Position numbers and translations under genes: made by a program
The notes under the pieces: generated by a model
The model's database searches: none
What the model was told of the DNA's origin: nothing
Seen by the model: only the letters and a program-made list of their open reading frames with translations
IMG/VR virus record: IMGVR_UViG_2706795801_000001
Location: 32,001 to 96,000 of that record
Source of the DNA: a virus
Lineage: Duplodnaviria; Caudoviricetes
Reading direction: 5' to 3' (one strand)
Length of the DNA stretch: 64,000 bases
Part shown: one piece after another, positions 1 to 64,000 of the stretch
How the letters are laid out: the number at the start of each line of letters is the position of its first letter
Position numbering within the stretch: position 1 is the stretch's first letter

Positions 1-407
1 TTACACTCTGGGCAACCATTTCCAACTAGAAAGTTCATTATAGCATTATCCCAAGTGTGTCCATCTAATACACACTGTAGTTTTATTCTTGTATTTCTGT
101 ATTTCCAATCCCCAATGAAAGATATAAACTTTATATCCCCTCTCTTTACACATTCCCTTTCTATCCTGACACGATATTGCTCCTTATTCCACCTAGGTCT
201 ACTTGAACAACCACAAGGTATTACTCCAAATTTTAAGTCCCCTTTTGTAGATTCAATTGGGTGCGGGAACAGTTCCGTGTCTTGCATACAAATACTACAA
301 CTTAGTAGGTATATTATTGATTTTCTTTTCACCTTTGGTACTACACCCACTACAGTAATTATCCCTCCTTTTGGGGTAGTAAATTCCTCTCCAATAAAAC
401 TATCCAT
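1..407 (-). CDS. Putative homing endonuclease-type protein with Cys zinc-ribbon repeats; runs off window start
   Basis: Not in ORF track. Manual translation from ATG at 407: MDSFIGEEFTTPKGG...CSIC...PCGCS...IKLQCVLDGHTW...GNGCPEC, with GGAGG upstream. Confidence 0.65.
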   Translation of the reverse strand, partial: MDSFIGEEFTTPKGGIITVVGVVPKVKRKSIIYLLSCSICMQDTELFPHPIESTKGDLKFGVIPCGCSSRPRWNKEQYRVRIERECVKRGDIKFISFIGDWKYRNTRIKLQCVLDGHTWDNAIMNFLVGNGCPEC

Positions 408-460
408 CTATAATACACCCTCCACCAGACCAATTAGCTATAATTTCCTTCCCCATAGTA

Positions 461-790
461 TTATTTAATCTCCTCTAATAATTTATCACTTTCATTTTTA
501 GCTTTATAATATACTTCGTCTGTTGTCGTAGATAGCATACCAAACCCCTCTACTGAATACCCTATTAACTGTGTTATCTGTTCGTAGTGGTGTTCTTTTA
601 TACCGTTTACCTGATAATATAAGCCTAATCCATTCAATCCATAGAGTCCTTCATATTCAAATCTATCGATCAACATAGATACTAGAGGGTTCTCGTAAAA
701 TCTATTGGTTCCGTGTTCGTCCATATATACTGTTTGTAATGGGTGTTTCATCATAACCCCCTTACACTTTCCTGCATCATAATTTGTCAT
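461..790 (-). CDS. Hypothetical phage protein
   Basis: 109-aa ORF in a leftward operon. Confidence 0.6.
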   Translation of the reverse strand: MTNYDAGKCKGVMMKHPLQTVYMDEHGTNRFYENPLVSMLIDRFEYEGLYGLNGLGLYYQVNGIKEHHYEQITQLIGYSVEGFGMLSTTTDEVYYKAKNESDKLLEEIK

Positions 791-820
791 TCTACTACAC
801 TTCTCTGCACATTGATACTG

Positions 821-1348
821 TTATTTATTTAATAACTCTCTTGCACGAGTAGATTGTCCTATTAGAGCGTCCCATTCGCGTTCTAACGAGTTTTTAGCAT
901 TCGCCATACGTGATAGTGTCTTTAGGCAATGGAAGCCAGCACCAGTCTTATCAGCGGTGTTAATACCCCATAATTCATTCACAACATAAGGGTCTACCTT
1001 CACCTTCACTTCTCCAGCAGCAATCTCCTCTGGTGTGAGTTTAACTGTGAGATAGTGGTCATAGTGTTTGTCTGTCCAGTTGGAATACTCACTTACTGCA
1101 TCAGAAGGTATTATGGTCAATGTCATATCTAAATCTCTATGAGTAATATTACCTTCCTCAACAAATTCCCAGCCTATACCTTCACCTGCATCTAAATACC
1201 AGTTATGAATGCCACCCTCAGCATCTTTCCATTGAGTGATAGCTCCTTCTCCATTCCTATAGTAAACCAATACACCTTTGTCTGAAATACCCCAACGGCT
1301 GGCATCAATATACCTAATCCTAGTAACACCTTCAACCAATTCTCTCAT
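821..1348 (-). CDS. Hypothetical phage protein
   Basis: 175-aa ORF with GGAG RBS; start overlaps upstream stop. Confidence 0.65.
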   Translation of the reverse strand: MRELVEGVTRIRYIDASRWGISDKGVLVYYRNGEGAITQWKDAEGGIHNWYLDAGEGIGWEFVEEGNITHRDLDMTLTIIPSDAVSEYSNWTDKHYDHYLTVKLTPEEIAAGEVKVKVDPYVVNELWGINTADKTGAGFHCLKTLSRMANAKNSLEREWDALIGQSTRARELLNK

Positions 1349-1638
1349 TATTTCTCCCCTTTACCGAGTCTTTCTTGTAAACGTTGTAAAACCATTGGAT
1401 ACACCTCCAACTCTGGAAAGCTCACCATTGGTGCTTGTTGTAACTTCCACTGTAATGCTTGAGCCAGAGTATATAGTGTTTCGTCACGTTCTTCAATACA
1501 TCTTTGTATAAAAATATCAATAAGTTCCACTGTGATGTCTGGGTTATGTTGCTGTTGTCCACCCATCTGAGATTGCATCATACGCATCATATCTTCGTGT
1601 GTCAATTTATTTTTCTCCTTTTGGTATTGAACTGTCAT
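1348..1638 (-). CDS. Hypothetical protein
   Basis: 96-aa ORF coupled to neighbours; true start may be internal. Confidence 0.55.
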   Translation of the reverse strand: MTVQYQKEKNKLTHEDMMRMMQSQMGGQQQHNPDITVELIDIFIQRCIEERDETLYTLAQALQWKLQQAPMVSFPELEVYPMVLQRLQERLGKGEK

Positions 1639-1927
1639 GTCCTCTTAAAAATGCTAAATCATATTCACAAAGACCTTTCATATCTTCATCTACAATATCT
1701 GACTGGTTTAGAATTTCCAATGCCATATTTGGTTGGTCGTACATCTCAATTAATCTGGCTAAAGCCCAAATTACACCTTCATTGAATTCTTTGTTATCAT
1801 TTTTCTGCGCCCATTTCATACCAAATCTAAAACAATCAGACAATTGGCTAGGTGTCCCCACAGCTAAACCATGATTAACAAGTCCAACTCTCTCGAGTTC
1901 CGTTAGTTCAATTTTATGCATACTCAT
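1607..1927 (-). CDS. Hypothetical protein
   Basis: 106-aa ORF with AGGAGG RBS downstream of a TTGACA promoter. Confidence 0.65.
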   Translation of the reverse strand: MSMHKIELTELERVGLVNHGLAVGTPSQLSDCFRFGMKWAQKNDNKEFNEGVIWALARLIEMYDQPNMALEILNQSDIVDEDMKGLCEYDLAFLRGHDSSIPKGEK

Positions 1928-1956
1928 CTTAACCTCCTATCATTTCAACTACCCTA

Positions 1957-2100
1957 ACTTTACCACACTAAAACACAGTGTCAACAACTATTTTTAATGT
2001 TACCTGTTAGAGAGTGTATATTAGGTTTCATACCCTACAGCGTGTAAGGTATGTTTATTTACAGATAATAGTTGACACCCAATAAAGTAGTCGTTAGTAT
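1957..2100. promoter_or_regulatory. Divergent sigma70-type promoters
   Basis: Minus strand TTGACA (1979-1984) with TAAAGT-like -10; plus strand TTGACA 2072-2077 N17 TAGTAT 2095-2100. Confidence 0.6.
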
Positions 2101-2127
2101 GTTGGAAGTTACCTACAATAGGAGGAT

Positions 2128-2646
2128 TTGCAAATGTTTATGTGGTTGAAAAACTGGTGTTATGGTTATAAGGTGTGTAAAAAGTATGGGTTGAAATTCA
2201 CCCCTAGGTTTTCCTCTAAGGTTAGTGGGGGTCTCCACTGGAACAACAAGAAGAAGTGTTTTGATAAGATTAATGCATCAATATTTAATTGTATGTTTCA
2301 TGAAATATTGCTGCACGAGGTAGGACACTTCATGGACTATAAGCTTACAGGTTTTACTCATAATAAAGCCCCCGCGATATTTATTCAACGTACAAAGCAC
2401 TGGAATTACAAAGATAGAACCTATATCTTCCGTGAAGCGAAGGCAAGTAGATACGCTTTACGTTTACTACGATCATCTGGAAAAATTAGCGAAGGCAGTT
2501 ACAAAATGTTAACAGGTAAAGAGTCTTTTGGTTCTTACATAAAAAATATATGGGTTGGTGGTACCGATGACGGACTGAAGAACAAGATAGCTTTGGCTGA
2601 TATAGACTATAAGTTATGTAAATATATTAGGGAGGGTGTTAAATGA
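2128..2646 (+). CDS. Putative zinc metallopeptidase-like protein (HExxH)
   Basis: ILLHEVGHF motif followed by ExxA; AGGAGG RBS. Confidence 0.55.
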   Translation: MQMFMWLKNWCYGYKVCKKYGLKFTPRFSSKVSGGLHWNNKKKCFDKINASIFNCMFHEILLHEVGHFMDYKLTGFTHNKAPAIFIQRTKHWNYKDRTYIFREAKASRYALRLLRSSGKISEGSYKMLTGKESFGSYIKNIWVGGTDDGLKNKIALADIDYKLCKYIREGVK

Positions 2647-2831
2647 AGAAACAATCAGAGTGGATGAGAGGTTTATTGGCTGCTGAAGATATGGTGTTGT
2701 TACATGGTACTGATTACACTAGAGGTGTTATGAGAGACTTAATACTATTAGACTATGATGACCTCCTTGTAGAGTTTCACCGAGGTATGTATGATTACTT
2801 GGATAATTATAAGGAGAGAAATAATGCTTAA
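2643..2831 (+). CDS. Hypothetical protein
   Basis: 62-aa ORF, GGAGGG RBS, ATGA coupling. Confidence 0.6.
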   Translation: MKKQSEWMRGLLAAEDMVLLHGTDYTRGVMRDLILLDYDDLLVEFHRGMYDYLDNYKERNNA

Positions 2832-2967
2832 ATATAAAGTAGGTGATTTAATCCAAGCTGCTGATTGGAATATCATTGAACAAATTATCAAAGATGAGTT
2901 GACAGCATACAATTATGACGTTACTATCTACGTTTTAAGTGAAGATGATATTCCGAAGGAGGGGTGA
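2824..2967 (+). CDS. Small hypothetical protein (MLKYKVGDLIQAADW...)
   Basis: Manual ORF with AAGGAG RBS bridging to the helicase start. Confidence 0.5.
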   Translation: MLKYKVGDLIQAADWNIIEQIIKDELTAYNYDVTIYVLSEDDIPKEG

Positions 2968-4391
2968 GATTGAAGAAGATACAAGACTACTATGGTATGT
3001 TACCTTTTCCGTTGACTGACGGACAGAAGTATAGTCTGGAGGAGTTCACTACTGGGACAGGACATTATGCGCTTGGAGGTGTCCAAGGGGCTGGAAAATC
3101 CACCGTAATGGCTCTACTAAGTAAATTCTATGGGGATGAAGTAATCTTCTGTGCATCTTCTGGCACTGCATCTAAACAAATGCCTGATGGTATTGGTAGC
3201 GGTACTGCACATTCTATACTGAGCCTATTTACCGAAGTATCTAGACCCGAGATGATGAGTAAAGTTAATAAGACTACCACAGCATTATTTGCTAAGAGTG
3301 ATTTGATCAAGGTGGTGGTTGTTGATGAAGCTTTTGCTATGGATAGTGATAAACTGTACACAATGTTACATCGTATCAAAAGATTCAACAAAAGGACAAG
3401 TAATCGCGGAGAACGGGACATTAGACTACTACTAGTTGGCGATTGGTGCCAAAGATTACCTATACTTTCAAACGAGGAAAAGCTAACAGTTAATGAGAAA
3501 CATGGACATTGGTTAATGTTTAAATCTAATCCTTGGAAAGAAGCTGATATTAAAGTTTTGATGTTGACTGAGGTCAAACGACAAGATGATAAAGTGTTTA
3601 AAGCTTGTCTTGATGTGATACGTTATGGTATTGAACATCGATATGAGGGAGCATTGAAGTGGTTGAATCAAAGGTATTCTAAGGAATATGATGATAGTTT
3701 ACTCTTGTTAGCCCCTACTAATAAAACTGTCACTGCAGCTAATAATTTATCTCTGCAGCGTAACCCCAACCCTAAAGGTTTATACACTGCAACAATCACT
3801 GGTAGGTATAACCTCAATGACTCACCCCTAGAAAAGGAAGTGATGTTGGCAGTAGGTAGTCCTGTGATTTCTGTAATAAATCATGAAGATGGTGACTATT
3901 GTAACGGAAGTTACGGTCATGTTACAGAAATGCAGTCCGATGGATGTTGGGTGCGTTTTGTTGGAGACCAAGAAGACACTTTTGTAGGGATGGTGACATT
4001 ACGGGAAGAGGAATCTTATATTAAGAAAGATGTCCTGCAAGAAGATGGTACATATGCGGATGAGCAAGGGAAAACTCTAGTGGGGACATGTACTGGTTTA
4101 TGTCTTAAGATTGCAGCGGCATATACTATAGCAAGGGCACAAGGTCGCACATTTAATTGTAAGGTTAATATTGATGTGGGGAATACAAGCTTATATACCA
4201 ATAAAGCCCTAGGGGATTTTGGGACTAGTGATGTGCTAGTTGCATGTTCCCGTGTAACCGATGTGAAAAACCTTACTCTAGTCCGTAAGATCGAACCAAA
4301 ACATATTAAGGTGTGTCGTGAGAGTATTGCTTTCTGGCATGAGAGTTTAGCTAAACAAGAGGAGAAATTAAAATGTCAGAATTATCTTTAG
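2964..4391 (+). CDS. SF1B (PIF1/Dda/RecD-like) DNA helicase
   Basis: Walker A GVQGAGKS, Walker B VVDEA, GDWCQRLP, EVKRQDD, YTIARAQGRT, VACSRV. Confidence 0.9.
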   Translation: MRLKKIQDYYGMLPFPLTDGQKYSLEEFTTGTGHYALGGVQGAGKSTVMALLSKFYGDEVIFCASSGTASKQMPDGIGSGTAHSILSLFTEVSRPEMMSKVNKTTTALFAKSDLIKVVVVDEAFAMDSDKLYTMLHRIKRFNKRTSNRGERDIRLLLVGDWCQRLPILSNEEKLTVNEKHGHWLMFKSNPWKEADIKVLMLTEVKRQDDKVFKACLDVIRYGIEHRYEGALKWLNQRYSKEYDDSLLLLAPTNKTVTAANNLSLQRNPNPKGLYTATITGRYNLNDSPLEKEVMLAVGSPVISVINHEDGDYCNGSYGHVTEMQSDGCWVRFVGDQEDTFVGMVTLREEESYIKKDVLQEDGTYADEQGKTLVGTCTGLCLKIAAAYTIARAQGRTFNCKVNIDVGNTSLYTNKALGDFGTSDVLVACSRVTDVKNLTLVRKIEPKHIKVCRESIAFWHESLAKQEEKLKCQNYL

Positions 4392-5095
4392 GTGATCGTA
4401 TGAAAGGTTATGAGAAAGTCCCACAACAGAAGTTAATGAGTAAAACTCCTGTAATTATGCGGCTTGACGGAAAAGCTTTCCATACTTATACTCGTGATTG
4501 CGATAAACCGTTTGATACAGATTTACACATTATCCGTCAAGGTGTATTGGAATATCTCTGTACCAATATACAGGGTTGTATCTTAGGTTACTCTCAAAGC
4601 GATGAGATTTCATTAGTACTTAAGGATTGGGATACTTATAATACATCAGCTTGGTTTGATAATAAGATTCAGAAATTATGTTCAGTTAGTGCTTCTATGG
4701 CTACAGCGGAGTGGAATTGTCTCTCATCTCAAGTAGATAGTGAGCGTGTAACAGGTTCAAATAAGTTTAATATACATGCTTTATTTGATACCAGATGTTT
4801 TAACCTACCAATCAACGAGGTTATTAATTATCTAATCTGGCGTCAACAGGATTGGGAACGTAACAGTGTCCAGATGTTAGGTCAGAGTCTATATTCTCAT
4901 AAGGAATTACAAGGAGTCTCTTGTAAGCAGATGATTACTAACATAGAAAATGACCACGGCATTGTGTGGGGAGAGTTACCTTCTTGGCAGAAACAAGGAG
5001 AAGTGTGGTTTAATGGTGAGGTTAAAACAGATTTTATTTTCAAAGAAAATAGATTGGAAGTTGATACACTGTTAAATATTACATCGAATATTTGA
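4373..5095 (+). CDS. thg1: tRNA-His guanylyltransferase Thg1-like 3'-5' polymerase
   Basis: RMKGYE, RLDGKAFHTYT, YSQSDEISL, FDTR, WRQQDWERNS motifs. Confidence 0.92.
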   Translation: MSELSLGDRMKGYEKVPQQKLMSKTPVIMRLDGKAFHTYTRDCDKPFDTDLHIIRQGVLEYLCTNIQGCILGYSQSDEISLVLKDWDTYNTSAWFDNKIQKLCSVSASMATAEWNCLSSQVDSERVTGSNKFNIHALFDTRCFNLPINEVINYLIWRQQDWERNSVQMLGQSLYSHKELQGVSCKQMITNIENDHGIVWGELPSWQKQGEVWFNGEVKTDFIFKENRLEVDTLLNITSNI

Positions 5096-5198
5096 TTTTA
5101 AGCCACCAAACGAGCGATTTAAGAGGTTTTAATAGTAAAATAGAATCAGTTTATATGTTTGGTATTATAATTGATTGTAGAGAGATTAAGGAGGTTTT

Positions 5199-5405
5199 AT
5201 GAAATGTTTTGAGATGACACATTTATACTTTGTGGATAGTCTAGAAGTGTTCAATGAAGACACTGTACCAGATTGGTTATCCAGTGTAAAAACTATCAAA
5301 GGTTCCACAATGGACTCTAGGTGGTTTTATACTGAAGAAGTATTAACCCTCCCTGTTGGTGGTGTTGTTAATACAGATTTTCGTAGTATCAAAAGAATAG
5401 TTTAA
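5199..5405 (+). CDS. Hypothetical protein
   Basis: 68-aa ORF with GGAGG RBS. Confidence 0.6.
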   Translation: MKCFEMTHLYFVDSLEVFNEDTVPDWLSSVKTIKGSTMDSRWFYTEEVLTLPVGGVVNTDFRSIKRIV

Positions 5406-5415
5406 GGAGGTTTAA

Positions 5416-5817
5416 ATGAGACAAACAGAATTTAGAGGTTGGTGCGACAGAGATGATGAATGGCGATATGGTTATTATGTGACAGACGGTAAGGTTCACG
5501 AAATAATGACTCATATTGAAGATTGTGTTATGTATGCCAGTCAGGTGGACATTGAGTCTATAGGTCAATTCACCGCAGTATTAGATAAAGATGGAACAAA
5601 AATATTTGAGGGGGATAAAGTAGAGTCTTATCACTTCACGGATACTAAAGGAAAACATCACTTTATAAACCACATTGTTACTTGGTCAGATAAATTCAAT
5701 GGTTGGTTTATGCAGGGGGAGTACGATACAACTGGAGAGGATGGTTCTATACAGTTGTGGGTTTACATGAGAACTAATAGACATTCAGCTAAGGTAGTTG
5801 GTAACATACATCAATAG
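5416..5817 (+). CDS. YopX-family protein
   Basis: FRGW...GQFTAVLDKDGTKIFEGDKV...VVGNIHQ. Confidence 0.85.
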   Translation: MRQTEFRGWCDRDDEWRYGYYVTDGKVHEIMTHIEDCVMYASQVDIESIGQFTAVLDKDGTKIFEGDKVESYHFTDTKGKHHFINHIVTWSDKFNGWFMQGEYDTTGEDGSIQLWVYMRTNRHSAKVVGNIHQ

Positions 5818-6552
5818 GAGAGTTTATGTTTATTAGTAGTGAATTGGTAAAGAATTGTACTATCACACTAAGAAAACTTGTTTGCTGATTTTATTGGTGA
5901 TGACACTAACAAATAAGTCATCACAGTAAATATGTGTTGCAAACACTTAGATGTAACTTAATATTTGGTGAGCCTGATTGAGCGATCTAGCGATTGATGT
6001 ATCACCACAATGTTTATAGTTCATCTTATATAACAAGGTTAATACTACAATACAAACAAGTTCAAAACTTACGAAGTAATTAGGAAGATTGAGTGGAACG
6101 ATAAGCTGAGTAAGTTTTGTATATCACCATAACATTATTGTTAATAAGAGTAAAAAGATTAAAACCTTTTAGATCTTTAGAAGATAATTATTTGGTTAGA
6201 AGCGTCAGAGCTTACTGCAGGATGTTAACCAGCATTTAATTTTGATATAGGTTTAATATTGTATTGGTAGAGGGTACTATGGTTAACATATTAAATAAGT
6301 GTAGACATTACATGTCTGGTACTATATAGTGTATTCCTATCGGAATGTAGGTTAATGTTAAGATTCACTAGACCAACCTATCTACACTTCGTTTGATACA
6401 TATGGTGTTCATCTAGTGTGGCTGAAAATAAAGCTTCCTATATTAGTTCTATAAGAGGAAAGATTTTTTACTTTGTGTGTAGTAGTTACCATGATGCAAA
6501 TTTATAAGTTATTGTTTATAAACATATTCAGCGCCTGAAGTAGAGGTTCAAA

Positions 6553-6609
6553 ATGACACCTTCTTAAATAAAGATTTACCTTGCATGGTGGTGTCATATG
6601 AGCTATACT
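6553..6609 (+). promoter_or_regulatory. Promoter with inverted-repeat operator
   Basis: TTGCAT(6581)-N17-TATACT(6604); ATGACACC 6553-6560 / GGTGTCAT 6590-6597 inverted repeat. Confidence 0.5.
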
Positions 6610-6640
6610 AAGGTATGTTTGTAATTAAATAAGGGTTCAT

Positions 6641-7351
6641 ATGGTACAATTTATAGTAGAACTGCCAGATAAACGTATTGAGTTAGATGAAAGTAAAAGG
6701 CAGCGCATTATCGAGGAAGGTAACGCCGATATTAGTCAGAGGTTAAAATTAGCCCTTTATGTACAGAAAAGTATCCAAAAAAGGCTTGATGCTGGGCTTA
6801 AGACTAATAAGATTAATGCTGATGAAATTAGAAGGGTAATTGAACACTGGTATGCCAATGGCAGGGGAGTGTTAACTAAATCATTTAAGAAGGTATATGA
6901 TGAATCACCTCCGTCTAAAACTAAAGAGGTGGATTGGGTTACTGATATTGGAGGTAAGACTTATTTTAATAAAGAGTTTAGGATTGCGGTTGATAGTATT
7001 AAACTGAAAGATTTCGTTAAACTAAGAGAGAGTAAACTCTTTACTTATGGAACTAATAATACACCACTAACTACGAGGATTAGACAAATGGAAATAGCTG
7101 CCATATATGAAGAATTGTTAGAAGATAAAGATAAGGCTTTGGAAAGTAAGGATGTTGAATTGTTAAAGAAGGATGATGAGATATCTATGCTACGAGCAGA
7201 GTTAGAAGTTGCTAACTCCCTCAAACGTGATTGGGATACCATAGCTTTATCTTATAGAGAAAAAGGTTTTACACAAAAACAGATTGCAGAGCTTGTAGGT
7301 AAAAGTCTATCTACAATTAAAAGACTGTTTGCAGAGAATAGGGTAAATTGA
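6641..7351 (+). CDS. Coiled-coil protein with C-terminal helix-turn-helix
   Basis: GFTQKQIAELVGKSLSTIKR HTH preceded by a coiled coil. Confidence 0.75.
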   Translation: MVQFIVELPDKRIELDESKRQRIIEEGNADISQRLKLALYVQKSIQKRLDAGLKTNKINADEIRRVIEHWYANGRGVLTKSFKKVYDESPPSKTKEVDWVTDIGGKTYFNKEFRIAVDSIKLKDFVKLRESKLFTYGTNNTPLTTRIRQMEIAAIYEELLEDKDKALESKDVELLKKDDEISMLRAELEVANSLKRDWDTIALSYREKGFTQKQIAELVGKSLSTIKRLFAENRVN

Positions 7352-7615
7352 ATAGCGAGTTATGTTAACTTCAAGGGTAGTGGTTATATTATAAAAGAAT
7401 CTAAATCTAGCTACATGGAGATTACGGACAAGTTTATTGATTTGTTACCATTAAGTATGAAAGATGCATATATTAAAATGGCAGATACTCTATCTATATC
7501 AGATAAGTGCCTAAATCAATTAAAAAGTCCAATGGGTGCTGCTTGGGAGGATGTCCTTGGTAGTAGGGATAATGTTAATATACGCAAGGAGAAATAATTA
7601 TGGGAGGTGCGACAA

Positions 7616-7774
7616 ATGAATAACCCAACAATAGAACTAATTCTAATGTTCCTATGGTTGATGGGTATTGTGGTTGCCAAAGGTTTTTGGTCTACACTAC
7701 TTGCTATAATTTTCCCCTTGTGGGGTTTGTATCTTTCGGTAGAACATTTTGTGATATGGATGGGTTTATTATGA
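7616..7774 (+). CDS. Small membrane protein
   Basis: Manual ORF MNNPTIELILMFLWLMGIVVAKGFWSTLLAIIFPLW..., GGAGG RBS. Confidence 0.55.
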   Translation: MNNPTIELILMFLWLMGIVVAKGFWSTLLAIIFPLWGLYLSVEHFVIWMGLL

Positions 7775-8004
7775 CATTGATTAAAAGTTTCAAACAAATG
7801 GTTGACAGAGTAGTTGAATTGAATTATATTGCAACCACCAACACAGACGTTTGGGTTATATGTCCTAATTGTGATGGAGAAGGTGAGACTTCTACAGGTA
7901 CTGGGCATCCTTATAATAACCCAGTTAAATCTGTATGTAGTAATTGTATAGATGGTAAGGTGAAAGTTAATATTAAAATAACTCGTGTGTCACCTGATAA
8001 TTAG
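7771..8004 (+). CDS. Small DnaJ-type zinc-finger protein
   Basis: CPNCDGEG...CSNCIDGK; likely start at ATG 7771 within track ORF 7654..8004. Confidence 0.55.
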   Translation: MTLIKSFKQMVDRVVELNYIATTNTDVWVICPNCDGEGETSTGTGHPYNNPVKSVCSNCIDGKVKVNIKITRVSPDN

Positions 8005-8013
8005 GGGAATGTA

Positions 8014-8397
8014 ATGTACATTAAGAAAGGTAAACCCTATTTTGGTCGTAAAGATACATGGAGTATGGATGGTGTATTAGCCCCTATCATCGCAGCAGGT
8101 ATTACCAAATTCAAAGATGATTGGTGTAGTAAGTCTCCGATGGCAGGACTTAATGGAATACTCACAACAGAATGTATTGACACGGGTATGGTTAGCTACA
8201 TTGATGACTATGCTTACTCACCAGACGACTGGCGCAAGATGGAACAGGTGTATGTTTACATGTTGGATGAGATGATCTACGCCTTCGGTTCAGAAGAGCC
8301 AGATTGGATTGACATACAAGAATTACTTGATTACCATAAACGGTGTGACCAAGGGCGTATGTGGTTTGCAAAATATTATCATTCATTGTGGATTTAG
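8014..8397 (+). CDS. Hypothetical phage protein
   Basis: 127-aa ORF with RBS. Confidence 0.65.
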   Translation: MYIKKGKPYFGRKDTWSMDGVLAPIIAAGITKFKDDWCSKSPMAGLNGILTTECIDTGMVSYIDDYAYSPDDWRKMEQVYVYMLDEMIYAFGSEEPDWIDIQELLDYHKRCDQGRMWFAKYYHSLWI

Positions 8398-8502
8398 TTT
8401 GTAACATACATTTAAACGCTCTCAGAAGCTCGTAGTGGAACGTTGATTATTAATCTACATCAATTGTTGTGTTAGGAGTTTTAAATCGGCATACAGAGGC
8501 GT

Positions 8503-8730
8503 ATGAGTTATAAGGTTGAGGAGAACAAAATGAAAATTGATTTATGTGATGGTAAGTACACGTACATTTTAGATGAAGTTACTGGTGTGCAAGAAGTGCT
8601 ACGTTATGGAGAACCTTGGCGTAAGGATGATTTAATTGGTGACAATTTAGTTCTTTCTATGGCACAGCGTATTGTGGAATTGGAAGAGGAACTTTACAAG
8701 GAGAAGGAGACTACCCATGAATTTATTTAA
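8503..8730 (+). CDS. Hypothetical protein
   Basis: 75-aa ORF; internal start with GAGGAG RBS. Confidence 0.6.
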   Translation: MSYKVEENKMKIDLCDGKYTYILDEVTGVQEVLRYGEPWRKDDLIGDNLVLSMAQRIVELEEELYKEKETTHEFI

Positions 8731-8992
8731 GTCGTTAGATAAACCAAAAGTGCAGTTACGTATATTCCTGATTGTATCCTTTACCTTGATATTCTTGGTA
8801 CTATCTTATATGCCTACTGTACAATATTTGAGTGCATCCTTGAGTCTAGACACCAGTAGTTATTGCGGCAATTACGCCAAAGTGTGGTTGCATAAAATAC
8901 ACTTATACAATAACTACGCTGTATTTAAATGCGATTATGATTCTGAAGAATTGATGATTAATTTGTTGACAAGAGAAGTAAGTGAGTGGTAA
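8717..8992 (+). CDS. Small membrane-anchored protein
   Basis: MNLFKS start with AAGGAG RBS; one hydrophobic segment. Confidence 0.55.
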   Translation: MNLFKSLDKPKVQLRIFLIVSFTLIFLVLSYMPTVQYLSASLSLDTSSYCGNYAKVWLHKIHLYNNYAVFKCDYDSEELMINLLTREVSEW

Positions 8993-9378
8993 TAGTACCT
9001 CACTGAAGCAAATGATTGATGAATTACATCAGGAGGTGTAATATGTTTAAATTACTAAAGGTTTGGTGGTATTATTCAGTTCTTAGTAAAGTACTGCTGG
9101 ATGAAAATGGCAACCCATATGATAGAAAAGGTATGAAACACTTACGTGTTTAAATGAAAATTGTAAGCGTTGCTTACGAGAGGAGACAGATACAAGCTCC
9201 TCTATAATCCCTACGGAGTAGGAAATGTAATCCTTAATTTATTAAGTTGTTTCTGTTAATTACGTAGATAATCTAACGAATGTTTCATTCGTTTCGGTTT
9301 TATGTATCTGATATGAAAAATCCATTTTATCTGGCTAAACTCAGAGACAGCTTGAGTAGATTTAAATAAGGGGGTTAG

Positions 9379-9633
9379 ATGAAACATCAACAATACATTG
9401 CATGTAAACGTGATGGTACTTTTGAATTTAGAAATGGTGAGCCTGTATTAAAACAAGAAGGTGATATTGCAATATTTAATTGTGAAGATAGTTTGGATTT
9501 ATCACAAATTAGTATGTTATCCGATTACTTTTATAACAACCCATTTAAAACGGGTACGTTTTCTAATCCAGCAGTTTCGTTAGAAGAATCTAGAATTCGG
9601 ACGAAAGATAAAATTAACAAAATAAAAGTTTGA
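9379..9633 (+). CDS. Hypothetical protein
   Basis: 84-aa ORF with AAGGGG RBS. Confidence 0.55.
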   Translation: MKHQQYIACKRDGTFEFRNGEPVLKQEGDIAIFNCEDSLDLSQISMLSDYFYNNPFKTGTFSNPAVSLEESRIRTKDKINKIKV

Positions 9634-9658
9634 CACACTTAGATGTTCAAGGTATTAT
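9630..9658 (+). promoter_or_regulatory. Sigma70 promoter of the RNA operon
   Basis: TTGACA-N17-TATTAT. Confidence 0.75.
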
Positions 9659-9671
9659 GTACTTATAGAAA

Positions 9672-9890
9672 CAAACGGGAGTTAAACGAAGATGTTCGTG
9701 GTTGCCGAGTCATGATTGCACTGGAGACACCTTTAACAATGTGATAATCGGGGCTAGGTTGCGGTGCGTTGGGCCAATCTATGGACGCCATCGTAAGCTG
9801 TTATTTCATTCGATAATAAGGATGGTGATAATATCTCGCAGCATGAAGCGATAGACATGCAAGCAAAGTTAACGCTATGCGCCAAATGCG
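9672..9890 (+). ncRNA. Candidate structured RNA, first element of the RNA operon
   Basis: GC-enriched, no RBS-led ORF, local helices such as CGCCATC/GATGGTG and GCATG/CATGC. Confidence 0.4.
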
Positions 9891-9908
9891 TTTAAATATT
9901 ATTTTTAT

Positions 9909-10032
9909 GCTAACTTTGGTTTAACGGTATAACGAAGCCGCTGAAAAAGATAAGATAACCCAAAGGCCACGGGTCGTATTCTTTAGTAGGTTAGAGGCTT
10001 AGGCGTCAAGTTCGACTCTTGGCAGGTTAGCA
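9909..10032 (+). ncRNA. tRNA-like RNA with enlarged anticodon arm
   Basis: Acceptor GCTAACTT/AGGTTAGC, D-like GTTTAACGGTATAAC, AAGCC/GGCTT stem enclosing ~56 nt, T arm TCAAG-TTCGACT-CTTGG. Confidence 0.65.
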
Positions 10033-10048
10033 TAAAAATAATATTTAA

Positions 10049-10124
10049 GCGTAATTAGCTCAGATGGTAGAGCGCTATCCTTCCAAGTTAGTGGTCATCG
10101 GTTCGAATCCGATATTACGCTCCA
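10049..10124 (+). tRNA. tRNA-Gly(UCC)
   Basis: Cloverleaf GCGTAAT/ATTACGC, anticodon loop CTTCCAA, TTCGAAT T-loop, encoded CCA. Confidence 0.95.
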
Positions 10125-10191
10125 AATGTCCAGTTGCAGGATTCTGGCACACGGTAATAACAACCGTATAATCAACACCTGCTTTAATTAA

Positions 10192-10268
10192 ATCTCGTTA
10201 GCTCAGTTGGATAGAGCAACAGCCTTCTAAGCTGTGGGTCGAAAGTTCGAATCTTTCACGGGATACCA
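10192..10268 (+). tRNA. tRNA-Arg(UCU)
   Basis: Cloverleaf ATCTCGT/ACGGGAT, ACAGC-CTTCTAA-GCTGT, encoded CCA. Confidence 0.95.
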
Positions 10269-10269
10269 A

Positions 10270-11960
10270 CTACTACACGTTAGTACTAGACAACACCATT
10301 GAGATATAGTATAGTTTGTGAGAAGGTTGTTTTGTCTTAGGGACCTATGATTGTAAGACCCAAGTGATACCTGCGTACAGGATGACAATCCGAATGACTG
10401 ACGTAAACAGTCTATATTTTAAAGTGTTTGGTAAGTTGATAGTGCGGCTCAATTTTAAATGGTATGAGGTGGCAGCATATCAGTCAAACACTTTAAAATG
10501 TAATTACATTGAAGTTATTATCATAGCTTCAATCAATTGTTACATTAAAAGGAGGATAAGCCACCTCCTTTCTGAGATACCATAAGAAATTGCGACTATG
10601 GTTAGAAGTTTAAATGGCAAACAATGTTGGTTGGCGCAGATTACGTCAGTTGCGGCAAAAGGCTTCGTTTACTGGAGTCGTTTAAAAGGTGGGCGAATAC
10701 AACACCTAACCAACAACACTTCTGATGTGTCTAAACTCAAGACGTATAGTAAATAAAAAGCTCTGCAAACCAGTAACGGAACTGGGAGAAGAAAGAAACA
10801 AAACGGTACGGAGTTATGTGGTTCTCCAGCAATACTATACACACTCCTCTGAAGAGTTTAATCTCAAGACAATACTCCTGCCCCGTCCTCGTAAGAGTTG
10901 GAGTTCTTTCCTGTAACAAGGTTGTAGCCAGAGTGCACATAAAAGTTATAATTCGGATTTAAGGTTGTTAGTCATCCTTAAGTAAATTATTGTAAAACTA
11001 ACAAATTCTACTGTATACTTGCCAATGGTTTAAGGTAGTCTTATAGCGGAAACGCACTTCATTGGCGCGATAATGTTTGTTAGTATTTATATACATCCCT
11101 CATTAACATGAGTTCTAGTTGTAATTACACAAGGCAGACTGCTAACGTCCCACATACAAAAGAGAGTACCACTCAAGTGTGGGTATTTGGTTGTTAGCCA
11201 GTCCGTGACTGGGTGATAAAACGACCGCTGGTATTGTAATTTAAGTTGTGGGTAACGTGATACCTTATGACCACACCCATGTTACAATGATGGTAATGTC
11301 GTTCATGAAAGTCATATTCCCTACCGAACCCAGATACTGGTTCAACACCTTGCCATTAATATATGGTTTCTGTGCAACGCAGACTAAGTAGGTTAATTTC
11401 GGGTCTGTTGTACAAGGTAACGCATATGCGTTAAATAGAAAGTTCCAATGGTTACGACCTTGGTAACGGCAAAGTCCTTTCCTATGCACCAATCAACGAT
11501 GTCATAGTCAGAGGCAAACACTAGGACATAACCCTGCCTAGTATAAAACGGTTTTGGGTGTAATAATATGTAAGCGACCACATGACTTTATCGTGGGGAC
11601 GGCTGGTATTCTGGTAAGATGATCCAAGACTCCATTATAATGGTAAACTTAAAGAACGCAAATGTGATGCTTTAGGCTAAAGCGTGGTGAGTGGGAGTAA
11701 CATCCAATTTAAGCAATGAGCCTTCAGGTAGCTCCTGAAATGTCCACGGATTCACATATATAGCTTGCACATGACCACTGATTCAAGCCAGTGCATAAGC
11801 AACTCCTGTCATTCGTGGCACTCGGTTGGGAGTATAATCTGGACTGGGAGACTAATAAAACCTTGTATTGTTCAAGGTCAGAAGTAAGACACTGTGAATG
11901 TCTAGGTAGACGTACTGACACATTGAGTCCCACCAAGTATTGGGTATCTACTCATACAGA
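10270..11960 (+). ncRNA. Large ornate non-coding RNA(s), GOLLD/ROOL-like candidate
   Basis: ~1.7 kb without an RBS-led ORF, after tRNAs and before a terminator; many long-range helices, GNRA-capped hairpins and pseudoknots. Confidence 0.6.
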
Positions 11961-11962
11961 TT

Positions 11963-11997
11963 AACACCCTTTCAGAAATGACTGGGTGTTTTCTTTT
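11963..11997 (+). terminator. Intrinsic terminator of the RNA operon
   Basis: AACACCC...GGGTGTT followed by T-tract. Confidence 0.75.
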
Positions 11998-12073
11998 ACC
12001 TGAAATTTGATCAGGGTTATCAGTACATGATAATATGATCTTATGAAACACACTATTAACAAGGAATAACAAA

Positions 12074-12265
12074 TTGCAATGTAGTTGCGGGAATACAATA
12101 CACAGACCGTCCTATACCTCTAAATCTAAATATGATTATATTTGTAATGAATGTAAAGGTTACGAAGTAGAAGACTATGATATACCTCCATCGGGGGAAG
12201 ATTTACTAAATATTAATTTAGAAAACTATAATAGATATGAATTAAGTGGTGATGGAAATGACTAA
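12074..12265 (+). CDS. Small Cys-containing protein
   Basis: CSCG...CNEC, AAGGA RBS, TTG start. Confidence 0.5.
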   Translation: MQCSCGNTIHRPSYTSKSKYDYICNECKGYEVEDYDIPPSGEDLLNINLENYNRYELSGDGND

Positions 12266-12611
12266 TAAGAATAAAGGTGGTAGACCTACATCAAGTCAAG
12301 TAGCTGAAAGAGAATGGGGTGCGCTGATTACAGACATGAAAGCTATGTCCCCTAAACTTATGAAGAAAGCTATGAAGAAGTACTCCGACATACTGGACTC
12401 TGAGAAGGCATCTGAATCTGCAACGCTACGAGCCTGCTCTGGAGCCTTCGATATAGTTAAATATTTGAATGACCTAGAAAAACGTGTGGCTGATATGGAT
12501 GCTGAAGAAGAAGCTACTGCAGAAGGTTTATTAGCTGCAGTGGTTGCTGAAGAAAAGAAGCCTATGATTAGTCTAGTGGCATTCGAACCACCAGAAAAGA
12601 AAGTGATGTAG
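12258..12611 (+). CDS. Possible terminase small subunit
   Basis: N-terminal GGRPTS, helical 117-aa protein upstream of terL; function is inferred. Confidence 0.45.
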   Translation: MTNKNKGGRPTSSQVAEREWGALITDMKAMSPKLMKKAMKKYSDILDSEKASESATLRACSGAFDIVKYLNDLEKRVADMDAEEEATAEGLLAAVVAEEKKPMISLVAFEPPEKKVM

Positions 12612-12658
12612 GTTATATTAAGTTTGACTGTATGTTCATGTTACTGTTATAATTACGT

Positions 12659-12825
12659 ATAGGTTGTGTGGCGGGGTTAAGTTCCTCCTCCTTACTTCAT
12701 CTGGCTACACTTCCTATATCCCTCCTAAAATGAGAGTAGTATATAACAGCTACCAGATATCTACAACCACACTTCCTCCTTCCCCCGCCTCATCAAATAC
12801 GTATGAGTGCGGGGTTTTTCTTTTT
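12659..12825 (+). ncRNA. Candidate sRNA with three anti-Shine-Dalgarno CCUCCU motifs
   Basis: Own promoter TTGACT(12624)/TGnTATAAT(12645-12653), 5' hairpin, terminator CCCCGC/GCGGGG + T-tract (12783-12825). Confidence 0.7.
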
Positions 12826-12844
12826 ATAAAATTTAAAATTAGTG

Positions 12845-12873
12845 TTGACACGATAGGTGTGAGGTAATATAGT
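12845..12873 (+). promoter_or_regulatory. Sigma70 promoter
   Basis: TTGACA-N17-TATAGT. Confidence 0.65.
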
Positions 12874-12907
12874 GAGTGTATTATTAATTGAAGAAGGGAG
12901 GTTTATA

Positions 12908-13270
12908 ATGTTTACTAAATTAAAATTGTGGTGGAGACTTGAGACTGGTAAGGATTTGCTTGAACAATTACAGAAAGGGTATGAGGAGCAGGTTATTATT
13001 ATCAGCGCCCTAGAGGATCAACTGGCCTCTTTAACTAGAACAGTTAAACTGCACACTAGGGTAGATGCAGATGTGAGTAGTACTAAGTATGATAAGTCTG
13101 TTATCATATGTTCTGGTAGATGGAAGAACCATTCGTACTCCGAGGTGTTTGAAGTCGAGGGTGGATTACTAAAAGATACTGTGGATATTCTTCGTGATAA
13201 GGAGAAAACGCACTCACGAGGTTATTACGATCTACCTTATGGTACTAATAGATTCTTTGGAGGTTTATAA
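12908..13270 (+). CDS. Hypothetical protein
   Basis: Track ORF 12872..13270; ATG at 12908 has a GGAGG RBS. Confidence 0.6.
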   Translation: MFTKLKLWWRLETGKDLLEQLQKGYEEQVIIISALEDQLASLTRTVKLHTRVDADVSSTKYDKSVIICSGRWKNHSYSEVFEVEGGLLKDTVDILRDKEKTHSRGYYDLPYGTNRFFGGL

Positions 13271-13272
13271 TT

Positions 13273-13530
13273 ATGGTTATCGCAATAGGTTTTGTATGTT
13301 TAATTGGTTGGGTATTAGGTGCATGGGTTCCTTGGTGGGTCGTAGCGGCTATGTGGTGTGGCTATGGTATCAATTTGTGTCTAGGTAAACAAAGTGGCTT
13401 AGATGGCGTTATAGACTTCCACTGTGGTATTATACTAATCACTGCAACAGTGTCAGGGTTCATCTTAGGTGATGTGACATTTGCAATGATTTGGGACTGG
13501 TTGGTGATGGTATTTACTGGAGGGATGTGA
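13273..13530 (+). CDS. Small membrane protein
   Basis: Hydrophobic 85-aa ORF, GGAGG RBS. Confidence 0.6.
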   Translation: MVIAIGFVCLIGWVLGAWVPWWVVAAMWCGYGINLCLGKQSGLDGVIDFHCGIILITATVSGFILGDVTFAMIWDWLVMVFTGGM

Positions 13531-13698
13531 TAGTGGAAATTAAATTATATGAAGATTTGAAATTCTGTTGGAGAGTTGGTTATAAACTCAACCAGATTAA
13601 AGACTATTGTAATACCCCACTTTCTATAGAAGAACTTCAAGTTGAATTTAAGAAAATGTGGGAGAATGAATTGCAAAATAGATTAACTAGTACTAAAT

Positions 13699-14049
13699 GT
13701 GAGGTGGCACATGATAATTAAGTGCTACTACGATAAAACACTAAAAATGTCAGCAGGTAAACTTGCGGCACAAGTAGGTCATGTAGTTGCCAACATGGTT
13801 ACTAATTTAGCACCATCAAAAATCATAGTACTAGAGGCTAGCCATAATAAATTTATTGGGCTGTGTAAGGATTCCGAGTATGTACAGCATGACGTAGGAT
13901 TAACTGAAGTAGTAGAAGGTACACCCACTGTATGCGGATACACTTACAACAACCTAGGTAATACTATCCATACAGATGGAGGTTTTGGTTGTGTGGAGGA
14001 CTTCCAAAGTGAATACATGAGCGTTTTTAATGTTAAGGAGGACTTATGA
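13699..14049 (+). CDS. Peptidyl-tRNA hydrolase Pth2-like protein
   Basis: LKMSAGKLAAQVGH, KIIVL, DVGLTEVVEGTPTVCG match PTH2 motifs. Confidence 0.85.
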   Translation: MRWHMIIKCYYDKTLKMSAGKLAAQVGHVVANMVTNLAPSKIIVLEASHNKFIGLCKDSEYVQHDVGLTEVVEGTPTVCGYTYNNLGNTIHTDGGFGCVEDFQSEYMSVFNVKEDL

Positions 14050-14537
14050 CAACTAAAATTATATTCTTGGATATAGATGGTGTGTTGAACAATGGTATAG
14101 ATTCTGACACACATTATGATGCTTCTTATGGAGAGTATTTCCTATATAGTCTTAAGTGTGTGGCGAGGCTTAACCGACTAATATCCGCAACAGGTGCCAG
14201 TATTGTAGTCTCAAGTACATGGCGTTTAGGTTTAACATTAAAGGAGATAAGAGTCTTATTGAATAATATGGGTATATTTGCCCCAGTTGTAGGAGTAACT
14301 GATGATCTTAGTAGATACCCATGTTGTAGGGGTAATGAAATATATAAGTGGATAGAAGATAATGAAGAATTATTAAAGTATGATTATTACTATAATTATA
14401 AATCCTACATTATCCTTGACGATGATACTGACATGCTACTATGGCAGAAAAATAACTTTGTCAATACCGATGGTCAAGTAGGACTTACTGCCGAAGATGT
14501 AAAGAAGGCTATTGAAATACTAAATAAGGAGAAATAA
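14046..14537 (+). CDS. HAD-superfamily phosphatase (Swiss-Army-knife RNA repair type)
   Basis: FLDIDGVLN, VVSSTWR, RGNEI, YIILDD. Confidence 0.85.
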   Translation: MTTKIIFLDIDGVLNNGIDSDTHYDASYGEYFLYSLKCVARLNRLISATGASIVVSSTWRLGLTLKEIRVLLNNMGIFAPVVGVTDDLSRYPCCRGNEIYKWIEDNEELLKYDYYYNYKSYIILDDDTDMLLWQKNNFVNTDGQVGLTAEDVKKAIEILNKEK

Positions 14538-14894
14538 ATGAATAATAATTTTACAAATGGTTGTGTAGAACAAGCCACAATGGATTGCTATGCAAAATTA
14601 CATGGTGTCAATCTAATACATTCTTATTCAATGCATATTGATGAACACACAGAAGAAGAATGTGTAATGTTCGGGTTCAACTTACATGGTGATGAATACC
14701 ATGCGATTGTAGACCCTCAGACGATGCTGACGACACTTTATATTGAATTTGATATGAAGGTTGGGGATGGAAAGGTTGAATCAACCACAGACTTCTACGG
14801 ACACGCAGAGTTGGATGATTTGCTGGTAATGTTAAAGAAAGTACCAACCGTGATGGATGTGTTGGTGGATTATGGTGATGGGAGGTTACATTAG
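14538..14894 (+). CDS. Hypothetical protein
   Basis: 118-aa ORF with AAGGAG RBS. Confidence 0.6.
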   Translation: MNNNFTNGCVEQATMDCYAKLHGVNLIHSYSMHIDEHTEEECVMFGFNLHGDEYHAIVDPQTMLTTLYIEFDMKVGDGKVESTTDFYGHAELDDLLVMLKKVPTVMDVLVDYGDGRLH

Positions 14895-14951
14895 AGTGAG
14901 AAGTATGAATAAGAAACAAGCTAGGTATTTAGAGAAGATGGAGTTGTTTGT

Positions 14952-17541
14952 ATGAGTGAAAAAACTTTATTTTCTCCAGCATCCCCTAAACAGGCGTTGA
15001 TGTTAAAGAGGGCAAGTGATACACAGATAGTTGTGATCGGTGGCGCTGCAGGTTCTGGAAAGTCCCATATTCTTAACCACTTACCCCTTCTTGTAGTTGA
15101 CGACCCTAGGACAAACTGTATTATGTACCGTAGGACTAACCCTCAACTAGAAGGTGGTTTGTGGCCTAACGGACGTAAGATTTGGGCAGAAATGCCAGAT
15201 TGGGTACCAAAAGAATATAAACCCAAGAATATCAGGGAGAAGGTTAAAGAAGTTATCCTTTATAACGGAGCTAAGATTAAATACAATCAGGCAGAAAATA
15301 CCTCTAGAGCTAAGGATGACGCCCAAGGACAGGAATTTACCTTAGTTTGTATTGACGAAGCAACACAACATGACTGGGAATTTATAGAATACTTAATGTC
15401 TCGTTTACGGTCGCCATCTAAGCATTTCTCAAGAATGGTGATGAGTTGTAACCCCGACCCAGATCATAAACTAAGGCAAATTATTGACTGGTACTTGGAT
15501 GAAGAAGGATACCCCGATCCAGATAAGGATGGAGTACAGAGGTATTTTATTACCCTTGATGGGGAGTTCCAATGGGGGAATACCAAAGCTGAATTAGGGG
15601 AGAGGTTCGATATACCCGAAAAAGACTGGGAAAGTAAAATATTATCCTTCGCGTTTGTCAGCGGGACTATTTACGATAACCCCCCCATGATGGTTTTGAA
15701 TCCACAGTACCTAGCTTTTCTTGAAGGCTTAAATGATATTGATAAAGCTCAACTGTTACACGGTTATCTAGTAGCCGCTTCATTCGTAATGGAATGTCGA
15801 TAATTTTGTTAATTGCTGGGAAATCTTTACACCTATTAGTTGCTATAGAATAAAGTATATAATTTGGCTATAGGTTTAGATAATCAGCACCTAAGGTATT
15901 ACCACCCAGAATAAAGTAAGGAAAATTATGAAAAATCTTAAAAGTTTAAATGCATCAAATTACTGTTTAACCCCTTGTGGTAAACTCTATTCCTTAAGAG
16001 TCAATAGTTTCATGGATGGTTGGGTAGTTGGTGGTTACCTGAAATACTCAATAACCTTCGATGATAGTTCTCATAAAGAAATGTTTGCTCACAGACTTGT
16101 GGCAATTGCTTATCTGGGAGGAGAAGATTCAAATAGGATTTTTGTGAACCATATAGACGGTAACACACTAAATAACCATAAAGATAATCTAGAGTGGGTA
16201 ACTCCGTCTGAGAACAACTTTCACGCTTATGAGACAAACCTTTCTGTTGGAAAAAAACATCACGTAGAAGGTCTAGAGTATCTTAAAGGTATATACAATG
16301 AAAGTTGTGATTATAAGAACCTCACAGAAGAGGATGTGCATCAAATATGTAAGCTCCTTGTTGCAGGCTATAGGGACGTGGATATAAGTCGTATGACTAA
16401 CTTACCCAGAAGGACAATAAACCACATACGTCATAAGGATCTTACCTTGTTTCCAAAGATTGTAGAACAATACTCGTTCTCTTTCACAAAAGAAGATCGG
16501 ATGTCACCAGAACAGGTAGTTCAAATATGTGAGATGTTACAGTGTGGGTGGAAAGTTATGGAATTATCTAGACATTTAGGGTTAAACAGGAAAAAAGTAG
16601 GTAATATTAAGAGTAGGAAGACCTTCCTTGATATATCTAAAGCATATAATTGGTAATACAAAGATCAACGACTAACCCTGACGGGTGTACGCTGTAAGCT
16701 TAAAGCAGTGGAAATACAAAACACCTAAGTAAATTTATATTTAGGTGAAGATATAGTCTAGACTGTATGGTGACATATAGAAGTTCATAAGAGAACTGAG
16801 TGTGATTTGCGAACTCACTTGAATAATACGAACTGGAATGCACGTGCTAAGGGGGCCAACTATCTACTTTCTGGATGGTTTCAAGAGGTTGATAGGATAC
16901 CTTCTGGTGGTGTAATGGCAAGAGGTTATGATTTAGCTGCCACTGAAAGGAGTCAAGTCAATAAACACCCTGATGCCACTACATCATGTAAAATGTTGAA
17001 ACATGAGGGGTATTACTACATTATTGGTAATTATCACGAAAGTTTTTATGATGATGTTGAAGATGTCTACGGGAGGGTATGTAAAAGGGTTGGTGATAGA
17101 GATAATGTAATGTTGTCTCAGGCGAAACTAGATGGAGATGAATGTACCATTGTTCTTCCCGTAGATCCAGCTTCTGCTGGTAAACAGGTGTATTTAGAGA
17201 TGTCTAAGTTTTTTACTGGTAATGGGTTTAGAGTTAAGAAAGACCCAGTAGCTGGTAATAAATCAAAACTTACTAGGTTCTTACCTTTTGCCACTGCAGC
17301 AGAGAATGGTTTAGTTAAGATAGTAAGGAACACTTTTGACGACAAAACTTATTTATGGATAATGAAAGAATTGGAAGCCTTTAACGGGGAAAGGTCAACT
17401 TCTACAAAAAAAGATGATTTTCCAGACTGTATTTCTACAGTTTTCAACTACTTATGTACCGCAAGGTCTAACAAAGCCTTCACCTTACCTACAATTGATT
17501 CTCCTTCTCTCCTATCTCACCATAAGTCGAGAATTAAATAA
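14952..17541 (+). CDS. terL: Terminase large subunit, spliced (exons 14952-15764 and 16831-17541; ~507 aa)
   Basis: GGAAGSGKS, IDEATQ, SCNPD in exon 1; splice restores LLHG|NWNAR; GYDLAAT and KKDDFPD nuclease motifs in exon 2. Confidence 0.93.
15765..16830 (+). mobile_element. Group I intron (IA-type) in terL with HNH ORF in P6
   Basis: P1 CGGT/GCCG with U-G pair; AATTGCTGGGAA, AATCAGCA, CAACGACTA, AAGATATAGTC core; omega-G 16830; in-frame ligation. Confidence 0.92.
15928..16656 (+). CDS. Intron-encoded HNH homing endonuclease with C-terminal HTH repeats
   Basis: AHRLVA...VNHIDGNTLNNHKDNLEWVTPSEN. Confidence 0.92.
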   Translation: MKNLKSLNASNYCLTPCGKLYSLRVNSFMDGWVVGGYLKYSITFDDSSHKEMFAHRLVAIAYLGGEDSNRIFVNHIDGNTLNNHKDNLEWVTPSENNFHAYETNLSVGKKHHVEGLEYLKGIYNESCDYKNLTEEDVHQICKLLVAGYRDVDISRMTNLPRRTINHIRHKDLTLFPKIVEQYSFSFTKEDRMSPEQVVQICEMLQCGWKVMELSRHLGLNRKKVGNIKSRKTFLDISKAYNW

Positions 17542-17565
17542 TCCCATGCAATGTGGGTGACATAG

Positions 17566-17597
17566 ACCCTCTACAGTGATGTAGAGGGTTTTTCTTT
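17566..17597 (+). terminator. Intrinsic terminator after terL
   Basis: ACCCTCTACA-GTGA-TGTAGAGGGT + T-tract. Confidence 0.85.
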
Positions 17598-17671
17598 ACC
17601 TGTAATTTAGTTGTTGACGTGACCTGTTTCTTGTGTAATACTCTCTGCACATTAATAAATAAGGAGAGGTA

Positions 17672-18985
17672 ATGATTAAATATTATTTGGTCGGTGGTGC
17701 AGTACGTGATATGTTTATGGGAGTATTATGTAATGACTATGATTTTGTTGTAGTCGGTGCATCACCTACTGATTTTTCTAATTGGAAGTCTGTTGGTAAA
17801 GATTTCCCTGTATTCCTTGAACCTACGCATGGTTGGGAGATCGCCCTCGCCAGAATCGAACGTAAAGTTGGTGTTGGCTACACTGGGTTTGAAACCGATT
17901 GGAATGGAGTTACCCTAGAGCAAGACTTGTCCCGCAGAGACCTCACAATCAACGCTATGGCGATTGAAGTAGATTTTGCTGCAAGTGTGTTAATTGGAGG
18001 GCCAGTCACTGTAGGGGGCGTTATAGACCCATTCAATGGGTTGTCTGATATCAAGGCTAAAGTGTTGAGACATACCAGTTCCGCTTTCATTGAAGATTCT
18101 GTAAGAGTTCTTAGGGTAGCTAGATTTCTGGCTAAGTTTGATAAGTACTGGGTAGATAGTGTTAATCACTGGAAATGCTCCCCAGAATTATATAAACTAC
18201 TTGAGTCTATAGATGTCAATGACCTAACACCAGAACGTGTATGGTTAGAGATGTCTAAAGCATTCTCTGAGGATAACCCTTCAGCCTTTTTTGATAATAT
18301 GTCCGACTGGAATAATCTATTCCCTATGTGGGAAGATATGTGGAAAACCCCACAGAAAGAAGATCATCATCCAGAGGGTTGTGTAGGTATACATACTGGT
18401 ATGGTTATGGATTATGCAGCTAAAACTTGGAGTGATCCTGAGATTGTATTTGCTGGTTTATGTCATGATTTTGGAAAACCTACTTGCTGGGATAAGTACG
18501 GTAATGCACATGGTCATGAAGTGGAAGGACTATCTTACATAAATGACTTCTGTGATAAGTGGAAAGTTCCTAACAGTTATCGTGAGTTGGCCTTGATTAC
18601 CTGTGAATATCATACCAAGGTACATGGTTGTATGTCTCGTGGCACTAATGGTTGGATGAAACCTAAATCCATCATGAAGTTGTTTGAAGCTACAGGTGCA
18701 TTAAAGAAACCTAGTAGGTTTATTAATATGCTGAAATCTTGTGAGGCTGATGCTAAGGGTAGAGGTGCTGGTGCGGAACAACTTGCAGAGTTTGAATCTA
18801 AACCTTACCTACAACGTAGTTACCTTGAAGATTGTTTATCTGAAGTACTTAACTACAACAGTAAACCTTTATCTGAGAAAATGCTTGCAGAAGGTAAAAC
18901 TGGTGTTATAATTGGTCAGACAATTAGACAGGAGAAGATTAAGTTGATCCGTGAAGTCCAGAACCAATGGAAGGAGAAAGTATGA
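17672..18985 (+). CDS. cca: CCA-adding tRNA nucleotidyltransferase with HD domain
   Basis: VGGAVRD, DYDFVV, DLSRRDLTINAMA, EDSVRVLRVARF, HHPE, LCHDFGK. Confidence 0.95.
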   Translation: MIKYYLVGGAVRDMFMGVLCNDYDFVVVGASPTDFSNWKSVGKDFPVFLEPTHGWEIALARIERKVGVGYTGFETDWNGVTLEQDLSRRDLTINAMAIEVDFAASVLIGGPVTVGGVIDPFNGLSDIKAKVLRHTSSAFIEDSVRVLRVARFLAKFDKYWVDSVNHWKCSPELYKLLESIDVNDLTPERVWLEMSKAFSEDNPSAFFDNMSDWNNLFPMWEDMWKTPQKEDHHPEGCVGIHTGMVMDYAAKTWSDPEIVFAGLCHDFGKPTCWDKYGNAHGHEVEGLSYINDFCDKWKVPNSYRELALITCEYHTKVHGCMSRGTNGWMKPKSIMKLFEATGALKKPSRFINMLKSCEADAKGRGAGAEQLAEFESKPYLQRSYLEDCLSEVLNYNSKPLSEKMLAEGKTGVIIGQTIRQEKIKLIREVQNQWKEKV

Positions 18986-19560
18986 AATTAGATGAGTTCG
19001 TACACCACTTAGCCAGCAGAGCTGGCTCTCATTCATACTCCAAGTATGTTTGGGTAGATTATGTTAATCAAATAGTAACCTTCCCTTTGTGGACTGTTAC
19101 TGGACAATTAATAGGGTACCAACAATATAATTGGAACGCTGATAAGTTACGTAATAATGATTCTAAAGGAAAGTACTGGACTTACCGTAGAAAGGATATA
19201 CTTACTGCTTGGGGATTAGAATTTGTAGATTTATCATCCACGGAACCTTTACACTTAGTCGAGGGTATCTGGGATGCCATTAGTGTATTGAATACTGGTA
19301 GACGTTGTTTGGCGGTACTGTCTAACAACCCTCAGCAACTTAAACCTTGGTTATCTACTTTACCTTGCACCACAATTGCTTTGTGTGATGGTGATAAAGC
19401 TGGTGAAATGTTATCTAGAGTTTGTAATAAGAAGGTTATATTACCTGAAGGGGTTGACCCTAATGATATGGGTGAGTATAGTCTAAATGAATTTTTAAAT
19501 AAGGAGGAAACAAATGTTCACAAAGAATTGGAAAGATGCCTTACTACTCCTGATAGATGA
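18982..19560 (+). CDS. Compact Toprim-domain DNA primase
   Basis: GYQQY, LVEGIWDAIS, LCDGDKAG, GVDPND; likely ATG at 18982. Confidence 0.85.
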   Translation: MKLDEFVHHLASRAGSHSYSKYVWVDYVNQIVTFPLWTVTGQLIGYQQYNWNADKLRNNDSKGKYWTYRRKDILTAWGLEFVDLSSTEPLHLVEGIWDAISVLNTGRRCLAVLSNNPQQLKPWLSTLPCTTIALCDGDKAGEMLSRVCNKKVILPEGVDPNDMGEYSLNEFLNKEETNVHKELERCLTTPDR

Positions 19561-19843
19561 GGGTGTTGAAGTCACCTTGGAAAAACATCATGGTGTTATA
19601 GGAGTAAACCTTAACACTAGGACTAAGAGTGACTTGATAGTCGTAGAAAACGATCCTTCTCAGTACACCTGTGCTTCTGCAACAGGATATGGGAGGTATG
19701 ATAAGGAATGGGGTATTGATGTCACTAATAGCCCAGATCGTATTGTGAAGGATCTCTGCATCATAGTTAAAGAGTGTATGTGTGGTAGGGACTACGTTGA
19801 TATTAATTGGTGGTCACTTTTAAATAAAAATGATGGTATTTAG
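19514..19843 (+). CDS. Hypothetical protein
   Basis: 109-aa ORF, AGGAGG RBS. Confidence 0.65.
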   Translation: MFTKNWKDALLLLIDEGVEVTLEKHHGVIGVNLNTRTKSDLIVVENDPSQYTCASATGYGRYDKEWGIDVTNSPDRIVKDLCIIVKECMCGRDYVDINWWSLLNKNDGI

Positions 19844-19862
19844 ATGAGTATTAGGAGGTTTT

Positions 19863-19991
19863 ATGATTACAGTTTTTGCAAACAATAAACAAGTACCAGT
19901 CAGGATGGTGGAATTTAGTGATGGTGCCATTACATTCAAATTGGATGAGTTGCCAAAAAATAGAGGAAGTTGTCATGAGTTTAAAGTTTAA
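19863..19991 (+). pseudogene. Truncated ORF resembling the N-terminus of a ribose-phosphate pyrophosphokinase
   Basis: MITVFANNKQVPVRMVEFSDGAITFKLDELP (FxDG motif), AGGAGG RBS, cut off where the HNH gene begins. Confidence 0.45.
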
Positions 19992-20793
19992 GTTTGATTT
20001 AGGAAAAGAGGGTTGGTCTTTAATTGACACCCTCAAGGGTGGTTATAAGGAGCATAGAACTACCACTGGTAGGTGGAATAGTAACAAAGATATTAAGATA
20101 TGGGGAGATCTGGACGGTAATAAGGTGGCTGAACTAGACCTAACCCAAGGAAAAACAACTTTAATAGACTGTTGCGACTTGGATGTTGTATGTAAACACA
20201 ACTGGAGTGCCGCAAAAGACGGTGAGTGGGGTTACCGTGTGGTGGCATGGGATAGGGAGTTAAGTAAAAATATATTACTTCATAAATACCTCTTTGATAA
20301 TGGTAATAAAGTGGATGTAGTAGACCACATAAATGTTTGTTTTCCTAATAGTTACACGTTAGATAATAGGCGTTGTAATATAAGGAATACTCCAAACAAC
20401 ACCCACAATGTAAGAAAGTACAAAAGTAACACAACAGGATATCCTAATATTATATTTAACATCAGGTCACAGAAGTATAATGTACAGGTTACAGTGAAGC
20501 AGAAAAGGCCTTATTGCCCTTATTACCCTCAAGAGGAATTAGAAGCTGCCATATTATGTAGAGATACATTCAAAGTCCTCTTGCACAACCATAAAGGTCA
20601 CCTTGTAACAGAAGAAGACTATATCATATACTGTAAATATTTATTATCTGTATATGATGGTATGTCTGTTCCTGAGAGTAGACTTAAAAATGACGTGCTG
20701 GAACTATTCAGAAAAATAAAACTTAAAGATACTTTTGACCTAGAGAATAAAATAACTGAAATCCGTCAACGTGTGAAAGATAGTATTAAATAA
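19975..20793 (+). CDS. Free-standing HNH endonuclease with AP2-like domain
   Basis: LLHKYLF...VVDHIN...DNRRCNIR...SNTTGYPNI; likely start MSLKF at 19975 (GAGG RBS). Confidence 0.85.
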   Translation: MSLKFKFDLGKEGWSLIDTLKGGYKEHRTTTGRWNSNKDIKIWGDLDGNKVAELDLTQGKTTLIDCCDLDVVCKHNWSAAKDGEWGYRVVAWDRELSKNILLHKYLFDNGNKVDVVDHINVCFPNSYTLDNRRCNIRNTPNNTHNVRKYKSNTTGYPNIIFNIRSQKYNVQVTVKQKRPYCPYYPQEELEAAILCRDTFKVLLHNHKGHLVTEEDYIIYCKYLLSVYDGMSVPESRLKNDVLELFRKIKLKDTFDLENKITEIRQRVKDSIK

Positions 20794-20807
20794 TTAAATA
20801 TAAACAG

Positions 20808-20836
20808 TTGACATCCTAGTTTAACCCTGACATAAT
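20808..20836 (+). promoter_or_regulatory. Sigma70 promoter
   Basis: TTGACA-N17-CATAAT. Confidence 0.7.
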
Positions 20837-20870
20837 CTCCTTATCTTAAACGGTAAGGAGATTTTTATTT

Positions 20871-21086
20871 ATGAATAAGTTAATACAGGCATACTTGATC
20901 CACACCAACCACTACTTAGCTGGGGCAGAAGTGCAAACATACTACGCTAAAGTAACAGATGATAACCTTGTGTATAAGGTTAGTATAGAGAATGAGTGTT
21001 GTTTCCGTGGTTGTGAAATTATTTATATACAGAATGAGGAATTACTAACTTTTCTATTTGAACTTACATTGAAGCAAGGAGTCTAA
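20871..21086 (+). CDS. Hypothetical protein
   Basis: 71-aa ORF, AAGGAG RBS. Confidence 0.6.
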   Translation: MNKLIQAYLIHTNHYLAGAEVQTYYAKVTDDNLVYKVSIENECCFRGCEIIYIQNEELLTFLFELTLKQGV

Positions 21087-21233
21087 TATGAATGACAATT
21101 TTGTGGTGTGGTTCTTAGAGGAAGATGTATCGGCTAGACTAAAACAAGTTAACACTGAATTATCTAAAATCACTATACCACCACCAAAAGAAATAGAAGA
21201 TGTCCCACATGGTAAACTTAAGGAGAATAAATA

Positions 21234-21953
21234 ATGACGCAGTATAAAATTCAAATTGGTAGTTGGACTAAATTACCAAATAGTCAAGTTCAAGAAGATA
21301 CACGAGATATTATGGAGATGATGGGTAAGGTATGTGGTGTGAGCTTGGAAAAACATGTAACTAGTGTGGGTAACTTTTTGGAGTATGTAAGTGTGCGTAA
21401 CTCTTTCAAGGGTTTGTGTGCAGTTGTGCAAGGAGAGCCTCATGTTGTTACACATAACAGTAGGTGTAATATTAAACACACACAATCACTATTCATCCCA
21501 TATGAGGAGTTACAGAAAATGTTAAATGTACCACAGGTACAGGAGATGCCGAAGGTATCATCCCTACTAAACACAAAATTAGATTGTCGTAAACCAGATG
21601 GGACTGTAGATGAGGAATTGTCACGAGCATTCCAAGAGGCTTGTTTTGAGCAGGGGATTAAGTGGCTTGGTACAGATGATACCGTACAGTACCTTAGTTC
21701 CCCTTTCTTGTTTGTAGAACAGTACGGATGTTTAAGTCACACCACTTTACAATCAGAAAAGTTCTTCTATGAATTTGAAGATTGTAAACAAATCAACTTC
21801 AAATACTCCCGCACATTAACTTGGGAAGCTACTGAAGTTAAACCTCCTGAACCAGAACCAGTGGATGAAATGGTGAACATTTGTGGTGTGGAATATTCAG
21901 CGAAAGAACTTAACGCTGCATTGGAATTAATTAAAAAGTCACGTAAGGAGTAA
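21234..21953 (+). CDS. Hypothetical protein
   Basis: 239-aa ORF, AAGGAG RBS. Confidence 0.7.
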   Translation: MTQYKIQIGSWTKLPNSQVQEDTRDIMEMMGKVCGVSLEKHVTSVGNFLEYVSVRNSFKGLCAVVQGEPHVVTHNSRCNIKHTQSLFIPYEELQKMLNVPQVQEMPKVSSLLNTKLDCRKPDGTVDEELSRAFQEACFEQGIKWLGTDDTVQYLSSPFLFVEQYGCLSHTTLQSEKFFYEFEDCKQINFKYSRTLTWEATEVKPPEPEPVDEMVNICGVEYSAKELNAALELIKKSRKE

Positions 21954-22130
21954 TTATGACATATACATTTGTGTACCGTAAAGGTGGTGGTGTGGTAACA
22001 TCACAATTGAAACTTGAAGTTGGTGTTGATTTAGCTACCGCAATAGGTGAAAGTCAATCTGACACACTAAAAGAACTTGGTGCAGATAAGAATTCACCAT
22101 TGTTTGCCATTGTAAAATAAGGAGTAATAA

Positions 22131-22601
22131 ATGAAACCGTTATCAAAAAGTTCGTGGTTGTATCGTATTAATGATCAGTGGGGTAATACTGGTTTCATTA
22201 GACAGTCTCGTAACAATAGTATATCACTGTGTACACTGATTGCATCAACTGCACAAGCTTCGGTACTGTTACTTATATTCTGTGTATTAGCTTTGGTAGG
22301 TGTAATTGGCATAGTGTTAATTGGTCTGTCCTTACTGTCACCAATCATGCTATTGACAGGTTATATTCCTATTGGTATCGTTGTGTTGTACCCTATACTG
22401 ATTGCACTCCTAGTTATGGTAATTATGGTTGGCTTCATGTTGGCAGGGTTTGGAGAAATGGAGGTATTTCCAGATTACATGAAACCTAAACGATTATCAT
22501 CACCTAACATTAAACGTTACTCTATTAAAGATTCTTACGTGTACCAATACTTTAAAGCAATCAAAGATAAAGTTTGCCCTATTATTGATATTGTAGATTA
22601 A
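22131..22601 (+). CDS. Membrane protein
   Basis: Long hydrophobic core, AAGGAG RBS. Confidence 0.7.
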   Translation: MKPLSKSSWLYRINDQWGNTGFIRQSRNNSISLCTLIASTAQASVLLLIFCVLALVGVIGIVLIGLSLLSPIMLLTGYIPIGIVVLYPILIALLVMVIMVGFMLAGFGEMEVFPDYMKPKRLSSPNIKRYSIKDSYVYQYFKAIKDKVCPIIDIVD

Positions 22602-22618
22602 TTATTATAGGTAAGATA

Positions 22619-22646
22619 AAACCCCACAACAGAGTTGTGGGGTTTG
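22619..22646. terminator. Bidirectional terminator
   Basis: AAACCCCACAAC-AGA-GTTGTGGGGTTT between convergent genes. Confidence 0.8.
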
Positions 22647-22658
22647 TTGTTTAACTAT

Positions 22659-22742
22659 TTAAATTATGGGGGTTAGTTTCGATTCATCAGCATGTGATGT
22701 AAATGACACTAAAACTAATAACGCTGCTGCAATGAATTTCAT
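22659..22742 (-). pseudogene. Signal-peptide-only gene remnant
   Basis: MKFIAAALLVLVSFTSHA-DESKLTPII*, GGAG RBS. Confidence 0.4.
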
Positions 22743-22842
22743 TTTGTTAACTCCAATAAAAAAGCGACTATTTACTTATAGCCGCTTTTTTGGGTTTGTA
22801 AAGTTACCTGTTGCTATAACAGCCTATTGATGTTCTGCGCAC

Positions 22843-25140
22843 CTAAACTGAAGATGCTTTTATTATTGTTTTTACTCTCATGTCGCTGGTTGTAGTGTTA
22901 AAAATTCTAAGCGTAGCAAATGCGCCCGTCAAGCTTAAGTCAACTTCGCCAGAAGCACTAGCCCTAAAGCTGTAAACGTCAGCTTTGTTATTCTGTATCG
23001 CTGATCCTGCACTGTCGCTATATGTCGCAACTCTCCACCTTGACCCAACGTTGGCTACTCCGTCAAAACTAAAATCTGATTTTGAGTTTAAGCTCGTGAC
23101 TTTGTTGGCCACCACCGGAAATTGCTGGGCGGTTACATTTACATTGTTTGTTATATTCTCACATTCAATTTCAATACTGTACCCATCTACCCTTTGGTTG
23201 CCCCAAAACCAGTATGGTGAGTTTATAACGTTAACGGAGTCTTTTAGCGCCTTTATGTCGAACAAAAAGCCAGTAGGCGATCCGGTTTGGGATGTTATAT
23301 CATACACCCTAAACAAAGGCGATGAAGCGCCATATTTAACATCGAAAATATTACCACCAGTTGATAATGATTTAAAATTATAATTCTCTAAGTCTAAAGA
23401 AAGAAGCGATATAGACTTTCCGTTAAACCTACCATCACTTACATCTGCTGAAATTGAGTTGCATTTAAACTCTGTATTTCTGTTTTCTATACCTCTACCT
23501 GAGACAGATAAAAACCTAGTGTGATAGAATGAAGTCAATGTACTTGGGATTATGGGATCAATAACCTCATTGCCGTTAGATTTAGCGTCATAAAATGCAC
23601 CCCTCCACAAAATAGATTCAGACCCACCGAAGTTGTAAGAGTGGTTATCTACAACAGAACACCCCTGATTTTTAGATCCTGACCATCCGTTGACTCTTAT
23701 GTCGTTTGCATCTGCCCCTTTGATCTTATTGCCCTTAACTGTAACGAATGAAGGCGCTGCTACATGTATACCTGTCAGCTTACCGCTCATATTAACAATA
23801 GTACCACCGTTATCGTAAGAGCTTCTTGTAAACTCTATTATGTTACTGTGACAAGTGCCAAAGTAACCAAACGGAGAAGTCGAAGAAGTTGAGCCGTCAT
23901 CATTAATCCCCTTCAAGTTTATAGCGGCCTCGTCCGATCCGGCGTCAGTAAGTATATTGTCATGCACATCAAAAGAATACGCCTTTAGATAAATAGCCTC
24001 CGTGTCTAGCACGTTTCCTGTGCAATCAGTAATTATATTATCTGACACGATAACTTTAACACCGGATAACATTACAGCGTGGCATTCATAATTGTTACCA
24101 GTTGTAGAACTTCCTGTTGTGGTTCTGTTTACTACTGTGTTAACAGTGTTACCAATAAATTTATGATTTTTGCAAAGCAAGTATGACGATGAGCTATAAG
24201 CTATTCCGTCAAGATAAACCTTGTGCGCCGCAACTATACGACCTGCACCGATGATATTTTTGTATGTGTTTCCAGTAGACTCGCTTTCATCGCATAACCC
24301 GCGCCAATTTACTGGCATTGGACAATTCTCTACGTGGCTATTTTTTATAGATAGTTTTTTGCATGATATGGTCACATCAGGCATGAAATCATCTACGACG
24401 CTGCCCGCTATGATTATTGATCGGTTATTCGTAGCATTAACATTATCAATAACAATGCTACCTATATCAGAACCAGTTAACACCCTACAGAACGCAGTTG
24501 TGTAGTTAGTTTTATTTAGCTCTGTTCCATCATAAAAACCTTCGATTCCCACTCCAACAAGTGAAATATCGCCACCGCCGACACCAAACCCCAAGCCGTT
24601 AAAGCCTACTATTTTTGACTCTTTATCACTTGAAAATATTCTTAATCCACTATTGCAAATTGACGTAGAGGTTAACCTGATCGAGCCGTGCCCAGTGATA
24701 TCAGTAGTCAACCCAATTGCTTGCATTTTAGATATTGACTTACTGTTATCGCTATATTCGCTCCCTCCCCCGAAATTGTGAAGCGGGGACGATATATCAT
24801 ACTTACCTAACCTAACAAAACACCCAGTCCCAGTCCCAGCCCAATTTAGCAACGAAGCTAAATTAACTTGCGAACCATCCCAAGCGGCAATAGCTTCAGG
24901 GGCAATCACGGTGCCGCCATTGTGCAATGATTTATCTTTACTTGCATCATATACAAAGTTACCACCACCCACTAATGTATCAACATAGAATCCGTTTGTA
25001 GAAACTTTCATACCATCATAGAGTCCCAAGGACTCTAGTGATTTAATACCACTTACATTTTGATCAATTAAACCATTAATATTAGTTCTAATTGTTTCTG
25101 TAGTGTAGTTAACACCACATTCCATCTTTTCTAAAGACAT
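22843..25140 (-). CDS. Tailspike / beta-helix depolymerase-like receptor-binding protein 1
   Basis: GGGNFVYD...HNGGTVI head motif, beta-helix-like N/G/S/I repeats; N-terminus shared with 47043..49007; likely start MSLEKM at 25140. Confidence 0.8.
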   Translation of the reverse strand: MSLEKMECGVNYTTETIRTNINGLIDQNVSGIKSLESLGLYDGMKVSTNGFYVDTLVGGGNFVYDASKDKSLHNGGTVIAPEAIAAWDGSQVNLASLLNWAGTGTGCFVRLGKYDISSPLHNFGGGSEYSDNSKSISKMQAIGLTTDITGHGSIRLTSTSICNSGLRIFSSDKESKIVGFNGLGFGVGGGDISLVGVGIEGFYDGTELNKTNYTTAFCRVLTGSDIGSIVIDNVNATNNRSIIIAGSVVDDFMPDVTISCKKLSIKNSHVENCPMPVNWRGLCDESESTGNTYKNIIGAGRIVAAHKVYLDGIAYSSSSYLLCKNHKFIGNTVNTVVNRTTTGSSTTGNNYECHAVMLSGVKVIVSDNIITDCTGNVLDTEAIYLKAYSFDVHDNILTDAGSDEAAINLKGINDDGSTSSTSPFGYFGTCHSNIIEFTRSSYDNGGTIVNMSGKLTGIHVAAPSFVTVKGNKIKGADANDIRVNGWSGSKNQGCSVVDNHSYNFGGSESILWRGAFYDAKSNGNEVIDPIIPSTLTSFYHTRFLSVSGRGIENRNTEFKCNSISADVSDGRFNGKSISLLSLDLENYNFKSLSTGGNIFDVKYGASSPLFRVYDITSQTGSPTGFLFDIKALKDSVNVINSPYWFWGNQRVDGYSIEIECENITNNVNVTAQQFPVVANKVTSLNSKSDFSFDGVANVGSRWRVATYSDSAGSAIQNNKADVYSFRASASGEVDLSLTGAFATLRIFNTTTSDMRVKTIIKASSV

Positions 25141-25457
25141 TCTATCTAACCTCATTTATGTGTATTGACAGGTGCATGGTTGTATATAACGCACCCAATG
25201 TTGTTTTAATTATCACTGTAATATCCTCATGAAGTTATCCTATAACCCACAACCTTTATGTAATCACGCACTATATTTATACTTTATAATAACATATCTA
25301 GTGTTTATAAACAATGAATCCAATATCAAATGTTTGCTTGACTTTTCCAAAAGTGTTATAAGTACCCATAGTCAGCAACCTGCAATAATAGAAGGATATT
25401 ACATGGGGCGCGTTAAGAAAGAATCGGTAGATGGTGTGGAAGCGTCTTCACAACACC

Positions 25458-25759
25458 GTTTCTATTGCAGCGGATGATTTCTGATATAGCGGTGGTATGC
25501 TTTTGACATTAATCGTCTAGGAGGGGCACATGAGTGGTGTCAGGAGGTAGTTAACGGTCTTATGGGACACGGTTTTAATATAGTGGTTCATAACACAAAC
25601 ACTTCTGAACGAGAACTTAAACCTTACCTGAAGCTTGCAGAAGAACACAGTTATGAGGTAGTATCCCTTGTAGTTGAAAACCGTCACGGAAACCATGATA
25701 TGCATAATGCCCAGTTACGTCAAGAGGAACGCCTACTGGGGAGTTTGGTTCTTTTCTGA
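25458..25759 (+). pseudogene. Disrupted P-loop polynucleotide-kinase-like (AAA_33) gene
   Basis: VSIAADDF* then a frameshift into YAFDINRLGGAHEWCQ...IVVHNTN...VVENRHGN; Walker A region missing. Confidence 0.6.
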
Positions 25760-25883
25760 GGAATAACCTAAAACATTTAATTTATCACTTGACGGCACTT
25801 TGGATCTACCGTAAGATACCAGCTAATGAAGTCACCATGAACCCGCCTTGTGCGGGTTTTCTTTTACCTGTAATTCCTATCCA

Positions 25884-25973
25884 TACCACCTCTATTGCTT
25901 ACTGTCAAGGGATGTGATAGAATTAACTTACCACCTCTATTGCTTCCTATCAAGGAATGTGATAGAATTAACT
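25884..25973 (+). repeat. Tandem 45-bp duplication of an extended -10 promoter upstream of portal
   Basis: TACCACCTCTATTGCTT...TCAAGG.ATGTGATAGAATTAACT twice. Confidence 0.85.
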
Positions 25974-25988
25974 TAACAAACTAGACTA

Positions 25989-27545
25989 GTGTATAGGAGA
26001 GCTACCTTGAGCCACCGTAAAGGAAAAGGGAAGTCTAATCGCAACCAGCGAATGAAGACTATTCAAAAGGACACACGTAGTCAGCGTAGTGCCTCAAAGG
26101 GTATAGCATCCCCTGCTATTCACTCAGTTCAACGAATCGTACAATTACTCAAACCATATGAATTATCCAACACTAATCGTTTTGAAACCTACCAGCTAAT
26201 GATCGGTGATGAGGCTGTATGGAGTAGTGTTGAGTCTCGTATGACTTCTATTGAGGTAGCACAAGCTAACTTCAAATTAAAGTATGATAAGAACTCAGAA
26301 CGTTCAGTATTCCTTAAAGAGTTTATTGAACACAACTTACGTGGTATGGCTCGTACAATGAGAGCTGTAGGTCGTGAGTGTGGTGAGATGGTTTATAATG
26401 GTATTGCCCTACATGAACCTACTGCTAGTGTTGAGAAGTCAGGGGTGTATGCAGGACTATTCACACTAGACGATATCATTTATATTGATCCTTTAACTAT
26501 CGACACTATACGTCCTTATGAGACAGAAGAAGGTGGGCGTAAGTTAAAGTATTGGAGACAGAAGAAGTCTGCCTTTGTTGATACTAGCAATCGACTAACT
26601 TTAAGACAAGCCCAACAATTCAGTCAAACTGGTGCTGTTCGTATTGACTCTCGTAAGGTTGGTGTAAGTGCTTATGCAGCCTCTCAGTCACGTCCTATGG
26701 GTACTTCTGCACTAGATGCAGCATACGCTCCTTGGAAAGAAAAGAACCTCATACAAGAGTATCTACTGGTTGGTGTCCAGAAGGATCTAGCTGGTACCCC
26801 TGTACTACGTGTTCCAGTTGACTTATTTGAGAAAGCTAAAGAAGCAAGCTCAGATGCTGCTGCTACATTAGCTCAGCTACAAGAACATATGGCTAACCTA
26901 CACGCTGGTGATCAGACGTTCATGATCCTGCCATCAGATGCATTCAATGATGCGGGTTCTGGTGCATTACAGTATGACGTAGATTTCAAGGGTATTTCTG
27001 GGACGGGTAAGAACTTCGACTTAGTTGCTATTATAGAACAGAAGAAGAAAGCTATCTTCAATGTATTAGGTGCTTCACACTTGATTACAGGGGAAGAAGG
27101 TGGAGGAAGTTTTAACTTACATGAAGGTAAGGCTGACATCCAAGCACACTATGCTAATCGTGACAACATGATCATTGATGACATGGTTAACAAAACTATT
27201 ATCCCATTCATCCTAAACCTAAACGGATTCAAGGATGAGAAGATTTCAGATATTCCACAGTACCTGCATGGTGAAGTACAACCCGTCAGTATGGATGAGC
27301 ATGGCAAATACCTAAACCGAGTGATGAGAATTTTACCTGCCACTGCTGATGTTGGTAATGCTATTCTGGAGCGACTAGGTATTGATTACCGACTACCAGA
27401 TAACATAACCCCAGAAGAGTACAGGGCAATGTTGTTTACCTTTGCAGATGAATCTAAAGTGGGTTCTGGTGACAGTACTAGTGGTACTGGTGATAGTCAA
27501 GCAGGTGGTACAGCTTCTGATACAAACAGTGAAAATACAGCTTAA
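25989..27545 (+). CDS. Portal protein
   Basis: 518 aa, first gene of the head module, PMGTSALDAAY and KDLAGTPV motifs; true start possibly TTG ~26007. Confidence 0.85.
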   Translation: MYRRATLSHRKGKGKSNRNQRMKTIQKDTRSQRSASKGIASPAIHSVQRIVQLLKPYELSNTNRFETYQLMIGDEAVWSSVESRMTSIEVAQANFKLKYDKNSERSVFLKEFIEHNLRGMARTMRAVGRECGEMVYNGIALHEPTASVEKSGVYAGLFTLDDIIYIDPLTIDTIRPYETEEGGRKLKYWRQKKSAFVDTSNRLTLRQAQQFSQTGAVRIDSRKVGVSAYAASQSRPMGTSALDAAYAPWKEKNLIQEYLLVGVQKDLAGTPVLRVPVDLFEKAKEASSDAAATLAQLQEHMANLHAGDQTFMILPSDAFNDAGSGALQYDVDFKGISGTGKNFDLVAIIEQKKKAIFNVLGASHLITGEEGGGSFNLHEGKADIQAHYANRDNMIIDDMVNKTIIPFILNLNGFKDEKISDIPQYLHGEVQPVSMDEHGKYLNRVMRILPATADVGNAILERLGIDYRLPDNITPEEYRAMLFTFADESKVGSGDSTSGTGDSQAGGTASDTNSENTA

Positions 27546-27613
27546 TCATTAAATACTATATAATTGTTGCACCTTGTATAAAATTATGGTAGAATTAACA
27601 CAGAAGGATAGAT

Positions 27614-28168
27614 ATGGAAACAATTACTAAACACTTTACCATTGTTGGTGATAAAGCTGTTTCATCTCTCCCTCTGTTTCTTCACCAAGCTGGTTGGGTC
27701 ACATCAGATGACCCTCTAATCAAATCAGCTAATACTAAGACCTCAGAGTACCGTGTCTTTGCTCACACTTATGATTCTTTAAATTCATTATGCCTACGTA
27801 GCTTTTCTCTCAATGAGTTAGAAGCTGAGTTTGATTTGAATACTAAAGAGATACGTAGTGTAACATTACGTGATACTGCTGTCCACAAAAAGATTACCTT
27901 TAATAAGAAAGGAGCTATCCTAACTTATGCCAGAGGTCAAGATACTGTCGGACAAAACAGTGAAGTTAATTCACTCACTACAAAAGAACCTATCTCAAAG
28001 ATTACTATTAACAGTGATATATTCGCTGTCCCTTTCGATGTAAAGGAAGTATATGAGAGGGTTACAGGTTTGAGTGTTGATTTACTTACTGACGATGACT
28101 TAGAAGAAGAACAGAGAAACGCAAATTTATGGACTGATTTAATCGGCACTATTGAGGGGGGTAGCTAA
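27614..28168 (+). CDS. Hypothetical head-module protein
   Basis: Between portal and protease, RBS present. Confidence 0.65.
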   Translation: METITKHFTIVGDKAVSSLPLFLHQAGWVTSDDPLIKSANTKTSEYRVFAHTYDSLNSLCLRSFSLNELEAEFDLNTKEIRSVTLRDTAVHKKITFNKKGAILTYARGQDTVGQNSEVNSLTTKEPISKITINSDIFAVPFDVKEVYERVTGLSVDLLTDDDLEEEQRNANLWTDLIGTIEGGS

Positions 28169-28695
28169 TGAGTAGCTTTAAAGAAGCTCTTGTTAAGTTT
28201 TGCGGCTTTAACAACATGACGTTGAATGAAGATAAAGTCGATAAAGATTTAGAAAGTGTTGAGGTTAAGAAAGACTCGACATTAGAGATTAAGAAGTCAC
28301 ATGACCTCGTTAATCAAATCTCTGTAGAGGTTGTTGCTGAACCTTATGCACCAGACGCTCACGGGCATTGGTATAGTCAAGACACTGTACTTAAAGGTTT
28401 TGAGTCTGCTGATAAGGCTTGGAAAGAAAAACGTCTGCACATGAACCTATTTCACGCTCATGATGATACAGAGAATACCTGCATTGAGTTATTGAAACAT
28501 TACGTTGTTCCTTTTGACTGTGAAGTGAATGGTCAAAAAGTTAAAGAAGGTACTTGGTGCGCTGAAATTAAGTGGCATGACCAAGAACTTTGGAAGAAAC
28601 GTACTGAAGTATTAGATGACGGTTCTACTGAGATTGCAGGTTTAAGTTTAAAGGGTTGGGGAGTAATCAATGACCCTGTATCAACTGGAGAATAG
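28168..28695 (+). CDS. XkdF-like prohead serine protease
   Basis: EPYAPDAHG, NLFH, VKEGTW, AGLSLKG. Confidence 0.8.
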   Translation: MSSFKEALVKFCGFNNMTLNEDKVDKDLESVEVKKDSTLEIKKSHDLVNQISVEVVAEPYAPDAHGHWYSQDTVLKGFESADKAWKEKRLHMNLFHAHDDTENTCIELLKHYVVPFDCEVNGQKVKEGTWCAEIKWHDQELWKKRTEVLDDGSTEIAGLSLKGWGVINDPVSTGE

Positions 28696-29707
28696 CTTGG
28701 ATAATTTAGATAAACATTCAGAAATCACTGGACTTAATTTTGATGGAGAGAATCCTCATATTGCAGTGTGTCATAAGACACAGGGTTTCAGTGCTAATCT
28801 ACGACACAAAGAACTATTATTCAAAGGTACAGATACTAAGGTTTCTTCTGAGATTATGAAGACTTTAGAGGGTAAGGTACCAGAAGAAGTGTTGCAGAAA
28901 ATGTCTATGCAGAATAAGCGTAAAGACTTACAGGATGCAGTTGAGGCTGTTCTTAAAGAGTCTACGAACAAAGAATATATTTGGGTGTACGTTGAAGACT
29001 TTAGTGACGATATGGTGTTGTTTTGTTTTGATGACAAAGCTTACGCAGTATCTTACAACATGTCAGAAGACGGTGCTGTTGAATTCACATCAGAGCCAGT
29101 GGAAGTTAAACGCCGCGACCTGTATGTAGATGCCGAGACTGGTGAAGAGTTAATTAAAGCTCTTGATTGGTTGAAGAAAGAAGAAGTCCCTGAAGAAATT
29201 AATTCAGATGGGGAAGTTAACGGGGAAGGCTCACCTGAGTCCCAAACTACCCCAATTGAAAATGATGAGGAAATCATGTCAGAAGTTAAAACGGAAATTA
29301 CTCAGGATGACTTATTAAAGTCTACTGTAGTTCAAGACCTTATCCAGAAAGCTGTTACTGATGCACTTGCTGCTAAAGAAGCAGAACTTACTAAAGCTAA
29401 GGTTCTAAGCGATACAACTGAACTTGTTAAAGGTTTATCTTTTATTGCTGAAGATAGTGTTGAAGCTATTGTTAAGTCACTTGTTTCTCAAGATGAAGCT
29501 ATTTCAATCATCAAGGCTATGTCTGCTGCTCAAGATAAGATCGTTGAGTTAGAGAAAGCTGTTGAAGATGTTAAAGCTGAATTTGCATCACAAGACTCTG
29601 TAGAAGCGGAAGTAGAGAAGAAGACTGTTAAAGGTTCTCCTGCTGACCGTGAAGCACAATTACAAAAAGCTGTTGCCGCTGAACTTGCTGCAAAGAAAAA
29701 CAAATAA
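28670..29707 (+). CDS. Capsid scaffolding protein
   Basis: Acidic, coiled-coil C-terminal half; between protease and capsid genes. Confidence 0.75.
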   Translation: MTLYQLENSLDNLDKHSEITGLNFDGENPHIAVCHKTQGFSANLRHKELLFKGTDTKVSSEIMKTLEGKVPEEVLQKMSMQNKRKDLQDAVEAVLKESTNKEYIWVYVEDFSDDMVLFCFDDKAYAVSYNMSEDGAVEFTSEPVEVKRRDLYVDAETGEELIKALDWLKKEEVPEEINSDGEVNGEGSPESQTTPIENDEEIMSEVKTEITQDDLLKSTVVQDLIQKAVTDALAAKEAELTKAKVLSDTTELVKGLSFIAEDSVEAIVKSLVSQDEAISIIKAMSAAQDKIVELEKAVEDVKAEFASQDSVEAEVEKKTVKGSPADREAQLQKAVAAELAAKKNK

Positions 29708-29730
29708 ATTTAATTAGAGGATTATAATAA

Positions 29731-30105
29731 ATGGCTACTTCATACCGCCAACCAGTTGTTCTTAACACCCTATCTGCTGCGATGGGTGGCAACATGTCTT
29801 ACGAGTCTGTACGTGTTACAGTTACCGCTACTATGCAGGACGGTTCTATGCTACTTGCCAGTGGTGCAGAAGCTGCTGTTGCTGACGCTGCTAACGTTAC
29901 TGGCATCATTGATTTCCCTCAGTTTGAGGTAGGCGATTACGCCGCTGGTGACATTATCTTAGTTCCAGTTGTACGTCGTGACGCAGTAGTTAATTCGGGC
30001 GCACTACACTTCAGCGATGCTGCATATGGCACTGAGACACTTACTGCATTAGCTGCCGCTGGTGTACGTCTACAAGCTGTTACAACTAGCTTCACACGTA
30101 ACTAA
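29731..30105 (+). CDS. Head decoration protein
   Basis: 124-aa Ala-rich protein immediately before the MCP. Confidence 0.7.
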   Translation: MATSYRQPVVLNTLSAAMGGNMSYESVRVTVTATMQDGSMLLASGAEAAVADAANVTGIIDFPQFEVGDYAAGDIILVPVVRRDAVVNSGALHFSDAAYGTETLTALAAAGVRLQAVTTSFTRN

Positions 30106-30141
30106 GAACAAATAATAACAATTTAACGGAGAAACAATTTT

Positions 30142-31161
30142 ATGGCAACTCGTATGGGTGACTTCGGTGTAACTGATTACACTTCACTAATGGCACTAGC
30201 GCCACGTTCACAAAACTTCCTACAGGAACTAGGTTTGTTTGGTGACTTTAACACTGAATACTCTGATAGCCGTTACGGTGAGTTTGAGCGTGAAGAGAAA
30301 GGTATCACTGCAATGCATAACGTTGCTCGTGGTGCAGACCGTCAATTCGCTGGTTCTGAATCAGCTCGCAAGGAAATCCTCGAGATTCCTTATGCAACTC
30401 TAGATACTTCTGTTAAGCCTTCAGAAGTTGAAGCTTTCCGTGAATATGGTACTGAAGATGCACCTGCTTCTGTTAGCCAGTTGGTTAACCGTAAAGTAGC
30501 TCACATTCAGCGTTCACATGCACGTTATATCCGTAACGTAATGTACACTGCGCTAGTTAACAACCGTATCCACGCAGTCGATGCTGCAGGTAACCAAGTT
30601 ACTACACTTGCAAAGAACTTCTCAACTCTTTGGGGTGCTAACCGTCAAACTGGTACTATTGACCTCACTAATGCTGCTGCTGACCCATTTGATGTATTAG
30701 AAGAACAGCGTCAAGCAATCTCATTACTTGCTGGTGATGATTCAGACAGCTACCAAATGCTTTACATCTGTAACACTACTCAGTTCTCTCGTCTAACAGG
30801 TCACGCTCGTGTACGTGCTGCTTATGAGAACTACAGTTCAGATCAAGAGCCACTACGCCGCCGTTTAGGTGGAGACCGTATCAACAAATTCTTTACCCAT
30901 AAAGGTATTACTATTGTTGAAGACGTGTCTGGTCAAATTTCTAACACTGCAGGTTTCATGTTACCATTAGGTATCGAAGATATGTGGCAACTACGTTATG
31001 CTCCAGCACACACTCTTGACCATGTTAACCAAGTATCTGAAGGTTCTTACTTGTTTATGGTTGAAGGCTGGCGTCAAGTTGGTGTTGAGTCAGAAGTTGC
31101 AGTAGCAGCAGTACTGACCCGTCCTGAGCTAGTGGCTAACATCACTGCTACACTAGTGTAA
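30142..31161 (+). CDS. Major capsid protein
   Basis: 339 aa, strongly biased codons, ends TRPELVANIT, followed by a strong terminator. Confidence 0.9.
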   Translation: MATRMGDFGVTDYTSLMALAPRSQNFLQELGLFGDFNTEYSDSRYGEFEREEKGITAMHNVARGADRQFAGSESARKEILEIPYATLDTSVKPSEVEAFREYGTEDAPASVSQLVNRKVAHIQRSHARYIRNVMYTALVNNRIHAVDAAGNQVTTLAKNFSTLWGANRQTGTIDLTNAAADPFDVLEEQRQAISLLAGDDSDSYQMLYICNTTQFSRLTGHARVRAAYENYSSDQEPLRRRLGGDRINKFFTHKGITIVEDVSGQISNTAGFMLPLGIEDMWQLRYAPAHTLDHVNQVSEGSYLFMVEGWRQVGVESEVAVAAVLTRPELVANITATLV

Positions 31162-31179
31162 TATAGTTAGTTGTACTTT

Positions 31180-31207
31180 AAAGGAGACCTTTGTGGTCTC
31201 CTTTTTT
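31180..31207 (+). terminator. Terminator after MCP
   Basis: AAAGGAGACC-TTTGT-GGTCTCCTTT + T-tract. Confidence 0.85.
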
Positions 31208-31251
31208 ATTACCTGTAATATACCAAACAAACTTCAGTGTCAATACCAAAT

Positions 31252-31280
31252 TTGACACACACTTAAATCCATGCTACAAT
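31252..31280 (+). promoter_or_regulatory. Sigma70 promoter
   Basis: TTGACA-N17-TACAAT with TG extension. Confidence 0.7.
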
Positions 31281-31309
31281 TAGGGTATAGACATTAAAGG
31301 AGAGATACA

Positions 31310-31870
31310 ATGAAAGAACAATATAATCACATCTCAGGTTACTTCCCTTTCTGGGAGTACATGAAAAGCCAACACCACGATATCGATTTGAATAAGACCC
31401 TCGAACTTCCACGTACATGGTTTGCTACAATTGATGGAACTGTATACCAAACAGAAGGTTTCGTTGACTTACTACAGAAGTTGAATGAACTTTATGGTGA
31501 GGTGTATGCACCATTACTATCTACCTCAATGAAGAGTCAGTTCACTATCTTCTTTAAGCAGGAAGATGCTCCAGTACAAGAGTCTGCTTCGTTGATTCAA
31601 TTATCTTCTGAGAAAGTAGAGGAAGAAGTTAAGCAGGAGGTTCCTGAACAGCCTGTGGTTGAGAGTGTAGAAGAATCTGACGTAGTTGTTGCAAAGACTC
31701 GTGAAGACTTCCCTGAGATTGATTGGGTTCGTCTAGATAGCTTAAAGTCTAACAAGGATGATAAAGGTTACTTAGAAAAAGTAGCTATACCTTTCGGGAG
31801 TGACCTGAAGAAAAATAAATCTATTGGTGGGATGTTAGCTGACTTTGAAGCTCACCTCGGTATCAAATAA
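31310..31870 (+). CDS. Hypothetical protein
   Basis: 186-aa ORF with own promoter and RBS. Confidence 0.7.
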   Translation: MKEQYNHISGYFPFWEYMKSQHHDIDLNKTLELPRTWFATIDGTVYQTEGFVDLLQKLNELYGEVYAPLLSTSMKSQFTIFFKQEDAPVQESASLIQLSSEKVEEEVKQEVPEQPVVESVEESDVVVAKTREDFPEIDWVRLDSLKSNKDDKGYLEKVAIPFGSDLKKNKSIGGMLADFEAHLGIK

Positions 31871-31932
31871 TTTTAGTTAAAACTATATAAAGAAACCCTC
31901 ACGGATCAATATCTGCGAGGGTTTTATTTTGT

Positions 31933-32769
31933 CTAAATTTCAATAACACCCATCTTAACTAAGTCATTACCTGCATGTAGCATCTGTACCATCAAGAATG
32001 TGTATGGGTTTAAGTGGTAGTGTTTATACTCTTCCCAGTAATCTACGGCACCAATAAAGGAAGAAAATACATCTACAGTAACTAAATCGCTTTTCATATT
32101 ACCTAATGTCTCAATTGTCATCCAATCCTTGTAAGCGGGGACACTACCGTTATACTGAATCAAATAATACTTACCCTCCACCTCTACAGCAGAGATATAC
32201 TCAAACACTTCCGCACTACCTTTCTTACCAATCTGCATCTGAGCGTGGTGTGTCATCTTCACATCAGATGGTGGTGTGGTTTGTTTATTCGCACGAGCCT
32301 TTTGTAAGGCAGCTTTAACTTTATCTTCCGTAGACACTTCTTCAAAGTTCTCTCGGCAACTAGGTGTTAATTCAAAACCCTTCACATCACAGGATGCGTG
32401 TAATCCTCCGATATCAGGATATACACCCAAAACGGTAATGTACTCTCTCCCTTGCATACCTTCTAAAAATAGTGCACGTAGGTTCTCTGGGTGCTTGACT
32501 TTATATGACTTACCCTGTTCCCAACATGCAACTTCTACAACTTCCTCGAAGAATTGGATATCAGAAAAGAATAGTATATAACGCCCTTCATTTTTATATC
32601 CAATCACTACATAAGAATAATAATCATTTAGTTTATAAATATGTACACGTCCTTTATTTTTACTGATAGAGTGCTCAAAGATATCTTGGTTACCTTCATG
32701 ATCTGCCAAGAAACCCTCTTTATCCACAAGCTTGTATTTTTTACCTTCTTCCCATTTTAATTCTGACAT
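31933..32769 (-). CDS. Hypothetical protein with internally repeated W-E-x-G-K-x-Y-K module
   Basis: WEEGKKYKL / WEQGKSYKV repeats; GAGGAG RBS. Confidence 0.7.
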   Translation of the reverse strand: MSELKWEEGKKYKLVDKEGFLADHEGNQDIFEHSISKNKGRVHIYKLNDYYSYVVIGYKNEGRYILFFSDIQFFEEVVEVACWEQGKSYKVKHPENLRALFLEGMQGREYITVLGVYPDIGGLHASCDVKGFELTPSCRENFEEVSTEDKVKAALQKARANKQTTPPSDVKMTHHAQMQIGKKGSAEVFEYISAVEVEGKYYLIQYNGSVPAYKDWMTIETLGNMKSDLVTVDVFSSFIGAVDYWEEYKHYHLNPYTFLMVQMLHAGNDLVKMGVIEI

Positions 32770-32891
32770 AGTTATTCTCCTCTTGTGTTTTCAATGACAC
32801 CAATTTAACCTATTACTATTCCTCTGTCAACTACTAATTGTTTACTACACCAAATTGTGTTATACTTGTTTTATGATTTCAGGAGAATAAA

Positions 32892-33815
32892 ATGAACTAC
32901 TCTAAACCTATTATTACGAAACCCCTTAAGTGGGATGAGAATAGTATTATTGAATTAAATGGGCTAGGTGATAGTCTCTTTATCAACCTAATACAGAAAA
33001 TGGATACAACATTAAAGTTAGCACCGGCAACAACAAAGTTGCCTAATCGTATATCTCCTTGGGTATCTTTAGCTACTATAAATAAGAACGTAGTTGCTCA
33101 TGTTACAGAAGGGGAGTCTTTTGATATTACAGTTAACCTATCTAAGGCTCACACAACAGACATTACAGTAGACTTTACCATCACGCACGATGTATCACAA
33201 GTAGAACGTGATTGGAGGGTTTCCAAGGATTCTGACGAACACGAGGATGACTTTGATTATGTTGCTGAATACTTTGCACCCAGTGCAGATGCTGATTATG
33301 ATACTACTAATGGGACTATAACAATTTCTGCGGGAGACCTATCAGGCAGTACTACGGTAACTACTGTAGATGATACATTACTTCAAAGAGGTGCTGGTAG
33401 TTTCAAGGTAGGTTTGATTACTCTAAGTAATATCTCATCAGGTGATCACATGATCCATAACCAAGCTGAGGCAGCTTCGGTTTTGATTGAAGATTCTAGT
33501 ACTTACCCTATATGGACAGGAGATTTAGAATTGTGGGGTAAAGGGCATGATCTACAAGAATGGGAACCTATCTTAGATCCAGATACCTCTACAATAGCTG
33601 TATTTAATATGGGTTGTGAAGCTATAGATGATGGTTTGGGTGGGTTTACTTCAGGTGACCCCCTTATGAGGACAAAAATTATAGATGATATCCCCCTGAC
33701 AGAAATACAACTAAGACCTTCCTTAGATATTCCTTTAGATATCACAACTATAGAAGACCTTACTAATAAACTCCCCTTTTATAGGGCGGTAGTTAATATA
33801 GGCAGAAGGGTTTAG
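32892..33815 (+). CDS. Calx-beta / Ig-like domain virion protein
   Basis: VTEGESFDITVNLS...DITVDFT...DYDTTNGTITISAG...VTTVDD. Confidence 0.75.
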   Translation: MNYSKPIITKPLKWDENSIIELNGLGDSLFINLIQKMDTTLKLAPATTKLPNRISPWVSLATINKNVVAHVTEGESFDITVNLSKAHTTDITVDFTITHDVSQVERDWRVSKDSDEHEDDFDYVAEYFAPSADADYDTTNGTITISAGDLSGSTTVTTVDDTLLQRGAGSFKVGLITLSNISSGDHMIHNQAEAASVLIEDSSTYPIWTGDLELWGKGHDLQEWEPILDPDTSTIAVFNMGCEAIDDGLGGFTSGDPLMRTKIIDDIPLTEIQLRPSLDIPLDITTIEDLTNKLPFYRAVVNIGRRV

Positions 33816-33826
33816 GAGAATAAGAT

Positions 33827-35602
33827 ATGGTTATGAAAGTAAGAAATACCACCCTACGTGGCGGAGGTGGTGGGGGTAAGATCTCCGTATTCAATCAATC
33901 GGGTGGTGTAGAGTCCGCGGTAAGTTTAGGGGTGACTCAATTAATATGGGCAACACAAGATGGCTTAGGTTTTTCTGCTGTTGTAGATCCTGATGACCCC
34001 ACTCGTGTCATAATAGGAAACCCTCCTCAATTCCTAGACCCGATTGCTTGGTCTAGTGCTCAAAATACACCAGTAAGAGTCTCTGAAAGTGATCTGGCAG
34101 AAGCTGACACCTTCTTAACTAATGGGCAAGAGAACACCACCATGATGGGGTCTCTTAACAACCTTAACTACTCGTCTACACAAGGTAGGGGTTTTGGGGC
34201 AGATGCTAGAATAACAGTAAAAACTTACCACAATGGGGTTCTAGTAGATAATGTAACGTTCTCCGCTGAGAGTAACGGAACTCAGACAGATGGTAATGTG
34301 TCTGTTCAAATATCAGGTTACGCACCCGATGGGGATGGTACCGCAGATGCTGCCAGATTCTCTGTGTCTGTTAGTGGTGATGGCTTGATCGGTTCTACTA
34401 ACTCAGGAGTCTGTCGTGTAGAGATATCTTTCCTAGAACATAAGTGGGCAGAGTTACGAAATATAAACCAAGATGTATTTAGAGATAAGAACCCAGACAG
34501 TCCTAGTATTACTGGAGCACCTTCTATTGTAGAAGATCCTACTCCTGCAAATATTGTTACTAAGTTTTTATCGGGCTTACAGTACTACACACTTACATCT
34601 CCTTTTGTTATTTCTGTACCAGACATAGATAACCACAACAACGATTCATCTAGACCCAATGACAGTCTTGTAGTAGATAGTAGTGATTTCGGTATAACAC
34701 CGTACACATCTTCTCCTTGGACAGATGCCACTTCTTGGTTTGAGGTTACAAACTTAGATACAGTGCAAGGGATAGATTATGAAGAAACTAAGAATATTAA
34801 TGAGACAAACTTTAGGCATGTAGGTGAAGCTACTGTAGGGAACATAATAAGGGATAGCTGGAATCCTGCTGGATCTGTTGCGAGCAACACCTTAGATGTA
34901 TGTATTGACACTTTCTCTAATACCTCTACTGATAGTTTAGAGACTTTTAATAGTGAAGATAGACGACTAAAACACGACTACACAACTGCTTGGGACAGTA
35001 CCGTACACCTTCTAGATGGAGATGCTGCGGTCTTTGGTGGAAAACTAGTACATCCTGCTGATATGTTTACTATAAACCAGACTACAACAGAGGGCGCACT
35101 AGGTAGTATTACAGATTTCACCAGTAACCTACCTTTCATTGCCACACAACCAAACTATACAGGCTTTAATAGGTACTGTACCTACTTCCGAGAGTTTCCT
35201 ACACCTAATATAAACTCTTTCTCCACATTCACTGTAACAGTAGGGGTTAATGGTGATCTAAAAACATTACTGGAGAATGAAGACCTCAGGATCTACATTT
35301 GGAAGTTAGCCAGTACCGATGCAGGGAGTCCTAATATAATAATGCCTCCAAATTATAATATAAATAACCAAGATTTCTCTAAGAGAAATAGTATTTGGGT
35401 GCATGGGGCTAATGTTTATAACTTTGCAGAGTTCCGTGACGGATTAATACAAACAAACACTAATGCCACTTGTCGTTCTTCGATTACAGGTACTACTGCG
35501 AACTGTACTTTTGGCAGTTTTAATGTAGAAAATGGTATACTTATGAGAGTTGAATTTGAAAGAGGGGTTTGCGTAGAAGAAATAAGTGTTTCTTTCGCAT
35601 AA
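33827..35602 (+). CDS. Large beta-rich virion appendage protein
   Basis: 591 aa, S/T/N/G-rich, Gly linker, co-transcribed with the module. Confidence 0.65.
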   Translation: MVMKVRNTTLRGGGGGGKISVFNQSGGVESAVSLGVTQLIWATQDGLGFSAVVDPDDPTRVIIGNPPQFLDPIAWSSAQNTPVRVSESDLAEADTFLTNGQENTTMMGSLNNLNYSSTQGRGFGADARITVKTYHNGVLVDNVTFSAESNGTQTDGNVSVQISGYAPDGDGTADAARFSVSVSGDGLIGSTNSGVCRVEISFLEHKWAELRNINQDVFRDKNPDSPSITGAPSIVEDPTPANIVTKFLSGLQYYTLTSPFVISVPDIDNHNNDSSRPNDSLVVDSSDFGITPYTSSPWTDATSWFEVTNLDTVQGIDYEETKNINETNFRHVGEATVGNIIRDSWNPAGSVASNTLDVCIDTFSNTSTDSLETFNSEDRRLKHDYTTAWDSTVHLLDGDAAVFGGKLVHPADMFTINQTTTEGALGSITDFTSNLPFIATQPNYTGFNRYCTYFREFPTPNINSFSTFTVTVGVNGDLKTLLENEDLRIYIWKLASTDAGSPNIIMPPNYNINNQDFSKRNSIWVHGANVYNFAEFRDGLIQTNTNATCRSSITGTTANCTFGSFNVENGILMRVEFERGVCVEEISVSFA

Positions 35603-35611
35603 GGAGATTAA

Positions 35612-37573
35612 ATGGGCTTTAGTACTAATGAAATTTCAAAACTAAGTGCAAAGGTGTTGGCAGCGGGGGTTATCGACTCACTACCTACAGCTAATTGGTA
35701 TGAGAGTAGATTCCCTAACTCTTTCTTAGTAGATCCAGACAATATTTTAAATGATATAGGCGTTTTGCGGGATTTCCCTGCATCCAGTGCAGCAGCAGCA
35801 TTAGCGGCAGTTAGTGCTAACTCCACAACTATGCAGTCTTTGGGTTTTAACCCTGACGCATCTTTTGACCCGAATACTGCGGTTAGGTTAACCCCCGTAG
35901 CAGGTACAAACAGAGCTACTTATGTAGCTTATGCAACATTCAACGATCCTACCTCTAAGCAACTTAAGAACTGGATTCAACCTCAGTTAATACAACAACC
36001 ATCAGGAGCTGCATCTAACGGGTATTCTATTCGGGTATTTGTCGGAGGTGCTCCTACTGCAGGAGGTGTTGAACTTACAACTACGGTAGGTTTGGATATT
36101 GGTGGTGAAGTTGGTTGGTTCTTTAATTACGCTAACGGGTTACTACTATTCTCTACAGACGTAAGACCTCCTAGTGGGTTTGTAGGTTCAGATGAGATAT
36201 GGGTTTGTGGTTTTCGTTATGTAGGTGAAACTGGTGGAGGCGGAGAAACCATACCAGAATATACGGAAGTGTATTTAGGACAGGATATTAAAGCTGGGGA
36301 TAAGTTCTCCAATTACGGAGGAGTTATCGCTGTTAGGGACCACGTAGGTGTTTGGCCTATGGATATATTCTCGGGGGTGTGGAATAGGATCGGGGATGAC
36401 AGGACTTTTCGTTTTGAAGGTACAGACCAAGAGAAACTAACCAGACTGCTTCCATCTTATGAACAAGATAATAACCCTATAGCAATACCTGATACCGCTG
36501 CTATATACACACAAGGGGTACAGGCACCTGATGTGTTTATTACTGCAAACAAGGCAGAGCCTACTAATAACTCTGTATGGTCTACTGGGGATGACGTAAA
36601 TCAAATAGTACCTAGATACCGTATATATTGTTATGTAGGTAATAATGTACCTCTGAATGGGTTTGTTTATCAAAACGCAGGAGACACTCCTACAGGCGTT
36701 AAGGATATAGTGGTCTATGTTAGTGATGTAGAACCTTCACAGAGACATGCTGATTCTACTAACCTTACTGAAGTATTTGTAGGTACTATGAATGCCAGAG
36801 CCTCGAATGTAGACCAGAGAGATGTTATCAGTTTTGATCAAGATTATACTGGTTCTTGGGTAACGATAGATACATTCTCTAATCATGGCGATCCAGACTT
36901 TATTGGATTAAACTGGGTAGAGTTTTTCAGTGGTAATTACTACATATCTACAGTGATGCCTACAGTGGGAGCCTTCACAAAATACAACCCTGTATGGGGT
37001 GATAATCTAAACGAACAAGGTGTTGTAATACTTAATTCCGCTAATACGGGACATGGCGCTACAGAGTGGGCTTTCTCAGAGGCTAATAAATTCAACACAC
37101 TACACGACTCAGAGTACAACGTACTTACAGACAGTAATGGTGCACTGATAGTGTTTAATAGATCACCTAGGGATGTAGATACTTTAGTTTTTCCTATAGG
37201 TTACTCAAGACCAGCAGATGAAATTTCTGAAATAGAAAGGACGCAGTATTTAGGTAAGCATGTACGCCACACTAATATATACCCTCCGATTACAGGGTCT
37301 GATACATTGAGTTTTTACGAAGAGTTCTTCTTCGAGGTTGACGATGAAACCCCTTCTGAGGTAACTCTTACCATACATCCAAGGGGTCGTCCGACTTTAA
37401 CATCCCACACAATAACCTTAAGAGCTTACGGTAGTTCTAGATTAAATACCCCCAGTGATTTCGATATTATTACCTTTAATTCTTTGCCAGAAGGTAGTTA
37501 TAGGTTACACAGGGATATAGAAGAATTAAGATTAGGTCGAGGTACTACTTGGCTTTTAGAAATAATAATTTAA
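35612..37573 (+). CDS. Virion appendage protein with discoidin/F5-8-like carbohydrate-binding region
   Basis: GVKDIVVYVS...WVTIDTFSNHGDPDFIGLNWVEFF. Confidence 0.6.
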   Translation: MGFSTNEISKLSAKVLAAGVIDSLPTANWYESRFPNSFLVDPDNILNDIGVLRDFPASSAAAALAAVSANSTTMQSLGFNPDASFDPNTAVRLTPVAGTNRATYVAYATFNDPTSKQLKNWIQPQLIQQPSGAASNGYSIRVFVGGAPTAGGVELTTTVGLDIGGEVGWFFNYANGLLLFSTDVRPPSGFVGSDEIWVCGFRYVGETGGGGETIPEYTEVYLGQDIKAGDKFSNYGGVIAVRDHVGVWPMDIFSGVWNRIGDDRTFRFEGTDQEKLTRLLPSYEQDNNPIAIPDTAAIYTQGVQAPDVFITANKAEPTNNSVWSTGDDVNQIVPRYRIYCYVGNNVPLNGFVYQNAGDTPTGVKDIVVYVSDVEPSQRHADSTNLTEVFVGTMNARASNVDQRDVISFDQDYTGSWVTIDTFSNHGDPDFIGLNWVEFFSGNYYISTVMPTVGAFTKYNPVWGDNLNEQGVVILNSANTGHGATEWAFSEANKFNTLHDSEYNVLTDSNGALIVFNRSPRDVDTLVFPIGYSRPADEISEIERTQYLGKHVRHTNIYPPITGSDTLSFYEEFFFEVDDETPSEVTLTIHPRGRPTLTSHTITLRAYGSSRLNTPSDFDIITFNSLPEGSYRLHRDIEELRLGRGTTWLLEIII

Positions 37574-37585
37574 CGGAGTTATAAA

Positions 37586-39571
37586 ATGCCTTTATACACA
37601 CCATCACTACCTACCTTGCAAGGTAGTGTTAATGGACAAACAATATTTTTAATGGATGCTGCGGGTAATCTGCTACAGTCCCCAGCCAGTGCTTTCCGTG
37701 GTGCAGGTTTTTATACAGGAGACGCACTACCTACAGAAGTACATCCAGATAGCGGCAATAACGCATCCTTTATTGACGGAGATTTTTATGTATATACTCA
37801 AGGTAACTCTGGATTCCTTTATAAATGGGATCAGACACAAACCGCAGGTAACCGTTGGGTAGAGGTAGGCTCTTTAACTGGTACCCGAAGACATACAGCG
37901 ATAAGTTTGGGGGTAGATACTTTTGAAACCGCCACTACACTTATGAATGACCCAATTACTTTTGCCGCAGGTGATACATACTACAACTTTGCTAAAGATA
38001 AAACCTTTGGTCCTATGATTGCTGGTGTTGGTATTGATTTTAATGTAGAGAATAGAAACTACTTTACAAGTAGGGCACCAAGAGAATTAACACATACAGA
38101 TAATGACCCAGCTAAATTAGTACATACTTGGACTCCTGCAGCCATAACGGACATAGAAGACCTAGCATACTCTCCACAAAGAGGAGATACATATCACCAA
38201 GAAGTTGGTAATACAGATCATGGTGGTTATGTATACACATGGGATGAGGATGAGTTTCAAGCAAGAATCTTAGCTGGGGATACTTATGCACAAGCATTAT
38301 CATCAGGTTGGACTAATATAGCAAGAGAGTTCAAAAGAGCACCTAGATCATTCTCTGAGACAGGAGCACCCACGGTTGATGACGAAAAATACATTGACGG
38401 TGATACTTATTTTGATACAACCAACTTACTAATATACTCAGGTTACCAGACTGGTTTGGTGCAAGACAACCCACCACTGACACCTGCGGAAACAAACGGG
38501 CAGTTTCTTTTACGTGTATGGGGGAATCAGTTACCAACCTCTTTGGGTGCTTCTTCAATACAACACACAAACAACACGATAGCTTTAGATGTAACTTATG
38601 CCGCAGATGATTTAGTACTAGAGAATAGAGATAATACTCCTATACTATATGGTCCTTATGACCCACTACAAGCAACTATTCAAGCCGCCGCACCTTATAT
38701 TTCTGTGATGAGAGCACCAGTAACCCACCACGGCTTGACAACACCACCCACTAATGTGGTAGGTACTATCAGTGGGACTAGGGTTGCAACAGGGGATTAT
38801 TATATTCAGACGGAATCTGTTGTCCGTTTAACTGAAGGTAAGCAGACTATTTTTGGTCCTTGTACTGTAGATTACTCTGACCCTGCTTTACCGATAACTT
38901 GGGATGTTGGTGTTAATAACAACAGACCTTTGACCTTTTTTGATGGTATTGGATCTAATATAACCAATGATTCAGGTTTCTCAGCAGGAGATTTCCTTGA
39001 GGTAAATAGTGCCATAAAATATGGTCCTTATGTTTCAGGAGCAGCCACTGCTGCATTATCTTGGCCTTTTCATAGCTACACCAGACCTTATAGGGTTATA
39101 CAGTTACCAACCACAGAGAGTAATAACTACACCCCTGTAACGACATATGATACAGAGAATGGTAATGATGTTATTACGGGAGACTTCATCGAGTGGGAAG
39201 TTACAGGAACAACTACAGGTAAGCGGGTAAGGATAGGTCCTTGTAATTATGACCATGCCACAGGAGTTATAAACTGGGGTACTAATAGAGTAGATATGTC
39301 TCCTTCTATCATGCACAATGGCCCTGTATCTACAGGAACCCCTGCTAGAAATGATGCAGACTATTGTGAAGGGGATTATATACTTAATCCAGCAGGTGCT
39401 ATGTATGGTCCTTATAGTGAGAATGAAGCTACAGACACGTTGGCTTGGCCTTTATACAGGGATTTATCTATTAATCCTACCATTGTAGATACAGGGAATG
39501 TAGATGCTGGTACTGTTTGGAGATTAGTAGCCATCAATGGTGTTCTCAAGTTAGATGATGGCAACCCATAA
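37586..39571 (+). CDS. Fibre-like protein with repeated GDxY...YGP modules
   Basis: Recurrent GDFY/GDTY/GDYY and YGPY/FGP motifs. Confidence 0.7.
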   Translation: MPLYTPSLPTLQGSVNGQTIFLMDAAGNLLQSPASAFRGAGFYTGDALPTEVHPDSGNNASFIDGDFYVYTQGNSGFLYKWDQTQTAGNRWVEVGSLTGTRRHTAISLGVDTFETATTLMNDPITFAAGDTYYNFAKDKTFGPMIAGVGIDFNVENRNYFTSRAPRELTHTDNDPAKLVHTWTPAAITDIEDLAYSPQRGDTYHQEVGNTDHGGYVYTWDEDEFQARILAGDTYAQALSSGWTNIAREFKRAPRSFSETGAPTVDDEKYIDGDTYFDTTNLLIYSGYQTGLVQDNPPLTPAETNGQFLLRVWGNQLPTSLGASSIQHTNNTIALDVTYAADDLVLENRDNTPILYGPYDPLQATIQAAAPYISVMRAPVTHHGLTTPPTNVVGTISGTRVATGDYYIQTESVVRLTEGKQTIFGPCTVDYSDPALPITWDVGVNNNRPLTFFDGIGSNITNDSGFSAGDFLEVNSAIKYGPYVSGAATAALSWPFHSYTRPYRVIQLPTTESNNYTPVTTYDTENGNDVITGDFIEWEVTGTTTGKRVRIGPCNYDHATGVINWGTNRVDMSPSIMHNGPVSTGTPARNDADYCEGDYILNPAGAMYGPYSENEATDTLAWPLYRDLSINPTIVDTGNVDAGTVWRLVAINGVLKLDDGNP

Positions 39572-39581
39572 GGAATACATA

Positions 39582-40259
39582 ATGGCAATAAGAGATTTAG
39601 GAGTACCTGTAGGGTCTGTTATAGCCCTTACAGGTAGTGCAGTTATACCTCATAATTTTAGGGCGTTGGATGGGTCTATAGTATCTTCTGGAGGTAAGTC
39701 CTCTTTAGATGGAATTAGATTACCAGATTGGAATAGCACGGAGGTGCTTCCCGTAGGAGGTACTTCATCAAGAGGTACGGTTATTAGTAGGAGAACCCAA
39801 GCAGGCAAATTTTTGGATTGGGGCAACTTTACCAGTATGAGTATAGACACACCTGTAACTAGGTTCTTGATTGGAATAAATGGTACTATAGCGAATACTC
39901 CTAATGATAATCAGGACCTTTCAGATGCTAATTACTTCGTACAGCCTGTACCTTACTCTAATGGCTTTTGGAATTTTAGAGATAATGGTGCCTTCGCGGG
40001 TAATGATTATGTTATGGTAAACAGTCACTACACTAACGCTACAAAATCATATAACATGACACACACACACACGGCTAATATAAAGCATAATGGATACCAC
40101 GATTTCTTACTTAAGGATACTAGTAAACCTAATGCAATAGAGACTACTACAGATGTGTCATTCTTTGTAGAGGGTAATTCTGTTGCAAACACACCTAGCC
40201 TACCCCTAACTTACAACCTAAAGACTAATGTAGGTATTTGGGTCATGAGGATATACTAA
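39582..40259 (+). CDS. Tail-collar domain short fibre protein 1
   Basis: VPVGSVIAL...RLPDW; THTH; ends WVMRIY. Confidence 0.75.
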   Translation: MAIRDLGVPVGSVIALTGSAVIPHNFRALDGSIVSSGGKSSLDGIRLPDWNSTEVLPVGGTSSRGTVISRRTQAGKFLDWGNFTSMSIDTPVTRFLIGINGTIANTPNDNQDLSDANYFVQPVPYSNGFWNFRDNGAFAGNDYVMVNSHYTNATKSYNMTHTHTANIKHNGYHDFLLKDTSKPNAIETTTDVSFFVEGNSVANTPSLPLTYNLKTNVGIWVMRIY

Positions 40260-40260
40260 T

Positions 40261-40965
40261 ATGCAGATATACACAGGAGTCCCTATAGGGGGTACAATAG
40301 CTTGGTTAGGTCACTTAGCAGGCATAAGTATCCCAGATAACTTTATATACAACCATGAGATATTTGTTCCAAAGTCACGAGCTGATGCAGATTTTACTAG
40401 AATAGATTATAATGATTGGGAGAGGGAGGGTTACCTCTCTGGTACCTCGGCAAGTCTTGCAAGCAAATCTGGGATTAATAGTTTCAGTTTATCAATTACC
40501 CATCTGCCTAGGTTCAGAGAGGAATACACAGGAGAGCAAAAAATTAATTACAGTTTATCTTCACTGAATTCAAGAGTAGACTTAGGTGCAGGGCCTGAGA
40601 CAGCTAACTCCACTTTCAACTTTAATAAAGTTACTGACAATGACTGGGCTGATGGTACTTTATCTTCACAGAGGTTTTTCCCCGCTGCAGAAGGGTTCAG
40701 TCAAGATGGGGGCAATAAATTGACAGATACAGGTCACAGAAAGTTATACAACGAAGGTAATTATGATACGGATACCTTGAACCAACATACGCATGTGCAT
40801 GGCCCTAAGACTACAGCCTCACACACTCACGGAGTTACGTTGACTTCCGTATCACATAGGTTTATACCAAGAGGGGAGGATGTAGTAAATAGTAACCAAA
40901 CCCCTGTATCTTATCAAGTAAGGCCACCTGCCATTGGTGTGTTATGGATTACGAGGGTATATTAA
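40261..40965 (+). CDS. Tail-collar domain short fibre protein 2
   Basis: VPIGGTIAW; HTHVH, HTH; ends WITRVY. Confidence 0.75.
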   Translation: MQIYTGVPIGGTIAWLGHLAGISIPDNFIYNHEIFVPKSRADADFTRIDYNDWEREGYLSGTSASLASKSGINSFSLSITHLPRFREEYTGEQKINYSLSSLNSRVDLGAGPETANSTFNFNKVTDNDWADGTLSSQRFFPAAEGFSQDGGNKLTDTGHRKLYNEGNYDTDTLNQHTHVHGPKTTASHTHGVTLTSVSHRFIPRGEDVVNSNQTPVSYQVRPPAIGVLWITRVY

Positions 40966-40966
40966 T

Positions 40967-41683
40967 ATGGAAGGTGTAGATTTAAGTATACCAGTAGGGG
41001 GAGTTGTACCTTGGTTAGGTCAAATGATGGGTTTGACTGTTGCTGACCTGCCCGATAACTTCGTAGTGGTAGATGGTAGTATTATTAATAGGGGTGGTCT
41101 TAATCTTGCAGGAGACCTAAGTCCGTTCGAGGGAGTAAGATTACCTGATACAAACGGCAGGAGTCTGGTTAGTACAACAAATAATACCTTGATAGGTACG
41201 GAGTTAGGTGCTGACTCAGTAATAGTACCTGTATCCAAAGCTAATATACCTTCTAGTTTTAAGGTTAAGATGTCGTCAACTGGGATTGATGTGATGTCTA
41301 AGAGTCATGTTAATAATCTCGCACTAAGCTCTGTTCAGATGACAGTAGAAGTCAAAGATCCCCATGCGATAGGTGACGGTAATAGTGGTATGAGTGTACC
41401 TCAAGCCAACAAGATAGATGACTATGCCGCAGATAAACTACCAGTAGGTGCGACTTATCACTCACCTCATGTTTATGAAGGGAACACTATATGGGCAAGT
41501 CATCAATATTCTCATGATCATCATGTTAATACAACTCACCTGCATAGATTCAGGGTGTATAATTACGTGCAGTCCAATATTACAGTGCGTAACTCTGTAG
41601 GTGCGGGTACTGGGATAACTGTAGATACAAGTCATGATAATTTCAATACTGCCGAGGTTATTTACATAATGAGGATATATTAA
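40967..41683 (+). CDS. Tail-collar domain short fibre protein 3
   Basis: IPVGGVVPW...RLPDTNGR; HDHH, HLH; ends YIMRIY. Confidence 0.75.
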   Translation: MEGVDLSIPVGGVVPWLGQMMGLTVADLPDNFVVVDGSIINRGGLNLAGDLSPFEGVRLPDTNGRSLVSTTNNTLIGTELGADSVIVPVSKANIPSSFKVKMSSTGIDVMSKSHVNNLALSSVQMTVEVKDPHAIGDGNSGMSVPQANKIDDYAADKLPVGATYHSPHVYEGNTIWASHQYSHDHHVNTTHLHRFRVYNYVQSNITVRNSVGAGTGITVDTSHDNFNTAEVIYIMRIY

Positions 41684-41892
41684 TAAAGTGATCTCACCTG
41701 CCCCGTCCGATGTATTTCGGCAGACGCAAATGGGTGGTACCTCACTATTACATCTAAGACACCATCAGTCGCATTATCTATATTAAAACATACTTGTGTT
41801 GGTGGTGATCTTCAGTGTTGTAACTCTACCTCAACAACCTCATCAGCTTGGGTTATATTATTTTATAGATCTCTTATCTAATTAATGTTATA

Positions 41893-42474
41893 ATGACCTA
41901 CAATAAATCAGGAGATATTATGTCAACTATACCAGACCTTTTCAATACAGCTATAATAGATAATCAGACAGGTCGTCAATTCTCTGCTAAGTCCCTTGCT
42001 GAAACAGGGGATTGGCAATTCTTACAATTAGGTCATTATACTACAGGATCACCGTGGGTTGTTAATGAAGGTGTTACGGATAAACTTACTTTCCAAGAGG
42101 TAGACATAACTTACTCGGCAGGTAATGGTTTAGAAATAAACTACGACTATACTGCTCAGTTATTTCTACCCCGTCAGTTGGGAGACCTATTCCTAACGGA
42201 AATTCGATTCAAGGCTAAATGCTCTGCACAGAATGGGTATGCTGATTTATTGGTAACTTCCCCATCATTCCTATACAACCCTGTGACAGGCTCTACCTTT
42301 AGTGTACCTAAGGGGGCGGGTGTTGAACAATTCATCACTGTTAATGGGAGTATTTTTGTAGGAGATGAGGTGAGAACTAATGGTTTTGAAGTTAAGATCC
42401 AAGCTGGCTCAGGAAACTTCAGCATATATGATGTATCTATCTTAAGTTGCCGCCTTGGTGGAGACAAGTCTTAG
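41893..42474 (+). CDS. Hypothetical (likely virion) protein
   Basis: Preceded by TGTTATAAT; AGGAG RBS at internal ATG 41920. Confidence 0.6.
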   Translation: MTYNKSGDIMSTIPDLFNTAIIDNQTGRQFSAKSLAETGDWQFLQLGHYTTGSPWVVNEGVTDKLTFQEVDITYSAGNGLEINYDYTAQLFLPRQLGDLFLTEIRFKAKCSAQNGYADLLVTSPSFLYNPVTGSTFSVPKGAGVEQFITVNGSIFVGDEVRTNGFEVKIQAGSGNFSIYDVSILSCRLGGDKS

Positions 42475-42523
42475 AATAAACCCGCTTCCAGAGATGGTTG
42501 CGGGTTTTGTTTTACTTAGCGCT

Positions 42524-42745
42524 TTATATTTCGTCGCACAACTTCTCCCACCAGTTTATTCCTTGATGTGTCAGTCTCCAATAAAAAGCATCATCTAGTG
42601 TGATATCCCAACACCAATCAGTACCTCTGTATCTTTCGTGAGTATTCTTCAACAAGTTCAATGCGACACCATCCTCTAACACTTTTGTTACATCTTTGAA
42701 TAGAACTGTCTCTTTAATTTCTGCATCTGTTAGTGTAAGTTTCAT
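42524..42745 (-). CDS. Hypothetical protein
   Basis: 73 aa, AGGAG RBS. Confidence 0.6.
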   Translation of the reverse strand: MKLTLTDAEIKETVLFKDVTKVLEDGVALNLLKNTHERYRGTDWCWDITLDDAFYWRLTHQGINWWEKLCDEI

Positions 42746-42746
42746 A

Positions 42747-43112
42747 TTAAACTTCTCCTGTCATATAATTAACCCAAGCCTCATCTGACTTAAAGTGCCG
42801 AACACAACTGGAATCTAATCTATTACGTGGCAATGTATATTGGTCATTAAAAGGTTGACCACTACTCTTAGCAATTAAGTAAGCCTCCCCTCTATCATAA
42901 TATAAACCACATTCATCAATAAAACCTTGCCCTAGATCTTCTAACTCTTTCACCATCTTAACTTCACAACCAAAGGCTTTGAATGCACTGACCACCTCCT
43001 GCATATTGCGACCTCCGTGGCAGTTATCTACCAAGGTTACTTCTCTGGTAATACCCTCTGGGTTTGTTACTCGGTATACATTTGCTGCAGCTACAATAAT
43101 TTTCTTATGCAT
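42747..43112 (-). CDS. Hypothetical phage protein
   Basis: 121 aa, IVAAAN...QGFIDECG...REAY-like motif. Confidence 0.65.
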   Translation of the reverse strand: MHKKIIVAAANVYRVTNPEGITREVTLVDNCHGGRNMQEVVSAFKAFGCEVKMVKELEDLGQGFIDECGLYYDRGEAYLIAKSSGQPFNDQYTLPRNRLDSSCVRHFKSDEAWVNYMTGEV

Positions 43113-43172
43113 GTTTTCTCTCCTGCATCTTGACGATGTTTGTTCAGTAACTCAAATAACTCGAATGAGTTA

Positions 43173-43925
43173 TTAACCTTGATCCTTCATATCACGTAAA
43201 CCTAGTCGCTCTGCGAATTCAATAAGATAGTATGTGGTAGGTAATTCTACCTTGATCTCAGGTATCCAGAAAATACTACTAGGACTGACTTGAGTTCCTA
43301 AGTGTCGCCCTTTGTCAGTCAGCGTCCAACCTGCTCTATTTCCACCTACAAATCTCATTGTTTGGTACCCTTCGTCCTCTAACCAAATATTGATAGCTTG
43401 AACCACCTTACTACTCCCATTACCCATCAATTTTGATAAAGATAATGGGGTACTTTTCTTGATAATCAAATCTTCTTTACCTTCCAATAAAGAAATGTAA
43501 CCTGACTCCAATTTAGTTAGTGTATCTTTCTGTGCTTGCATCACCTGCATCAACATATTTCGTAGTTCTTCATTACTATTAACTGCGACTTGAGTATCGA
43601 TAGCTTCCTGTCTCGCAGCCTTACCTTGGTCAGTGAATGCAGCGAGTAGTATGTGGTTTGCCGCATTCATACTGAAGCTATAAACCATTGGTTTCTTTCT
43701 ACTTTCAGAAGTGACATCAATGTCACTTGTAAAATCCACACCCTCTACAAAAGCGTGCTTTTCTATCTGACGTTTTAGGTATCGGGTGATATCCTTTTGT
43801 TCTTTTGCAGCATAGCCACAAACCTCTAGTAGTTGTTTACCCTCTACGGTCATTGTATTGAAGTCTACTACCCCCTCAGTAATTAGGTGGTGGCTTGCTT
43901 GTTCTAGTGTTGTAATTGTTGTCAT
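43173..43925 (-). CDS. Antirepressor-like DNA-binding protein (AntA-like N-terminus, KilA-C-like C-terminus)
   Basis: FVEGVDF...YSFSMNAANH...GKAAR; INIWLEDEGYQ...WTLTDKG. Confidence 0.65.
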   Translation of the reverse strand: MTTITTLEQASHHLITEGVVDFNTMTVEGKQLLEVCGYAAKEQKDITRYLKRQIEKHAFVEGVDFTSDIDVTSESRKKPMVYSFSMNAANHILLAAFTDQGKAARQEAIDTQVAVNSNEELRNMLMQVMQAQKDTLTKLESGYISLLEGKEDLIIKKSTPLSLSKLMGNGSSKVVQAINIWLEDEGYQTMRFVGGNRAGWTLTDKGRHLGTQVSPSSIFWIPEIKVELPTTYYLIEFAERLGLRDMKDQG

Positions 43926-43946
43926 ATTAATTCTCCTTATTTAAAA

Positions 43947-44717
43947 TTATTTTTTAAACTGCTGCGCTGCAATACTAAGACGTAACTGAAGCTCTCTGTT
44001 CTCACGCTGAAGACGTTCAATGTCACTTTCCTTAGCAGCATTCACCTTTACTCCGTTTCGCCCTGTATCGAAGTCTTGCTTCATTTTAGGGGTAGCATTG
44101 GCAAAGTTCTGGTGATGTTCTGTCGAATCCATCTCAATAAAAGACATACATTCCATAATCTGCTGTGCTATTAAGTTATTCTTACGTTCAGCTTGGTAAC
44201 GAATAGCTTTGAAATTAAACTTAGGTGCTCTTGGGTCATTCATAGTCACATAGAAGTTACCACAGAATTGAAACTTATTATTCACAGCTTCATGTTTGAT
44301 CTTCATTAAGATAGCCTTCTGAGCATCCGTGCAATTACCTAAATTATCATCGAACAGTGTCATACCAACAGAAACGTTAACACCTACATTATTACTTGTG
44401 TAACCAAAAGGGTTTGATTCATTACGTGATCCGTATACAGAACCCATAACACCTACCCCCGATTCACAACTAATACCTAAGATACTTTGTGTTTGAGTCA
44501 TCTGCACATTCTGGACAGAGACGTTACTTTGTGAGCCTGCCATTGTACTGGTATTGTTCATAGTTGGAGAGAATGCGTTATCAACCCCCTGCTGTTGATT
44601 AAAGTCCCCTCCAAAACCGCCATTTCCACAATTGTGACAATCCTCTGCCTGTGATGTAGTAGATATAAGGGCTGCTGTTATAATAGTGGCAATTTTTAAC
44701 TTAGTTGTTGTTTTCAT
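43947..44717 (-). CDS. Exported protein with signal peptide
   Basis: MKTTTKLKIATIITAALISTTSQA signal; N/Q/G-rich region; C-terminal coiled coil. Confidence 0.7.
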   Translation of the reverse strand: MKTTTKLKIATIITAALISTTSQAEDCHNCGNGGFGGDFNQQQGVDNAFSPTMNNTSTMAGSQSNVSVQNVQMTQTQSILGISCESGVGVMGSVYGSRNESNPFGYTSNNVGVNVSVGMTLFDDNLGNCTDAQKAILMKIKHEAVNNKFQFCGNFYVTMNDPRAPKFNFKAIRYQAERKNNLIAQQIMECMSFIEMDSTEHHQNFANATPKMKQDFDTGRNGVKVNAAKESDIERLQRENRELQLRLSIAAQQFKK

Positions 44718-44847
44718 AATTCCTCCTGTTTATTAAGTGTGTTTATTAGAACATACTCTTAACCGAGTGTAAACACTTTTCTTCAGATAAATAAAAATAA
44801 AAAGGCTAGCAACCGAAGTTACTAGCCTTTAATATCAATTCAAATTT

Positions 44848-45423
44848 TTATCGAATGAACGATGTGAATGTGTCGCTGTGTGAAGTAGAAGAGTTAGTAC
44901 CAGAGTAAGACTGGTTTACATTAGTTGTAACAACTTCACGACCCCAAGAACCACCATTCTCTGCACCACCATTTGTTGATGTCTCCCAAGTCTTAGTATT
45001 CTCTACAATAGAACCTGTGGTTGTTGAATCAACTGAACCTGAACTACGAGAATCTGTATGGCTTCGACTCTGACCTGCTAGTAGGTTATCAGTACCGATA
45101 GTTGAGTCACAGAAACTTGTGTTTGCACTTTCAACACCTACTTGCTTGGTTACAGTAGTCAGGTCTGTACGAACCACCTTACTGAATTGATCAGTTACTG
45201 TGTTATCAACTCCACAACCTGTACAGTTGTTCATACTACCAGTTTGTGTATCCTTACCCCAAGACTTATTAACACCCTTAACATGAGTGATAGACTCATT
45301 ATTGTAACTACCGTTGCTGCTTGAATTACCAGTTGTGTAAGTCTGTGATAGAGTTACTGCTGCTACTGGTGCTGCTACGATTGTTGCTAGGGTTAGTGCT
45401 ACTGCTGCGATTGTCTTATTCAT
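44848..45423 (-). CDS. Exported Ser/Thr/Asn-rich protein
   Basis: MNKTIAAVALTLATIVAAPVAA signal; low-complexity beta-rich body; own terminator 44801-44830. Confidence 0.7.
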   Translation of the reverse strand: MNKTIAAVALTLATIVAAPVAAVTLSQTYTTGNSSSNGSYNNESITHVKGVNKSWGKDTQTGSMNNCTGCGVDNTVTDQFSKVVRTDLTTVTKQVGVESANTSFCDSTIGTDNLLAGQSRSHTDSRSSGSVDSTTTGSIVENTKTWETSTNGGAENGGSWGREVVTTNVNQSYSGTNSSTSHSDTFTSFIR

Positions 45424-45591
45424 AATAAATATTCTCCTAAATATGCGTACCGAAATTGATACTGATTAAAGTTAGGTAATTTCCTAACCCCTTTAATGTA
45501 TTGTTACCTAGTTTAACACTGTTGTAAAGCTTTATTATTATTTATTTTATAAATTAACCTCCTTTTCCAATAAACATACACCTTTTTCTTA

Positions 45592-45876
45592 TTATCTCAC
45601 TATCCATGACTTAGTACGTTCATCACGAAGTACTTCTACATAAGCTAATGTAAAGGTTTCATTCTCAGGTACACTCTTATCTCTTTTAAGGTAACGATCC
45701 TCGAAGTAACTTATATCTACACCTGTTAAATAACACACCTCCAGACCTCGCCTAACAGCCTCTACAGGGTGAATATACTTCTCTGCTAATACTTCAATCA
45801 TACGCCACGGAAACTTGTCTACCTCGTCCTCACGAAGCACACGAATATCTTTTGCATCATAGGTAGTTACTGTCAT
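45592..45876 (-). CDS. Small protein with GyrB/ParE-like N-terminal motif
   Basis: TYDAKDIRVL; GAGG RBS. Confidence 0.6.
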   Translation of the reverse strand: MTVTTYDAKDIRVLREDEVDKFPWRMIEVLAEKYIHPVEAVRRGLEVCYLTGVDISYFEDRYLKRDKSVPENETFTLAYVEVLRDERTKSWIVR

Positions 45877-45986
45877 TTATATCAACCTCATTTATTGAGT
45901 AACCCCTTTAGTTACTACTAAGGTTTATGCTATACTTAATTATTATCAATGTCAAACAATTTTTAAATTATCTAATGGAGGTTTAT

Positions 45987-46505
45987 GTGGCTTTAGACGT
46001 TAGTGAAATTTCTGAAGAAATCAGATTCTTGCTCGGAGGACTCAGTATTACTATTATGCCTGATGTTACTTTGAATAAGATCGTTCAGCGTAATATAGAA
46101 AAGTATGGTGCTGCAGACGAGAATTTATGTATCGTTACATATAAATCTCTACTGGATACTTTACAGTACTTAATCAATGCTCAGGCAGCAGGTTCTGCAG
46201 GATCAGGTGGCGGTTCTGTCCTTAGCATAGAAGAAGAAATAGGTAAGAGGCGTATTAAGAAAACGTTCTCAGATGGTTCTAATGGTACAGAGACTGGGTG
46301 GGAAGGGCTTTATGCTAAGTACGTATCTGACCCATCACTCGTGTGTCAATCCTTGGTACCAGAAGGTGGTTCAGGTTCAGGTTTAGTTATTATTGGTGGT
46401 ACATCACAAACCCAATATGACAAGGTTAATAGTAATCCTGACACACGTAATGGTTGGTCTGCTACTAGACTTTGTTGGGTATCTAGTAGAAGGAGTAAAT
46501 TTTAA
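45987..46505 (+). CDS. Head-tail adaptor / head completion protein
   Basis: Track ORF 45927..46505; GTG 45987 with GGAGG RBS; EEIGKRRIKK, VIIGG. Confidence 0.65.
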   Translation: MALDVSEISEEIRFLLGGLSITIMPDVTLNKIVQRNIEKYGAADENLCIVTYKSLLDTLQYLINAQAAGSAGSGGGSVLSIEEEIGKRRIKKTFSDGSNGTETGWEGLYAKYVSDPSLVCQSLVPEGGSGSGLVIIGGTSQTQYDKVNSNPDTRNGWSATRLCWVSSRRSKF

Positions 46506-46813
46506 TGTCAGGTTTTCTCACTGAATCTTTTATAAAACCCGTAGCTGTGGGTGTAACCATAGCTTTATTAATCGGGGTACTTTCTTTATACAATGATGTA
46601 CAAGCTAACACACAATCTAGGGTTAATGCTGAAGTTAATGATAAGCTTCTTGTCGAGATGAGTAGAAGTTTAGTCAGGATGGAACAAGACCTTAAGTATC
46701 TTAGAATTGATGTAGATCAAGTAAAAGATAGTCAGAAAAATTTAACAAGTCAAATATTAGAGGATCGTAATAGAGAATTGCGTCCTTGGGAATATCAATC
46801 TAAAAAAGAGTAA
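46505..46813 (+). CDS. Single-TM coiled-coil protein (holin-like or virion)
   Basis: N-terminal hydrophobic helix followed by coiled coil. Confidence 0.5.
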   Translation: MSGFLTESFIKPVAVGVTIALLIGVLSLYNDVQANTQSRVNAEVNDKLLVEMSRSLVRMEQDLKYLRIDVDQVKDSQKNLTSQILEDRNRELRPWEYQSKKE

Positions 46814-46819
46814 TTTATT

Positions 46820-46999
46820 ATGCCATATATTTCAGCAGTTCAATGTAATACAACATTTGCAACTAACTCCAATTCATCTAAATCTACATCGGGCGGTGGT
46901 GAACCTCCCGCTAATTTAAATTGGTTCACATCATTGGGTATCATCAGGTGCAATTTTATTGTCCCTTGTGATGAAGAAGTTATCCCTTGTCTTGCATAA
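46820..46999 (+). CDS. Small Cys-containing protein upstream of tailspike 2
   Basis: Manual 59-aa ORF MPYISAVQCNTT...IVPCDEEVIPCLA. Confidence 0.5.
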   Translation: MPYISAVQCNTTFATNSNSSKSTSGGGEPPANLNWFTSLGIIRCNFIVPCDEEVIPCLA

Positions 47000-47042
47000 G
47001 TAATATTATGAAGAACAATAATAAAATTAATAAGGTAATAAA

Positions 47043-49007
47043 ATGTCTTTAACTAAAATGGAATGTGGTGTTAACTACACAACAGAAGCACTAAGAGAAA
47101 ATGTTAATGGGTTGATTGATTATGCAAGTGGTGTACATGTCGAAGACATGACAGCACTTAGGCTGTTAGAACCTACTGAGTTTATAACTAATATAAACTT
47201 AGTAGGACATACGATCAGTGGTGTTGGTGGTGGTAACTTTTATTATGACACCACAGATACAACTAGCCCAGATAATAATGGAACTGTAATTGTTACTTTG
47301 GAAGGAAAAAGGTGGAAGCGTAGCGGGTTGGATTTTAGCCTCATTCCTGCCACTTGGTTTGGGTTATTTGACGGGGCTACAGAATCGGTATGCTCTGCCG
47401 CCGTTCAGGGTATTGTAGATTGGGTTGAAGCTAACCCCCATTACAACTCAGACAATTCAAAGGAAGGGTGGTGTACCACCATACAGTTCCCTGCTGGACG
47501 ATTTCCCTTGTCTGAGGTTAGAATTAAAAAGTTTAACTTTATAATCGAGGGTGTTGGGTCGGGTACTTATCTTATTAACGAAAACGCTACAGGAAGAATG
47601 CTGCATGTAGAAGAGGGCACATCTAATACTCTTGGTGGATTCATTATGCGAGACTTACACATAAGGAATGTGGTACTTAGAGAGGATGGTGCTGGGGAAA
47701 TTGTATACTTAAATCTTCCTGTTCGCGGAGGAATGTTCGATGTAACATTCACAAGCTCCGCGATTAATGTAGGTGGACGATCTAAACTTGGTGGGGATAT
47801 GCTTAAAACTGTATCACCTTTTGAATTTTTATGTGAAGGGGTTACATTCTGGGGTTGCGGTATTGGATGGGATATCATAAGCGGTCCTCAATCCGACACC
47901 TTTGATTGTCAAGGTGTAGTTTTTAACGAATGCACTATAGGAATGATAGGTTTCCGAGGGGCTGGAGGCTCAGGCAACAACAACTTCAAGTTCTCTGGGA
48001 AGTTTATTGCTCAACAAGGAGGTACTTATGTGTCTGGGGGAAAAGATGCTTTTGCTATAACTTCTGTTGTGTCTACATCTGGTAATTTACTTACTGTTAC
48101 TGACGCTACCAATATACTAAGCGGCAGGGCTGTTGTGGTCGGTGATGATAACACGGCTGAAGTTGCAATCATAAAGTCAATTAACGTTAATGAACTTACT
48201 CTAGATAGACCCATAACTAAATCTGGAGGTACGAGGGTATTATCTGGCAAAATAGGTGTTATTGTTATAGAGATGAGAAACCCTTCATTTGAGGGGGTGC
48301 AAATAGAAGGTTGTGACATTGGCGCTCTGTTACTAAAAGGTAGTAGGAACGTCACTTTTGACGGTTATTCTATAATAGGTACAGCAAAAGGAGTGTACGC
48401 ATCCTCAGTCTTTAGGCGGCTAAATATGCTTAATGGTTCTGGTGGAACTTCAGGTACTATGCGCAACGGAGTTGCTTATAAAATATTGACACTAGACGAT
48501 AACATCGAGTCTGACGCAAACAAAATATACATGAATAATATAGCTGGAGAAGGTAGTGGTTATTTTGATGACAATTTAACCTCTCTTATTGATAACGTTG
48601 GTGGATTTTTCCCTTTTATACAGATAGATTCTAGGTTGACAGGGGATACCCATATGGGAGATAACTCAGCAAGCGCGATTGAGCTTACTAATAAATCATA
48701 TTTAACATTCAACCGTACAACCACAGGTAAATTCAGCAGGGTTAGATGGAGAACTGCAGATATTGATCAATGGTTCTTGAATCATACTGGCTCTGGTGGG
48801 GACTTAGGGTTTAGGAAAAGCGGACTATCTGTGGACTCTATGACCTTACTTCAGTCTAGCGGTGACATTAGGTGTGGCAGCGGGGTGTGGAGTGACCCAC
48901 TCTTCAGAGTTGGATCTGTTAGATTCTGGGTTGAAGGTGTTAACGTTAGAGCTAAAGCCAGTGCACCTTCATCAGCAATTGATGGTGTAATAGTGGTTAC
49001 TTTGTAG
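47043..49007 (+). CDS. Tailspike / beta-helix receptor-binding protein 2
   Basis: GGGNFYYD...DNNGTVIVT...RWKR, WFG, TIQFPAGRF, beta-helix repeats. Confidence 0.82.
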   Translation: MSLTKMECGVNYTTEALRENVNGLIDYASGVHVEDMTALRLLEPTEFITNINLVGHTISGVGGGNFYYDTTDTTSPDNNGTVIVTLEGKRWKRSGLDFSLIPATWFGLFDGATESVCSAAVQGIVDWVEANPHYNSDNSKEGWCTTIQFPAGRFPLSEVRIKKFNFIIEGVGSGTYLINENATGRMLHVEEGTSNTLGGFIMRDLHIRNVVLREDGAGEIVYLNLPVRGGMFDVTFTSSAINVGGRSKLGGDMLKTVSPFEFLCEGVTFWGCGIGWDIISGPQSDTFDCQGVVFNECTIGMIGFRGAGGSGNNNFKFSGKFIAQQGGTYVSGGKDAFAITSVVSTSGNLLTVTDATNILSGRAVVVGDDNTAEVAIIKSINVNELTLDRPITKSGGTRVLSGKIGVIVIEMRNPSFEGVQIEGCDIGALLLKGSRNVTFDGYSIIGTAKGVYASSVFRRLNMLNGSGGTSGTMRNGVAYKILTLDDNIESDANKIYMNNIAGEGSGYFDDNLTSLIDNVGGFFPFIQIDSRLTGDTHMGDNSASAIELTNKSYLTFNRTTTGKFSRVRWRTADIDQWFLNHTGSGGDLGFRKSGLSVDSMTLLQSSGDIRCGSGVWSDPLFRVGSVRFWVEGVNVRAKASAPSSAIDGVIVVTL

Positions 49008-49082
49008 TAAACATATCACTAGGTTTTTAACATACCTAGTTTTAATTTATATGCATAAGTTGTGACATACCACCATTAAACA

Positions 49083-49111
49083 AAAACCCCACAACGCTGT
49101 TGTGGGGTTTT
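49083..49111. terminator. Terminator after tailspike 2
   Basis: AAAACCCCACAAC-GCT-GTTGTGGGGTTTT. Confidence 0.85.
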
Positions 49112-49504
49112 CTCCTTCCTCATCCTAAATTACCTTCCAACTATATATCACGTTTGCTATACCATATATCGTGGCTTGTTCGTGTGCCGTGTGCTAGTGA
49201 CTGTTGTGCCAAATACACTACCGCGATAAATAATGAAGGTAACGCCCACATCATAGAATACAATAAAAACCCTGTACCGTAATATAATAAAGTATCTAAC
49301 ATGTAAACTCCCCTCTAGTTAATTAAATCAATTCTAAGCCACCAAACTAGCGATTTAAGCGACTTTCTATACTTAGATACAAAAGTGTTGCTATTCTACA
49401 CTCAAGTAGTCTTAAATCGAGTCTGACGAGTTCTTATATAAACAAAAACCCCTGCACCGTTATCTGAGTTAGATTGTGGCACAAGGGTTTTATTCTGTCA
49501 ATAG

Positions 49505-49942
49505 TTATTTATCAGTCTTCAAACTTTTCACCACTTCATCTTTAGCCGTATCAGCAATCATGTCAGCTAATTCTGGTACTTCTTCACTCCACTTATCCAA
49601 TTGGCGCATTGCGGCTTTGTATGCAGCATTACCAAGTTGTTGTGTTTTATCATCAACCACTACTTGTTGGATTAAGTATGCACCAGCCATTTTAATTGCT
49701 GTCTCACGAGTTGGGAGGATTGCACTGGTAATCAATATAATCACCGATAATACTGTAACCGTTTTATATGGTAATTTTTTAACATAGACTAAAACCTTAT
49801 CAGCACCTCCGTCAATGGAGCATATACCTCCAACTAAAATAACTAGCCCTGCAATCACACCTATAGTAGTAAACCAAGCTTTTGTAAAGTCACCACTGTA
49901 AGTTAAATTCTCTACTGCATACACTAACCACATTAATTCCAT
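49505..49942 (-). CDS. Membrane protein
   Basis: Two hydrophobic segments, AGGAG RBS. Confidence 0.7.
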   Translation of the reverse strand: MELMWLVYAVENLTYSGDFTKAWFTTIGVIAGLVILVGGICSIDGGADKVLVYVKKLPYKTVTVLSVIILITSAILPTRETAIKMAGAYLIQQVVVDDKTQQLGNAAYKAAMRQLDKWSEEVPELADMIADTAKDEVVKSLKTDK

Positions 49943-49970
49943 ATTATTTCTCCTAGTTGTATTTGTTAAA

Positions 49971-50171
49971 TTATAATCGTCTTACAGTTAGTGCTGACAT
50001 CCAAGCATCATAGTACACATCTTTTATTTCTTCTAGAAATTGGCTTTCACCTATCATTTCTATCTCACCTGTTTTAAATATTTTAAAATCCTCACCTTCC
50101 TCCAATTCAATATCATGATAGGCTTCAACCATACCTGCGAAACTTTTAAAACATTCTGTATCATACTTCAT
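49971..50171 (-). CDS. Small acidic protein
   Basis: MKYDTECF start with GAGGAGG RBS. Confidence 0.55.
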   Translation of the reverse strand: MKYDTECFKSFAGMVEAYHDIELEEGEDFKIFKTGEIEMIGESQFLEEIKDVYYDAWMSALTVRRL

Positions 50172-50172
50172 A

Positions 50173-51864
50173 TTATTCCTCCTCAATTATACAATTCATT
50201 TCACTACCTTCACCAACTACTTCTATGAACGCTTTAGTCATTACATCAACAACAACTTGTTTATCATAATCCCTACATATCATAGCATCATGGATGGGTA
50301 TACATGGTATTTCTTGTTTGGTCAACACATCAAGACACTTCATAATAATACACGAATCCATATATTGCAACTTATTTCCAATACCAACACCCAAGTATTT
50401 AGCTATCATGTGATTGTGTGCGATAATTTCCGTGGCTATCTTATGTAAGTCTAATGGAGGTAAGCCAATATACTTCATTGTCCGTTCTCTACGTGTCCCT
50501 CGTTTTAGTTGATCTTTATGTAACTCCTCATAACATGACCCAACAGCTTTATTGACACTATCAGCATTAATCAAACATAGGAACAATTTCTTTACTATAT
50601 TCCTAACAGGGTTATATTTATCGCCATTCAGCCCATAATATTTAATGAACCTGTTTATCTTCTTCTGATTAACCTTAATACTTGGTAGTTTAGGGTATGG
50701 ATCATGTTCAGCCATAGGGATACCTTCCCAGTATAATAAGATAGCTGGATGGATAGCCTTGAAGTCTAATGATAGTGTCTCAGTATTATCCAACTTAATC
50801 TTAGCCCTAACACCTTTTGGTTTGCCTTGGACAGATCCGTCATCAAACAACCTACCACACACATCCCCGATTATGTTAAGTATCCGTTGTAACCATATCT
50901 CAGCTAGTTTGAAGTCATCTATGGTTTTATCTACCTTATTATTCATGAAGAAGTGGTAGTTGTTTAGTATATGTTCACCTTCTATAACGAGTTGTTTAAG
51001 GTTATCATCAAGCTTACTGAAATCTATCATATCAATAATAGTTTGCTTCTTAGTTGCACCTTTAGTTACACTGTTAACAATTACTACATTCTTTGGTGTA
51101 GTGGTAAAGGTTACTGAATTACTGTTGTATACATTTAATAGTGGGATTAGATCGGGGTTGATAACCATCATACTCATAGGTCTTTCACCATACATCGTAT
51201 TTCCTATATAATTCAGAATAAGACCTTTCTTGGTTAGCATTTCAACCAGACGTATTACTATGTCATAGGAGTAGTTCTTATTATTAACTTTGAATGTATT
51301 ACTGAAGCTTCTATCTCTAGTGTAAAGTAGACCTAAACACCCACTAGAAACACATCGGTTAAGATACAAGATAAACCATTCACATATACCAAGATACTTA
51401 TCAACATTAATCCTGTTCATACCACACTCAACTTTAGAGTATTCAACAAACATATTATATAAAAGAGTAATAGACTCACTAAATTCAACACCAACAGAAT
51501 TTATACTATAATCAGGTTTACACCTAACACTTCCATGATCATATATGTAGTTTAAAACATCAGAATTCACATACCATTCATATACATAACTAGATAAATT
51601 ACCCTCTAAACAACTATCCAAACCTAGCATCTTCATCCAATACACAATACTATTATCATTCATAATACATTCACCCCTGTATAGAGCTTTAAGGAATGTC
51701 TTTTTACTACCCTTAATAATACTAAGCAAAGGTAACTCCAACTCATTGATTTCTTTACTTTTAACACCACCACGGCTAGGTTTAATTTCGAAGATAAATC
51801 CAGACTTTTTAGTCGATTTTACCTTACTTTTTGTCCCCTTTTTGTCCCCTACTTTCTTCACCAT
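50173..51864 (-). CDS. Family-A (Pol I / T7-RNAP fold) polymerase-like protein
   Basis: GRLF, motif A LDFKAIHP, motif B RNIVKKLFLCLIN, LQYMDS, motif C PIHDAMI; no recognisable exonuclease motifs. Confidence 0.65.
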   Translation of the reverse strand: MVKKVGDKKGTKSKVKSTKKSGFIFEIKPSRGGVKSKEINELELPLLSIIKGSKKTFLKALYRGECIMNDNSIVYWMKMLGLDSCLEGNLSSYVYEWYVNSDVLNYIYDHGSVRCKPDYSINSVGVEFSESITLLYNMFVEYSKVECGMNRINVDKYLGICEWFILYLNRCVSSGCLGLLYTRDRSFSNTFKVNNKNYSYDIVIRLVEMLTKKGLILNYIGNTMYGERPMSMMVINPDLIPLLNVYNSNSVTFTTTPKNVVIVNSVTKGATKKQTIIDMIDFSKLDDNLKQLVIEGEHILNNYHFFMNNKVDKTIDDFKLAEIWLQRILNIIGDVCGRLFDDGSVQGKPKGVRAKIKLDNTETLSLDFKAIHPAILLYWEGIPMAEHDPYPKLPSIKVNQKKINRFIKYYGLNGDKYNPVRNIVKKLFLCLINADSVNKAVGSCYEELHKDQLKRGTRRERTMKYIGLPPLDLHKIATEIIAHNHMIAKYLGVGIGNKLQYMDSCIIMKCLDVLTKQEIPCIPIHDAMICRDYDKQVVVDVMTKAFIEVVGEGSEMNCIIEEE

Positions 51865-51997
51865 TTAACTTGCTCTCCGCACTGGTTAAATCACTCAACA
51901 ACATGTCAATAATATCTGATGGATTACCACCACCATTCCTTACTAACCCCATAACATAATCCATATTCTCTTTAGATAAGACTACCCTTAAAGACAT

Positions 51998-52225
51998 TTA
52001 TACATTCTCCTCATCGACATATTTCCACTCAATAAAGTCAACCTCAAACCCCAAGTTGCAGAGACCATCTTCCATCTTTTCAATAGAAACCCTTTTACCA
52101 TCATGCAGTAATATACTATTCAGTTGGCAATGGTTTAATTTAGATAATTTACATATTTCCTTTTGAGTCCATTTATTGGTTTCCATTATAGATTTATACA
52201 CTAAAACTAAATCTTGCTTTAACAT
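51998..52225 (-). CDS. XRE-like HTH protein
   Basis: WTQKEICKLSKLNHCQLNSIL...VSIEKM. Confidence 0.65.
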   Translation of the reverse strand: MLKQDLVLVYKSIMETNKWTQKEICKLSKLNHCQLNSILLHDGKRVSIEKMEDGLCNLGFEVDFIEWKYVDEENV

Positions 52226-52409
52226 TGTATACCTCCTTAAAATATTATAACATTCTACAATTGTAGAAGCAAGTTAAACTTTAATACCAGAATCCTATAC
52301 CAGTTTATAATTTAACACCACAGGGTTGAAAAGCAACCTTATGAGTAATACCAAGGATAATCACTACACATATACCAAAAACCTGTACCACTCAGATAAT
52401 TTAAGAACA

Positions 52410-52820
52410 TTAACCCTTCTTCCCCCAAACGTCATACTTATCCATACCCTTGTCTGACTCTTTCTTAACCACTGCCACATCAGGTTCTTTCAAACCATTA
52501 GCTACTAGATACTCATCAATAATAACTTGGTCATTGTTAGTCTTAACAGAGGATACATAGAAACCAGTCCCAATGATATCAAACATCCACCCAAAGCCAA
52601 ATAAACCAAATGTGAATAGGTATACAACACCAGCTATCATAAAGAATGTACGGTCACTACTCTTACGTGCCACAGCAGCAATATAAAACAGGTGACCACC
52701 ACACCATCCTAAGACTGCCCAAAGTATATAAGCTAATAGAGTATTAGGTGCAGCGTCTTTACATTGTTGACGGATATTCATTTGTACCATTGGATCTAAC
52801 TTAAGTAATTTTGTATTCAT
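52410..52820 (-). CDS. TM2-domain membrane protein
   Basis: AYILWAVLGWCGGHLFY...YLFTFGLFGFGWMFDI. Confidence 0.85.
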   Translation of the reverse strand: MNTKLLKLDPMVQMNIRQQCKDAAPNTLLAYILWAVLGWCGGHLFYIAAVARKSSDRTFFMIAGVVYLFTFGLFGFGWMFDIIGTGFYVSSVKTNNDQVIIDEYLVANGLKEPDVAVVKKESDKGMDKYDVWGKKG

Positions 52821-53008
52821 AATAATTCCCCTTATTTAACTAAAGTTTCAATTTTACCAACAACACCTGCTTTACGTAGGATGTGTCGGAGTTTACGTTT
52901 ATCATGTGATATCACTGTTTCCTCCCATCCCACATAATCAGCTTCATATTGATGAGAGTGACGTTGGTGATGGTAGTAGAGTTCATTTAGTTTAATCATT
53001 GTTTACTC

Positions 53009-53281
53009 CTATCGATTACCTTGTTTAAAGCTCCTGAGAGTTGATTTAAGCCACGTTACTAAAGAATAATCACCAGAATACCAAACTCGTTCTGTGTACT
53101 CACTGTGGCCTCCCCATTTACTTGTTACTGACATATGAGTTGTGATCCTCCCACAACATTTACATTTCCTGTTAGTCCTCATAACATGAGACTTTCGTTT
53201 ATGAACATTATCCACAATCTTGGTGATAACAGTGTCATGTAAACCTAAGAAACATTTTACCTTGTCAAGCTTTGTTACCAT
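53009..53281 (-). CDS. Hypothetical protein (CFLGLH...CKCCG)
   Basis: 90 aa, AAGGAG RBS. Confidence 0.6.
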   Translation of the reverse strand: MVTKLDKVKCFLGLHDTVITKIVDNVHKRKSHVMRTNRKCKCCGRITTHMSVTSKWGGHSEYTERVWYSGDYSLVTWLKSTLRSFKQGNR

Positions 53282-53500
53282 TACAACTCCTTGTTGCTAT
53301 TAAGTAGGTACAATTTATAGCACTAAGATAAATTTGTCAACTATTATTTAATTTAAATTTATACAATTAAACATAGACGTTAATTCATTAAGTAGATAAC
53401 ACTGACACTCAACTATGAGGGCTTTTTCTTGTGTACTACTATTTATTACCTCCACCACAACCTGCTATAATAGAGTACAATAGTAAAACTAGGTATTACA

Positions 53501-54016
53501 ATGCTCAAGGTTAAGTTAAAGAATAACCATATCCCGAATTTAATGAAAAGGTTTAAGTCTCTCCACAAGAAGAAATTTGAGGTGGGGTATTTCCCAGAGA
53601 ATGGAGTACATCCATCAGGTTTGACATTTACAGGGTTGTTTGCAATACAGAGTTTCGGATCAAGATCAGCGAATATACCAGCACGTCCTGTGTTAGATCA
53701 AGAGTTCATGACCTATACACCACTAAACACAAATGCATTACTTAAAAGCCAATTAAAATTATATTTCTCTGGTATCTCAAGTAAAACCCCAGTCATATCA
53801 TCTAACAAATTATTAGCTAATGTTGCAGGTGATTACGTACAGAAAGTCCGAGCAGGTTTTGGTGACACCACAAGGTTGACATCAAATGCACCCTCGACAC
53901 AGGAACAGAAGGCTGCTGACGGGGTTTCACCACCTAATAATCCCCTAGTTTGGACGGGAGTATTAAGAGATAACTTATCCTATTCTATCAATGGGCAGAG
54001 TATAGTTACACCATAA
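53501..54016 (+). CDS. Neck / tail-completion protein
   Basis: EVGYF, IPARPVL, NAPST, PLVWTGVLR; start of tail operon. Confidence 0.8.
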   Translation: MLKVKLKNNHIPNLMKRFKSLHKKKFEVGYFPENGVHPSGLTFTGLFAIQSFGSRSANIPARPVLDQEFMTYTPLNTNALLKSQLKLYFSGISSKTPVISSNKLLANVAGDYVQKVRAGFGDTTRLTSNAPSTQEQKAADGVSPPNNPLVWTGVLRDNLSYSINGQSIVTP

Positions 54017-54085
54017 TAGTAAAGTAGTTGAGTGACGAGTCAATATATGCTAATATAATTTATAACATAAACAAGAGGTATTCAG

Positions 54086-54478
54086 ATGTTCACATTAATT
54101 TCTGATGATGATATGTGGGTTCATACTGTAACAGGAAGTTATGTTGGTCGTCAATGGGTTGACGGAGTACCTGTAGCTACAAAGATTAGTGGTTTATGGG
54201 AACCTTACTACGGTGGGGAGGATGCAATAATCTTACCTAGTGGGGTTAAATCTGAAGACACTATCGTGATCCTAACAGAACATGAACTCCGTACACACAG
54301 TAATCAGAAGGGTTCAGAGCATAAAGCTGATATTATATCATTAGAAGATACTACAATTAATCCTAATGCACAACTCTATGTAATCCATAAAAAAGCTCCT
54401 TGGGTAGCCAATGCAAGCTTTACGTTAATACCCACTCACAATGAGTATCTTGCTGTAAGAAAAGAGAGAACAGTATGA
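54086..54478 (+). CDS. Head-closure / head-tail joining protein
   Basis: GSYVGRQWVDG, LPSG; position. Confidence 0.7.
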   Translation: MFTLISDDDMWVHTVTGSYVGRQWVDGVPVATKISGLWEPYYGGEDAIILPSGVKSEDTIVILTEHELRTHSNQKGSEHKADIISLEDTTINPNAQLYVIHKKAPWVANASFTLIPTHNEYLAVRKERTV

Positions 54479-55149
54479 GTTGGGAATTTAACCACAACAA
54501 AGTGATGTTTGTATTAGCTGAGATTATAGAAGGTATAGTAGGTGATAGTTTAGCTGACCTACCTAACAGTGGTGGAGTCAAGGCTGTATACTTAGCTAAC
54601 TATGGTGGTATTGAACCACCATTACCTCATGTGTTACTGACCTATCAAGGTAGTAATGACAATGATGGTTACAGTATGGCAGAAGGTTTTGTGGATGTCG
54701 AAGTTGATAATCCACTTGATCCTCCTAATAAAATCACTCTGACGACTACTTATGTTGACAGTGTTGTTAATTTTAACATCACACTAACAGCAGAAAGTTT
54801 ACCACCTGTATATAGTCCTACATTCGAGAGAGACAACGGTAATGCTTTTAGTATCCTACGGGATATCAGAAAGGGTTTATTACTTCCAAAAAACAGACGT
54901 AGGTTACATACTGAAGTTTTCACAGCAATAGAACTTATCAACACGATCAAATCTACACCAGACTTAGTAAGTACAGAATACCATGATATTGGTACTATGG
55001 TTATAAAACTAAGTTCAGTTGATAGATCAATTGATTATGACTGCTTTACATTTGACACTTTAGACTGGGTAGGTGAAATCAAGATAGATGAAACAGACCC
55101 AGATCCTATTATACTGACAGGTTCAGTAACCTTTCCACCATTACCATAA
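54475..55149 (+). CDS. Tail terminator / neck protein
   Basis: PPLPH motif; directly upstream of sheath. Confidence 0.65.
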   Translation: MSWEFNHNKVMFVLAEIIEGIVGDSLADLPNSGGVKAVYLANYGGIEPPLPHVLLTYQGSNDNDGYSMAEGFVDVEVDNPLDPPNKITLTTTYVDSVVNFNITLTAESLPPVYSPTFERDNGNAFSILRDIRKGLLLPKNRRRLHTEVFTAIELINTIKSTPDLVSTEYHDIGTMVIKLSSVDRSIDYDCFTFDTLDWVGEIKIDETDPDPIILTGSVTFPPLP

Positions 55150-55166
55150 TAACATAAGAGGCCACA

Positions 55167-56549
55167 ATGCCATACCAACCTTCGGTATCTAGTACTATTA
55201 CTAGAAATACTACTTCAGCAGAGGGTATCAGTTTATCATTTCCGATTTTCTGTGCACCTCATACATATTTTAAAGAACGTACACGTAGTTATGGTTCTTT
55301 TGATGAAGTGAGATCTGATTCTAGTATCCCATCTACCTCATCAACTTACAAGGCGTTACTAACAGCATTCAGCCAAAGTCCAGCACCTTCACGGGTTTAT
55401 GTTGGTCGTCAACAAGCTGATACAACTACAACAACTATTACAATCCCAACAGCTAACCGTTCTTATGGTTATACTATCGCTGCATATGATTCTACTACAG
55501 GTGAGGAGCAAGCACAAGCAGTTATTTCATTTACCTCAGTAGATGCAGTAGCAGCTAATATCAGTACAGGTCTTATTGCAGAAACAGAATTGTCAGCTGT
55601 AGACGCATACCTAACTGCAGTGTTAGCAACAGCTAAAATTGTTATTACACCTGTAGCTGGAACTACTTTAGTAATCACAGGTTATGTAGGTTTAACAGCA
55701 ACACACACAAGCACAGAGACTGCACCAGACCTCTTAGCAGCTATTCAAGACGCTGATAACGATTGGTACTGTATGACTGCTGAGAACCACACAGAGACGT
55801 TCCAACTAGCAATGGCTGCATCAATTGAAGCTACTGGTGGTGGTGACTTCCCTAAGATTTACTGGACATCAACAAGTAACGTTAACACTATTGCTCCTGT
55901 AGTTGACCCAGCAACAGATGTAATTGGTAAATTAAAAGCACTAGGTTATGACCGTACAATCTGTGATTGGAGTCATGTAGCTGATAGTGTTTACCCAGAG
56001 ATTGGTACATTCAGCGGTAACTCTGCATACCAAGCTGGTTCTACTACCTACAAGTTCTTACAGGTTAAAGGTATCCCTGCTGCTGCTAACGTAGTGACTG
56101 GTAACAAACTACCAACTTATATCCAAGGGTATATCAACGATCGTAACGGCGGTTGGATGGGTGAAGAACGTGGTGTTACATTCTATCACGAAGGTAAGAC
56201 TGTTGGTGGAGAGTGGATTGACATAATTTTAGGTGCAGATTGGCTCAACGACCAAATGGAAGTTGCCTTATTAAACCTACAATTAAACAACAAAGGTTCT
56301 AAGATTTCTTACGCTAAACCAGAAGCTGTTATTAGTGTTATCAACTCAGTATTAGACCTAGGTGTTCGTGTAGGCTTCTTAGATGGTTATGTTGGTGCAA
56401 CTATTCCTGATTATCTAACAGAAATTCCATTCGCAGATAAGGCCTCACGTATTCTACGTGATGTTAAATGGACTGGTTATATTGATGGTGCAGTACATAG
56501 CATCTTAGTAAACGGTAACTTAACTTACCAATCAGCCGAATTATCATAA
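55167..56549 (+). CDS. Contractile tail sheath protein (DUF3383-like)
   Basis: AFSQSPAPSRVYVGR, DNDWY, GEWIDIILGADWL, GAVH. Confidence 0.9.
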   Translation: MPYQPSVSSTITRNTTSAEGISLSFPIFCAPHTYFKERTRSYGSFDEVRSDSSIPSTSSTYKALLTAFSQSPAPSRVYVGRQQADTTTTTITIPTANRSYGYTIAAYDSTTGEEQAQAVISFTSVDAVAANISTGLIAETELSAVDAYLTAVLATAKIVITPVAGTTLVITGYVGLTATHTSTETAPDLLAAIQDADNDWYCMTAENHTETFQLAMAASIEATGGGDFPKIYWTSTSNVNTIAPVVDPATDVIGKLKALGYDRTICDWSHVADSVYPEIGTFSGNSAYQAGSTTYKFLQVKGIPAAANVVTGNKLPTYIQGYINDRNGGWMGEERGVTFYHEGKTVGGEWIDIILGADWLNDQMEVALLNLQLNNKGSKISYAKPEAVISVINSVLDLGVRVGFLDGYVGATIPDYLTEIPFADKASRILRDVKWTGYIDGAVHSILVNGNLTYQSAELS

Positions 56550-56565
56550 CAGGAATATATAGTAA

Positions 56566-57036
56566 ATGACTCTTTTATATGAAGCTGCAAGTATTGAAGC
56601 AGCATGGAACGGAATTACATTAGACAGTGGTCGTGTAGGTGATGGAGCATTCTTAGAGTTCACACCAGTTGGTGACTTGAGTGAAATCTCTTGGTCTAGT
56701 AATGGTGAAATGGGAATTTCTAAGTTAGCTCAACAAGGTGCAGTAATTACACTAACGTTGAAGCAAACAGCCCCATTGAACGCTGTATTAGCTCGTATCG
56801 TGAAAGAACAAACTAAGAAAGGTGTAGTTCCAATTATTGCACCATTCCGATGTGTAGATAAGTTTGCCAACTCTGCCCACTTTGTGGCTTTAAACGCAAC
56901 ACTAACTGCACAACCAACACAGTCTTTCGCTAATACAATGGGTGACAAGGTATGGACATGGACATGTGAAACCTACCTACAGACTGACAGTATCACTGAG
57001 ATCACAGAACAACTGCGAGCTTGGTTACAAATCTAA
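56566..57036 (+). CDS. Tail tube protein
   Basis: 156 aa after sheath, ITLTLKQTAP, WTW. Confidence 0.8.
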   Translation: MTLLYEAASIEAAWNGITLDSGRVGDGAFLEFTPVGDLSEISWSSNGEMGISKLAQQGAVITLTLKQTAPLNAVLARIVKEQTKKGVVPIIAPFRCVDKFANSAHFVALNATLTAQPTQSFANTMGDKVWTWTCETYLQTDSITEITEQLRAWLQI

Positions 57037-57115
57037 ACTTTAATTTTACACATAACTGTGGAGGCTATGGCTATGCTATTAGCCTCCATTTTTCTTTTAT
57101 AAGGGGAGAAAATAA

Positions 57116-57646
57116 ATGAGATACACAAGTACATTAATAAGCAAAACAATCAAAGGTGTTGATGGTGTTGAGCGTCTATACAAAGCACGTAAGATATCTG
57201 CAATTTGGGCAAGTAAGGAATGCTTCAAGTTAGCTAAGGTTTTAATACCTGCAGGTGGCGCAGCAGTAGACGCTGTTATGGATAAGAAAGAACGAGATGA
57301 CCTACTATTAGACCCAGTGAGTTCTACATTCGGATCGATGCTATCAATGTTTACTTCTCATGTAGAAGATGAACATTGGGATGACCTGAGTCGTAAGTTA
57401 TTAGGAAGCCTACAGTTAGGTGACAAAGAAATAACAGATTTAGATGACCACTTTGACAACTACCAAGGTGATTACTTTGAAGTATTAATCTGGTTGTTCA
57501 CGGAGAACTTTAAGGATTTTTTCTTCAGCAACGTTATGTTTCGTTCTTTGATAGACAAGATGTTGGCGTTGCTGAGTCCAGAAATGAAAAGTACAATCGA
57601 GAACTTAAAGAAAGATTTACTAAACGAAACCAATATGCAGTCTTAG
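57116..57646 (+). CDS. Tail assembly chaperone (G)
   Basis: Between tube and TMP; DDHF...ENFKDFF. Confidence 0.85.
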   Translation: MRYTSTLISKTIKGVDGVERLYKARKISAIWASKECFKLAKVLIPAGGAAVDAVMDKKERDDLLLDPVSSTFGSMLSMFTSHVEDEHWDDLSRKLLGSLQLGDKEITDLDDHFDNYQGDYFEVLIWLFTENFKDFFFSNVMFRSLIDKMLALLSPEMKSTIENLKKDLLNETNMQS

Positions 57647-57882
57647 ACTACGTAACGTCATCCTCAGATAGAAATGATATGGATGTAGAGGGTTGGTTCT
57701 TCAATGTAGCCAACTCTGAGTTTTGTTGTGATAGTTTAAGTTACATTAGAAATGAAATGACATTGGGTGAATTTTTAGAGTTAGACTTCCAGATTGCATA
57801 TTACAATGATCTTAAACGTGCAGTGGAACTAGACCAGAAAGTTCAAGAAGAGAAAGACAACATGAACAGAGGTAACAGGTAG
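57116..57882 (+). CDS. Tail assembly chaperone GT via -1 frameshift at T TTT TTC (57517-57523)
   Basis: -1 frame is open from the slippery site through track ORF 57679..57882. Confidence 0.8.
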
Positions 57883-57889
57883 AGGTCAT

Positions 57890-60800
57890 ATGTCAGAAGA
57901 AATCACCAAGTATGTAGTGGAGGCAGAATTTGATTCCGCTAAAGCTACAAAAAAGTTGGATGAGTTTAATAAGAAATTAACGTCTTATTCCAAAGCTCAG
58001 AACAACTTTAGAAAGAATAAAATGGGTATGCAGAGGGTTCTAGATAATACCAGAAAGCATAAGATGCTAACGGATGTTGTTAAGACGCCTCAGATAGCTA
58101 AATTGAAACCTCCAACATCACCAGTTAATAGATTAGAAACACTATCAGGTAAAGAGAAGGTACTACCTAACCTATATAAGTATAGTGAGGCTTCTTTAAA
58201 ACGACAAAGTGAATACTTAGATAAGATTAAAGATAAGAAGGTGAAACTATCTTATGTTAATAATCTAAATAAACAAGAGCGAAAGGTCAAGTTAGATAAC
58301 AAAATCCCCTCAAGACAGAAGGTAGCTGTTAGTGTCAAAACTAAAACCCCTACCAAACGTTTAGAGTCTAAGACTTCCAAAGTAAAACCTGTACCAACCT
58401 TAGACAGAAAAATAAGGATACTTAGTAAGGTAAAAGATAGTAGGGTTAACGAGAAAGACCAACCCAAACCTAGTAGATTACAAACACTAAAATCTAAAGA
58501 GAAACTATACCCAAACCTATATAAGTATAGTGAAGATTCTCTTAAGCGGCAAAGTGAATACCTAGCTAAGTTAAAAGATAAGAAGGTTAAATTAGATTTC
58601 ATCGACAATCTTGACAAGGTAAAGAAGAGATTAAAATCCTTAAATAGACAAAAGACTAGGGAAGTGCCTGATAAGATTAGTAAAGTAGTGGGTTCAGATA
58701 AGAAACCTTTACAGAAAATCAATACTATCAAGGAAAAGGTGGTCAAAGTAGGTAAATCCCCTAAACAGCCTATGCTAAATGCCCATCACAAGGAACGTGA
58801 GAAGTATTTAAATAAAGAGTACAAGAACAAGGTTAACAGGGAAAGGAGTTTAAAGTCTGCACACATCTTGGCTATCAAAGAAAACATTAAGTTTGATAGG
58901 AAAGCAGCAGAAGCTAAACGAAGCGAAGCAAGTAAACCAGATGGTATGGATACTCATCTTAAACAACGTGAGAAGTATTTAGATAAACAATACAAGAAAC
59001 AGTTAAGTCGAACTAAAGAGTTAAAAGCGGCACATGTAGCTGCTATTAAACAGAATATTAAGTTTGACAGACAACGGAAGATGGCTGCTGCTAAGGTTAA
59101 ACAACCTGCTATTATGAAACCTGCTGATGCTCATGTGAAAGCTAGAGAGGCTAGTATAGTTCAAGCTAATAGAAAGGAAACTCGTAGGAAGTCTAATCTA
59201 GGAGTCGCCAAAACATCATTTGATAGGTCTGACTTAAACCTAACTCAATATACTGACGCAAGACAACTTGCAGCACAAGCAGCACTGAGGGAGTCTATAG
59301 CGCAAGCTAAGACTGCTGATGAAGTCAAGATGATAGTTGCAACAGAACATAAACGCCTAAGAGTAATGAAGCAGAATGAGCGCTCTATGGGTAAGCAGAA
59401 CTACCTGATGCAACGTATGAACGCATCCAGTAAACAGTTTACAAGTAACATGTTCTCTGCATTCGCCATAGCTGGTGCTGGTGCTGGTATTACTAGAATA
59501 GGACAAGACTTCGAAGCAGTAAATAACACCATGTTGGCAGTAAGTACTAATACGCAAGAAGCAGGATCTAACTTTAAGTTTGTTAGAGATGAAGCTTATA
59601 GGTTAGGACTAGGACTTGCAAACAGTGGTAAGAACTTTGCTAAGATGTTATCTGCCAGAGGTAATATGAGCCTAGAGGATACAAAGAAAGCCTTCACAGG
59701 TATTTCAGAAATGTCTACATTGTTGGGGTTAAGTGCAGAAGAAAGTACAAGAGCTAAAGTTTGTGGCTCCTTTTAATAGTAATGTTAAATGTAAAATCTT
59801 TTTAATTGCTGGGACACCCACTTTATGGTGGACAATCAGCAGGGACGTTAACGTAAGTTAACACCTTCAGAGACTAACCCGTTAGGGTGTAGATTCTACT
59901 TAGAATCGAAAATAAGAAATCCTTTTAGGATTAAGATATAGTCCACAGACAAACGCTTTACAACAAATAAATCATTGTTTGGCTTCATAGAAATGTGATG
60001 AATAATTAAATTTATGAATTCGGTGGATCTCCTAAATGGAAGTAGGACAATACCGAGCGAAGCCTCGAAAGAGGAACGTGTAAAGACTAACTCGTAAGAG
60101 TGTAGGGGACGATACTATATCCTCGAAGCGTAAATAACCTGAACATTAAGTTGAAGGTTAAGATATAGTCTGAACTTCTATAGTAATATAGAGCGTATAA
60201 TACGGAGTAAGTCATTGATTTACTTAACAATTTTGGATGAGTAAAGGAGTTGTATCGGCTAAATCCTTGGCCTTTTAACTAGCGATAGTTATCAATAATT
60301 CATTTAATTGCTGGAACCTCTCATATGAGACAATCAGCAGGGAAGACTACTCGTAGTAACCTCCAACGACCAACCGTTATCGGTGTAGATTCTAAGTAGA
60401 GTCGAAACAGTGAAAACCTCTAAGGAGGTTATGATATGGTCTAGCCCTATAGTGATATAGGTTATATCTAAAGACTTTGATATAGTGACTCTTAACGTAA
60501 GTCATTGATTTAACTAGAGGAATTAAAGCTTCAAATGGGTAAACTTTGCCCAGTATAAAATTATTTAATTGCGAGAAGCCTTAATGCTTGTGACAGATGA
60601 TGTATTTATGGTATCATTGTTGCAGGTGAGATGGTAATTCGCAGGGAAGACCCACCACCTCAAAAGAGGAGTGTGTTGATATTATGAAAGCTATAGAAGA
60701 ATTTCCAAATTACTTTATTGATGAAAGCGGTAATGTGTTTAATAGTAGAGGGGTTCCAATTAAATCCCAATTAAATATAGATGGTTATAGGGTAGTAAAC

Positions 60801-62273
60801 TTATATTCAAACAAAAAATATTATCATAGACGATGTGCTAGGATGGTAGGTTTGACACATCTAAAAGACACATATGAAGAAGGTTATGTAATAAATCATA
60901 AAGATTTTGACAGAACCAACGACCAAATATCAAATCTTGAATGGATAACATCCCTAGAAAATAACTTGCATTCCATAGAAGGACAACCCCACCTACACAC
61001 AAGGGGATCTAAATATGACGAAGATTTTATAAGAGGTGTTTGCCAGATGATCCAAGATAATAAAAACAATAAGTATATCATGGAACAAACCAAGGTAACA
61101 AAAGATACACTATTACACTTACGTTGTGGTGCCACTTGGACTTGGATATCTAAAGATTATATATTGACTCCTTCAAAAAGAGAATGGTGAGTAACCTCCA
61201 GAGACTAACCCTAACGGGTGTAGGCACGAGTGTGTCGAAATGGTAATCACATTTATGTGAAGATATAGTCCGATACCCAATGAAAATTGGGATATAACTC
61301 TTAACGTAAGTTATTGAAAACATTAAAGGAAGTTTTGCCCAACGCCATACAAATTATGGCAAAATCCGCCCAAGACGCAGGTCTAACATTAGATGGTACT
61401 GTAAAATCTATGATGGACTTACAGCAAAAAGGTGGTTTAATATCTGAAAAGGTATTACCTCATTTTGCTAAAAATATGTCAGAGGCTGCTCGTGCTAACG
61501 GTGGTTTAGATAAGGCTTTATTATCTAACCGTGTTGCAATGAACAGGTTCATGTTCTCTATACAAGAAGCTGCTGATATTGTATTCAAGTCTGGATTCGC
61601 TTCTGGGCTGACAGAGTTGTTCAATACAATGGCTGAATCTATTGTAGACTTAAAACCCTTATGGGAATCTTTAGGCACAATAATGGGTTCATTGTTTAGG
61701 TTAATTGCAGACGGTGTTAAATATATTACTCCACCACTTATTTCTATGGGTAATGTACTAAAATCTATTACCTCAGCTTTAGGTGACAACTACTCTTGGT
61801 TACTATTGACCTCATCTGGTGCAATGGTACTATATAGAACCATAGATAAATTAGGTGGTCTTAAGTTCTTTGCAATGAGAACACTGCCAATGGTTGGTTT
61901 ATTAGTCATGGCGTTAGACGCAATCAAGCAAGTAGCTTTTTGGGCAGAAGAGTTAGACAATTTATTATTTTCTAGAAATAAGATAGGTGTATTATATGAT
62001 CCTAGGACTGGTGTGAATACAGACTCAGTTATAGATGAATTAATACCACTATTGACCTCTATCAGTTCAATAAAAAATCAAGTCAACGCTGTGTCTTCTG
62101 GTAATATGATGGGTGGTGCTAAAGGTTTAGAGGCATTATTTAATGCAAATAATAAACCTGTTACGGTGAAAGGTAACGTATATATTGGAGAGGAAAAGGT
62201 TGGTGACATAATGGCTAACAACTCTGCAATTAAAGATACTATCCAAGCTGAAATAAAGAAAATACAAAACTAA
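57890..62273 (+). CDS. Tape measure protein, spliced from 5 exons (57890-59755, 59949-59968, 60236-60260, 60517-60540, 61329-62273; ~959 aa)
   Basis: Ligation restores ...EESTRA|TNALQQM|MSKGVVSA|EELKLQMG|EVLPNAIQIMA..., the conserved tape-measure motif. Confidence 0.9.
59756..59948 (+). mobile_element. Group I intron TMP-I1 (193 nt, no ORF, no P9)
   Basis: P1 GAGCT/GGCTC, P10 GTTTGT/ACAAAC, AATTGCTGGGA, AATCAGCAGG, GAGACTA/TAGTCC, then ACAG. Confidence 0.85.
59969..60235 (+). mobile_element. Group I intron TMP-I2 (267 nt, no ORF)
   Basis: P1 CAAAT/GTTTG, P10 TCATT/GATGA, AATTCGGTGG, AATACCGAGC, AAGACTA/TAGTCT, omega-G. Confidence 0.88.
60261..60516 (+). mobile_element. Group I intron TMP-I3 (256 nt, no ORF, apparent omega-A)
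   Basis: P1 GGCT/GGCC, P10 TCCTT/GAGGA, AATTGCTGGAA, AATCAGCAGG, ACGACCA/TGGTCT. Confidence 0.82.
60541..61328 (+). mobile_element. Group I intron TMP-I4 (788 nt) with HNH ORF in P6
   Basis: P1 TGGGT/GCCCA, P10 AACTTT/GAAGTT, AATTGCGAGAA, AATTCGCAGG, GAGACTA/TAGTCC, omega-G 61328. Confidence 0.9.
60684..61190 (+). CDS. Intron-encoded HNH homing endonuclease
   Basis: YFIDESGNV, DGYRVVNL, VINHKDFDRTNDQISNLEWITSLEN. Confidence 0.9.
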   Translation: MKAIEEFPNYFIDESGNVFNSRGVPIKSQLNIDGYRVVNLYSNKKYYHRRCARMVGLTHLKDTYEEGYVINHKDFDRTNDQISNLEWITSLENNLHSIEGQPHLHTRGSKYDEDFIRGVCQMIQDNKNNKYIMEQTKVTKDTLLHLRCGATWTWISKDYILTPSKREW

Positions 62274-62284
62274 GGTATTATACT

Positions 62285-62845
62285 ATGGCTAATGAAAAAG
62301 ATTTAGTATTTCTGATATCAGAGGATGATACCTTATTAATACTGGATGTAACAAGAGAAACTACGTACCAGAGGTCTGGTGCAGCATCTTCTAATACCCT
62401 ACAAGATGGAGTGACGGTGAGTGATCACTATCACCCAGACCTTCCTACAGTAACTATATCTGGTAGCATACACACCATAAAGATTAGGGGTGGTACGCCA
62501 TCCCCAGTTGTATATGTTACCCAGATTAACAAGTTGATGGATTCACAGAAACCATTTACATTGTATGGGACTATTGACTCAACAATACCTAGTTTAGATA
62601 ATTGTGTGATATTAGATTTCTCATATGTAAAAACTGGGAAGGATTCCTTGGATGTGAATCTAGTGTTGAAGCAGATAGACTTTGGTATGAGAGCTACACT
62701 GGATTCACTCACACCCGTTAATGTGCCGTCTAAAGCTACAGGTTCTACCCTAGCGGAAAACACGGATAAGAAGACTGGAACCAAAACGTTAATTGATGGT
62801 ATTGAAGTTACTCAATTACTTAAATCTAGAACTACAACACCATAG
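62285..62845 (+). CDS. Baseplate / tail-tube initiator (Dit-like) protein
   Basis: LQDGVTVSDH...PTVTISG motif after TMP. Confidence 0.75.
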   Translation: MANEKDLVFLISEDDTLLILDVTRETTYQRSGAASSNTLQDGVTVSDHYHPDLPTVTISGSIHTIKIRGGTPSPVVYVTQINKLMDSQKPFTLYGTIDSTIPSLDNCVILDFSYVKTGKDSLDVNLVLKQIDFGMRATLDSLTPVNVPSKATGSTLAENTDKKTGTKTLIDGIEVTQLLKSRTTTP

Positions 62846-62857
62846 GAGTACATTAAA

Positions 62858-63223
62858 GTGGCAGAGGAGTTAAATATAGAAGGTGATCCTCTGGTAGTTG
62901 AAATCAAAGACTACCAGATTGAGGGTTTCAATTATAGATTACATAGTTGGTACAGTAACAGGTTAGGTTGGAATGTCTCTATATACGATACAGATAATGT
63001 AGCGATATTAACAGGGATAAACCTTATTAGTGAGTTTTCTAACCTCACATGGAAGTATAGTAGGAAAACTCACGATTTGTTTGAAGGGGATTTATTCCTG
63101 ATAAACAAACAGGATAACTATGACACACCATTAACCAGTGACAATTTTGGACAAGATAATGAGTGGGGTTTGTTTTACCTCACTAACAGTGACCAAGTTG
63201 ATTTAGGTATCAATAAACGTTAA
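62858..63223 (+). CDS. Baseplate protein
   Basis: WYSNRLGWNVSI...GINL...DNFG...LFY; position. Confidence 0.7.
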   Translation: MAEELNIEGDPLVVEIKDYQIEGFNYRLHSWYSNRLGWNVSIYDTDNVAILTGINLISEFSNLTWKYSRKTHDLFEGDLFLINKQDNYDTPLTSDNFGQDNEWGLFYLTNSDQVDLGINKR

Positions 63224-63233
63224 TACAAGGACA

Positions 63234-63265
63234 ACCCCATACAACCTCTGTATGGGGTTTTCTTA
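63234..63265 (+). terminator. Intrinsic terminator
   Basis: AACCCCATACA...TGTATGGGGTT + T-tract. Confidence 0.8.
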
Positions 63266-63331
63266 TTGATTGGATATAACATTTGTGATATAGTTAGTTA
63301 TGGTTCCAAAGTATCAAGGTGGTTAAAATTC

Positions 63332-64000
63332 ATGGCAATAGAAGCCTTTGGTAGGCAGATGAAAATCATCATCGGTGCGCCACAAAGAAACATAGAGGCA
63401 TACGTAATAGATGGTGTAGTTCCTTATGCTACTACTAAAGTGGATGCCACTACAATACCCGCAGGTGCAACAATCAACTTCTCTAATATTGATCCTCAAC
63501 CTAGACGTGGTTTTCATTTTAAGATAGAATCTACTAGGGGTGGTGTTGAAGGTGGGAGTGCTAATGAGACAACCACAATAGAGTTAGCCAACCTTAACCA
63601 AGATACATTAAACATACTCCATACTGAAAATAGTCAGATACAGGTATGGTTAGGTTATGAGTCAGATAAATCATTAGACTTGTACTACTCAGGTGACATA
63701 TATGATATACAACCTAAGCGTTCTGGTCAAGATATAATTTATTTAATCACAGCTAAAGATGGTTTTGTTGATAACAAGAATACAAGAGTCAGCCTACATT
63801 ACGATGAAGGGACGCCTGTTAGTGAGGTGTTGGCAGATTTAGTAACTAAGTTCCCATCTGGTTCGATTGGTACGTTAGCATTGGATAGGCTCACGACAAA
63901 GGTGGTTGAGGGAGGGTTAAGCTTCCAAGGTAACCTAGGTAAGAGTTTAGATGTATTGTGTAAATCACACGGCATTAACTATTTCAGGTTCAATGGTAAA
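63332..64000 (+). CDS. Baseplate hub-like protein, truncated by window end
   Basis: Manual open frame MAIEAFGRQMKIIIG...IELANLN...LGYE...YSGDI...AKDG. Confidence 0.75.
   Translation, partial: MAIEAFGRQMKIIIGAPQRNIEAYVIDGVVPYATTKVDATTIPAGATINFSNIDPQPRRGFHFKIESTRGGVEGGSANETTTIELANLNQDTLNILHTENSQIQVWLGYESDKSLDLYYSGDIYDIQPKRSGQDIIYLITAKDGFVDNKNTRVSLHYDEGTPVSEVLADLVTKFPSGSIGTLALDRLTTKVVEGGLSFQGNLGKSLDVLCKSHGINYFRFNGK

What the first reader, a model, noticed from the sequence alone, without database searches (positions are those of the whole stretch)
9892..10048. tRNA mimic with a ~56-nt hairpin replacing the anticodon loop, mounted on a 23-bp perfect stem
Seen: canonical T-loop TTCGACT, D-loop GG and acceptor helix. 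The AAGCC/GGCTT anticodon stem encloses a long imperfect hairpin (ACCC/GGGT tip) instead of a 7-nt loop. There is no encoded CCA. The acceptor helix extends into the perfect inverted repeat TTAAATATTATTTTTATGCTAAC (9892-9914) / GTTAGCATAAAAATAATATTTAA (10026-10048), which ends exactly at tRNA-Gly. Inference: not a decoding tRNA. It may be a decoy for host anticodon nucleases or synthetases, a Y-RNA-like tRNA mimic, or a substrate for the phage CCA and Thg1 enzymes.
Basis: partly seen in the sequence, partly recalled or inferred. Interest (0 to 1): 0.75.

Follow-up and report, generated by a model that had tools for sequence, protein, structure and literature searches.

The report
Broken tRNA gene sealed in hairpin
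A Shewanella sea-ice phage carries, just upstream of its two working tRNA genes, a tRNA-shaped sequence that cannot decode because its anticodon loop is interrupted and its ends are locked in a 23-bp perfect stem; it is most likely a leftover of gene shuffling, not a proven decoy.

Summary
The 23-bp perfect inverted repeat, T-loop, D-loop GG, AAGCC/GGCTT stem, 56-nt insert and missing CCA are all at the stated coordinates, and the 3' arm ends one base before tRNA-Gly.

The tRNA likeness is real but below threshold. GenBank already annotates it as "tRNA-OTHER, Pseudo tRNA" in the near-identical Shewanella phage 1/40. ARAGORN finds it only with relaxed settings, and Rfam does not find it.

No homologue was found outside this lineage. 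I searched IMG/VR, JGI metagenomes, 185,000 species genomes and GenBank phages.

Related phages share the promoter and linkers, but the slot between them holds different cassettes. In this lineage a conserved neighbouring RNA is truncated. The insert has no splicing motif, the phage encodes no splicing enzymes, and the sister phage has an uncompensated C·A mismatch in the stem.

Best reading (about 0.5): a disrupted tRNA cassette, co-transcribed with the tRNAs. Its long duplex came from a recent DNA-level event and serves at most as an RNase III or processing hairpin. A functional tRNA-elbow mimic remains possible (about 0.25) but has no positive evidence. An earlier scan follow-up described the adjacent DNA of this genome as a patchwork of cassettes, which agrees.

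The parts
9630..9658 (+). Sigma-70-type promoter (TTGACA, 17 nt, TATTAT) that drives the tRNA/ncRNA operon containing the element
   Evidence: scores 11 of 12 consensus matches. The same promoter and transcript start are conserved in relatives L016, L017, L019 and L021.
9888..9891 (+). GCGT, left copy of a 4-bp direct repeat flanking the inverted repeat. The right copy is the first 4 nt of tRNA-Gly (10049-10052).
   Evidence: Read. Removing the element plus one GCGT leaves CCA-AAT-tRNA, the junction type seen elsewhere in these arrays. The chance of a 4-bp repeat is about 1/256. In RNA, GCGT can also pair with GCGT through G·U pairs.
9892..9914 (+). 5' arm of the 23-bp perfect inverted repeat. 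Its inner 6 nt (GCTAAC) form the 5' strand of the acceptor stem.
   Evidence: Phage 1/40 has C instead of T at 9899.
9910..10031 (+). Pseudo-tRNA body: acceptor, D-arm, interrupted anticodon arm and T-arm
   Evidence: GenBank KJ018211 annotates 'tRNA-OTHER, Pseudo tRNA' at 42658-42779, which maps to this range. ARAGORN with relaxed settings calls 9911-10031 with a 47-nt intron.
9919..9933 (+). D-arm: GTT/AAC stem with a loop containing G18 G19. U8 is T9917 and A14 is A9923.
   Evidence: Read; ARAGORN drawing.
9935..10000 (+). Anticodon arm: stem AAGCC/GGCTT enclosing the insert
   Evidence: This arm alone folds at -15.4 kcal/mol, z -1.0.
9940..9995 (+). 56 nt in place of a 7-nt anticodon loop. 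Read as a 47-nt insert, the residual loop is CUGAAAA or CUGAAAG (Phe GAA-like) at the canonical 37/38 split, or CUGUUAG (Asn GUU) at the 33/34 split. The imperfect hairpin has tip ACCC/GGGT.
   Evidence: In ensemble folding, GGGUCG 9971-9976 pairs with the T-arm 3' strand at p about 0.85.
10005..10023 (+). T-arm: stem TCAAG/CTTGG (plus G10005-C10023) and loop TTCGACT
   Evidence: It is 92% identical over 13 nt to the T-arm of the phage's tRNA-Arg (repeat D12).
10026..10048 (+). 3' arm of the inverted repeat: acceptor 3' strand GTTAGC plus a 17-nt AT-rich trailer with no CCA
10049..10124 (+). Functional tRNA-Gly(UCC) with encoded CCA. Its 5' end abuts the element, and its first 5 nt can extend the long stem in the precursor.

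Best explanation
The element is a disrupted tRNA-derived cassette, in effect a tRNA pseudogene. It lies in the leader of the phage's early tRNA/non-coding-RNA operon, a region that related phages constantly reshuffle.

It is transcribed from the conserved promoter at 9630-9658 together with tRNA-Gly and tRNA-Arg. The promoter is shown; transcription is inferred.

It cannot decode. Its anticodon loop carries a 47-56 nt insert that has no splicing signal, and the phage encodes no splicing enzyme that I could detect. It cannot be charged, because its acceptor end has no CCA and is locked in a 25-bp duplex that extends to about 30 bp in the precursor.

The perfect, G·U-free 23-bp repeat is best explained by a recent DNA-level event. 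One possibility is inverted duplication or template switching seeded by the acceptor-stem palindrome. The other is insertion with the 4-bp GCGT duplication. Long-term selection on an RNA helix is the less likely source.

At the RNA level the only role I would commit to is passive. The duplex is a textbook-length substrate for host RNase III, and RNase P cutting at the 5' end of tRNA-Gly would free the element as a hairpin closed at both ends. So it behaves as a processing spacer or stable by-product, not as an effector. These last steps are inferred and were not tested.
For: 1. It is already called a pseudo-tRNA by the depositors of the sister genome. It falls below the thresholds of ARAGORN and Rfam tRNA.

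2. Nothing indicates the insert can be removed. The sequence has no bulge-helix-bulge geometry: the internal loops are 1x1 and 7x7. No group I hit lies here, although three group I introns are detected elsewhere in the window. The phage has no tRNA splicing endonuclease, RtcB or Rnl2-type ligase.

3. No homologue exists outside the 1/4-1/40 lineage.
- Exact 19-27-mers found nothing related in IMG/VR, JGI metagenomes or 185,579 species genomes.
- blastn against 50,697 phage records found nothing.
- A covariance model of the element found nothing in related phage records or loci.

4. The locus is a mosaic. Relatives found through the upstream protein share the promoter and linkers but carry different contents:
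- tRNA-Arg plus tRNA-Gly only;
- tRNA-Met plus tRNA-Arg;
- one 140-nt RNA alone;
- that RNA plus a different tRNA-like sequence plus tRNA-Met.

5. In this lineage the conserved 140-nt RNA next door is broken. Only its 5' part survives (about 9675-9739), its 3' closing strand is gone, and phage 1/40 has a further 14-nt deletion in the remnant. This is direct evidence of decay and rearrangement immediately upstream.

6. The single difference between the two genomes inside the element lies in the stem and is uncompensated: a C·A mismatch.

7. The stem has 23 Watson-Crick pairs and no G·U. That pattern fits a young DNA palindrome, not an old RNA helix.

8. Nearest-neighbour ensemble folding gives the T-stem p of about 0.11, the anticodon stem 0.07 and the D-stem 0.01. 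An insert:T-arm pairing has p of about 0.85. The control tRNAs give 0.85-0.97 and 0.30 for their T-stems.

9. The in-silico spliced sequence is not similar to any tRNA of this phage group (z <= 2).
Against: - The tRNA elbow elements are intact: U8, A14, G18 G19, T54 T55 C56, A58 and G26. Neutral decay would erode them.
- The cloverleaf-plus-stem fold is only 1.9 kcal/mol above the minimum free energy.
- Relatives carry a conserved RNA with the same layout: a tRNA-type acceptor and T-like arm, an expanded centre and an encoded ACCA, with two compensatory pairs. This phage group therefore does use non-decoding tRNA-framed RNAs.
- The phage encodes a Thg1-like enzyme and a CCA-adding-type enzyme.
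- The element is retained in both sequenced genomes with one change in 157 nt. Background divergence is similar, about 0.8%, so this is uninformative either way.
- RNase III cleavage and the DNA-level origin of the repeat are inferences.
Confidence: 0.5

Rival explanations
1. A functional tRNA-elbow mimic. A stable, exonuclease-resistant RNA displays a tRNA elbow on a long duplex. It would titrate or recruit a protein that recognises tRNA shape: RNase P, a CCA-adding enzyme, the phage Thg1-like enzyme, modification enzymes, or a host tRNA-directed defence nuclease.
For: - The elbow nucleotides are intact.
- The cloverleaf fold is within 2 kcal/mol of the minimum free energy.
- Both ends are sealed in a duplex, so the RNA would resist 3' exonucleases.
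- It lies in an early, promoter-proximal operon.
- The phage encodes Thg1-like and CCA-type enzymes.
- Relatives have a conserved tRNA-framed RNA with an expanded centre.
Against: - No homologue or covariation was found anywhere.
- Close relatives do without it.
- There is no intact anticodon loop to bait anticodon nucleases.
- The predicted ensemble disfavours the T-arm.
- The sister phage has an uncompensated stem mismatch.
- No Ro/TROVE partner is present.
Confidence: 0.25
2. A non-autonomous insertion, either MITE-like or a hairpin DNA captured at a break. A 157-bp unit with 23-bp perfect terminal inverted repeats landed exactly at the 5' end of tRNA-Gly and duplicated GCGT. Its tRNA-like interior is cargo or ancestry, as in tRNA-derived mobile elements.
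For: - The terminal repeats are perfect.
- A 4-bp direct repeat GCGT flanks both ends, and excising the element restores a normal CCA-AAT-tRNA junction (compare).
- The block 9740-10048 has no counterpart in relatives.
- Mobile DNA is nearby: a relic resembling the 3' flank of TnpB-type transposase genes at 9125-9320. The genome also carries many homing endonuclease genes.
Against: - There is a single copy in the genome.
- The paired-arm pattern found nothing in 185,579 species genomes.
- The 19-mer arm hits in genomes and IMG/VR are isolated, lack a partner arm and occur in unrelated taxa, which is chance level.
- No DDE transposase is known for such ends, and IS200/IS605-type elements make neither terminal inverted repeats nor target duplications (my own knowledge).
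- A 4-bp repeat arises by chance once in 256.
Confidence: 0.12
3. An intron-containing, functional tRNA, for example tRNA-Phe(GAA) with a 47-nt intron at the canonical 37/38 position. It would be spliced, trimmed and given CCA by the phage enzyme.
For: - Splitting the loop at 37/38 leaves CUGAAA+G, a Phe-like loop.
- ARAGORN models a 47-nt intron.
- The phage has a CCA-adding-type enzyme.
Against: - There is no bulge-helix-bulge motif.
- 47 nt is far too short for a group I ribozyme, and Rfam finds none here.
- The phage has no splicing endonuclease, RtcB or RNA ligase; the Rnl1 control search did not ring, so that one is uninformative. Bacteria lack a tRNA splicing endonuclease (my own knowledge).
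- The acceptor/T stack is 13-14 bp.
- The leader and trailer are fully paired, which disfavours RNase P.
- The anticodon stem needs a G·A mismatch for the Phe reading.
Confidence: 0.03

Closest known systems
tRNA pseudogenes and degenerate tRNA-like sequences in phage tRNA clusters (tRNAscan-SE 'pseudo' class)
   Same: It is adjacent to real tRNAs on the same strand. It has a cloverleaf frame with a good T-loop and D-loop but a sub-threshold score. It is already annotated this way in phage 1/40.
   Different: The acceptor stem is extended into a 23-bp perfect duplex, and a 47-56 nt insert sits in the anticodon loop. It is not a recent copy of a neighbouring tRNA.
Phage T4 RNA C and RNA D (species 1 and 2 stable RNAs of the T4 tRNA region). 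Cited from my own knowledge; also named by an earlier follow-up note on this genome.
   Same: Non-decoding small RNAs co-transcribed and co-processed with phage tRNAs, of unknown function.
   Different: Membership was not tested.
Bacterial Y RNAs (YrlA/Yrn1), tRNA mimics mounted on a Ro60-binding stem (Chen et al. 2014, PMC4201824)
   Same: A tRNA-like D/T elbow is attached to a long stem formed by the 5' and 3' ends.
   Different: [quoted passage not shown] YrlA also carries a GNCGAA(N)G motif and lies within 4 kb of a Ro60/TROVE gene. Here the arm order is that of a normal tRNA, the motif is absent, the phage has no TROVE gene and Rfam gives no hit.
RNase III processing stems formed by leader-trailer pairing (bacterial rRNA operons, phage T7 early RNA). 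Cited from my own knowledge.
   Same: A duplex of at least 20 bp, made from sequences flanking a structured RNA in a polycistronic precursor, abuts the next gene.
   Different: Cleavage is untested. The enclosed RNA here is a broken tRNA rather than a functional product.
Pseudo-tRNA copies with a hairpin in place of the anticodon arm beside small GIY-YIG nuclease genes (earlier scan notes e1-3175187 and e1-805883; related to T4 SegB homing in tRNA clusters)
   Same: A tRNA-like unit with a hairpin replacing the anticodon loop sits directly upstream of a real tRNA gene, in a genome rich in homing endonucleases.
   Different: In those cases the pseudo-copies derive from the adjacent tRNA and a nuclease gene lies beside them. 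Here the unit is unrelated to tRNA-Gly and tRNA-Arg, and I saw no nuclease ORF between about 9640 and 12000.

Membership tests
Canonical tRNA (Rfam RF00005 / ARAGORN) | Scores above the family threshold (29 bits in Rfam; ARAGORN default) | tested here: not met
   Rfam gives no hit, even at E<=10. ARAGORN default is negative. It is found only with -ps and introns allowed.
Canonical tRNA (Rfam RF00005 / ARAGORN) | 7-nt anticodon loop on a 5-bp stem | tested here: not met
   56 nt lie between AAGCC and GGCTT.
Canonical tRNA (Rfam RF00005 / ARAGORN) | T-loop TTCRANY, D-loop GG, U8 and A14 (elbow nucleotides) | tested here: met
   TTCGACT at 10011-10017, GG at 9926-9927, T9917 and A9923.
Canonical tRNA (Rfam RF00005 / ARAGORN) | 12-bp acceptor/T coaxial stack with a free 3' NCCA end | tested here: not met
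   The stack is 13-14 bp, with an extra G10005-C10023 pair or a bulged C10023. No CCA is encoded. The 3' trailer is fully paired with the leader.
Protein-spliced intron-containing tRNA (archaeal/eukaryal type) | Bulge-helix-bulge motif at the exon-intron junctions | tested here: not met
   The predicted arm has a 1x1 loop, a 4-bp helix and then a 7x7 internal loop. There are no 3-nt bulges separated by 4 bp.
Protein-spliced intron-containing tRNA (archaeal/eukaryal type) | Splicing endonuclease and ligase available | tested here: not met
   PF01974, PF01139 and PF09414 are absent from the phage genome, and the controls rang. The PF09511 search is uninformative because no control rang. The host genome was not searched.
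Group I intron in a tRNA anticodon loop | Group I catalytic core (Rfam RF00028, about 200 nt or more) | tested here: not met
   The insert is 47-56 nt. RF00028 hits lie only at 59745-60462 in this window, with none here at E<=10.
YrlA / bacterial Y RNA | Ro60 (TROVE) gene nearby | tested here: not met
   PF05731 is absent from the 133.8-kb phage genome, and the controls rang.
YrlA / bacterial Y RNA | Permuted T-acceptor-D order and a GNCGAA(N)G motif near the 5' end (PMC4201824) | tested here: not met
   The order here is acceptor-D-anticodon-T. The only CGAA is in TAACGAAG (9930-9937), which lacks the leading G.
MITE (non-autonomous DNA transposon) | Terminal inverted repeats and a target-site duplication | tested here: met
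   23-bp perfect repeats. GCGT lies on both sides, although 4 bp is weak evidence.
MITE (non-autonomous DNA transposon) | Multiple copies, or a related autonomous element with the same ends | tested here: not met
   Single copy in the genome. No paired arms in the species genomes. Only isolated chance 19-mers in genomes and IMG/VR.
RNase III processing site | About 20 bp or more of uninterrupted double-stranded RNA | tested here: met
   25 bp, including one G·U; about 30 bp in the precursor fold.
RNase III processing site | Cleavage by RNase III in vivo or in vitro | not testable with these tools

The most novel reading that the evidence does not exclude
The element is one member of an undescribed class of phage 'tRNA-framed' RNAs. 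These have an acceptor and T/D elbow kept intact, the anticodon domain replaced by a variable module, and the ends either given CCA or sealed in duplex. The conserved 140-nt RNA of related phages would belong to the same class. Here the sealed version would act as a nuclease-resistant elbow decoy or as a scaffold for the phage's Thg1-like and CCA-adding enzymes during infection.
Probability: 0.12. Interest if true: 0.75.

Novelty: new member of a known kind. Interest (0 to 1): 0.3.

Why it matters
If the element is only a relic, it still documents how phage tRNA operons evolve. Cassettes are swapped between conserved promoters and linkers. Broken pieces stay transcribed. Palindromes grow out of acceptor stems. 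Annotators should not count it as a tRNA.

If it proved to be a stable, functional RNA, it would add a sealed-end tRNA mimic to the small list of tRNA-shaped regulators and decoys. This would be in a phage that also carries tRNA end-repair enzymes. It can be tested in the laboratory, because the Shewanella glacialimarina host-phage system is in use (PMC9963407).

Tried and rejected
Searches for homologues that found nothing:
- Exact core 22-27-mers in IMG/VR hit only phage 1/40.
- A 22-mer in JGI metagenomes gave nothing.
- A paired-arm pattern in 185,579 species genomes gave nothing.
- A 19-mer of the arm gave 11 genome hits and 4 viral hits. All are isolated, unpaired and in unrelated taxa, so they are chance matches.
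- blastn of the 5' and 3' halves against 50,697 phage records found no related tRNA.
- Anchoring on the tRNA-Gly allele found only phage 1/40.
- A search with the RecD-like neighbour found only phage 1/40.
- A covariance model of the element found nothing in related records or loci.
- Sensitive blastn and nhmmer against the Vibrio phage leaders and the new relatives found nothing.

Ideas considered and dropped:
- The insert hairpin as a designed structure: it is no better than shuffles.
- Insert:T-arm complementarity as a switch: p of about 0.07 against shuffles.
- Recent duplication of a neighbouring tRNA: no similarity.
- Homology between the element's 3' half and the 3' half of the conserved 140-nt RNA: they share only a GAGGCTT 7-mer in register, and the rest is at random level (my own count).
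- A TnpB remnant upstream as the source of the element: Pfam is negative on the neighbouring ORFs, and that transposon family makes no terminal inverted repeats.

Tools unavailable:
Relatives were reached through the search for related loci instead.

Full report
**What the window is.** The window is part of a 133.8-kb virus record with direct terminal repeats. Over this region it is 98-99% identical to Shewanella sp. phage 1/40 from Baltic Sea ice, KJ018211. Its size and its two tRNA genes fit the sister isolate phage 1/4, described as carrying tRNA-Arg(UCU) and a tRNA-Gly (PMC9963407). That identification is my inference.

**The observation.**
- The arms 9892-9914 and 10026-10048 are perfectly complementary over 23 bp. 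One search expected no such match in shuffles. It is the longest inverted repeat in the 64 kb.
- The helix continues for two more pairs into the acceptor stem.
- TTCGACT sits on a 5-bp stem, and the D-loop has GG.
- AAGCC/GGCTT encloses 56 nt, and no CCA follows the acceptor strand.
- tRNA-Gly(UCC) begins at 10049.

The tRNA likeness is not chance. With relaxed, intron-allowing settings ARAGORN calls only this site plus the two true tRNAs in the window. Random sequence yields about 0.25 such calls per 64 kb. The depositors of phage 1/40 annotated the same 122 nt as "tRNA-OTHER, Pseudo tRNA".

The likeness is nevertheless sub-threshold. Default ARAGORN and Rfam's tRNA model, even at E<=10, do not report it. 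Only the long stem is thermodynamically remarkable (z -4.8 for the whole element). The tRNA-like core (z -1.1) and the insert hairpin (z -1.0) are not.

**Can it be a working tRNA?** No.
- The loop can be read as a 47-nt insert. The residual loop is Phe-like (CUGAAA+G) at the canonical 37/38 position, or Asn GUU at 33/34 as ARAGORN draws it.
- The junction has no bulge-helix-bulge geometry.
- The insert is far too short for a group I ribozyme. Rfam sees none here, although it finds three group I introns at 59.7-60.5 kb.
- The phage encodes no splicing endonuclease, RtcB or Rnl2-type ligase. The Rnl1 search was uninformative.
- The acceptor/T stack is 13-14 bp, and both ends are buried in duplex.

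**Homologues.** None were found outside the 1/4-1/40 pair.
- Exact-word scans of IMG/VR, JGI metagenomes and 185,579 species genomes found nothing related.
- blastn against GenBank phages found nothing.
- A covariance model of the element found nothing.

The two genomes differ at one position in the element. T9899 is C in phage 1/40, which creates an uncompensated C·A mismatch in the stem.

**Context.** I reached more distant relatives through the small protein encoded just upstream at 9379-9633. All of them keep the same sigma-70-type promoter and transcript start. What follows the promoter differs from one relative to the next.
- L017, L018, L023 and L024: tRNA-Arg, then tRNA-Gly, with nothing else.
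- L021: tRNA-Met, tRNA-Arg, then a long non-coding stretch ending in CCACCA.
- L019 and L020: a single RNA of about 140 nt closed by CGGGAGU/ACUCCCG plus ACCA.
- L016 and L022: that same RNA, then a different weak tRNA-like sequence, tRNA-Met, a spacer shared with this window, and another odd tRNA-like unit.

The slot is therefore a mosaic of cassettes between conserved linkers. This agrees with an earlier follow-up note on the DNA just downstream.

In this window the conserved 140-nt RNA is truncated. Its first 65-85 nt are present (about 9675-9739). The sequence then switches to a block of about 310 nt (9740-10048) that has no counterpart anywhere. The RNA's 3' closing strand is absent. Phage 1/40 has lost a further 14 nt of the remnant.

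The element therefore sits in a stretch that has demonstrably been rearranged and is decaying.

**Origin of the perfect stem.** Three points bear on it.
- A run of 23 Watson-Crick pairs without a single G·U looks like a young DNA palindrome, not an old RNA helix.
- The repeat grows outward from the natural acceptor-stem palindrome. This is the geometry expected for template-switch or inverted-duplication events.
- GCGT flanks both ends, and removing the element plus one GCGT restores a normal CCA-AAT-tRNA junction. That also allows an insertion with target duplication.

I could not separate these possibilities. The transposon version lacks any second copy.

**RNA-level behaviour (inferred).** In the precursor the duplex can extend to about 30 bp by pairing UGCGU (9887-9891) with the first five bases of tRNA-Gly. 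A duplex of this length is what RNase III cuts. RNase P cleavage at 10048/10049 would leave the element as a hairpin closed at both ends.

The cloverleaf-plus-stem fold is within 1.9 kcal/mol of the minimum. In the ensemble, however, the T-stem has only about 0.11 probability, because GGGUCG in the insert pairs with the T-arm 3' strand. The control tRNAs give 0.85-0.97 and 0.30 for their T-stems. This is weak evidence against a robust mimic.

**The functional proposals.** The phage does encode a Thg1-like protein (window 4373-5095) and a CCA-adding-type enzyme.

A Y-RNA-like role fails the tests I could run.
- The phage has no TROVE gene.
- Rfam gives no hit.
- The arm order is normal, not the permuted YrlA order, and the YrlA motif is absent (PMC4201824).

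A decoy for anticodon nucleases would need the anticodon loop that is missing here.

The best argument for function is indirect. The elbow nucleotides are intact, and relatives keep a conserved tRNA-framed RNA with an expanded centre and two compensatory pairs.

**Verdict.** "Not a decoding tRNA" is supported. The decoy and mimic ideas are unsupported but not excluded.

My estimates are:
- about 0.5 for a disrupted tRNA cassette whose stem is a recent DNA-level product and at most a processing hairpin;
- about 0.25 for a functional elbow mimic;
- about 0.12 for a MITE-like or captured insertion as the origin;
- about 0.03 for a spliced tRNA.

No expression data could be obtained.

Noticed in passing
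window about 9675-9739; full copies at L016:5207-5345, L022:4207-4345, L019:913-1050, L020:1248-1385: A conserved RNA of about 140 nt follows the operon promoter in related phages. It has a 7-bp closing stem CGGGAGU/ACUCCCG followed by ACCA, a 7-bp hairpin at the D position, a T-like hairpin next to the 3' strand, and a variable centre with two compensatory pairs. Rfam has no match. In this window only its 5' part survives.
   Followed up: partly
window 9125-9320: This stretch is 80-83% identical to the DNA immediately 3' of 'transposase' genes of about 370 aa (TnpB size) in Vibrio phages IBT_VpB-34, 501E54-1 and 355E48.1. It looks like a right-end or guide-RNA scaffold relic with no transposase ORF here; Pfam is negative on the neighbouring ORFs.
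   Followed up: partly
window 9841-9884: A hairpin (GCAU-GA-AGCG ... CGCU-AUGC) is followed by GCCA and then AAAUG. This is the same CCA-AAAT junction that ends tRNA-Gly and other modules of these arrays. It may be the 3' end of another processed module, or a tRNA 3' remnant.
   Followed up: no
window 10125-10191 and L016:5529-5590: The spacer between tRNA-Gly and tRNA-Arg contains a promoter-like CTGGCA-17-TATAAT. It is almost identical in a relative where it separates tRNA-Met from a different tRNA-like unit. So the linkers are conserved while the cassettes are swapped.
   Followed up: partly
L016:5350-5437 and L016:5592-5680: Two further sub-threshold tRNA-like units lie in a related viral contig. 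Each has an acceptor stem and a T-arm but an aberrant body. One ends in AACCA, and one scores 14 bits against the tRNA-Sec model.
   Followed up: partly
L006 about 1661-1740 (Vibrio phage eugene 12A10) and L007 about 1660-1740: An unannotated tRNA-Met(CAU)-like gene ending in ACCA lies directly after the annotated tRNA-Gly.
   Followed up: no
window 4373-5095: An intact 240-aa Thg1-like ORF (Pfam 93 bits). The phage 1/40 record annotates only a 120-aa ORF at the matching place, so the gene may be disrupted or mis-called there.
   Followed up: no
window 10413-10430 / 10485-10502, and phage 1/40 (L001 about 6718-7240): An 18-nt, 94% inverted repeat lies in the same operon. Phage 1/40 carries an extra cassette of about 520 bp, inserted at a repeated TATATTTTAAAGTGTTT junction here.
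   Followed up: no
window 59745-60462: Three tandem group I intron hits (58-78 bits) within about 720 nt.
   Followed up: no

Follow-up and report, generated by a model that had tools for sequence, protein, structure and literature searches.

The window, the 64,000-nucleotide stretch of DNA that was analysed, comes from a myovirus genome of 133,824 bp whose sister is Shewanella phage 1/40. The source is a Shewanella sea-ice phage, and phage 1/4 together with Shewanella glacialimarina provides a culturable pair. Nowhere else in the 133.8-kb genome does DNA without an ORF of at least 80 amino acids extend as far as at positions 9634-12245. At the head of this stretch lies a strong predicted promoter (9630-9658; TTGACA, 17 nt, TATTAT; 11/12 in the promoter scan), on the + strand like all features described here, followed by the genes for tRNA-Gly(UCC) at 10049-10124 and tRNA-Arg(UCU) at 10192-10268, both recognized by ARAGORN and Rfam. 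A linker hairpin motif occurs in two copies, the first at 10715-10742 (ACAC-TTCTGAT-GTGT, then CTAAACTCAAGA), the second at 10842-10869 with the stem ACTC/GAGT, such that both sides differ from copy 1 with pairing kept. Next come an element designated X (10870-10956) and the kilobase 10950-11960, for which a preliminary description had proposed a large ornate non-coding RNA. The unit closes with a common tail from 11940 (TTGGGTATCTACTCATACAG...), present also in 1/40 and in the metagenomic relative L010, and with an intrinsic terminator at 11964-11997 built from ACACCC (11964-11969), GGGTGT (11984-11989) and TTTCTTTT (11990-11997). The preliminary description had expected a terminator at the end and a location downstream of tRNAs, and was right on both counts: the two tRNA genes lie 700-900 nt upstream of the proposed large RNA, in the same promoter-to-terminator unit.

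The claim of a gene-free stretch of about 1 kb holds as well, and 10950-11960 is non-coding, with no credible gene. According to a phase-specific Markov model trained on the long ORFs of the same genome, coding signal is absent from ~9540 to ~12060, and the flanking genes score positive. The longest stop-to-stop frame of 10950-11960 in the ORF list has 75 amino acids, and the sole SD-led ORF found there by the RBS scan is a 33-aa TTG frame. Searches of its frames against Pfam and PHROGs gave no credible match, the single PHROG match being to a family built from an annotated 52-aa ORF itself; the proteins neighbouring the non-coding stretch are likewise without known family. That very small protein genes have gone unrecognised is extremely improbable: the public record of 1/40 annotates ORFs of 52-56 aa in the wider gap, and a 48-aa open frame (11245-11391) overlaps one of the conserved blocks, A2, but there is neither a coding signal nor a usable RBS, the frames are disrupted in L008 and L010 by indels of 1 and 29 nt, L008 does not retain the annotated 52-aa ORF, and the substitutions show no three-base periodicity by eye. 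As a separate matter, a replication origin was considered and rejected, there being no DnaA-box cluster, no tandem repeats or iterons, and no switch in GC skew. BLAST of 10270-12000 against its own genome returned nothing significant, neither repeats nor sequence antisense to the phage's own genes.

The search for homologues yielded only five myovirus lineages and four further phage groups, numbers that leave statistical power low. Three relatives are metagenomic, namely L008 (same lineage as L011), L007 (with L009, L012 and L013) and L010, which stands separately. The exact 21-mer 11521-11541 recovered all relatives, and of the 50,697 phage records compared with 10270-12000 by distant BLAST only 1/40 and KASIA matched. 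Exact words from the blocks A1a and B2, a search that detects near-identical copies only, were absent from 185,579 species genomes, and a syntenic search of Vibrio phage 496E54-1, among the nearest cultured relatives by protein, found no homologous array. The frame of the unit is widely kept: the TTGACA-17-TA(A/T)TAT box at its head is also conserved in L008, L007 and L010 (four lineages in all), and the terminator position is conserved among the relatives with three different hairpin sequences, L008 and L007 carrying other GC hairpins and T-runs there. The tRNA sets of the relatives differ (Arg+Gly, Met, or Met+Arg), and the spacer between the two tRNA genes (10122-10186) is 97% identical in L008.

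The identity suggested for the kilobase, a divergent GOLLD (or ROOL), found no counterpart in the family models. Rfam models for GOLLD, ROOL, raiA and tmRNA gave no match in the window at the gathering score or in 9500-12500 at E<=10 with relaxed filters, and the arrays of the relatives contain no GOLLD or ROOL match; on the window and the relatives Rfam reported only tRNAs and, elsewhere, group I introns. ARAGORN identified the two tRNAs and no tmRNA. Folding of 10965-11960 is unexceptional, with an MFE z-score of -0.93 on the + strand (3 of 20 shuffles fold equally well) and -0.22 on the - strand, against -2.76 for a control coding stretch; 200-nt windows sliding through it never fell below -2.0. 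The helices named in the preliminary description are indeed present within 1-2 nt of where it placed them, for example ACTAACAAA (10997-11005) with TTTGTTAGT (11076-11084), GCCAATG (11021-11027) with CATTGGC (11060-11066), and GTGGGGAC (11593-11600) with GTCCCAC (11927-11933), but the folding energies do not support an excess over chance. Its nested long-range helices fail on conservation: the strands of the proposed outer and closing helices sit in different blocks, each of which occurs without the other, and no conserved long-range helix was found among the relatives. Covariation in the proposed RNA is at background level. Among 62 changed cells in predicted pairs, one was compensatory, 28 were kept paired by one-sided change and 33 were broken, and predicted stems and loops show similar substitution rates. 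Alifold z-scores across the blocks range from -2.2 to +0.7, with similar scores on the two strands. An asymmetry of G.U over A.C substitutions (28 vs 5) was discarded as evidence because the pairs had been ascertained on the reference + strand. Evidence for structure inside 10950-11960 is weak.

The flanks of 1/40 are 97-98% identical to those of the window, and yet this viable phage lacks 11004-11436 (~430 nt) and ~11560-11939 (~380 nt), which is ~80% of the proposed 1-kb RNA; it retains 11437-11559 at 84% identity and is without A0, A1, A2, C1 and Cend. In this phage only ~215 nt separate the same promoter-like box from the terminator. The hexamer TTGGGT is repeated at 11554-11559 and 11940-11945, flanking a segment missing from 1/40. 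L008, L007 and L010 have only discrete blocks of 45-170 nt in common with the window, whose presence and absence is independent among the three and whose order may be swapped, A2 preceding A1 in both L008 and L010. Furthermore, A1a and B1 occur in a different order in unrelated siphophage-like contigs. In L014 B1, the linker, X and A1a follow one another in this order ahead of a KASIA-type portal gene, and in L015 the order is linker, X, A1a, following a tRNA-Arg; both are without the remaining cassettes B2, A0, A2, C1 and Cend.

The individual blocks can be delimited as follows. A1 (11004-11137) is 89% identical in L008 and absent from 1/40 and L007; its first part, A1a (11004-11066), contains the GCCAATG/CATTGGC hairpin and occurs alone, 89-94% identical, in L010, L014 and L015, the second part being A1b (11067-11137). 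Covariation was looked for in A1 and none was seen. A0 (11143-11240), with the hairpins GCTAAC/GTTAGC, CCCACA/TGTGGG and CCAGTC-CGT-GACTGG, was found only in L010; its Alifold z-score of -2.2 comes from two sequences, in which one compensatory and three broken pairs were counted by eye. A2 (11242-11410) is 87% identical in L008 and ~72% in L010, and has as its core a multi-hairpin element of ~77 nt (11322-11398) with the closing stem CCGAA/TTCGG; its Alifold z-score is -1.6, and two of its hairpins, 11326-11345 and 11366-11380, stay paired through two-sided (compensatory) or wobble changes. B1 (11431-11515) is shared with 1/40, L008, L010 and the unrelated contig L014. It adjoins B2 (11516-11559), a 44-nt segment made up of the hairpin ACUAGG-ACAUAACCCUG-CCUAGU and then AUAAAACGGUUUUGGGU, which is identical in 1/40 and L007, differs by one base in L008 and has one additional base at its 5' edge in L010. 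C1 (11560-11662) is 90% identical in L010, reduced to its two ends in L008 and L007, and absent from 1/40. A segment without homologue in any of the loci and collections searched by BLAST (11663-11856) separates it from Cend (11857-11933), which is 87-88% identical in L008 and L007, represented by its 3' half in L010 and missing from 1/40.

The gene-free kilobase is thus not one giant GOLLD/ROOL-like RNA. A single large structured molecule founding a new RNA class might still be conceived as a conserved core, consisting of linker hairpin, B1, B2, Cend and tail, with variable peripheral domains, working in the manner of GOLLD or ROOL. These core blocks do keep their order relative to one another throughout the five myovirus lineages, a plausible promoter (10925-10952) and the terminator would delimit a transcript of ~1 kb, and GOLLD too has a variable 5' region and is located near tRNAs (bioRxiv 10.1101/2024.12.08.627333). 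Against such a molecule stand the missing Rfam match and unremarkable fold, the distribution of the closing-helix strands over independently occurring blocks, the swapped order of A1 and A2, the reordering of B1, X and A1a in unrelated phages, and the short interval in 1/40; we regard it as very unlikely.

Covariation that is clear was found at the 5' edge of the kilobase. The X element is an uncatalogued structured RNA motif with more than 100 cultured carriers, its homologues being found in KASIA, L014, L015 and 115 Rheinheimera Barba phages. It consists of the paired stem P1 (ACUCC, 10874-10878, with GGAGU, 10900-10904), the GUAA-capped hairpin P1a (10888-10897), the hairpin P2 (10910-10921; CCU-GUAACA-AGG) and a tail with the conserved sequence AAAAGUUAUAAUUC that includes the promoter-like box 10925-10952. 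In the alignment 97.3% of the cells are paired and four pairs carry compensatory changes, and the covariation score is reached by only 1 of 500 shuffles; slid controls gave no compensatory pairs.

In this context one should recall that conservation of short blocks need not act through RNA. The blocks could serve as tandem promoters, as sites where regulators bind, or as linkers for recombination within a hyperplastic region, much like the PeSL (promoter-stem-loop) cassettes by which T4-type phages shuffle their modules (PMC2839356, PMC4122927), any RNA being incidental. The promoter scan identified promoter-like boxes with a -10 element at 10144-10172, 10287-10315 and 10925-10952, and the blocks 10122-10186, 10275-10317 and 10871-10954 each end just past such a -10 box, so that some of the conservation may act at the DNA level. 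The even spread of substitutions over predicted stems and loops points in the same direction, as does the presence of the linker motif at cassette junctions: one copy was found in each of L007, L008, L010, L014 and L015, and the cassette downstream of it differs lineage by lineage. It is not easily reconciled with this explanation, however, that the compensatory changes in X preserve RNA helices and GNRA loops, that L014 and L015 do not keep the -35 region of the box associated with X, that the motifs are limited to one or two copies per genome, unlike dispersed PeSLs, and that the cassettes between linkers contain no ORFs. As a full account of the region it is unlikely.

Alternatively, the region could be largely functionless spacer, the remains of decayed tRNA or other genes patched by frequent recombination, with recent exchange mimicking conservation. 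Part of it is evidently dispensable in 1/40, the segment 11663-11856 has no homologue, covariation is scarce, and the flanking ORFs are themselves mosaic below the gene level; high block identity could in part reflect recent recombination instead of selection. The remains of a tRNA array were nevertheless not apparent: ARAGORN at a 75% threshold gave four matches in the stretch, close to the genome background of ~1.5 per kb, and the Rfam tRNA model found no extra tRNAs in 10270-12000 at E<=10. Moreover, in every lineage the blocks exceed coding DNA in conservation (87-100% identity vs 67-83% for alignable coding DNA of the same contigs), B2 is nearly invariant across five lineages whose genes diverge by 20-30%, and unrelated phages still carry B1, A1a and X. 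Because the cassettes surpass the neighbouring genes in conservation, a role at the RNA level is plausible, and we consider functionless spacer distinctly unlikely.

We therefore favour as the probable explanation a patchwork in which a tRNA operon ends in a modular tail that gives rise to RNA. Along these lines, 10950-11960 would make up the downstream half of an operon of ~2.3 kb that encodes no protein and reaches from the sigma-70-type promoter at 9630-9658 to the terminator at 11964-11997, in which two tRNA genes are followed by a string of cassettes, X, A1, A0, A2, B1, B2, C1 and Cend, of ~45-170 nt each. Every cassette behaves as a separately inherited unit that can be lost, reordered or exchanged with unrelated phages, as seen for B1, A1a and X in KASIA-like, L015-type and Barba phages. 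The + strand would be transcribed as a single precursor together with the tRNAs, and cleavage releasing the tRNAs, probably also at the recurring linker hairpin, would free small locally folded RNAs or leave RNA signals. These may act through their conserved sequence, by protein binding or base pairing, and not through one large tertiary fold. Transcription, processing and a trans-acting role of the cassettes are proposed here from sequence.

A bolder extension, speculative and on balance doubtful, would regard X, A1a, B1, B2 and other cassettes as a pool of small trans-acting phage RNAs, made from tRNA operons and swapped between unrelated phages of Baltic Sea gammaproteobacteria, whose conserved sequence acts on a shared host target. 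The participants would be Shewanella 1/4-type myoviruses, KASIA-type siphoviruses and Rheinheimera Barba phages, and the RNAs might serve, for example, as decoys or guides in an RNA-level conflict hinted at by the tRNA-repair genes of the phage. Were this true, X and the near-invariant B2 would represent new RNA classes.

The result strikes one false candidate off the short list of giant ornate RNAs, and it illustrates that a kilobase free of ORFs may, for all the many helices drawn into it by hand, be no more stably folded than its shuffles and that relatives can dissolve it into pieces. What is gained is a clearly delimited operon without protein genes, carried by a phage that can be cultured with its host, with a natural deletion mutant (1/40) at hand and with cassettes that are common to unrelated phages and more conserved than genes. 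This combination makes the role of the extra RNAs in phage tRNA clusters, an old question, directly testable.

GOLLD is characterized by a conserved 3' half, many members longer than 800 nt and assembly into a homo-oligomeric nanocage. The kilobase described here resembles GOLLD (RF01998) and ROOL (RF03087) in being phage-borne, non-coding, hundreds of nucleotides long and adjacent to tRNA genes, but differs from both in having no covariance-model match, no conserved large architecture, no long-range covariation, a fold stability not above that of shuffles, and a content that varies from ~215 nt to ~1 kb between sister phages. Like the PeSLs, it has short non-coding motifs that are conserved and mark the borders of segments which close relatives have inserted, deleted or exchanged; the PeSLs of T4-type phages occur scattered in many copies on either side of protein-coding ORFs, whereas the linker motif is limited to one or two copies, flanks ORF-free cassettes and is without a clear promoter consensus. 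A parallel for the proposed patchwork is the T4 tRNA region, the source of RNAC and RNAD, two small RNAs with no assigned role (PMC3014915). The cassettes of the present phage have no sequence similarity to these in a distant BLAST of the phage collection, are far more numerous (~1.7 kb in total) and are shuffled between lineages; yet, if transcribed as proposed, they would likewise be non-coding RNA sequences in one transcription unit with phage tRNA genes.

The source record is a virus genome of 133,824 bp with terminal repeats, of which the window covers bases 32001-96000. Among public genomes the nearest relative, with 96-98% identity where aligned, is the Baltic Sea ice myovirus Shewanella sp. 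phage 1/40, and a conserved CCA-adding enzyme points to distant kinship with Vibrio, Alishewanella and Rheinheimera myoviruses. Positions 10950-11960 are the distal part of a protein-free tRNA operon which extends from promoter to terminator, and whose transcription we infer. Upstream lie the genes for tRNA-Gly(UCC) (10049-10124) and tRNA-Arg(UCU) (10192-10268), both identified by ARAGORN and Rfam. The preliminary description had called the stretch gene-free and ended by a terminator; in view of the absent coding signal and a terminator-type hairpin with U-run at 11964-11997, both claims hold. No ORF of at least 80 aa was found on either strand in 9634-12245, the genome's longest such gap, and a Markov model, phase-specific and trained on long ORFs of the genome itself, detected no coding signal in ~9540-12060, the flanking genes being clearly positive. 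Stop-to-stop frames of 10950-11960 returned no match in Pfam or PHROGs, and a single SD-led ORF, a 33-aa TTG frame, lies in it. Tiny protein genes are a very improbable explanation.

Relatives were retrieved from IMG/VR and JGI metagenomes with the exact 21-mer 11521-11541, the best-conserved piece, which led to three more lineages, the metagenomic myoviruses L008 (= L011), L007 (= L009, L012, L013) and L010, the last being the most diverged. Their arrays of non-coding cassettes have the same frame as the window, with a head promoter TTGACA-17-TA(A/T)TAT in each, a variable tRNA set (Arg+Gly, Met, or Met+Arg) followed by the array, and at the 3' end a GC hairpin with T-run, present as three different sequences at one position. 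The conserved head promoter, tRNAs, array and terminator position thus provide good indirect evidence for what is probably one + strand transcription unit, from promoter to terminator.

In its tail the operon is pieced together from short non-coding cassettes, each strongly conserved and inherited separately. Homology of the arrays to the window is limited to short blocks, namely A1 (11004-11137; 89% in L008, its first 62 nt in L010 too), A0 (~11143-11240; L010 alone), A2 (11242-11410; 87% in L008, ~72% in L010), B1 (11431-11515; carried by 1/40, L008 and L010), B2 (11516-11559; near-invariant across all five lineages), C1 (11560-11662; 90% in L010) and Cend (11857-11933; 87-88% in L008 and L007), and 11663-11856 has no homologue at all. 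Alignable coding DNA of the same contigs is just 67-83% identical, so that the blocks are more conserved than genes. In L008 and L010, A2 stands before A1, opposite to the order in the window. Cassettes also occur on contigs of unrelated phages: in L014, where the start of the portal gene resembles that of the Shewanella siphophage KASIA, the 870-nt gap upstream of this gene holds B1, a linker hairpin, the element X (10870-10956) and A1a (11004-11066) in that order, and L015 carries tRNA-Arg, linker, X and A1a. The linker, a 28-nt hairpin motif of the form ACNC-YTCTGAW-GNGT then NTAAAYCTCAAGA, with copies at 10715-10742 and 10842-10869, was found at cassette junctions in every lineage, the next cassette differing each time. 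That the cassettes act at the DNA level, as promoters or linkers in a hyperplastic region, is an explanation we regard as fairly unlikely. An exact-word search located A1a or B2 words in no bacterial genome, and second copies in no record.

A natural deletion variant is provided by phage 1/40, which is ~98% identical to the window over the flanks 10391-11003 and 11937-12850. It lacks 11004-11436, retains 11437-11559 at just 84%, and lacks ~11560-11939, with a TTGGGT repeat (11554-11559, 11940-11945) at the latter junction; a viable, cultured phage thus does without ~80% of the proposed RNA. The view that the tail is mostly functionless spacer patched by recombination is judged unlikely.

Several further features of the operon and its relatives were recorded. 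A tRNA-like gene with a ~47-nt insert (9911-10031) is visible only at relaxed ARAGORN settings, its equivalent in 1/40 being annotated as a pseudo-tRNA. Positions 10275-10429 form a possible mini-unit with a promoter-like box (10287-10315) and a terminator-like hairpin (10396-10412) with T-rich tail; in L010 and L008 its ends (10275-10317, 10391-10429) are conserved at 95-98%, unlike its middle. In the hairpin 10547-10572, AAAGGAGG pairs with CCTCCTTT, that is, Shine-Dalgarno with anti-SD-like sequence, and the surrounding block 10538-10627 shows 97% identity in L008 and 89% in L007. An insert of 510 nt after window position 10429 (L001:3161-3672), absent from the window, is 1/40's own and matches a portion of the array of L008 at ~80% identity. 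Finally, 35 nt of the non-coding gap of L014 (L014:2-36) match unannotated Klebsiella phage KP2025 DNA at 97% identity; 11 Salmonella, Escherichia, Pectobacterium and other phage records match this query at >=90%, although aligned positions may differ, and a similar stretch is also present in L015.

The stretch had been read as a divergent GOLLD (or ROOL) or as one new giant RNA with nested helices. The named helices are indeed present, at most a base or two away from where they had been placed, but do not exceed chance: the 996-nt 10965-11960 gave an MFE z of -0.93 on the + strand, with 3/20 dinucleotide shuffles folding at least as well, and -0.22 on the - strand, while an arbitrary coding stretch of equal length gave -2.76. 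No 200-nt sliding window inside 10950-11960 fell below z = -2.0, the sole strong signal (z = -4.35) lying upstream at 10300-10600. Rfam 15 gave no GOLLD, ROOL, raiA, tmRNA or extra tRNA in 10270-12000 (whole window at gathering score; 9500-12500 at E<=10 with relaxed filters), and on the relatives' homologous arrays tRNAs alone.

Covariation among homologues pointed the same way. Judged on the window's local MFE structure, 62 cells are changed, 1 being compensatory, 28 keeping the pair by a one-side change and 33 breaking it; substitution rates are similar in predicted stems and loops, and RNAalifold column-shuffle z for the blocks ranges from -2.2 (A0) to +0.7, the strands differing little. 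The outer helix ACTAACAAA/TTTGTTAGT pairs in just 53% of homologue cells, its 5' strand lying outside A1, where L008, L010, L014 and L015 have unrelated sequence, and its 3' strand being absent from 1/40. GCCAATG/CATTGGC is 91% paired through sequence invariance, and the changes that occur break pairs; the GCG-GAAA-CGC cap is lost in 3/5 lineages. By eye, GCTAAC/GTTAGC loses two pairs in L010, and CCCACA/TGTGGG shows there one compensatory and one broken pair. For the long-range closing helix GTGGGGAC/GTCCCAC, the 5' strand falls within a part of C1 which L008 and L007 lack, yet they keep the 3' strand. Two A2 hairpins (11326-11345, 11366-11380) stay paired through both-side flip and wobble changes, suggestive of conserved pairing. 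Since the blocks are highly conserved, they offer little power to detect covariation, and structure within them is unsupported rather than excluded.

The situation is different for X, at the 5' edge, with counterparts at L004:2500-2590, L014:310-432, L015:2740-2828 (-) and L016:1505-1593. Its helix P1 reads ACUCC/GGAGU in the window and KASIA, AACCC/GGGUU in L014 and L015, and AAUCC/GGAUU in Barba phages; the enclosed hairpin, whose stems differ, is GNRA-capped in four lineages (GUAA, GAAA, GUGA), and in L014 it contains a longer insert. Hairpin P2 follows (N)CCU-GUAAYA-AGG(N), closed by U.U, A-U or C-G. In six sequences, 97.3% of cells are paired and four pairs show compensatory changes; 1/500 shuffles matched the covariation score, and slid controls had no compensatory pairs. 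X has no match in Rfam and, from comparative sequence evidence, is a well-supported candidate for an uncatalogued structured RNA motif. Its carriers are Shewanella 1/4-type, KASIA-type and L015-type phages as well as 115 Rheinheimera Barba phages; in KASIA it lies between terminase and portal genes, in the 115 Barba records it precedes the terminase gene, within a gap that carries no annotation.

Elsewhere in these genomes, 59745-60462 contains three tandem group I intron model matches (58-78 bits) within ~720 nt, and L007, L008 and the Barba phage L016 have several such matches near terminase genes. The terminase region 14952-17541 consists of three ORFs (283, 242, 244 aa); the sole annotation there in 1/40 is a 108-aa 'terminase large subunit' piece, and KASIA terL comprises three joined exons that enclose an HNH gene. 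Two similar segments, inverted relative to each other, at 6281-6432 and at genome 115664-115895 (window coordinates 83664-83895, outside the window), sit in two ORF-free gaps (5818-6640, 83410-84086) and are 76-85% conserved in L009, L010 and L011.

The giant-RNA reading is not upheld. Cassettes are reordered, are present or absent independently, and recur in other combinations in unrelated phages, and no long-range pairing is conserved, all of which argues against one large fold; one new large RNA whose domains vary is accordingly quite improbable. Most likely the cassettes work as RNAs, a reading held with some confidence, for which we infer transcription, processing and any target. They would be released from the tRNA precursor or act within it, function presumably residing in conserved sequence and small local hairpins. 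With a culturable host, the deletion variant 1/40 and a widely shared X motif, the case is unusually testable.

Among known systems, the genomic setting is the sole likeness to GOLLD and ROOL, membership of which was rejected on the covariance models and on the conservation of a large unit. Closest in kind are RNAs C and D from the T4 tRNA region, whose roles are unknown (PMC3014915) and which have no sequence similarity to the cassettes. PeSL cassettes (PMC2839356, PMC4122927) are themselves multi-copy and flank ORFs, in which they differ from the stretch described here, and resemble it in their junction motifs in shuffled regions.

Follow-up and report, generated by a model that had tools for sequence, protein, structure and literature searches.

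A candidate small RNA family with two conserved anti-Shine-Dalgarno motifs in phages related to Shewanella phage 1/40

The locus and its predicted transcription unit

The analyzed stretch of 64,000 nucleotides, hereafter called the window, comprises bases 32001 to 96000 of a 133.8-kb phage genome from IMG/VR that bears direct terminal repeats. The closest cultured relative of this phage is Shewanella phage 1/40 (139 kb), which originates from Baltic Sea ice. The locus described here, which is predicted to encode a small RNA (sRNA) and is present as a single copy in the genome, lies within a block of small plus-strand genes, 3′ of a cluster of tRNA-Gly and tRNA-Arg genes and approximately 2.1 kb upstream of the large-terminase gene, which is itself split by an HNH endonuclease gene. 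Its features are as follows (window coordinates; SD, Shine-Dalgarno sequence).

12258 to 12611, plus strand: ORF of the upstream 117-aa protein gene, with a GGRPT N terminus and two long helices
12624 to 12653, plus strand: sRNA promoter, composed of the −35 element TTGACT, an 18-nt spacer, and the extended −10 element TG-n-TATAAT
12659 to 12824, plus strand: predicted sRNA transcript of approximately 166 nt (166 to 167 nt)
12659 to 12717, plus strand: 5′-terminal long hairpin, beginning at the predicted +1 and found in both the minimum free energy (MFE) and the centroid structure
12664 to 12867, plus strand: 67-aa ORF overlapping the sRNA, not a gene (TTG start, no SD, crosses the terminator)
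12687 to 12693, plus strand: seed 1, the apical-loop copy of CCUCCUU within the 5′ hairpin, unchanged throughout the family; in the window the motif is longer and reads CCUCCUCCUU from 12684
12720 to 12726, plus strand: middle motif CCCUCCU, predicted to be accessible here, not conserved in the family
12725 to 12757, plus strand: central conserved module with invariant columns, consisting of CUAAAAUGAGAG, a covarying 5-bp hairpin (12736 to 12753), and then CCAGA
12775 to 12781, plus strand: seed 2, a single-stranded CCUCCUU immediately ahead of the terminator hairpin, likewise unchanged throughout the family
12783 to 12825, plus strand: intrinsic terminator, a bulged G+C-rich hairpin (12783 to 12814) followed by a U run
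12845 to 12873, plus strand: another conserved promoter (TTGACA, 17 nt, TATAGT), for the genes that follow

Several further features were noted in the surroundings. The large-terminase gene (window 14952 to 17541) consists of an ORF for the N-terminal ATPase and an ORF for the C-terminal nuclease with the HNH endonuclease gene between them, and it is likewise split in phage 1/40. On the other side of the locus, a stretch of approximately 2.4 kb surrounding tRNA-Gly and tRNA-Arg (window 9633 to 12074) lacks a credible ORF; it contains a hairpin made up of AGGAGG, 8 nt, and CCUCCU at 10550 to 10569, and in phage 1/40 the matching stretch is annotated with three tiny CDSs and a pseudo-tRNA. At or near a position downstream of a gene for an 85- to 88-aa membrane protein, the window carries a PTH2-like gene (13711 to 14049) and three relatives carry a gene for an RF-1-domain (ArfB-like) protein (L016:5876-6238, L017:1929-2300, and L018:6981-7355); these unrelated peptidyl-tRNA hydrolase folds appear to swap for one another. 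Three tandem matches to group I intron models, each above the gathering score, are located at window 59745 to 60462, and the relative L018 contains two sub-threshold intron matches close to NUMOD4 and HNH genes.

The 117-aa protein gene is the left neighbor of the sRNA in every relative that carries the latter. In a large protein collection, its product has 24 relatives at 38 to 87% identity; it has no Pfam family, is singleton-like with respect to PHROG, and gave no significant sequence match to the PDB (best E = 0.12). The AlphaFold model of the protein is a two-helix hairpin with a pLDDT of 73.6, and neither Pfam, the PDB sequence search, nor this model gave any sign of RNA binding.

The sRNA promoter agrees with the sigma70 consensus at 11 of 12 positions and has the TG of an extended −10 element. 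From this promoter we infer the 5′ end of the transcript and its synthesis, and the 3′ end was placed inside the U run of the terminator. The latter was missed by a simple terminator scan because of a one-base bulge; its U run consists of 4 to 5 U interrupted by C or A, and a pyrimidine-rich single strand is present as well. For comparison, Hfq-dependent sRNAs of the enterobacterial type have a terminator hairpin with a U tail and, next to it, a U-rich single strand. An earlier note made from the letters of this DNA had described a promoter, approximately 165 nt, and then a terminator, and this arrangement was recovered (TTGACT and TG-TATAAT, approximately 166 nt, and a strong intrinsic terminator). 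The predicted RNA folds with −49.1 kcal/mol (z = −4.8 relative to 200 dinucleotide shuffles) into three elements, i.e., the 5′-terminal hairpin, the small central hairpin, and the terminator. The stems of the 5′ hairpin, the domain of which has a z-score of −5.4 for the window sequence, are AUAGG/CCUAU and GUGUGGC/GCUACAC, and its apical stem can adopt two registers, either UAAG/CUUA with a 9-nt loop or, in the MFE structure, AAGU/ACUU with an 11-nt loop. The long hairpin and the stems that the earlier note had named are in accordance with this prediction, UAAG/CUUA being one of the two apical registers.

No known RNA family accounts for the unit. Rfam gave no family match for the sRNA at a permissive threshold of E ≤ 10 on window 12000 to 13500, at the gathering score on the whole window, or at E ≤ 1 on six relatives, and identity as a tRNA or tmRNA was ruled out by ARAGORN.

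The second promoter (TTGACA/TATAGT) is conserved among the relatives. As the downstream genes have their own promoter at 12845 to 12873, the sRNA unit is separate from them. In the window (12845 to 12907) and in three relatives (L016:4630-4720, L017:1575-1665, and L022:3575-3710), the region of this promoter comes after the sRNA terminator. A covarying 5′-UTR hairpin (CGGCGAUUAUUGCCG and then UGAAU) follows the second promoter in L016, L017, L022, L023, L025, and L028 and is absent from the window and from L018; it is possibly a second RNA element.

Relatives of the unit and their conservation

In phage 1/40, where the region is annotated as intergenic, the unit is 100% identical from promoter through terminator, and homology ends directly past the terminator, where phage 1/40 has a different gene. 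As the two sRNAs are identical, the pair gives no covariation. Phage 1/40 was the only relative recovered by scans of IMG/VR with three exact patterns and the upstream protein, and in the TerL-based relatives L006 to L015 (51 to 66% identity) no sRNA was found by motif count, nhmmer, or model R1. The diverged relatives were reached via the upstream 117-aa protein, and the contigs of nine homologues were inspected. Two of these, L019 and L020, gave no view of the sRNA site: contig L020 ends at the 117-aa gene, so that the site lies off the contig, and in L019 another gene directly follows the 117-aa homologue, leaving no room for the unit. All remaining inspected contigs contain the sRNA unit after the 117-aa homologue. 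A first pattern scan of metagenomes yielded no copy; with a degenerate pattern, five true copies were obtained from JGI metagenomes, all belonging to the L031 subgroup and two of them on contigs of approximately 129.7 kb, together with nine false matches. No sRNA unit was found in the bacterial genomes of GTDB, where all five matches were unrelated palindromic repeats. Such repeats occur in Hymenobacter/Cytophagales genomes and some metagenome contigs (L033, L035, L036, L037, L040, L043, and L046) and have the form CCCCUCCUU...AAGGAGGGG around CTAGAA(T/G)TAGAA; they are chance pattern matches unrelated to the phage sRNA.

The family comprises at least eight sequence variants from approximately 20 metagenomic phage contigs and Shewanella phage 1/40, the unit standing after the homologous upstream gene in L016, L017, L018, L022 to L031, L044 to L051, and phage 1/40. 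Homologous units have lengths of 157 to 225 nt (L016, L017, L018, L022, L023, L025, L026, L028, L031, L044, and L045), with 55 to 72% identity between subgroups. This sRNA family of virulent phages of approximately 120 to 140 kb related to Shewanella phage 1/40 is previously undescribed.

The promoter geometry is kept in all relatives, with a −35-like TTGnnT and TGnTATAAT at the same position and a spacer of variable sequence. In L023, an IS605-type element containing a MerR-like HTH gene and a TnpB gene (L023:3467-4992) resides between the −35 and −10 elements of the sRNA promoter; a new −35-like sequence, TTGATG, is contributed by the end of the element at a distance of 17 nt from the TGATATAAT that follows, and the sRNA has remained intact. 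The 5′ hairpin of the relatives begins at the predicted +1 with AUA, and its stems vary in sequence and length, with CCUCCUU always present in the apical loop. Both seeds are found at homologous places in 12 of 12 sequences, the surrounding stems having diverged. Seed 1 corresponds to seven consecutive invariant columns (C29 to T35) of the MAFFT alignment A4, which has a mean column identity of 58%, and seed 2 is located 1 to 5 nt before the terminator stem in all 12 sequences. Judged by the aligned sequences, the anti-SD motifs are the most conserved portion of the sRNA.

The hairpin of the central module shows compensatory change in five of five pairs, and an extra hairpin is inserted in some subgroups. 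For the central hairpin and the terminator combined, 97.9% of the alignment cells are paired and seven pairs are compensatory, a result reached by none of 500 shuffles, and slid controls gave 31 to 55%; in the terminator by itself, every cell is paired (100%, 10 sequences), and its two outer pairs have undergone compensatory change. The 5′ hairpin, evaluated with a single consensus, has 67% of cells paired (37 to 46% in slid controls) and 11 compensatory pairs, and its covariation score was reached by 2 of 500 shuffles. The value of only 67% arises because the stems differ in length and bulges, which makes the MAFFT alignment of this hairpin inconsistent with the structure. Owing to the poor single consensus, the 5′ hairpin was also judged by per-sequence folds, in which every variant forms it (z of −1.4 to −6.2 for the domain and −3.2 to −6.5 for the whole RNA), and model R1 detects it in all sRNA-carrying relatives. 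Covariation lends less support to conservation of the 5′ hairpin than to that of the central hairpin and the terminator.

The coding potential behaves differently. The frame starting from a conserved AUG comprises 4 codons in L016, L018, and L026, approximately 31 in L017, and 46 in the window; the AUG, present in most members, is absent from the L022 subgroup (L022, L023, and L025), and the indels among the relatives are not multiples of three. The earlier note had allowed that translation of the overlapping 67-aa ORF might explain the sequence, which was not borne out, as this ORF is conserved in neither length nor frame. A minigene resembling that of lambda bar, starting from the conserved AUG, was also considered but discarded, because it would lack an SD and one subgroup does not have the AUG.

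The middle CCCUCCU motif is missing at its position in L016, L017, L028, and L031, which represent four subgroups, and some family members have extra CCUCC copies at other places. The family is therefore described by two conserved seeds plus facultative copies. Three anti-SD motifs had been claimed previously; all three are present and predicted to be accessible in the window, but only the loop copy and the copy before the terminator are conserved. As the promoter, the hairpins, the terminator, and the two seeds are conserved and the 67-aa ORF is not, the sequences represent a real noncoding RNA family. The existence of the unit as well as the structure and conservation pattern of its RNA were established in silico, and we are highly confident that the unit constitutes a genuine conserved sRNA gene. 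The designation as a stand-alone sRNA in the earlier note has accordingly held up at the level of sequence, with promoter, hairpins, and terminator conserved and covarying and the ORF not conserved.

Proposed mode of action and competing readings

CCUCCUU is the core of the 16S rRNA 3′ tail, i.e., of the anti-SD sequence, and therefore exactly complementary to AAGGAGG, the canonical SD. The predicted mean unpaired probability in the window is 0.99 for the loop motif, 0.74 to 0.78 for the middle motif, and 0.97 to 0.98 for the 3′ motif; across the family variants, both conserved CCUCCUU copies have predicted values of 0.59 to 1.0, and no G-rich stretch able to mask them exists inside the sRNA. 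Of the 17 CCTCCT sites on the plus strand of the 64-kb window, 4 fall within the sRNA unit. Nowhere else in the 133.8-kb genome do four CCTCC copies occur on a single strand in a span of 120 nt, the maximum elsewhere being two on the plus strand or three on the minus strand. This clustering is not due to chance. CCTCCT is indeed uncommon on the sense strand, as had been asserted before, and the unit is the densest CCUCC cluster of the genome. The possibility that the motifs, read as AAGGAGG on the other strand, serve as SDs of minus-strand genes was dismissed; there is neither a start codon at usable spacing nor a conserved ORF.

As both invariant CCUCCUU copies are predicted to be accessible, they probably block ribosome-binding sites. 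In the proposed sequence of events, host RNA polymerase would transcribe the sRNA from its own strong sigma70-type promoter and stop at the intrinsic terminator. The RNA would then display two unpaired CCUCCUU copies, one in the apical loop and one in the single strand before the terminator, as redundant seeds that may pair with SD sequences of the AAGGAGG type. Pairing would keep 30S subunits off the bound mRNAs and result in translational repression, in the manner of the CU-rich seeds of LhrC, RsaE/RNAIII, and CcsR; potential targets are host mRNAs, the strong-SD mRNAs of the phage's own replication block, or both. We infer base pairing and repression from the predicted structure and the conservation pattern, and consider anti-SD pairing a moderately probable mechanism. 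If it operates, phages of this group would reprogram translation via RNA mimicry of the sequence with which the ribosome docks onto mRNA.

The distribution of potential targets in the phage genome was analyzed using 197 predicted translation-initiation regions (TIRs), counts of which rest on crude in-house gene calls. AAGGAGG occurs in 13 of the 197 TIRs, with 11 of these in the small-gene and replication blocks. For GGAGG, the count is 29 of 104 TIRs in the replication/nucleotide-metabolism block, the small-gene block, and the 103- to 119-kb block; the structural and right-end blocks together have it in 5 of 93 TIRs, which corresponds to a 6.8-fold enrichment in the former group (Fisher p = 2e-5). 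Due to this uneven distribution of GGAGG-type SDs, a class-selective effect is possible. The earlier statement that many early genes have AGGAGG ribosome-binding sites and several late tail genes weaker ones was roughly confirmed by these counts (29/104 versus 5/93), except that the promoter-rich right-end block has almost none of the strong sites. This plus-strand block (G000:C1:119000-131300, corresponding to window 87000 to 99300 and extending past the window end) is rich in sigma70-like promoters and comprises 26 small genes, whose ribosome-binding sites are weak and of the AAGG/AGGU type; GGAGG is missing from all 26. Possibly, this block is devoted to host takeover and its genes initiate translation in a different style.

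A search for individual targets in the phage genome gave a uniform picture. Complementarity to the sRNA nowhere reaches 13 nt, the longest perfect match being 12 nt and not at a start site. Among the 197 TIRs, perfect matches (at least 9 nt considered) extend over only 9 to 10 nt and represent the SD core, so that no specific target with pairing past this core of 7 to 10 nt emerged, and ranking the TIRs by duplex energy did not discriminate between targets. Three considerations count against the pairing model: a generic anti-SD RNA expressed from an early-type promoter would also strike the neighboring strong-SD genes of the phage itself, the invariant central module has no role in the model, and a 7-nt motif occurring twice is also what a protein-binding sponge would look like.

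A broader form of the pairing model would make the sRNA a global competitor of the ribosomal anti-SD tail, and thereby an RNA counterpart of RegB and RegA of phage T4. By coating AAGGAGG and GGAGG sites, it would shut off strong-SD mRNAs of the host as well as those of the phage's own replication block (28% GGAGG), and translation capacity would move to the structural and right-end genes (5% GGAGG). A virulent phage would then possess a translational switch that acts on a sequence class rather than on specific genes. We regard this extension as unlikely.

The motifs might also serve to capture a protein. As a decoy or sponge, the exposed pyrimidine-rich copies resembling the 16S tail would titrate a protein, with no pairing to mRNA, and thereby change host translation or blunt a defence. 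Era and ribosomal protein S1 bind sequences that are 16S-tail-like or pyrimidine-rich. Candidates are S1, a factor such as Era or bS21 that recognizes the 3′ tail of the 16S rRNA, or a nuclease of either the host or the phage. Consistent with such a role, a short motif is present twice and invariant next to an invariant central module that base pairing leaves unexplained, no phage RNA offers extended complementarity, and genes related to translation and RNA repair are found in the neighborhood (PTH2-like or RF-1-domain genes, HAD_SAK_2, CCA-adding enzyme, and tRNAs). However, the invariant part is the exact Watson-Crick complement of the canonical SD core, for which base pairing is the simplest account, the flanks upstream of CCUCC do not resemble the 16S tail, and GAUCA is lacking. 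Moreover, no candidate binding protein was found, the upstream protein being a plain helical hairpin without a match to an RNA-binding family. A protein decoy appears quite improbable; if the sRNA is one, it would indicate that phage and host are in conflict at the ribosome in a new way.

We attach a small probability to a function in cis for the flanking operons, in which the unit would be either the structured 3′ end of the upstream transcript, acting as terminator and stabilizer, or a read-through leader, the anti-SD stretches of which fold onto the SD of the next gene. The unit is always positioned after the same gene and before genes with strong SDs, its 3′ CCUCCUU lies approximately 120 nt upstream of the next SD, and CcsR RNAs likewise derive from the UTR of a neighboring small gene (PMC8034643). 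On the other hand, every member retains the sRNA's own promoter, which was even restored following insertion of the IS element, and another conserved promoter, that of the downstream genes, stands past the terminator. In addition, the terminator is strong and has a U run behind it, and the sRNA of the window is identical to that of phage 1/40 even though the downstream gene differs.

Even less probable is a sponge for G-rich regulatory RNAs of the host (sRNAs with GGA motifs of the CsrB/RsmY/RsmZ type), by which a global regulator of the host would be freed or rewired. Repeated motifs with predicted accessibility would suit this purpose, but the invariant heptamer is the exact anti-SD core and longer than a complement of GGA requires, and no precedent was found in the literature searched. 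A small protein as the product of the region, whether from the 67-aa ORF at 12664 to 12867 or from a shorter one that starts at the AUG present in most members, has a negligible probability in view of the lack of an SD, the anti-SD sequence upstream of the AUG, the extension of the ORF across the terminator, its length varying from 4 to 46 codons or the AUG being absent, and stems that covary as RNA.

Comparison with known systems

With respect to anti-SD pairing, the closest resemblance in layout is to sRNAs such as LhrC1-5, RsaE/RoxS, RNAIII, and SprD, which are stand-alone sRNAs with redundant CU-rich motifs in a loop and in the strand beside the terminator. LhrC of Listeria monocytogenes uses such redundant motifs in loop and single-stranded regions to bind SDs and block translation (PMC4132741). 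As in the LhrC/RsaE/RNAIII class, the phage sRNA is predicted to be an independent unit with a promoter and an intrinsic terminator, and its C-rich motifs are exposed (predicted unpaired 0.59 to 1.0) and conserved (12/12). The motif of the LhrC group is UCCC, whereas that of the phage sRNA is the full anti-SD heptamer CCUCCUU, for which pairing is a prediction, and the conserved copies number two rather than three. The LhrC group is found in Firmicutes, whereas the phage sRNA belongs to a virulent phage of a gammaproteobacterium, and the two share neither sequence nor Rfam kinship.

The CcsR or cuckoo RNAs of Alphaproteobacteria (Rfam ar14) have CCUCCUCCC loops, follow the anti-SD principle, and are made from the UTR of a neighboring small gene (PMC8034643). 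The phage sRNA resembles them in having an anti-SD CCUCC in a hairpin loop and a small protein gene as a constant neighbor. Cuckoo RNAs possess at least two hairpins, each with a CCUCCUCCC loop, whereas the phage sRNA has one motif-bearing loop and a single-stranded second copy; in its relatives L016, L018, L026, and L031, the loop carries only CCUCCUU or CCCUCCUU and not the full CCUCCUCCC. The cuckoo/ar14 covariance model gave no match at E ≤ 10 on window 12000 to 13500 or at E ≤ 1 on six relatives. In the CIN1 subgroup of the cuckoo RNAs, the adjacent gene is of the DUF1127 type, whereas the neighbor of the phage sRNA has no Pfam match, and the lineage is phage rather than alphaproteobacterial. 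The likeness to cuckoo RNAs drawn in the earlier note thus extends to the working principle and not to family membership, given the lack of an Rfam match, the single loop motif, and the lack of DUF1127.

In the literature searched on phage-encoded sRNAs, most examples are prophage-encoded, and none with anti-SD seeds was found. The c4 antisense RNA of phages P1 and P7 blocks translation by pairing of its loop sequences around the ribosome-binding site (PMC12197685). c4 recognizes specific complementary sites in its own operon, whereas the phage sRNA finds less than 13 nt of complementarity anywhere in the phage genome, its seeds matching the generic SD core. Phage T4 inactivates a class of mRNAs via GGAG-type SD or initiation regions by means of two proteins, the RegB endoribonuclease and the RegA repressor. 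The relationship to these is a functional analogy only, as the phage sRNA is an RNA, and by this analogy the GGAGG-type SDs concentrated in particular blocks of its genome would be the affected class.

The phage sRNA is, in summary, a new family of a known mechanistic kind and a member of none of the families compared, its mechanism being predicted from the sequence. Should the proposed mechanism apply, it would add a new family to RNA databases. With Shewanella phage 1/40, which encodes an identical sRNA, a cultured model is at hand, and the two 7-nt seeds provide a testable handle.

Follow-up and report, generated by a model that had tools for sequence, protein, structure and literature searches.

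The locus described here raises the question of why a phage tape measure protein (TMP) gene should be interrupted by four group I introns in immediate succession, with nothing but micro-exons between them. The window, a stretch of 64,000 nucleotides of viral DNA, is part of a complete phage genome of 133,824 bp. The array was best explained as a homing hotspot in the TMP gene of ICP1-like marine myoviruses, and a probability of about 0.85 was given to this reading.

The tail genes in the window were 99% identical to those of Shewanella phage 1/40, a phage from Baltic Sea ice, and further relatives included Vibrio phages 11895-B1, RYC, HNL01 and ICP1. Genes for tRNA-Arg and tRNA-Gly were present in the phage genome, and both are also described for Shewanella phage 1/4 (PMC9963407). 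The window phage was assigned to the ICP1-like Shewanella myoviruses and is probably Shewanella phage 1/4.

The interrupted gene lies in a myovirus tail operon with the order sheath, tube-like gene, tail assembly chaperone (TAC), tape measure and Dit-like gene, so that TAC and sheath are found upstream of it and the Dit-like gene downstream. Both halves of the gene matched PHROG TMP families, and the intron-less homologue L025 passed the cut-offs for TIGR02675 (tape_meas_nterm) and PF20155 (TMP_3).

A sequence-only reading had placed four introns and three micro-exons at 59756-61328, and these coordinates proved exact (Table 1). It had missed the A end of intron 3, the lack of P9 in intron 1 and the HNH gene of intron 4.

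Table 1. Features of the tape measure gene and its intron array in the window; site numbers give the distance in exon nucleotides from the first insertion site.
Feature	Position	Strand	Description
Tape measure protein gene, exon 1	57890..59755	+	622 codons; PHROG TMP families, operon context
Intron 1 (site 0)	59756..59948	+	193 nt, group IA2-type, ORF-less; P1-P8 with P7.1/P7.2, without P9
Exon 2	59949..59968	+	20 nt
Intron 2 (site +20)	59969..60235	+	267 nt, canonical group IA2-type, ORF-less, omega-G
Exon 3	60236..60260	+	25 nt
Intron 3 (site +45)	60261..60516	+	256 nt, group IA2-type, without ORF; last base predicted to be A (60516)
Exon 4	60517..60540	+	24 nt, or 21 nt with the G at 60519 as 3' splice site
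Intron 4 (site +69)	60541..61328	+	788 nt, group IA2-type, omega-G; homing-endonuclease gene in P6a loop
HNH putative homing endonuclease	60684..61190	+	168 aa, NUMOD4/HNH_3-type, inside intron 4 (P6a loop)
Tape measure protein gene, exon 5	61329..62273	+	314 codons and stop; PHROG TMP families

Introns 1, 2 and 3 matched Rfam model RF00028 with 58, 78 and 69 bits, respectively, above the gathering score, and intron 4 was recovered as two sub-threshold pieces (E 0.02 and 3.7e-7) flanking the HNH ORF. The IA2 label refers to the insert of 32–37 nt between P7 and P3 in introns 1–3, in which the P7.1/P7.2 hairpins were recognized by eye. The HNH ORF itself matched PF13392 (E 1e-7) and phrog_59, and its Shine-Dalgarno sequence falls inside a small hairpin predicted by folding (60658–60669). 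In the tree of intron cores, intron 4 grouped with the ORF-less intron at the same site of L033 (support 100/99).

The splice helices expected from the earlier reading, a P1 ending in U-G and an in-register P10, were found in all four introns. The 5' exon ends in a U paired to G in a P1 of 4–5 bp (5 bp in introns 1, 2 and 4), and P10 comprises 5–7 leading pairs, with lengths of 6, 5 and 7 bp in introns 1, 2 and 4, and is supported by compensatory changes. The G-C guanosine-binding pair of P7 was likewise present in all four, as judged from the sequence and the alignments.

A terminal omega-G and a P9 domain are usually treated as required features of group I introns. The P9 domain was present in introns 2–4 and absent from intron 1, and the terminal omega-G was present in introns 1, 2 and 4 but not in intron 3 in its best register. 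Introns 2 and 4 are canonical, and introns 1 and 3 are atypical variants, each failing one near-universal feature; the two atypical introns should work like group I ribozymes.

Joining of the exons yielded a stop-free ORF (57890–62273) of 959 aa that reads RA-TNALQQM-MSKGVVSA-EELKLQMG-EVLPNA across the junctions, exactly as had been proposed. When it was aligned with intron-less TMP homologues, the same anchors were separated in ten of them by exactly 69 nt, which encode the same motif. Retention of any single intron truncates the protein at 628–650 aa, and the view that the complete protein can be made only after four splicing events within one conserved motif was upheld.

Databases annotate two separate ORFs at such loci. 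Pipelines extend exon 1 into intron 1 and call a protein of 628 aa, and exon 5 is a separate hypothetical protein in the annotation of sibling 1/40. This would agree with a gene that is not spliced at all, being either split into two proteins or broken, with the introns as relics. Against this, the splice helices are intact and show compensatory changes, and splicing restores the reading frame in all relatives, the spliced ORF being open at full length in 17 of 17 intron-bearing loci and, in 3 further loci, across the region of the junctions. The orthologous TMP transcript of ICP1 has moreover been proven to splice by RT-PCR and Sanger sequencing (PMC10448857).

Tail length points in the same direction. 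On a scale taken from ICP1 (677 aa, ~100 nm), a tail of 142 nm is predicted from 959 aa and one of 93 nm from the 628 aa of the unspliced gene. The tail of phage 1/4 measures ~135 nm (215 nm total minus 80 nm head; PMC9963407) and, if the window phage is indeed phage 1/4, fits the joined protein of 959 aa and not that of 628 aa. The probability left to an unspliced gene was close to negligible, and by analogy with ICP1 the four introns are expected to self-splice in this phage. The main importance of the array lies in annotation, as gene callers split these tape measures and produce wrong lengths and tail predictions throughout the clade.

The distribution of introns among relatives was part of the evidence for a homing hotspot. 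Altogether, 54 introns were located at nine sites within 89 nt in 20 intron-bearing loci, at positions 0, +20, +27, +45, +53, +64, +69, +84 and +89 counted from the first site of the window. Each intron-bearing phage carried 1–5 introns, in sets such as {0,20,45,69} in the window, {0,20,53} in 1/40, {45,53,69} in ICP1 (those of 1/40 and ICP1 being mapped by hand), {0,20,45,69,89} in L021, {0,20,27,45,53} in L032, {20,45,53,64,84} in Pseudoalteromonas phage H101 and {45} in Aeromonas phage phiA047. The smallest exons among these relatives measured 7–8 nt.

All nine sites fell within the best-conserved 30-aa window of the intron-less TMPs (0.88), and conserved stretches have been argued to be the usual target of mobile introns (PMC2504315). 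Long intron ORFs, as a rule one to an array, occurred at +27, +45, +53, +69 or +84; those named in the records are annotated as HNH. The comparative map, in which 89 nt hold nine sites, a gene carries as many as five introns and exons can be as short as 7 nt, offers a clean natural system for the study of intron crowding, co-conversion and splice order.

Intron cores clustered by insertion site. In a tree of 47 cores, 9 changes of site label were required, compared to 29.9 after shuffling. Sites 0, +20 and +27 each formed a single supported group. Sites +45, +53 and +69 did not form single clades; either some sites may have been invaded more than once, or the core tree does not resolve them.

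The same comparison bears on an origin of the array by local tandem duplication of one intron. Such an origin could be suspected from introns 1 and 3, which are locally more alike (score 87) than other pairs, and from short 3' motifs that recur in introns 2–4. However, each window intron was far closer to introns at the same site elsewhere than to its own neighbours, with similarity scores of 160–530 between same-site introns versus 25–87 between neighbouring ones, and the clustering by site extends across phages of different hosts. Recent tandem duplication is largely refuted by these sequence comparisons, a single intron may have moved to a neighbouring site in the distant past, and duplication as the source of the array was considered highly improbable.

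Evidence for recent exchange was obtained from sibling phage 1/40. Its exon 1 was identical to that of the window at 1849 of 1866 positions (99.1%) and its exon 5 at 939 of 945 (99.4%), and introns 1 and 2 were almost unchanged. Downstream of these, a single HNH intron at +53 replaces the +45 and +69 introns of the window, and seven exon differences are packed into 16 nt. Together, the intron swap and this cluster of differences bear the mark of gene conversion that recently replaced a block of sequence.

It had also been suggested that splicing of the array may be ordered or cooperative and serve as a switch that delays tape measure synthesis and times tail assembly. For such a domesticated timer it can be said that all four splicing events are needed for the full-length protein, and that a terminal A and a missing P9 are expected to slow splicing. 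That phage introns might act as on-switches is put forward, as a hypothesis, in PMC11878797. The suggestion of ordered splicing started from each micro-exon being shared by the P10 of one intron and the P1 of the next, but in this phage the two helices do not overlap. In its exons of 20–25 nt, P10 takes the first 5–7 nt and P1 the last 4–5, leaving at least 9 nt free, and since the two footprints are separate, no splice order is forced. Overlap of P10 and P1 applies instead to the 7–8-nt exons of the relatives ICP1, H101 and L032, and one 8-nt exon of H101 is fully claimed by both helices; it is around such very short exons, like the 8-nt exon of ICP1, that an order of splicing would be predicted.

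The pattern of gain and loss likewise speaks against a timer. Ten relatives are intron-less and others carry 1–5 introns in shifting sets, sibling 1/40 has exchanged half of the array, and HNH genes move between sites, as judged from the core tree and from PMC10448857, which also describes variable homing-endonuclease gene content in ICP1. With intron number ranging from 0 to 5 among relatives and differing between siblings that are 99% identical, an obligate order or timing switch was not sustained, and the timer was regarded as very unlikely, if slightly less so than duplication.

The homing hotspot remained the preferred reading, and the two atypical introns were considered within it. With an exon 4 of 24 nt, intron 3 would have to end at A60516 and not at a G. 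Among the 3' registers from −12 to +7, only −3, 0, +3 and +6 were open. Register 0 gave the best P10, with 7 of 8 pairs (guide 60264–60268), and was the only one in which both pairs of P9.0 (60443–60444 with 60514–60515) were Watson-Crick.

Intron 3 could nevertheless use a G within an array otherwise as described, either by splicing at G60519, which makes the protein one Glu shorter, or with exon 4 often being skipped. Such a G end would agree with the other introns, as 52 of 54 ended in G and only two in A (intron 3 and its counterpart in L021). The +3 register is also in frame, and skipping of exon 4 together with introns 3 and 4 keeps the frame and gives 951 aa; exon skipping is known in Twort orf142 and SIOphi. 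However, the +3 register provides only 2 leading P10 pairs and no P9.0, and the Glu that it deletes was kept in all intron-less homologues, none lacking it being found. The G at +1 of intron 3 is out of frame.

Introns at the same site elsewhere were also informative. At site +45, seven of the nine introns have a G as last base directly ahead of this exon start. Two of them, from phage 1.084.O and L023, can be aligned gap-free to the 3' end of intron 3, with their G standing on its A. The bases of the guide change together with the exon start among the site +45 introns, which counts against a G end as well. Two Watson-Crick P9.0 pairs in that register were found in only 1 of 42 omega-G introns scored, and this rarity suggests that the good P9.0 may compensate for the terminal A. 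Use of the A60516 junction is considered probable on these comparisons, and a G end for intron 3 or frequent skipping of exon 4 unlikely.

By established chemistry, an unchanged G-binding pair makes a terminal A a poor ligand. A search for an altered G pocket behind omega-A gave a negative result: intron 3 has a P7 variant that also occurs in the omega-G introns of ICP1 and L023. Sequencing error was ruled out as the source of the terminal A by the same end in the separate genome L021, whose intron 3 core differs from that of the window by ~0.19 changes per site. A pattern scan for further omega-A copies returned only L021, and a looser scan gave four unrelated chance matches; sibling 1/40 has no intron at +45 and is uninformative in this respect.

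A literature search of incomplete coverage yielded no paper on omega-A in bacteria or phages, nor one on splicing in phage 1/4. The ND5-717 intron of hexacoral mitochondria, an accepted exception to the omega-G rule, also ends in A, and its exons are joined exactly in vivo (PMC6545197). It is, however, an obligatory giant mitochondrial intron, in contrast to the short phage intron found here. As the same-site relatives of intron 3 mostly end in G, the change to A would be recent and open to comparison; if confirmed, it would provide a short intron of a cultured phage ending in A that can be tested against near relatives keeping G.

Intron 1 departs from the canonical structure at the other feature. 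Its omega-G lies 4 nt past the end of P7 (59944), and all five site-0 introns (181–194 nt) showed the same spacing and lacked P9. Four orthologues retain the 6-bp P10, with a single change that affects both sides of the helix; this alone is not significant (119 of 500 shuffles). From these alignments the 3' splice site of intron 1 appears well fixed. A pattern search of viral contigs found no P9-less introns outside site 0.

Loss of P9 has been termed very unusual, and P9 is likewise absent from the model of the Prasinoderma mitochondrial rnl intron (PMC3873408). That intron belongs to group IB, is spliced in trans and may lack a piece, whereas the site-0 intron is contiguous and acts in cis. 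Site-0 introns were always found upstream of a +20 intron (5 of 5 genomes, which are close kin and not independent), and +20 introns also occurred without a site-0 intron. As a lead only, this distribution is compatible with dependence on the neighbouring intron.

Carried further, the four introns could form a multi-ribozyme unit rather than act independently, with intron 1 borrowing stabilizing contacts from intron 2 and intron 3 being a natural group I ribozyme of the bacterial world that ligates accurately at A with an unchanged G pocket. The idea is speculative and rather doubtful; if it is true, both atypical ribozymes would belong to an essential gene of a phage that can be cultured, and canonical introns at the same sites in relatives would serve as controls. 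Introns 1 and 3 matter most to ribozyme specialists since, if confirmed, a P9-less intron and a terminal-A intron would test two features usually treated as required.

The following course of events is proposed for the hotspot. Separate group IA2 introns, each specific for its site, would have entered the 30 most conserved codons of the TMP gene on repeated occasions. Each would leave the late tail transcript by the two transesterifications typical of group I introns: free guanosine would attack at the U-G pair of P1, after which the exons would be joined on P10. Intron 1 would work without P9, and intron 3 would join its exons at the terminal A with the help of an exceptionally good P10 and P9.0. 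Removal of all four introns would give the 959-aa ruler. In mixed infections the putative HNH endonuclease of intron 4 may nick intron-less alleles, and repair would co-convert the nearby exon sequence and the ORF-less neighbouring introns, so that intron blocks could hitch-hike.

The sequence-only reading had located multi-intron phage genes mostly among those for DNA metabolism, lysins or terminases, but a structural gene with several introns has precedents in the ICP1 TMP, the TMPs of the Bacillus cereus group and Twort orf142. The closest is ICP1, whose TMP gene contains three introns proven by RT-PCR and four exons in this motif (Barth, Dunham & Seed 2023, PMC10448857); in the accessible part of that paper, the introns are neither classed nor mapped by site across relatives. 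The two phages share the orthologous gene and motif, an HNH_3 gene inside an intron and an intron in terL. By the mapping performed here, two of the three ICP1 sites (+45 and +69) are shared with the window, which adds introns at 0 and +20 and lacks that at +53, giving four introns versus three. The internal exons of ICP1 measure 8 and 16 nt in our reconstruction, compared to 20, 25 and 24 nt in the window, and its +45 intron ends in G where that of the window ends in A.

In the tail tube gene orf142 of phage Twort, three group I introns, a 23-nt exon and exon skipping have been described (as related in PMC10136302 and PMC11878797). It resembles the TMP gene of the window in being a late structural gene with IA2 introns and a micro-exon of the same size, and differs in gene and host; its introns I2 and I3 closely resemble one another, in contrast to the four divergent introns of the window. 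Prophage TMPs of the Bacillus cereus group also contain group I introns at several sites with a patchy distribution, namely three sites termed TMP-IVS1/2/3 (PMC2504315), but as described no more than two occur per gene, and the micro-exon array present in the window is absent. The array described here extends the published ICP1 case as a denser variant of it, and resembles both Twort orf142 and the TMP introns of the Bacillus cereus group.

Dense intron packing was also observed in the tape measure genes of relatives. The cultured Pseudoalteromonas phage H101 (locus L047) carries five group I introns, all unannotated, separated by exons of 25, 8, 11 and 20 nt. Counted in nucleotides from the first intron site of the window, sites +64 and +84 were occupied in H101 only among the mapped relatives. 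Its 8-nt exon is claimed in full by both P10 and the P1 of the following intron. An even shorter exon, 7 nt between sites +20 and +27, occurs in the arrays of two other related phage loci, L032 and L034; the five introns of L032 are separated by exons of 20, 7, 18 and 8 nt.

In the window's intron 3 (site +45), P9.0 can be extended to 5 bp, running through the terminal A into exon 4. In the minimum-energy fold, this extended helix competes against P7; it may represent a misfold or a switch. In a by-eye comparison with the same-site intron of related locus L021, the L9 tetraloop changes together with its receptor in P5: the window intron has GUGA and CU:AG, the L021 intron GUAA and CC:GG. Such covariation would be expected of a functional L9-P5 contact.

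Matches to the 13-nt IHF consensus numbered 11 genome-wide, two of them inside the window array. Across the 54 introns, 14 matches were found, compared with 3.5 after shuffling (shuffled maximum 11; not independent). All but one of the 14 are no more than about 30 nt away from a splice site, with both orientations represented. At 3′ intron ends the motif is a component of an RNA hairpin, so its presence may be coincidence.

The window tape measure protein is about 200–300 aa longer than those of complete relatives (634–747 aa), and its N-terminal part is Lys-rich and partly duplicated. The adjacent tail assembly chaperone pair is annotated in sibling phage 1/40 as a joined (frameshift-type) CDS. 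In Vibrio phage F88 (L014), a transposase gene lies immediately 5′ of a tape measure gene without introns.

Coordinates of the features (window unless a locus is given)
Feature	Position	Detail
H101 array	L047:3314-5803	
L032 array	L032:5484-7482	
Extended P9.0, intron 3	60440-60444 with 60514-60518	
Same-site intron	L021:5965-6222	
IHF-consensus 13-mers	60208-60220; 60498-60510	near intron ends
IHF-consensus 13-mers, relatives	L007, L034, L013, L029	start of +53 introns
IHF-consensus 13-mers, relatives	L005, L033	reverse orientation
Lys-rich tape measure part	57890-58800	
Chaperone pair	57116-57882	
F88 transposase region	L014:1038-2582	
Fifth group I intron (large terminase gene)	~15770-16830	
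HNH gene	15928-16656	242 aa; within terminase intron
Sixth group I intron	G000:C1:15993-16243	outside window; minus strand; 63.9 bits

Besides the four in the tape measure gene, this genome carries a fifth and a sixth group I intron. The fifth interrupts the large terminase gene, separating the Terminase_6N half from the Terminase_6C half; terL of the related Vibrio phage ICP1 is likewise spliced.

Follow-up and report, generated by a model that had tools for sequence, protein, structure and literature searches.

Canonical group I introns rely on P9.0 to bring in the terminal G and on P10 to align the exon, and P9 together with P9.0 is regarded as delivering this G and picking the 3′ splice site. 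Among the closest described systems are the phage introns of the IA2 type, those of T4 td, nrdB and sunY and that of Staphylococcus phage Twort (orf142-I2), the ribozyme structure of which has been solved. To our knowledge all four keep P9.0 and P9, often with P9.1 and P9.2 as well. The Azoarcus tRNA-Ile intron, of about 205 nt, is usually named as the smallest self-splicing group I intron that has been well studied. P9 is counted within the catalytic P3–P9 domain (PMC3984707), an extended 3′ domain of P9, P9.1 and P9.2 has been described for IA2 and IStron ribozymes (PMC4227781), and binding of the terminal G is raised by P9.0 and by P10 (PMC2588497). The discussion of a report on circular-RNA constructs states that the second step tolerates loss of P9.0 or P10 alone, but not of both (PMC11417360). 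These constructs belong with other engineered 3′-truncated ribozymes, such as the sunY mini-ribozymes and P9/P9.0 deletions, which show that catalysis is possible with a P1–P8 core and that P9.0 can be replaced in the second step by P10 or by proximity. When we searched the literature for natural group I introns without P9, the only case was the trans-spliced intron of the Prasinoderma coloniale mitochondrial rnl gene, which was modelled without P9 and which the authors describe as 'very unusual' (PMC3873408).

The tape measure gene is essential in tailed phages, and it is in such a gene that we find an IA2-like group I intron of 193 nt without P9, hereafter I1 (59756–59948, plus strand). Coordinates are those of the window, by which we mean the whole stretch of 64,000 nt analysed. 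The record that holds it is a 133.8-kb viral genome with terminal repeats, and the region is about 99% identical to that of Shewanella sp. phage 1/40 (NC_025470), a cultured isolate whose source is given in the public record as Baltic Sea ice, apart from a swapped segment at 60260–61328. I1 is the first of four group I introns in the gene. The Rfam model RF00028 matches above its cut-off at 59745–59953, 59963–60193 and 60250–60462, and below the cut-off a fourth time at 61104–61292. Introns in tape measure genes, with several insertion sites in a single gene, are also described for prophages of the Bacillus cereus group; unlike I1, these are drawn with domains P1 to P9, and the portion of that publication available makes no mention of a P9-less form (PMC2504315).

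The P1 and P10 pairings and the reading frame together place exon 1 at 57890–59755, exon 2 at 59949–59968, exon 3 (25 nt) at 60236–60260, exon 4 (24 nt) at 60517–60540 and exon 5 at 61329–62273, all on the plus strand. Exon 2 is a micro-exon of only 20 nt, of which the first six bases form the P10 of I1 and the last five the P1 of the second intron, I2; an exon of comparable kind, 23 nt long, lies among the three introns of Twort orf142 (PMC10136302). Joined, the five exons give a single frame of 959 amino acids. The spliced product is 52% identical overall to an uninterrupted tape measure relative (L009), and across all four junctions every residue encoded by the micro-exons matches; the sole mismatch in the junction region is one residue of exon 1, three before the first junction. 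The same comparison identifies the interrupted stretch as the most conserved part of the protein. Two further viral tape measure relatives are intron-less as well (L012, L013), and a protein-pattern scan of metagenome contigs for additional tape measure relatives found none.

Some features of this exon array are recorded here in their own right. Counted over the window (59755–60540), phage 1/40 and the metagenomic locus L108, introns are inserted at six distinct sites, all inside a 69-nt span of the tape measure motif that is most conserved. The guide of I2 is complementary to two stretches of exon 2 (59949–59968), CAAAC at the 5′ end and CAAAU at the 3′ end, and the intron could therefore pair with its 5′ exon at the wrong end. 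The third intron, I3, must end in A rather than G (60516–60517) to yield the peptide of the uninterrupted homologue. At L108:1970–2260, and also at L131, an extra group I intron (RF00028, 58.4 bits) interrupts exon 3 behind its first 7 nt, so that a micro-exon of 7 nt remains between this intron and I2, and the spliced peptide is unchanged. In the swapped segment, window 60260–61328 against 3861–4928 of the phage 1/40 locus with flanks 99% identical, the window holds I3 and I4, with a 168-aa ORF, and phage 1/40 holds a single HNH intron 8 nt further downstream, after GAGCT.

I1 itself is recognised by RF00028 at 58.2 bits (59745–59953; E = 3.5e-12 for the whole window), with 57.3 and 58.9 bits for its relatives, against a curated cut-off of 50 bits. 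The 5′ splice site lies 3′ of U59755, which forms a U·G pair with G59765 in a 5-bp P1 between the exon strand (59751–59755) and the internal guide sequence (59765–59769, assigned from sequence and alignment); all five pairs are kept and the exon strand is invariant in the four sequences compared. Directly 5′ of the P1 guide lies the P10 guide strand (59759–59764), which pairs with ACAAAC at 59949–59954 through six Watson–Crick pairs, likewise invariant. A P2 hairpin (59772–59789) follows, whose GUAA loop is kept in all four variants. Covariance-model alignment and pairing analysis trace a P3–P8 core with the P3/P7 pseudoknot and the P, Q, R and S elements. P3 is formed by 59797–59803 and 59910–59917, and P4–P5–P4′, with P and Q, by 59807–59841, where P4 does not vary and P5, which is short and lacks P5abc, has its stem rebuilt in the relatives. 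The P6/P6a hairpin (59842–59865) has a variable loop, GUAA in the window and UAAA or UUUA in the relatives. The 5′ strand of P7, the R element (59870–59876), has a bulged A59871 and six invariant pairs, and G59872–C59943, just after the bulge, is probably the guanosine-binding pair, by analogy with other group I introns. P7.1 and P7.2 occupy 59877–59907, a 5-bp P8 is found at 59919–59931, and J8/7 with the 3′ strand of P7 (59932–59944), which includes the S element and UAGUCC at 59939–59944, is the best-conserved block of the alignment. The minimum free energy fold of I1 with 10-nt flanks recovers P2, P4–P6, P7.1, P7.2, P8 and P10 (z = −3.8).

I1 thus shares with the phage IA2 introns a P1–P8 core with P/Q/R/S, the hallmark P7.1/P7.2 insertion between P7 and P3′, a bulged P7 base, a terminal G, a P10 and an insertion site in an essential phage gene. 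It differs from them at its 3′ end, where the extended IA2 domain of P9, P9.1 and P9.2 is absent. As the initial annotation had remarked, only ACA (59945–59947) lies between the 3′ strand of P7 and the terminal G (G59948), and both letters and coordinates agree with this; the three bases, AUA in other lineages, take the place of J7/9, P9.0, P9 and everything beyond. The covariance-model alignment it had called for likewise aligned P1–P8 and J8/7–P7 and deleted all P9 columns. P9.0 cannot form in I1, whereas I2 and I3 can form a 2-bp P9.0 from the bases after P7 and two before the 3′ end. The same annotation had argued that the P10 register and the frame fix the 3′ splice site at 59948, which is borne out by the 6-bp P10, the 959-aa frame and the identity with the uninterrupted homologue across the micro-exons. 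Use of the next downstream G (59955) would shift the frame. As I1 and exon 2 both begin with A, a junction slid by one base is formally possible, at the cost of both the U·G pair and the terminal G. We therefore regard I1 as confirmed, at the level of sequence, as a genuine group I intron without P9 or P9.0.

The sister introns provide an internal comparison. I2 (59969–60235, plus strand; RF00028, 78.4 bits) is canonical, with a possible P9.0 and a P9 closed by a GNRA L9 loop, and in both I2 and I3 a GNRA-looped P9 hairpin aligns to the P9 columns of RF00028. I1 shares core sequence blocks with I2 and I3, and its P4 is identical to that of I3. The nearest BLAST match outside this group, the intron of the ribonucleotide reductase gene of Bacillus phage phiNIT1, shares these core blocks too. 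The phiNIT1 intron, I2 and I3 all have a GNRA-looped P9, a possible 2-bp P9.0 and a 3′ extension, whereas I1 stops after P7. A motif of about 15 nt, of the GUAAGU–AUUGA type, is common to the 3′ tails of I2, I3 and I4 (60205–60225, 60495–60515 and 61296–61316) and absent from I1. In its compactness, lack of an ORF and short P5 and P6, I1 resembles the Azoarcus intron, which differs in being of the IC3 type, without P7.1/P7.2, in its dependence on P9.0 and on a P9 whose L9 docks on P5, and in being longer. The description of I1 as unusually small is apt in so far as 193 nt is small, but it is not an extreme.

Pattern scans of viral and metagenomic contigs recovered I1, inserted at the identical site, from phage 1/40 and from two diverged lineages of metagenomic origin (L108, the same as L132, and L130, the same as L131). 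In BLAST against 50,697 phage records only phage 1/40 gave a full-length match to I1, the remaining matches being partial ones to the cores of P9-bearing introns. We thus have four distinct sequences of I1 from separate assemblies, of 192–194 nt, all of which end in the P7 strand, A-Y-A and G before the same exon. That P9 was lost through an assembly or sequencing deletion is a reading for which we found no support and to which we give hardly any credence: the same P9-less end occurs in an isolate genome, in the record of the window and in two diverged metagenomic lineages from separate collections, and the linker varies (ACA or AUA) within a constant length class. The agreement between the isolate and the diverged lineages rules out an assembly artefact.

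On the four-sequence alignment, which in essence represents two deep lineages and to which the structure drawn from the window's own sequence was applied, the 63 pairs of I1 are formed in 98.8% of 248 cells, and paired cells drop to 36–47% when the partners are slid by one to three columns. Six compensatory pairs separate the lineages, one each in P3 (U–A to C–G), P5 and P7.2 and three in P6a. Identity between lineages is 83.5% for I1 but 73% for the final 600 nt of exon 1, where only 107 of 200 third codon positions agree. The covariation appears to give good but not overwhelming support to the structure. Compensatory changes, and an identity above that of the flanking exon, argue that the RNA structure is under selection and hence that I1 is likely to be spliced.

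These data also bear on whether I1 could be a decaying remnant that is not spliced at 59948, the tape measure function being supplied by separate polypeptides or by exon skipping. The GenBank record of phage 1/40 (NC_025470 93217–97599) could be taken that way, since it lists the tape measure ORF with 628 aa and, as separate entries, an HNH endonuclease and a 'hypothetical protein', and joint skipping of exons 2 and 3 (45 nt) would keep the frame. We nevertheless consider this very unlikely. The residues encoded by the micro-exons are precisely those of the uninterrupted homologue, in what is the most conserved part of the protein, a single synonymous change is the only difference seen in exon 2 among the relatives, and the helices of I1 carry compensatory changes in an intron conserved above its exon. 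From its sequence we conclude that I1 is neither an assembly error nor a dead relic. The introns are unannotated in the phage 1/40 record, where the tape measure protein appears as a truncated ORF, and our reading corrects this public annotation.

The best explanation, to which we would assign a probability of roughly 0.6, is that I1 is a functional phage intron of the IA2 type that has lost its whole 3′ domain (J7/9, P9.0, P9 and extensions) and most likely self-splices without a dedicated partner. Splicing would remove I1 precisely from the tape measure mRNA, at U59755 and at G59948. The A-Y-A tether of three nucleotides would join the terminal G to the last P7 pair, one pair away from the guanosine-binding G–C, and we propose that the pocket can for this reason be reached without P9.0. 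As 59872–59943 is the second-last pair of P7, the terminal G would have to fold back by just one or two base-pair steps, and from the general dimensions of helices three nucleotides should span the distance to the pocket. The 3′ splice site would be aligned by the 6-bp, all-Watson–Crick P10 stacked directly on P1. The core may be held by the P7.1/P7.2 wrap and the conserved P2 GUAA loop, which are candidates to substitute for the L9–P5 clamp.

Two other forms of compensation were considered. That a long P10 makes up for the lost P9 is retained as no more than a permissive factor: the P10s of I2, I3 and I4 measure 5, 5 and 7 bp although none of the three has lost P9, and a long P10 thus characterises the array rather than being a compensation specific to I1. 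That a GNRA loop in L6a replaces L9 was rejected, the loop not being conserved in the relatives.

The initial annotation had left the choice between a small active ribozyme and one that relies on the downstream introns or a protein cofactor. A possible but clearly less probable alternative to autonomy is accordingly that I1 is real but depends on a helper for folding or for the second step. Candidates would be I2 acting in cis (through its L9 tetraloop or as a 3′ domain scaffold), an RNA-binding protein from the phage or the host, an RNA chaperone or ribosomes during translation. P9 has been described as essential (PMC3873408) and, as noted above, counts as part of the catalytic domain (PMC3984707), and in engineered tandem introns a single ribozyme can be built from parts of two introns (PMC10136302). 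Searching the four variants for a tertiary element unique to I1 that could replace the L9–P5 contact, we found none. In all genomes recovered, moreover, I1 is accompanied by I2, and the intervening 20-nt exon is the same apart from the synonymous substitution, although common descent and co-conversion would explain the joint occurrence equally well. If the 3′ domain of I2 were used together with the I2 3′ site, exon 2 would be skipped and the frame shifted by its 20 nt; exon 2 is conserved at the protein level, so any help from I2 could only be structural. Help from the I4 endonuclease as a maturase is weakened as an idea, since phage 1/40 and L108 pair a different endonuclease intron with the same I1, which makes a dedicated maturase from that ORF unlikely.

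One particular version is that I1 and I2 form a cooperative pair in which I2, lying 20 nt further downstream, supplies I1 with a tertiary clamp, for example by docking of the I2 L9 GNRA loop on the P5 of I1, or with the folded P1–P2 of I2 as a surrogate P9 stack. We regard this as improbable. If it were true, accurate inclusion of exon 2 would need two ribozymes to fold as one, an inter-intron dependency that would be new for group I introns.

We favor the reading of I1 as a self-splicing intron, which also fits the finding that it is not alone in lacking P9. In a motif scan of viral contigs we found five td-like introns, each with a GIY-YIG ORF, in YorL-type DNA polymerase III alpha genes, and these are P9-less as well (L113:2500–2621, minus strand; L025:1987–2110; L116:6028–6152, minus strand; L111:1850–1974; L094:4237–4361, minus strand). 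In these the 3′ strand of P7 is followed by 6–10 A/U-rich bases and then by the terminal G; P1 has 8 bp and P10 6 bp, and the exon junction agrees with the uninterrupted YorL of SPbeta. They are assigned to group I from their S element, P1 and P10 and from compensatory changes noted by eye. Rfam gives no match to them, probably because the ORF of about 0.8 kb splits them. In the stretches read they have no tandem partner, which counts against the helper reading. A different intron, one codon from this insertion site, keeps P9 (L014). The initial annotation had called P9 nearly universal, and in this it overstated the rarity of such introns: one motif scan of viral contigs sufficed to give a second P9-less lineage, unrelated to I1. 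Loss of P9 thus looks like a recurrent and apparently undescribed design in phage group I introns, of which I1 is a clear member.

Only motif matches checked by hand were counted as P9-less cases. An automatic screen for a hairpin after P7 among 98 motif matches proved too unspecific, since short chance hairpins arise in exons. Matches in L071, L123 and L126 are likely chance occurrences in coding DNA; their flanks are without intron features and Rfam gives no match. A candidate in a ribonucleotide reductase gene (L029, minus strand, about 6730–6820 of the reversed locus) appears to end 5–7 bases past P7 and has an ORF that overlaps the core, and a search for its P1 gave no convincing one.

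Compared with the engineered truncations, which are artificial, usually less efficient or accurate and often supplied with substrates in trans, I1 is natural, predicted to splice in cis and kept by selection. It is also set apart from the Prasinoderma intron, which is organellar and a fragmented IB intron, and for which its authors suspect that a third piece is missing or that accessory factors take part (PMC3873408). I1 would be a natural intron under selection in an essential gene with a three-base tether instead of P9, and as such would show how little RNA both splicing steps require. It also poses the question of how the replacement of free GTP by the terminal G is ordered when that G is permanently parked beside the pocket. 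The system is unusually testable, in that phage 1/40 is itself in culture, the P9-bearing sister introns serve as internal controls and diverged natural variants are at hand, and compact ribozymes are sought for RNA circularisation and trans-splicing designs.

Two neighbouring observations may be added. The phiNIT1 ribonucleotide reductase gene (L134:700–1400) contains two group I-like cores about 90 nt apart, each with a conserved P7 3′ block and both with P9. Elsewhere in the window, a further group I intron lies at 15928–16780, with an ORF at 15928–16656 and a P7–P9 half at 16623–16780 (37 bits) that has a normal P9.
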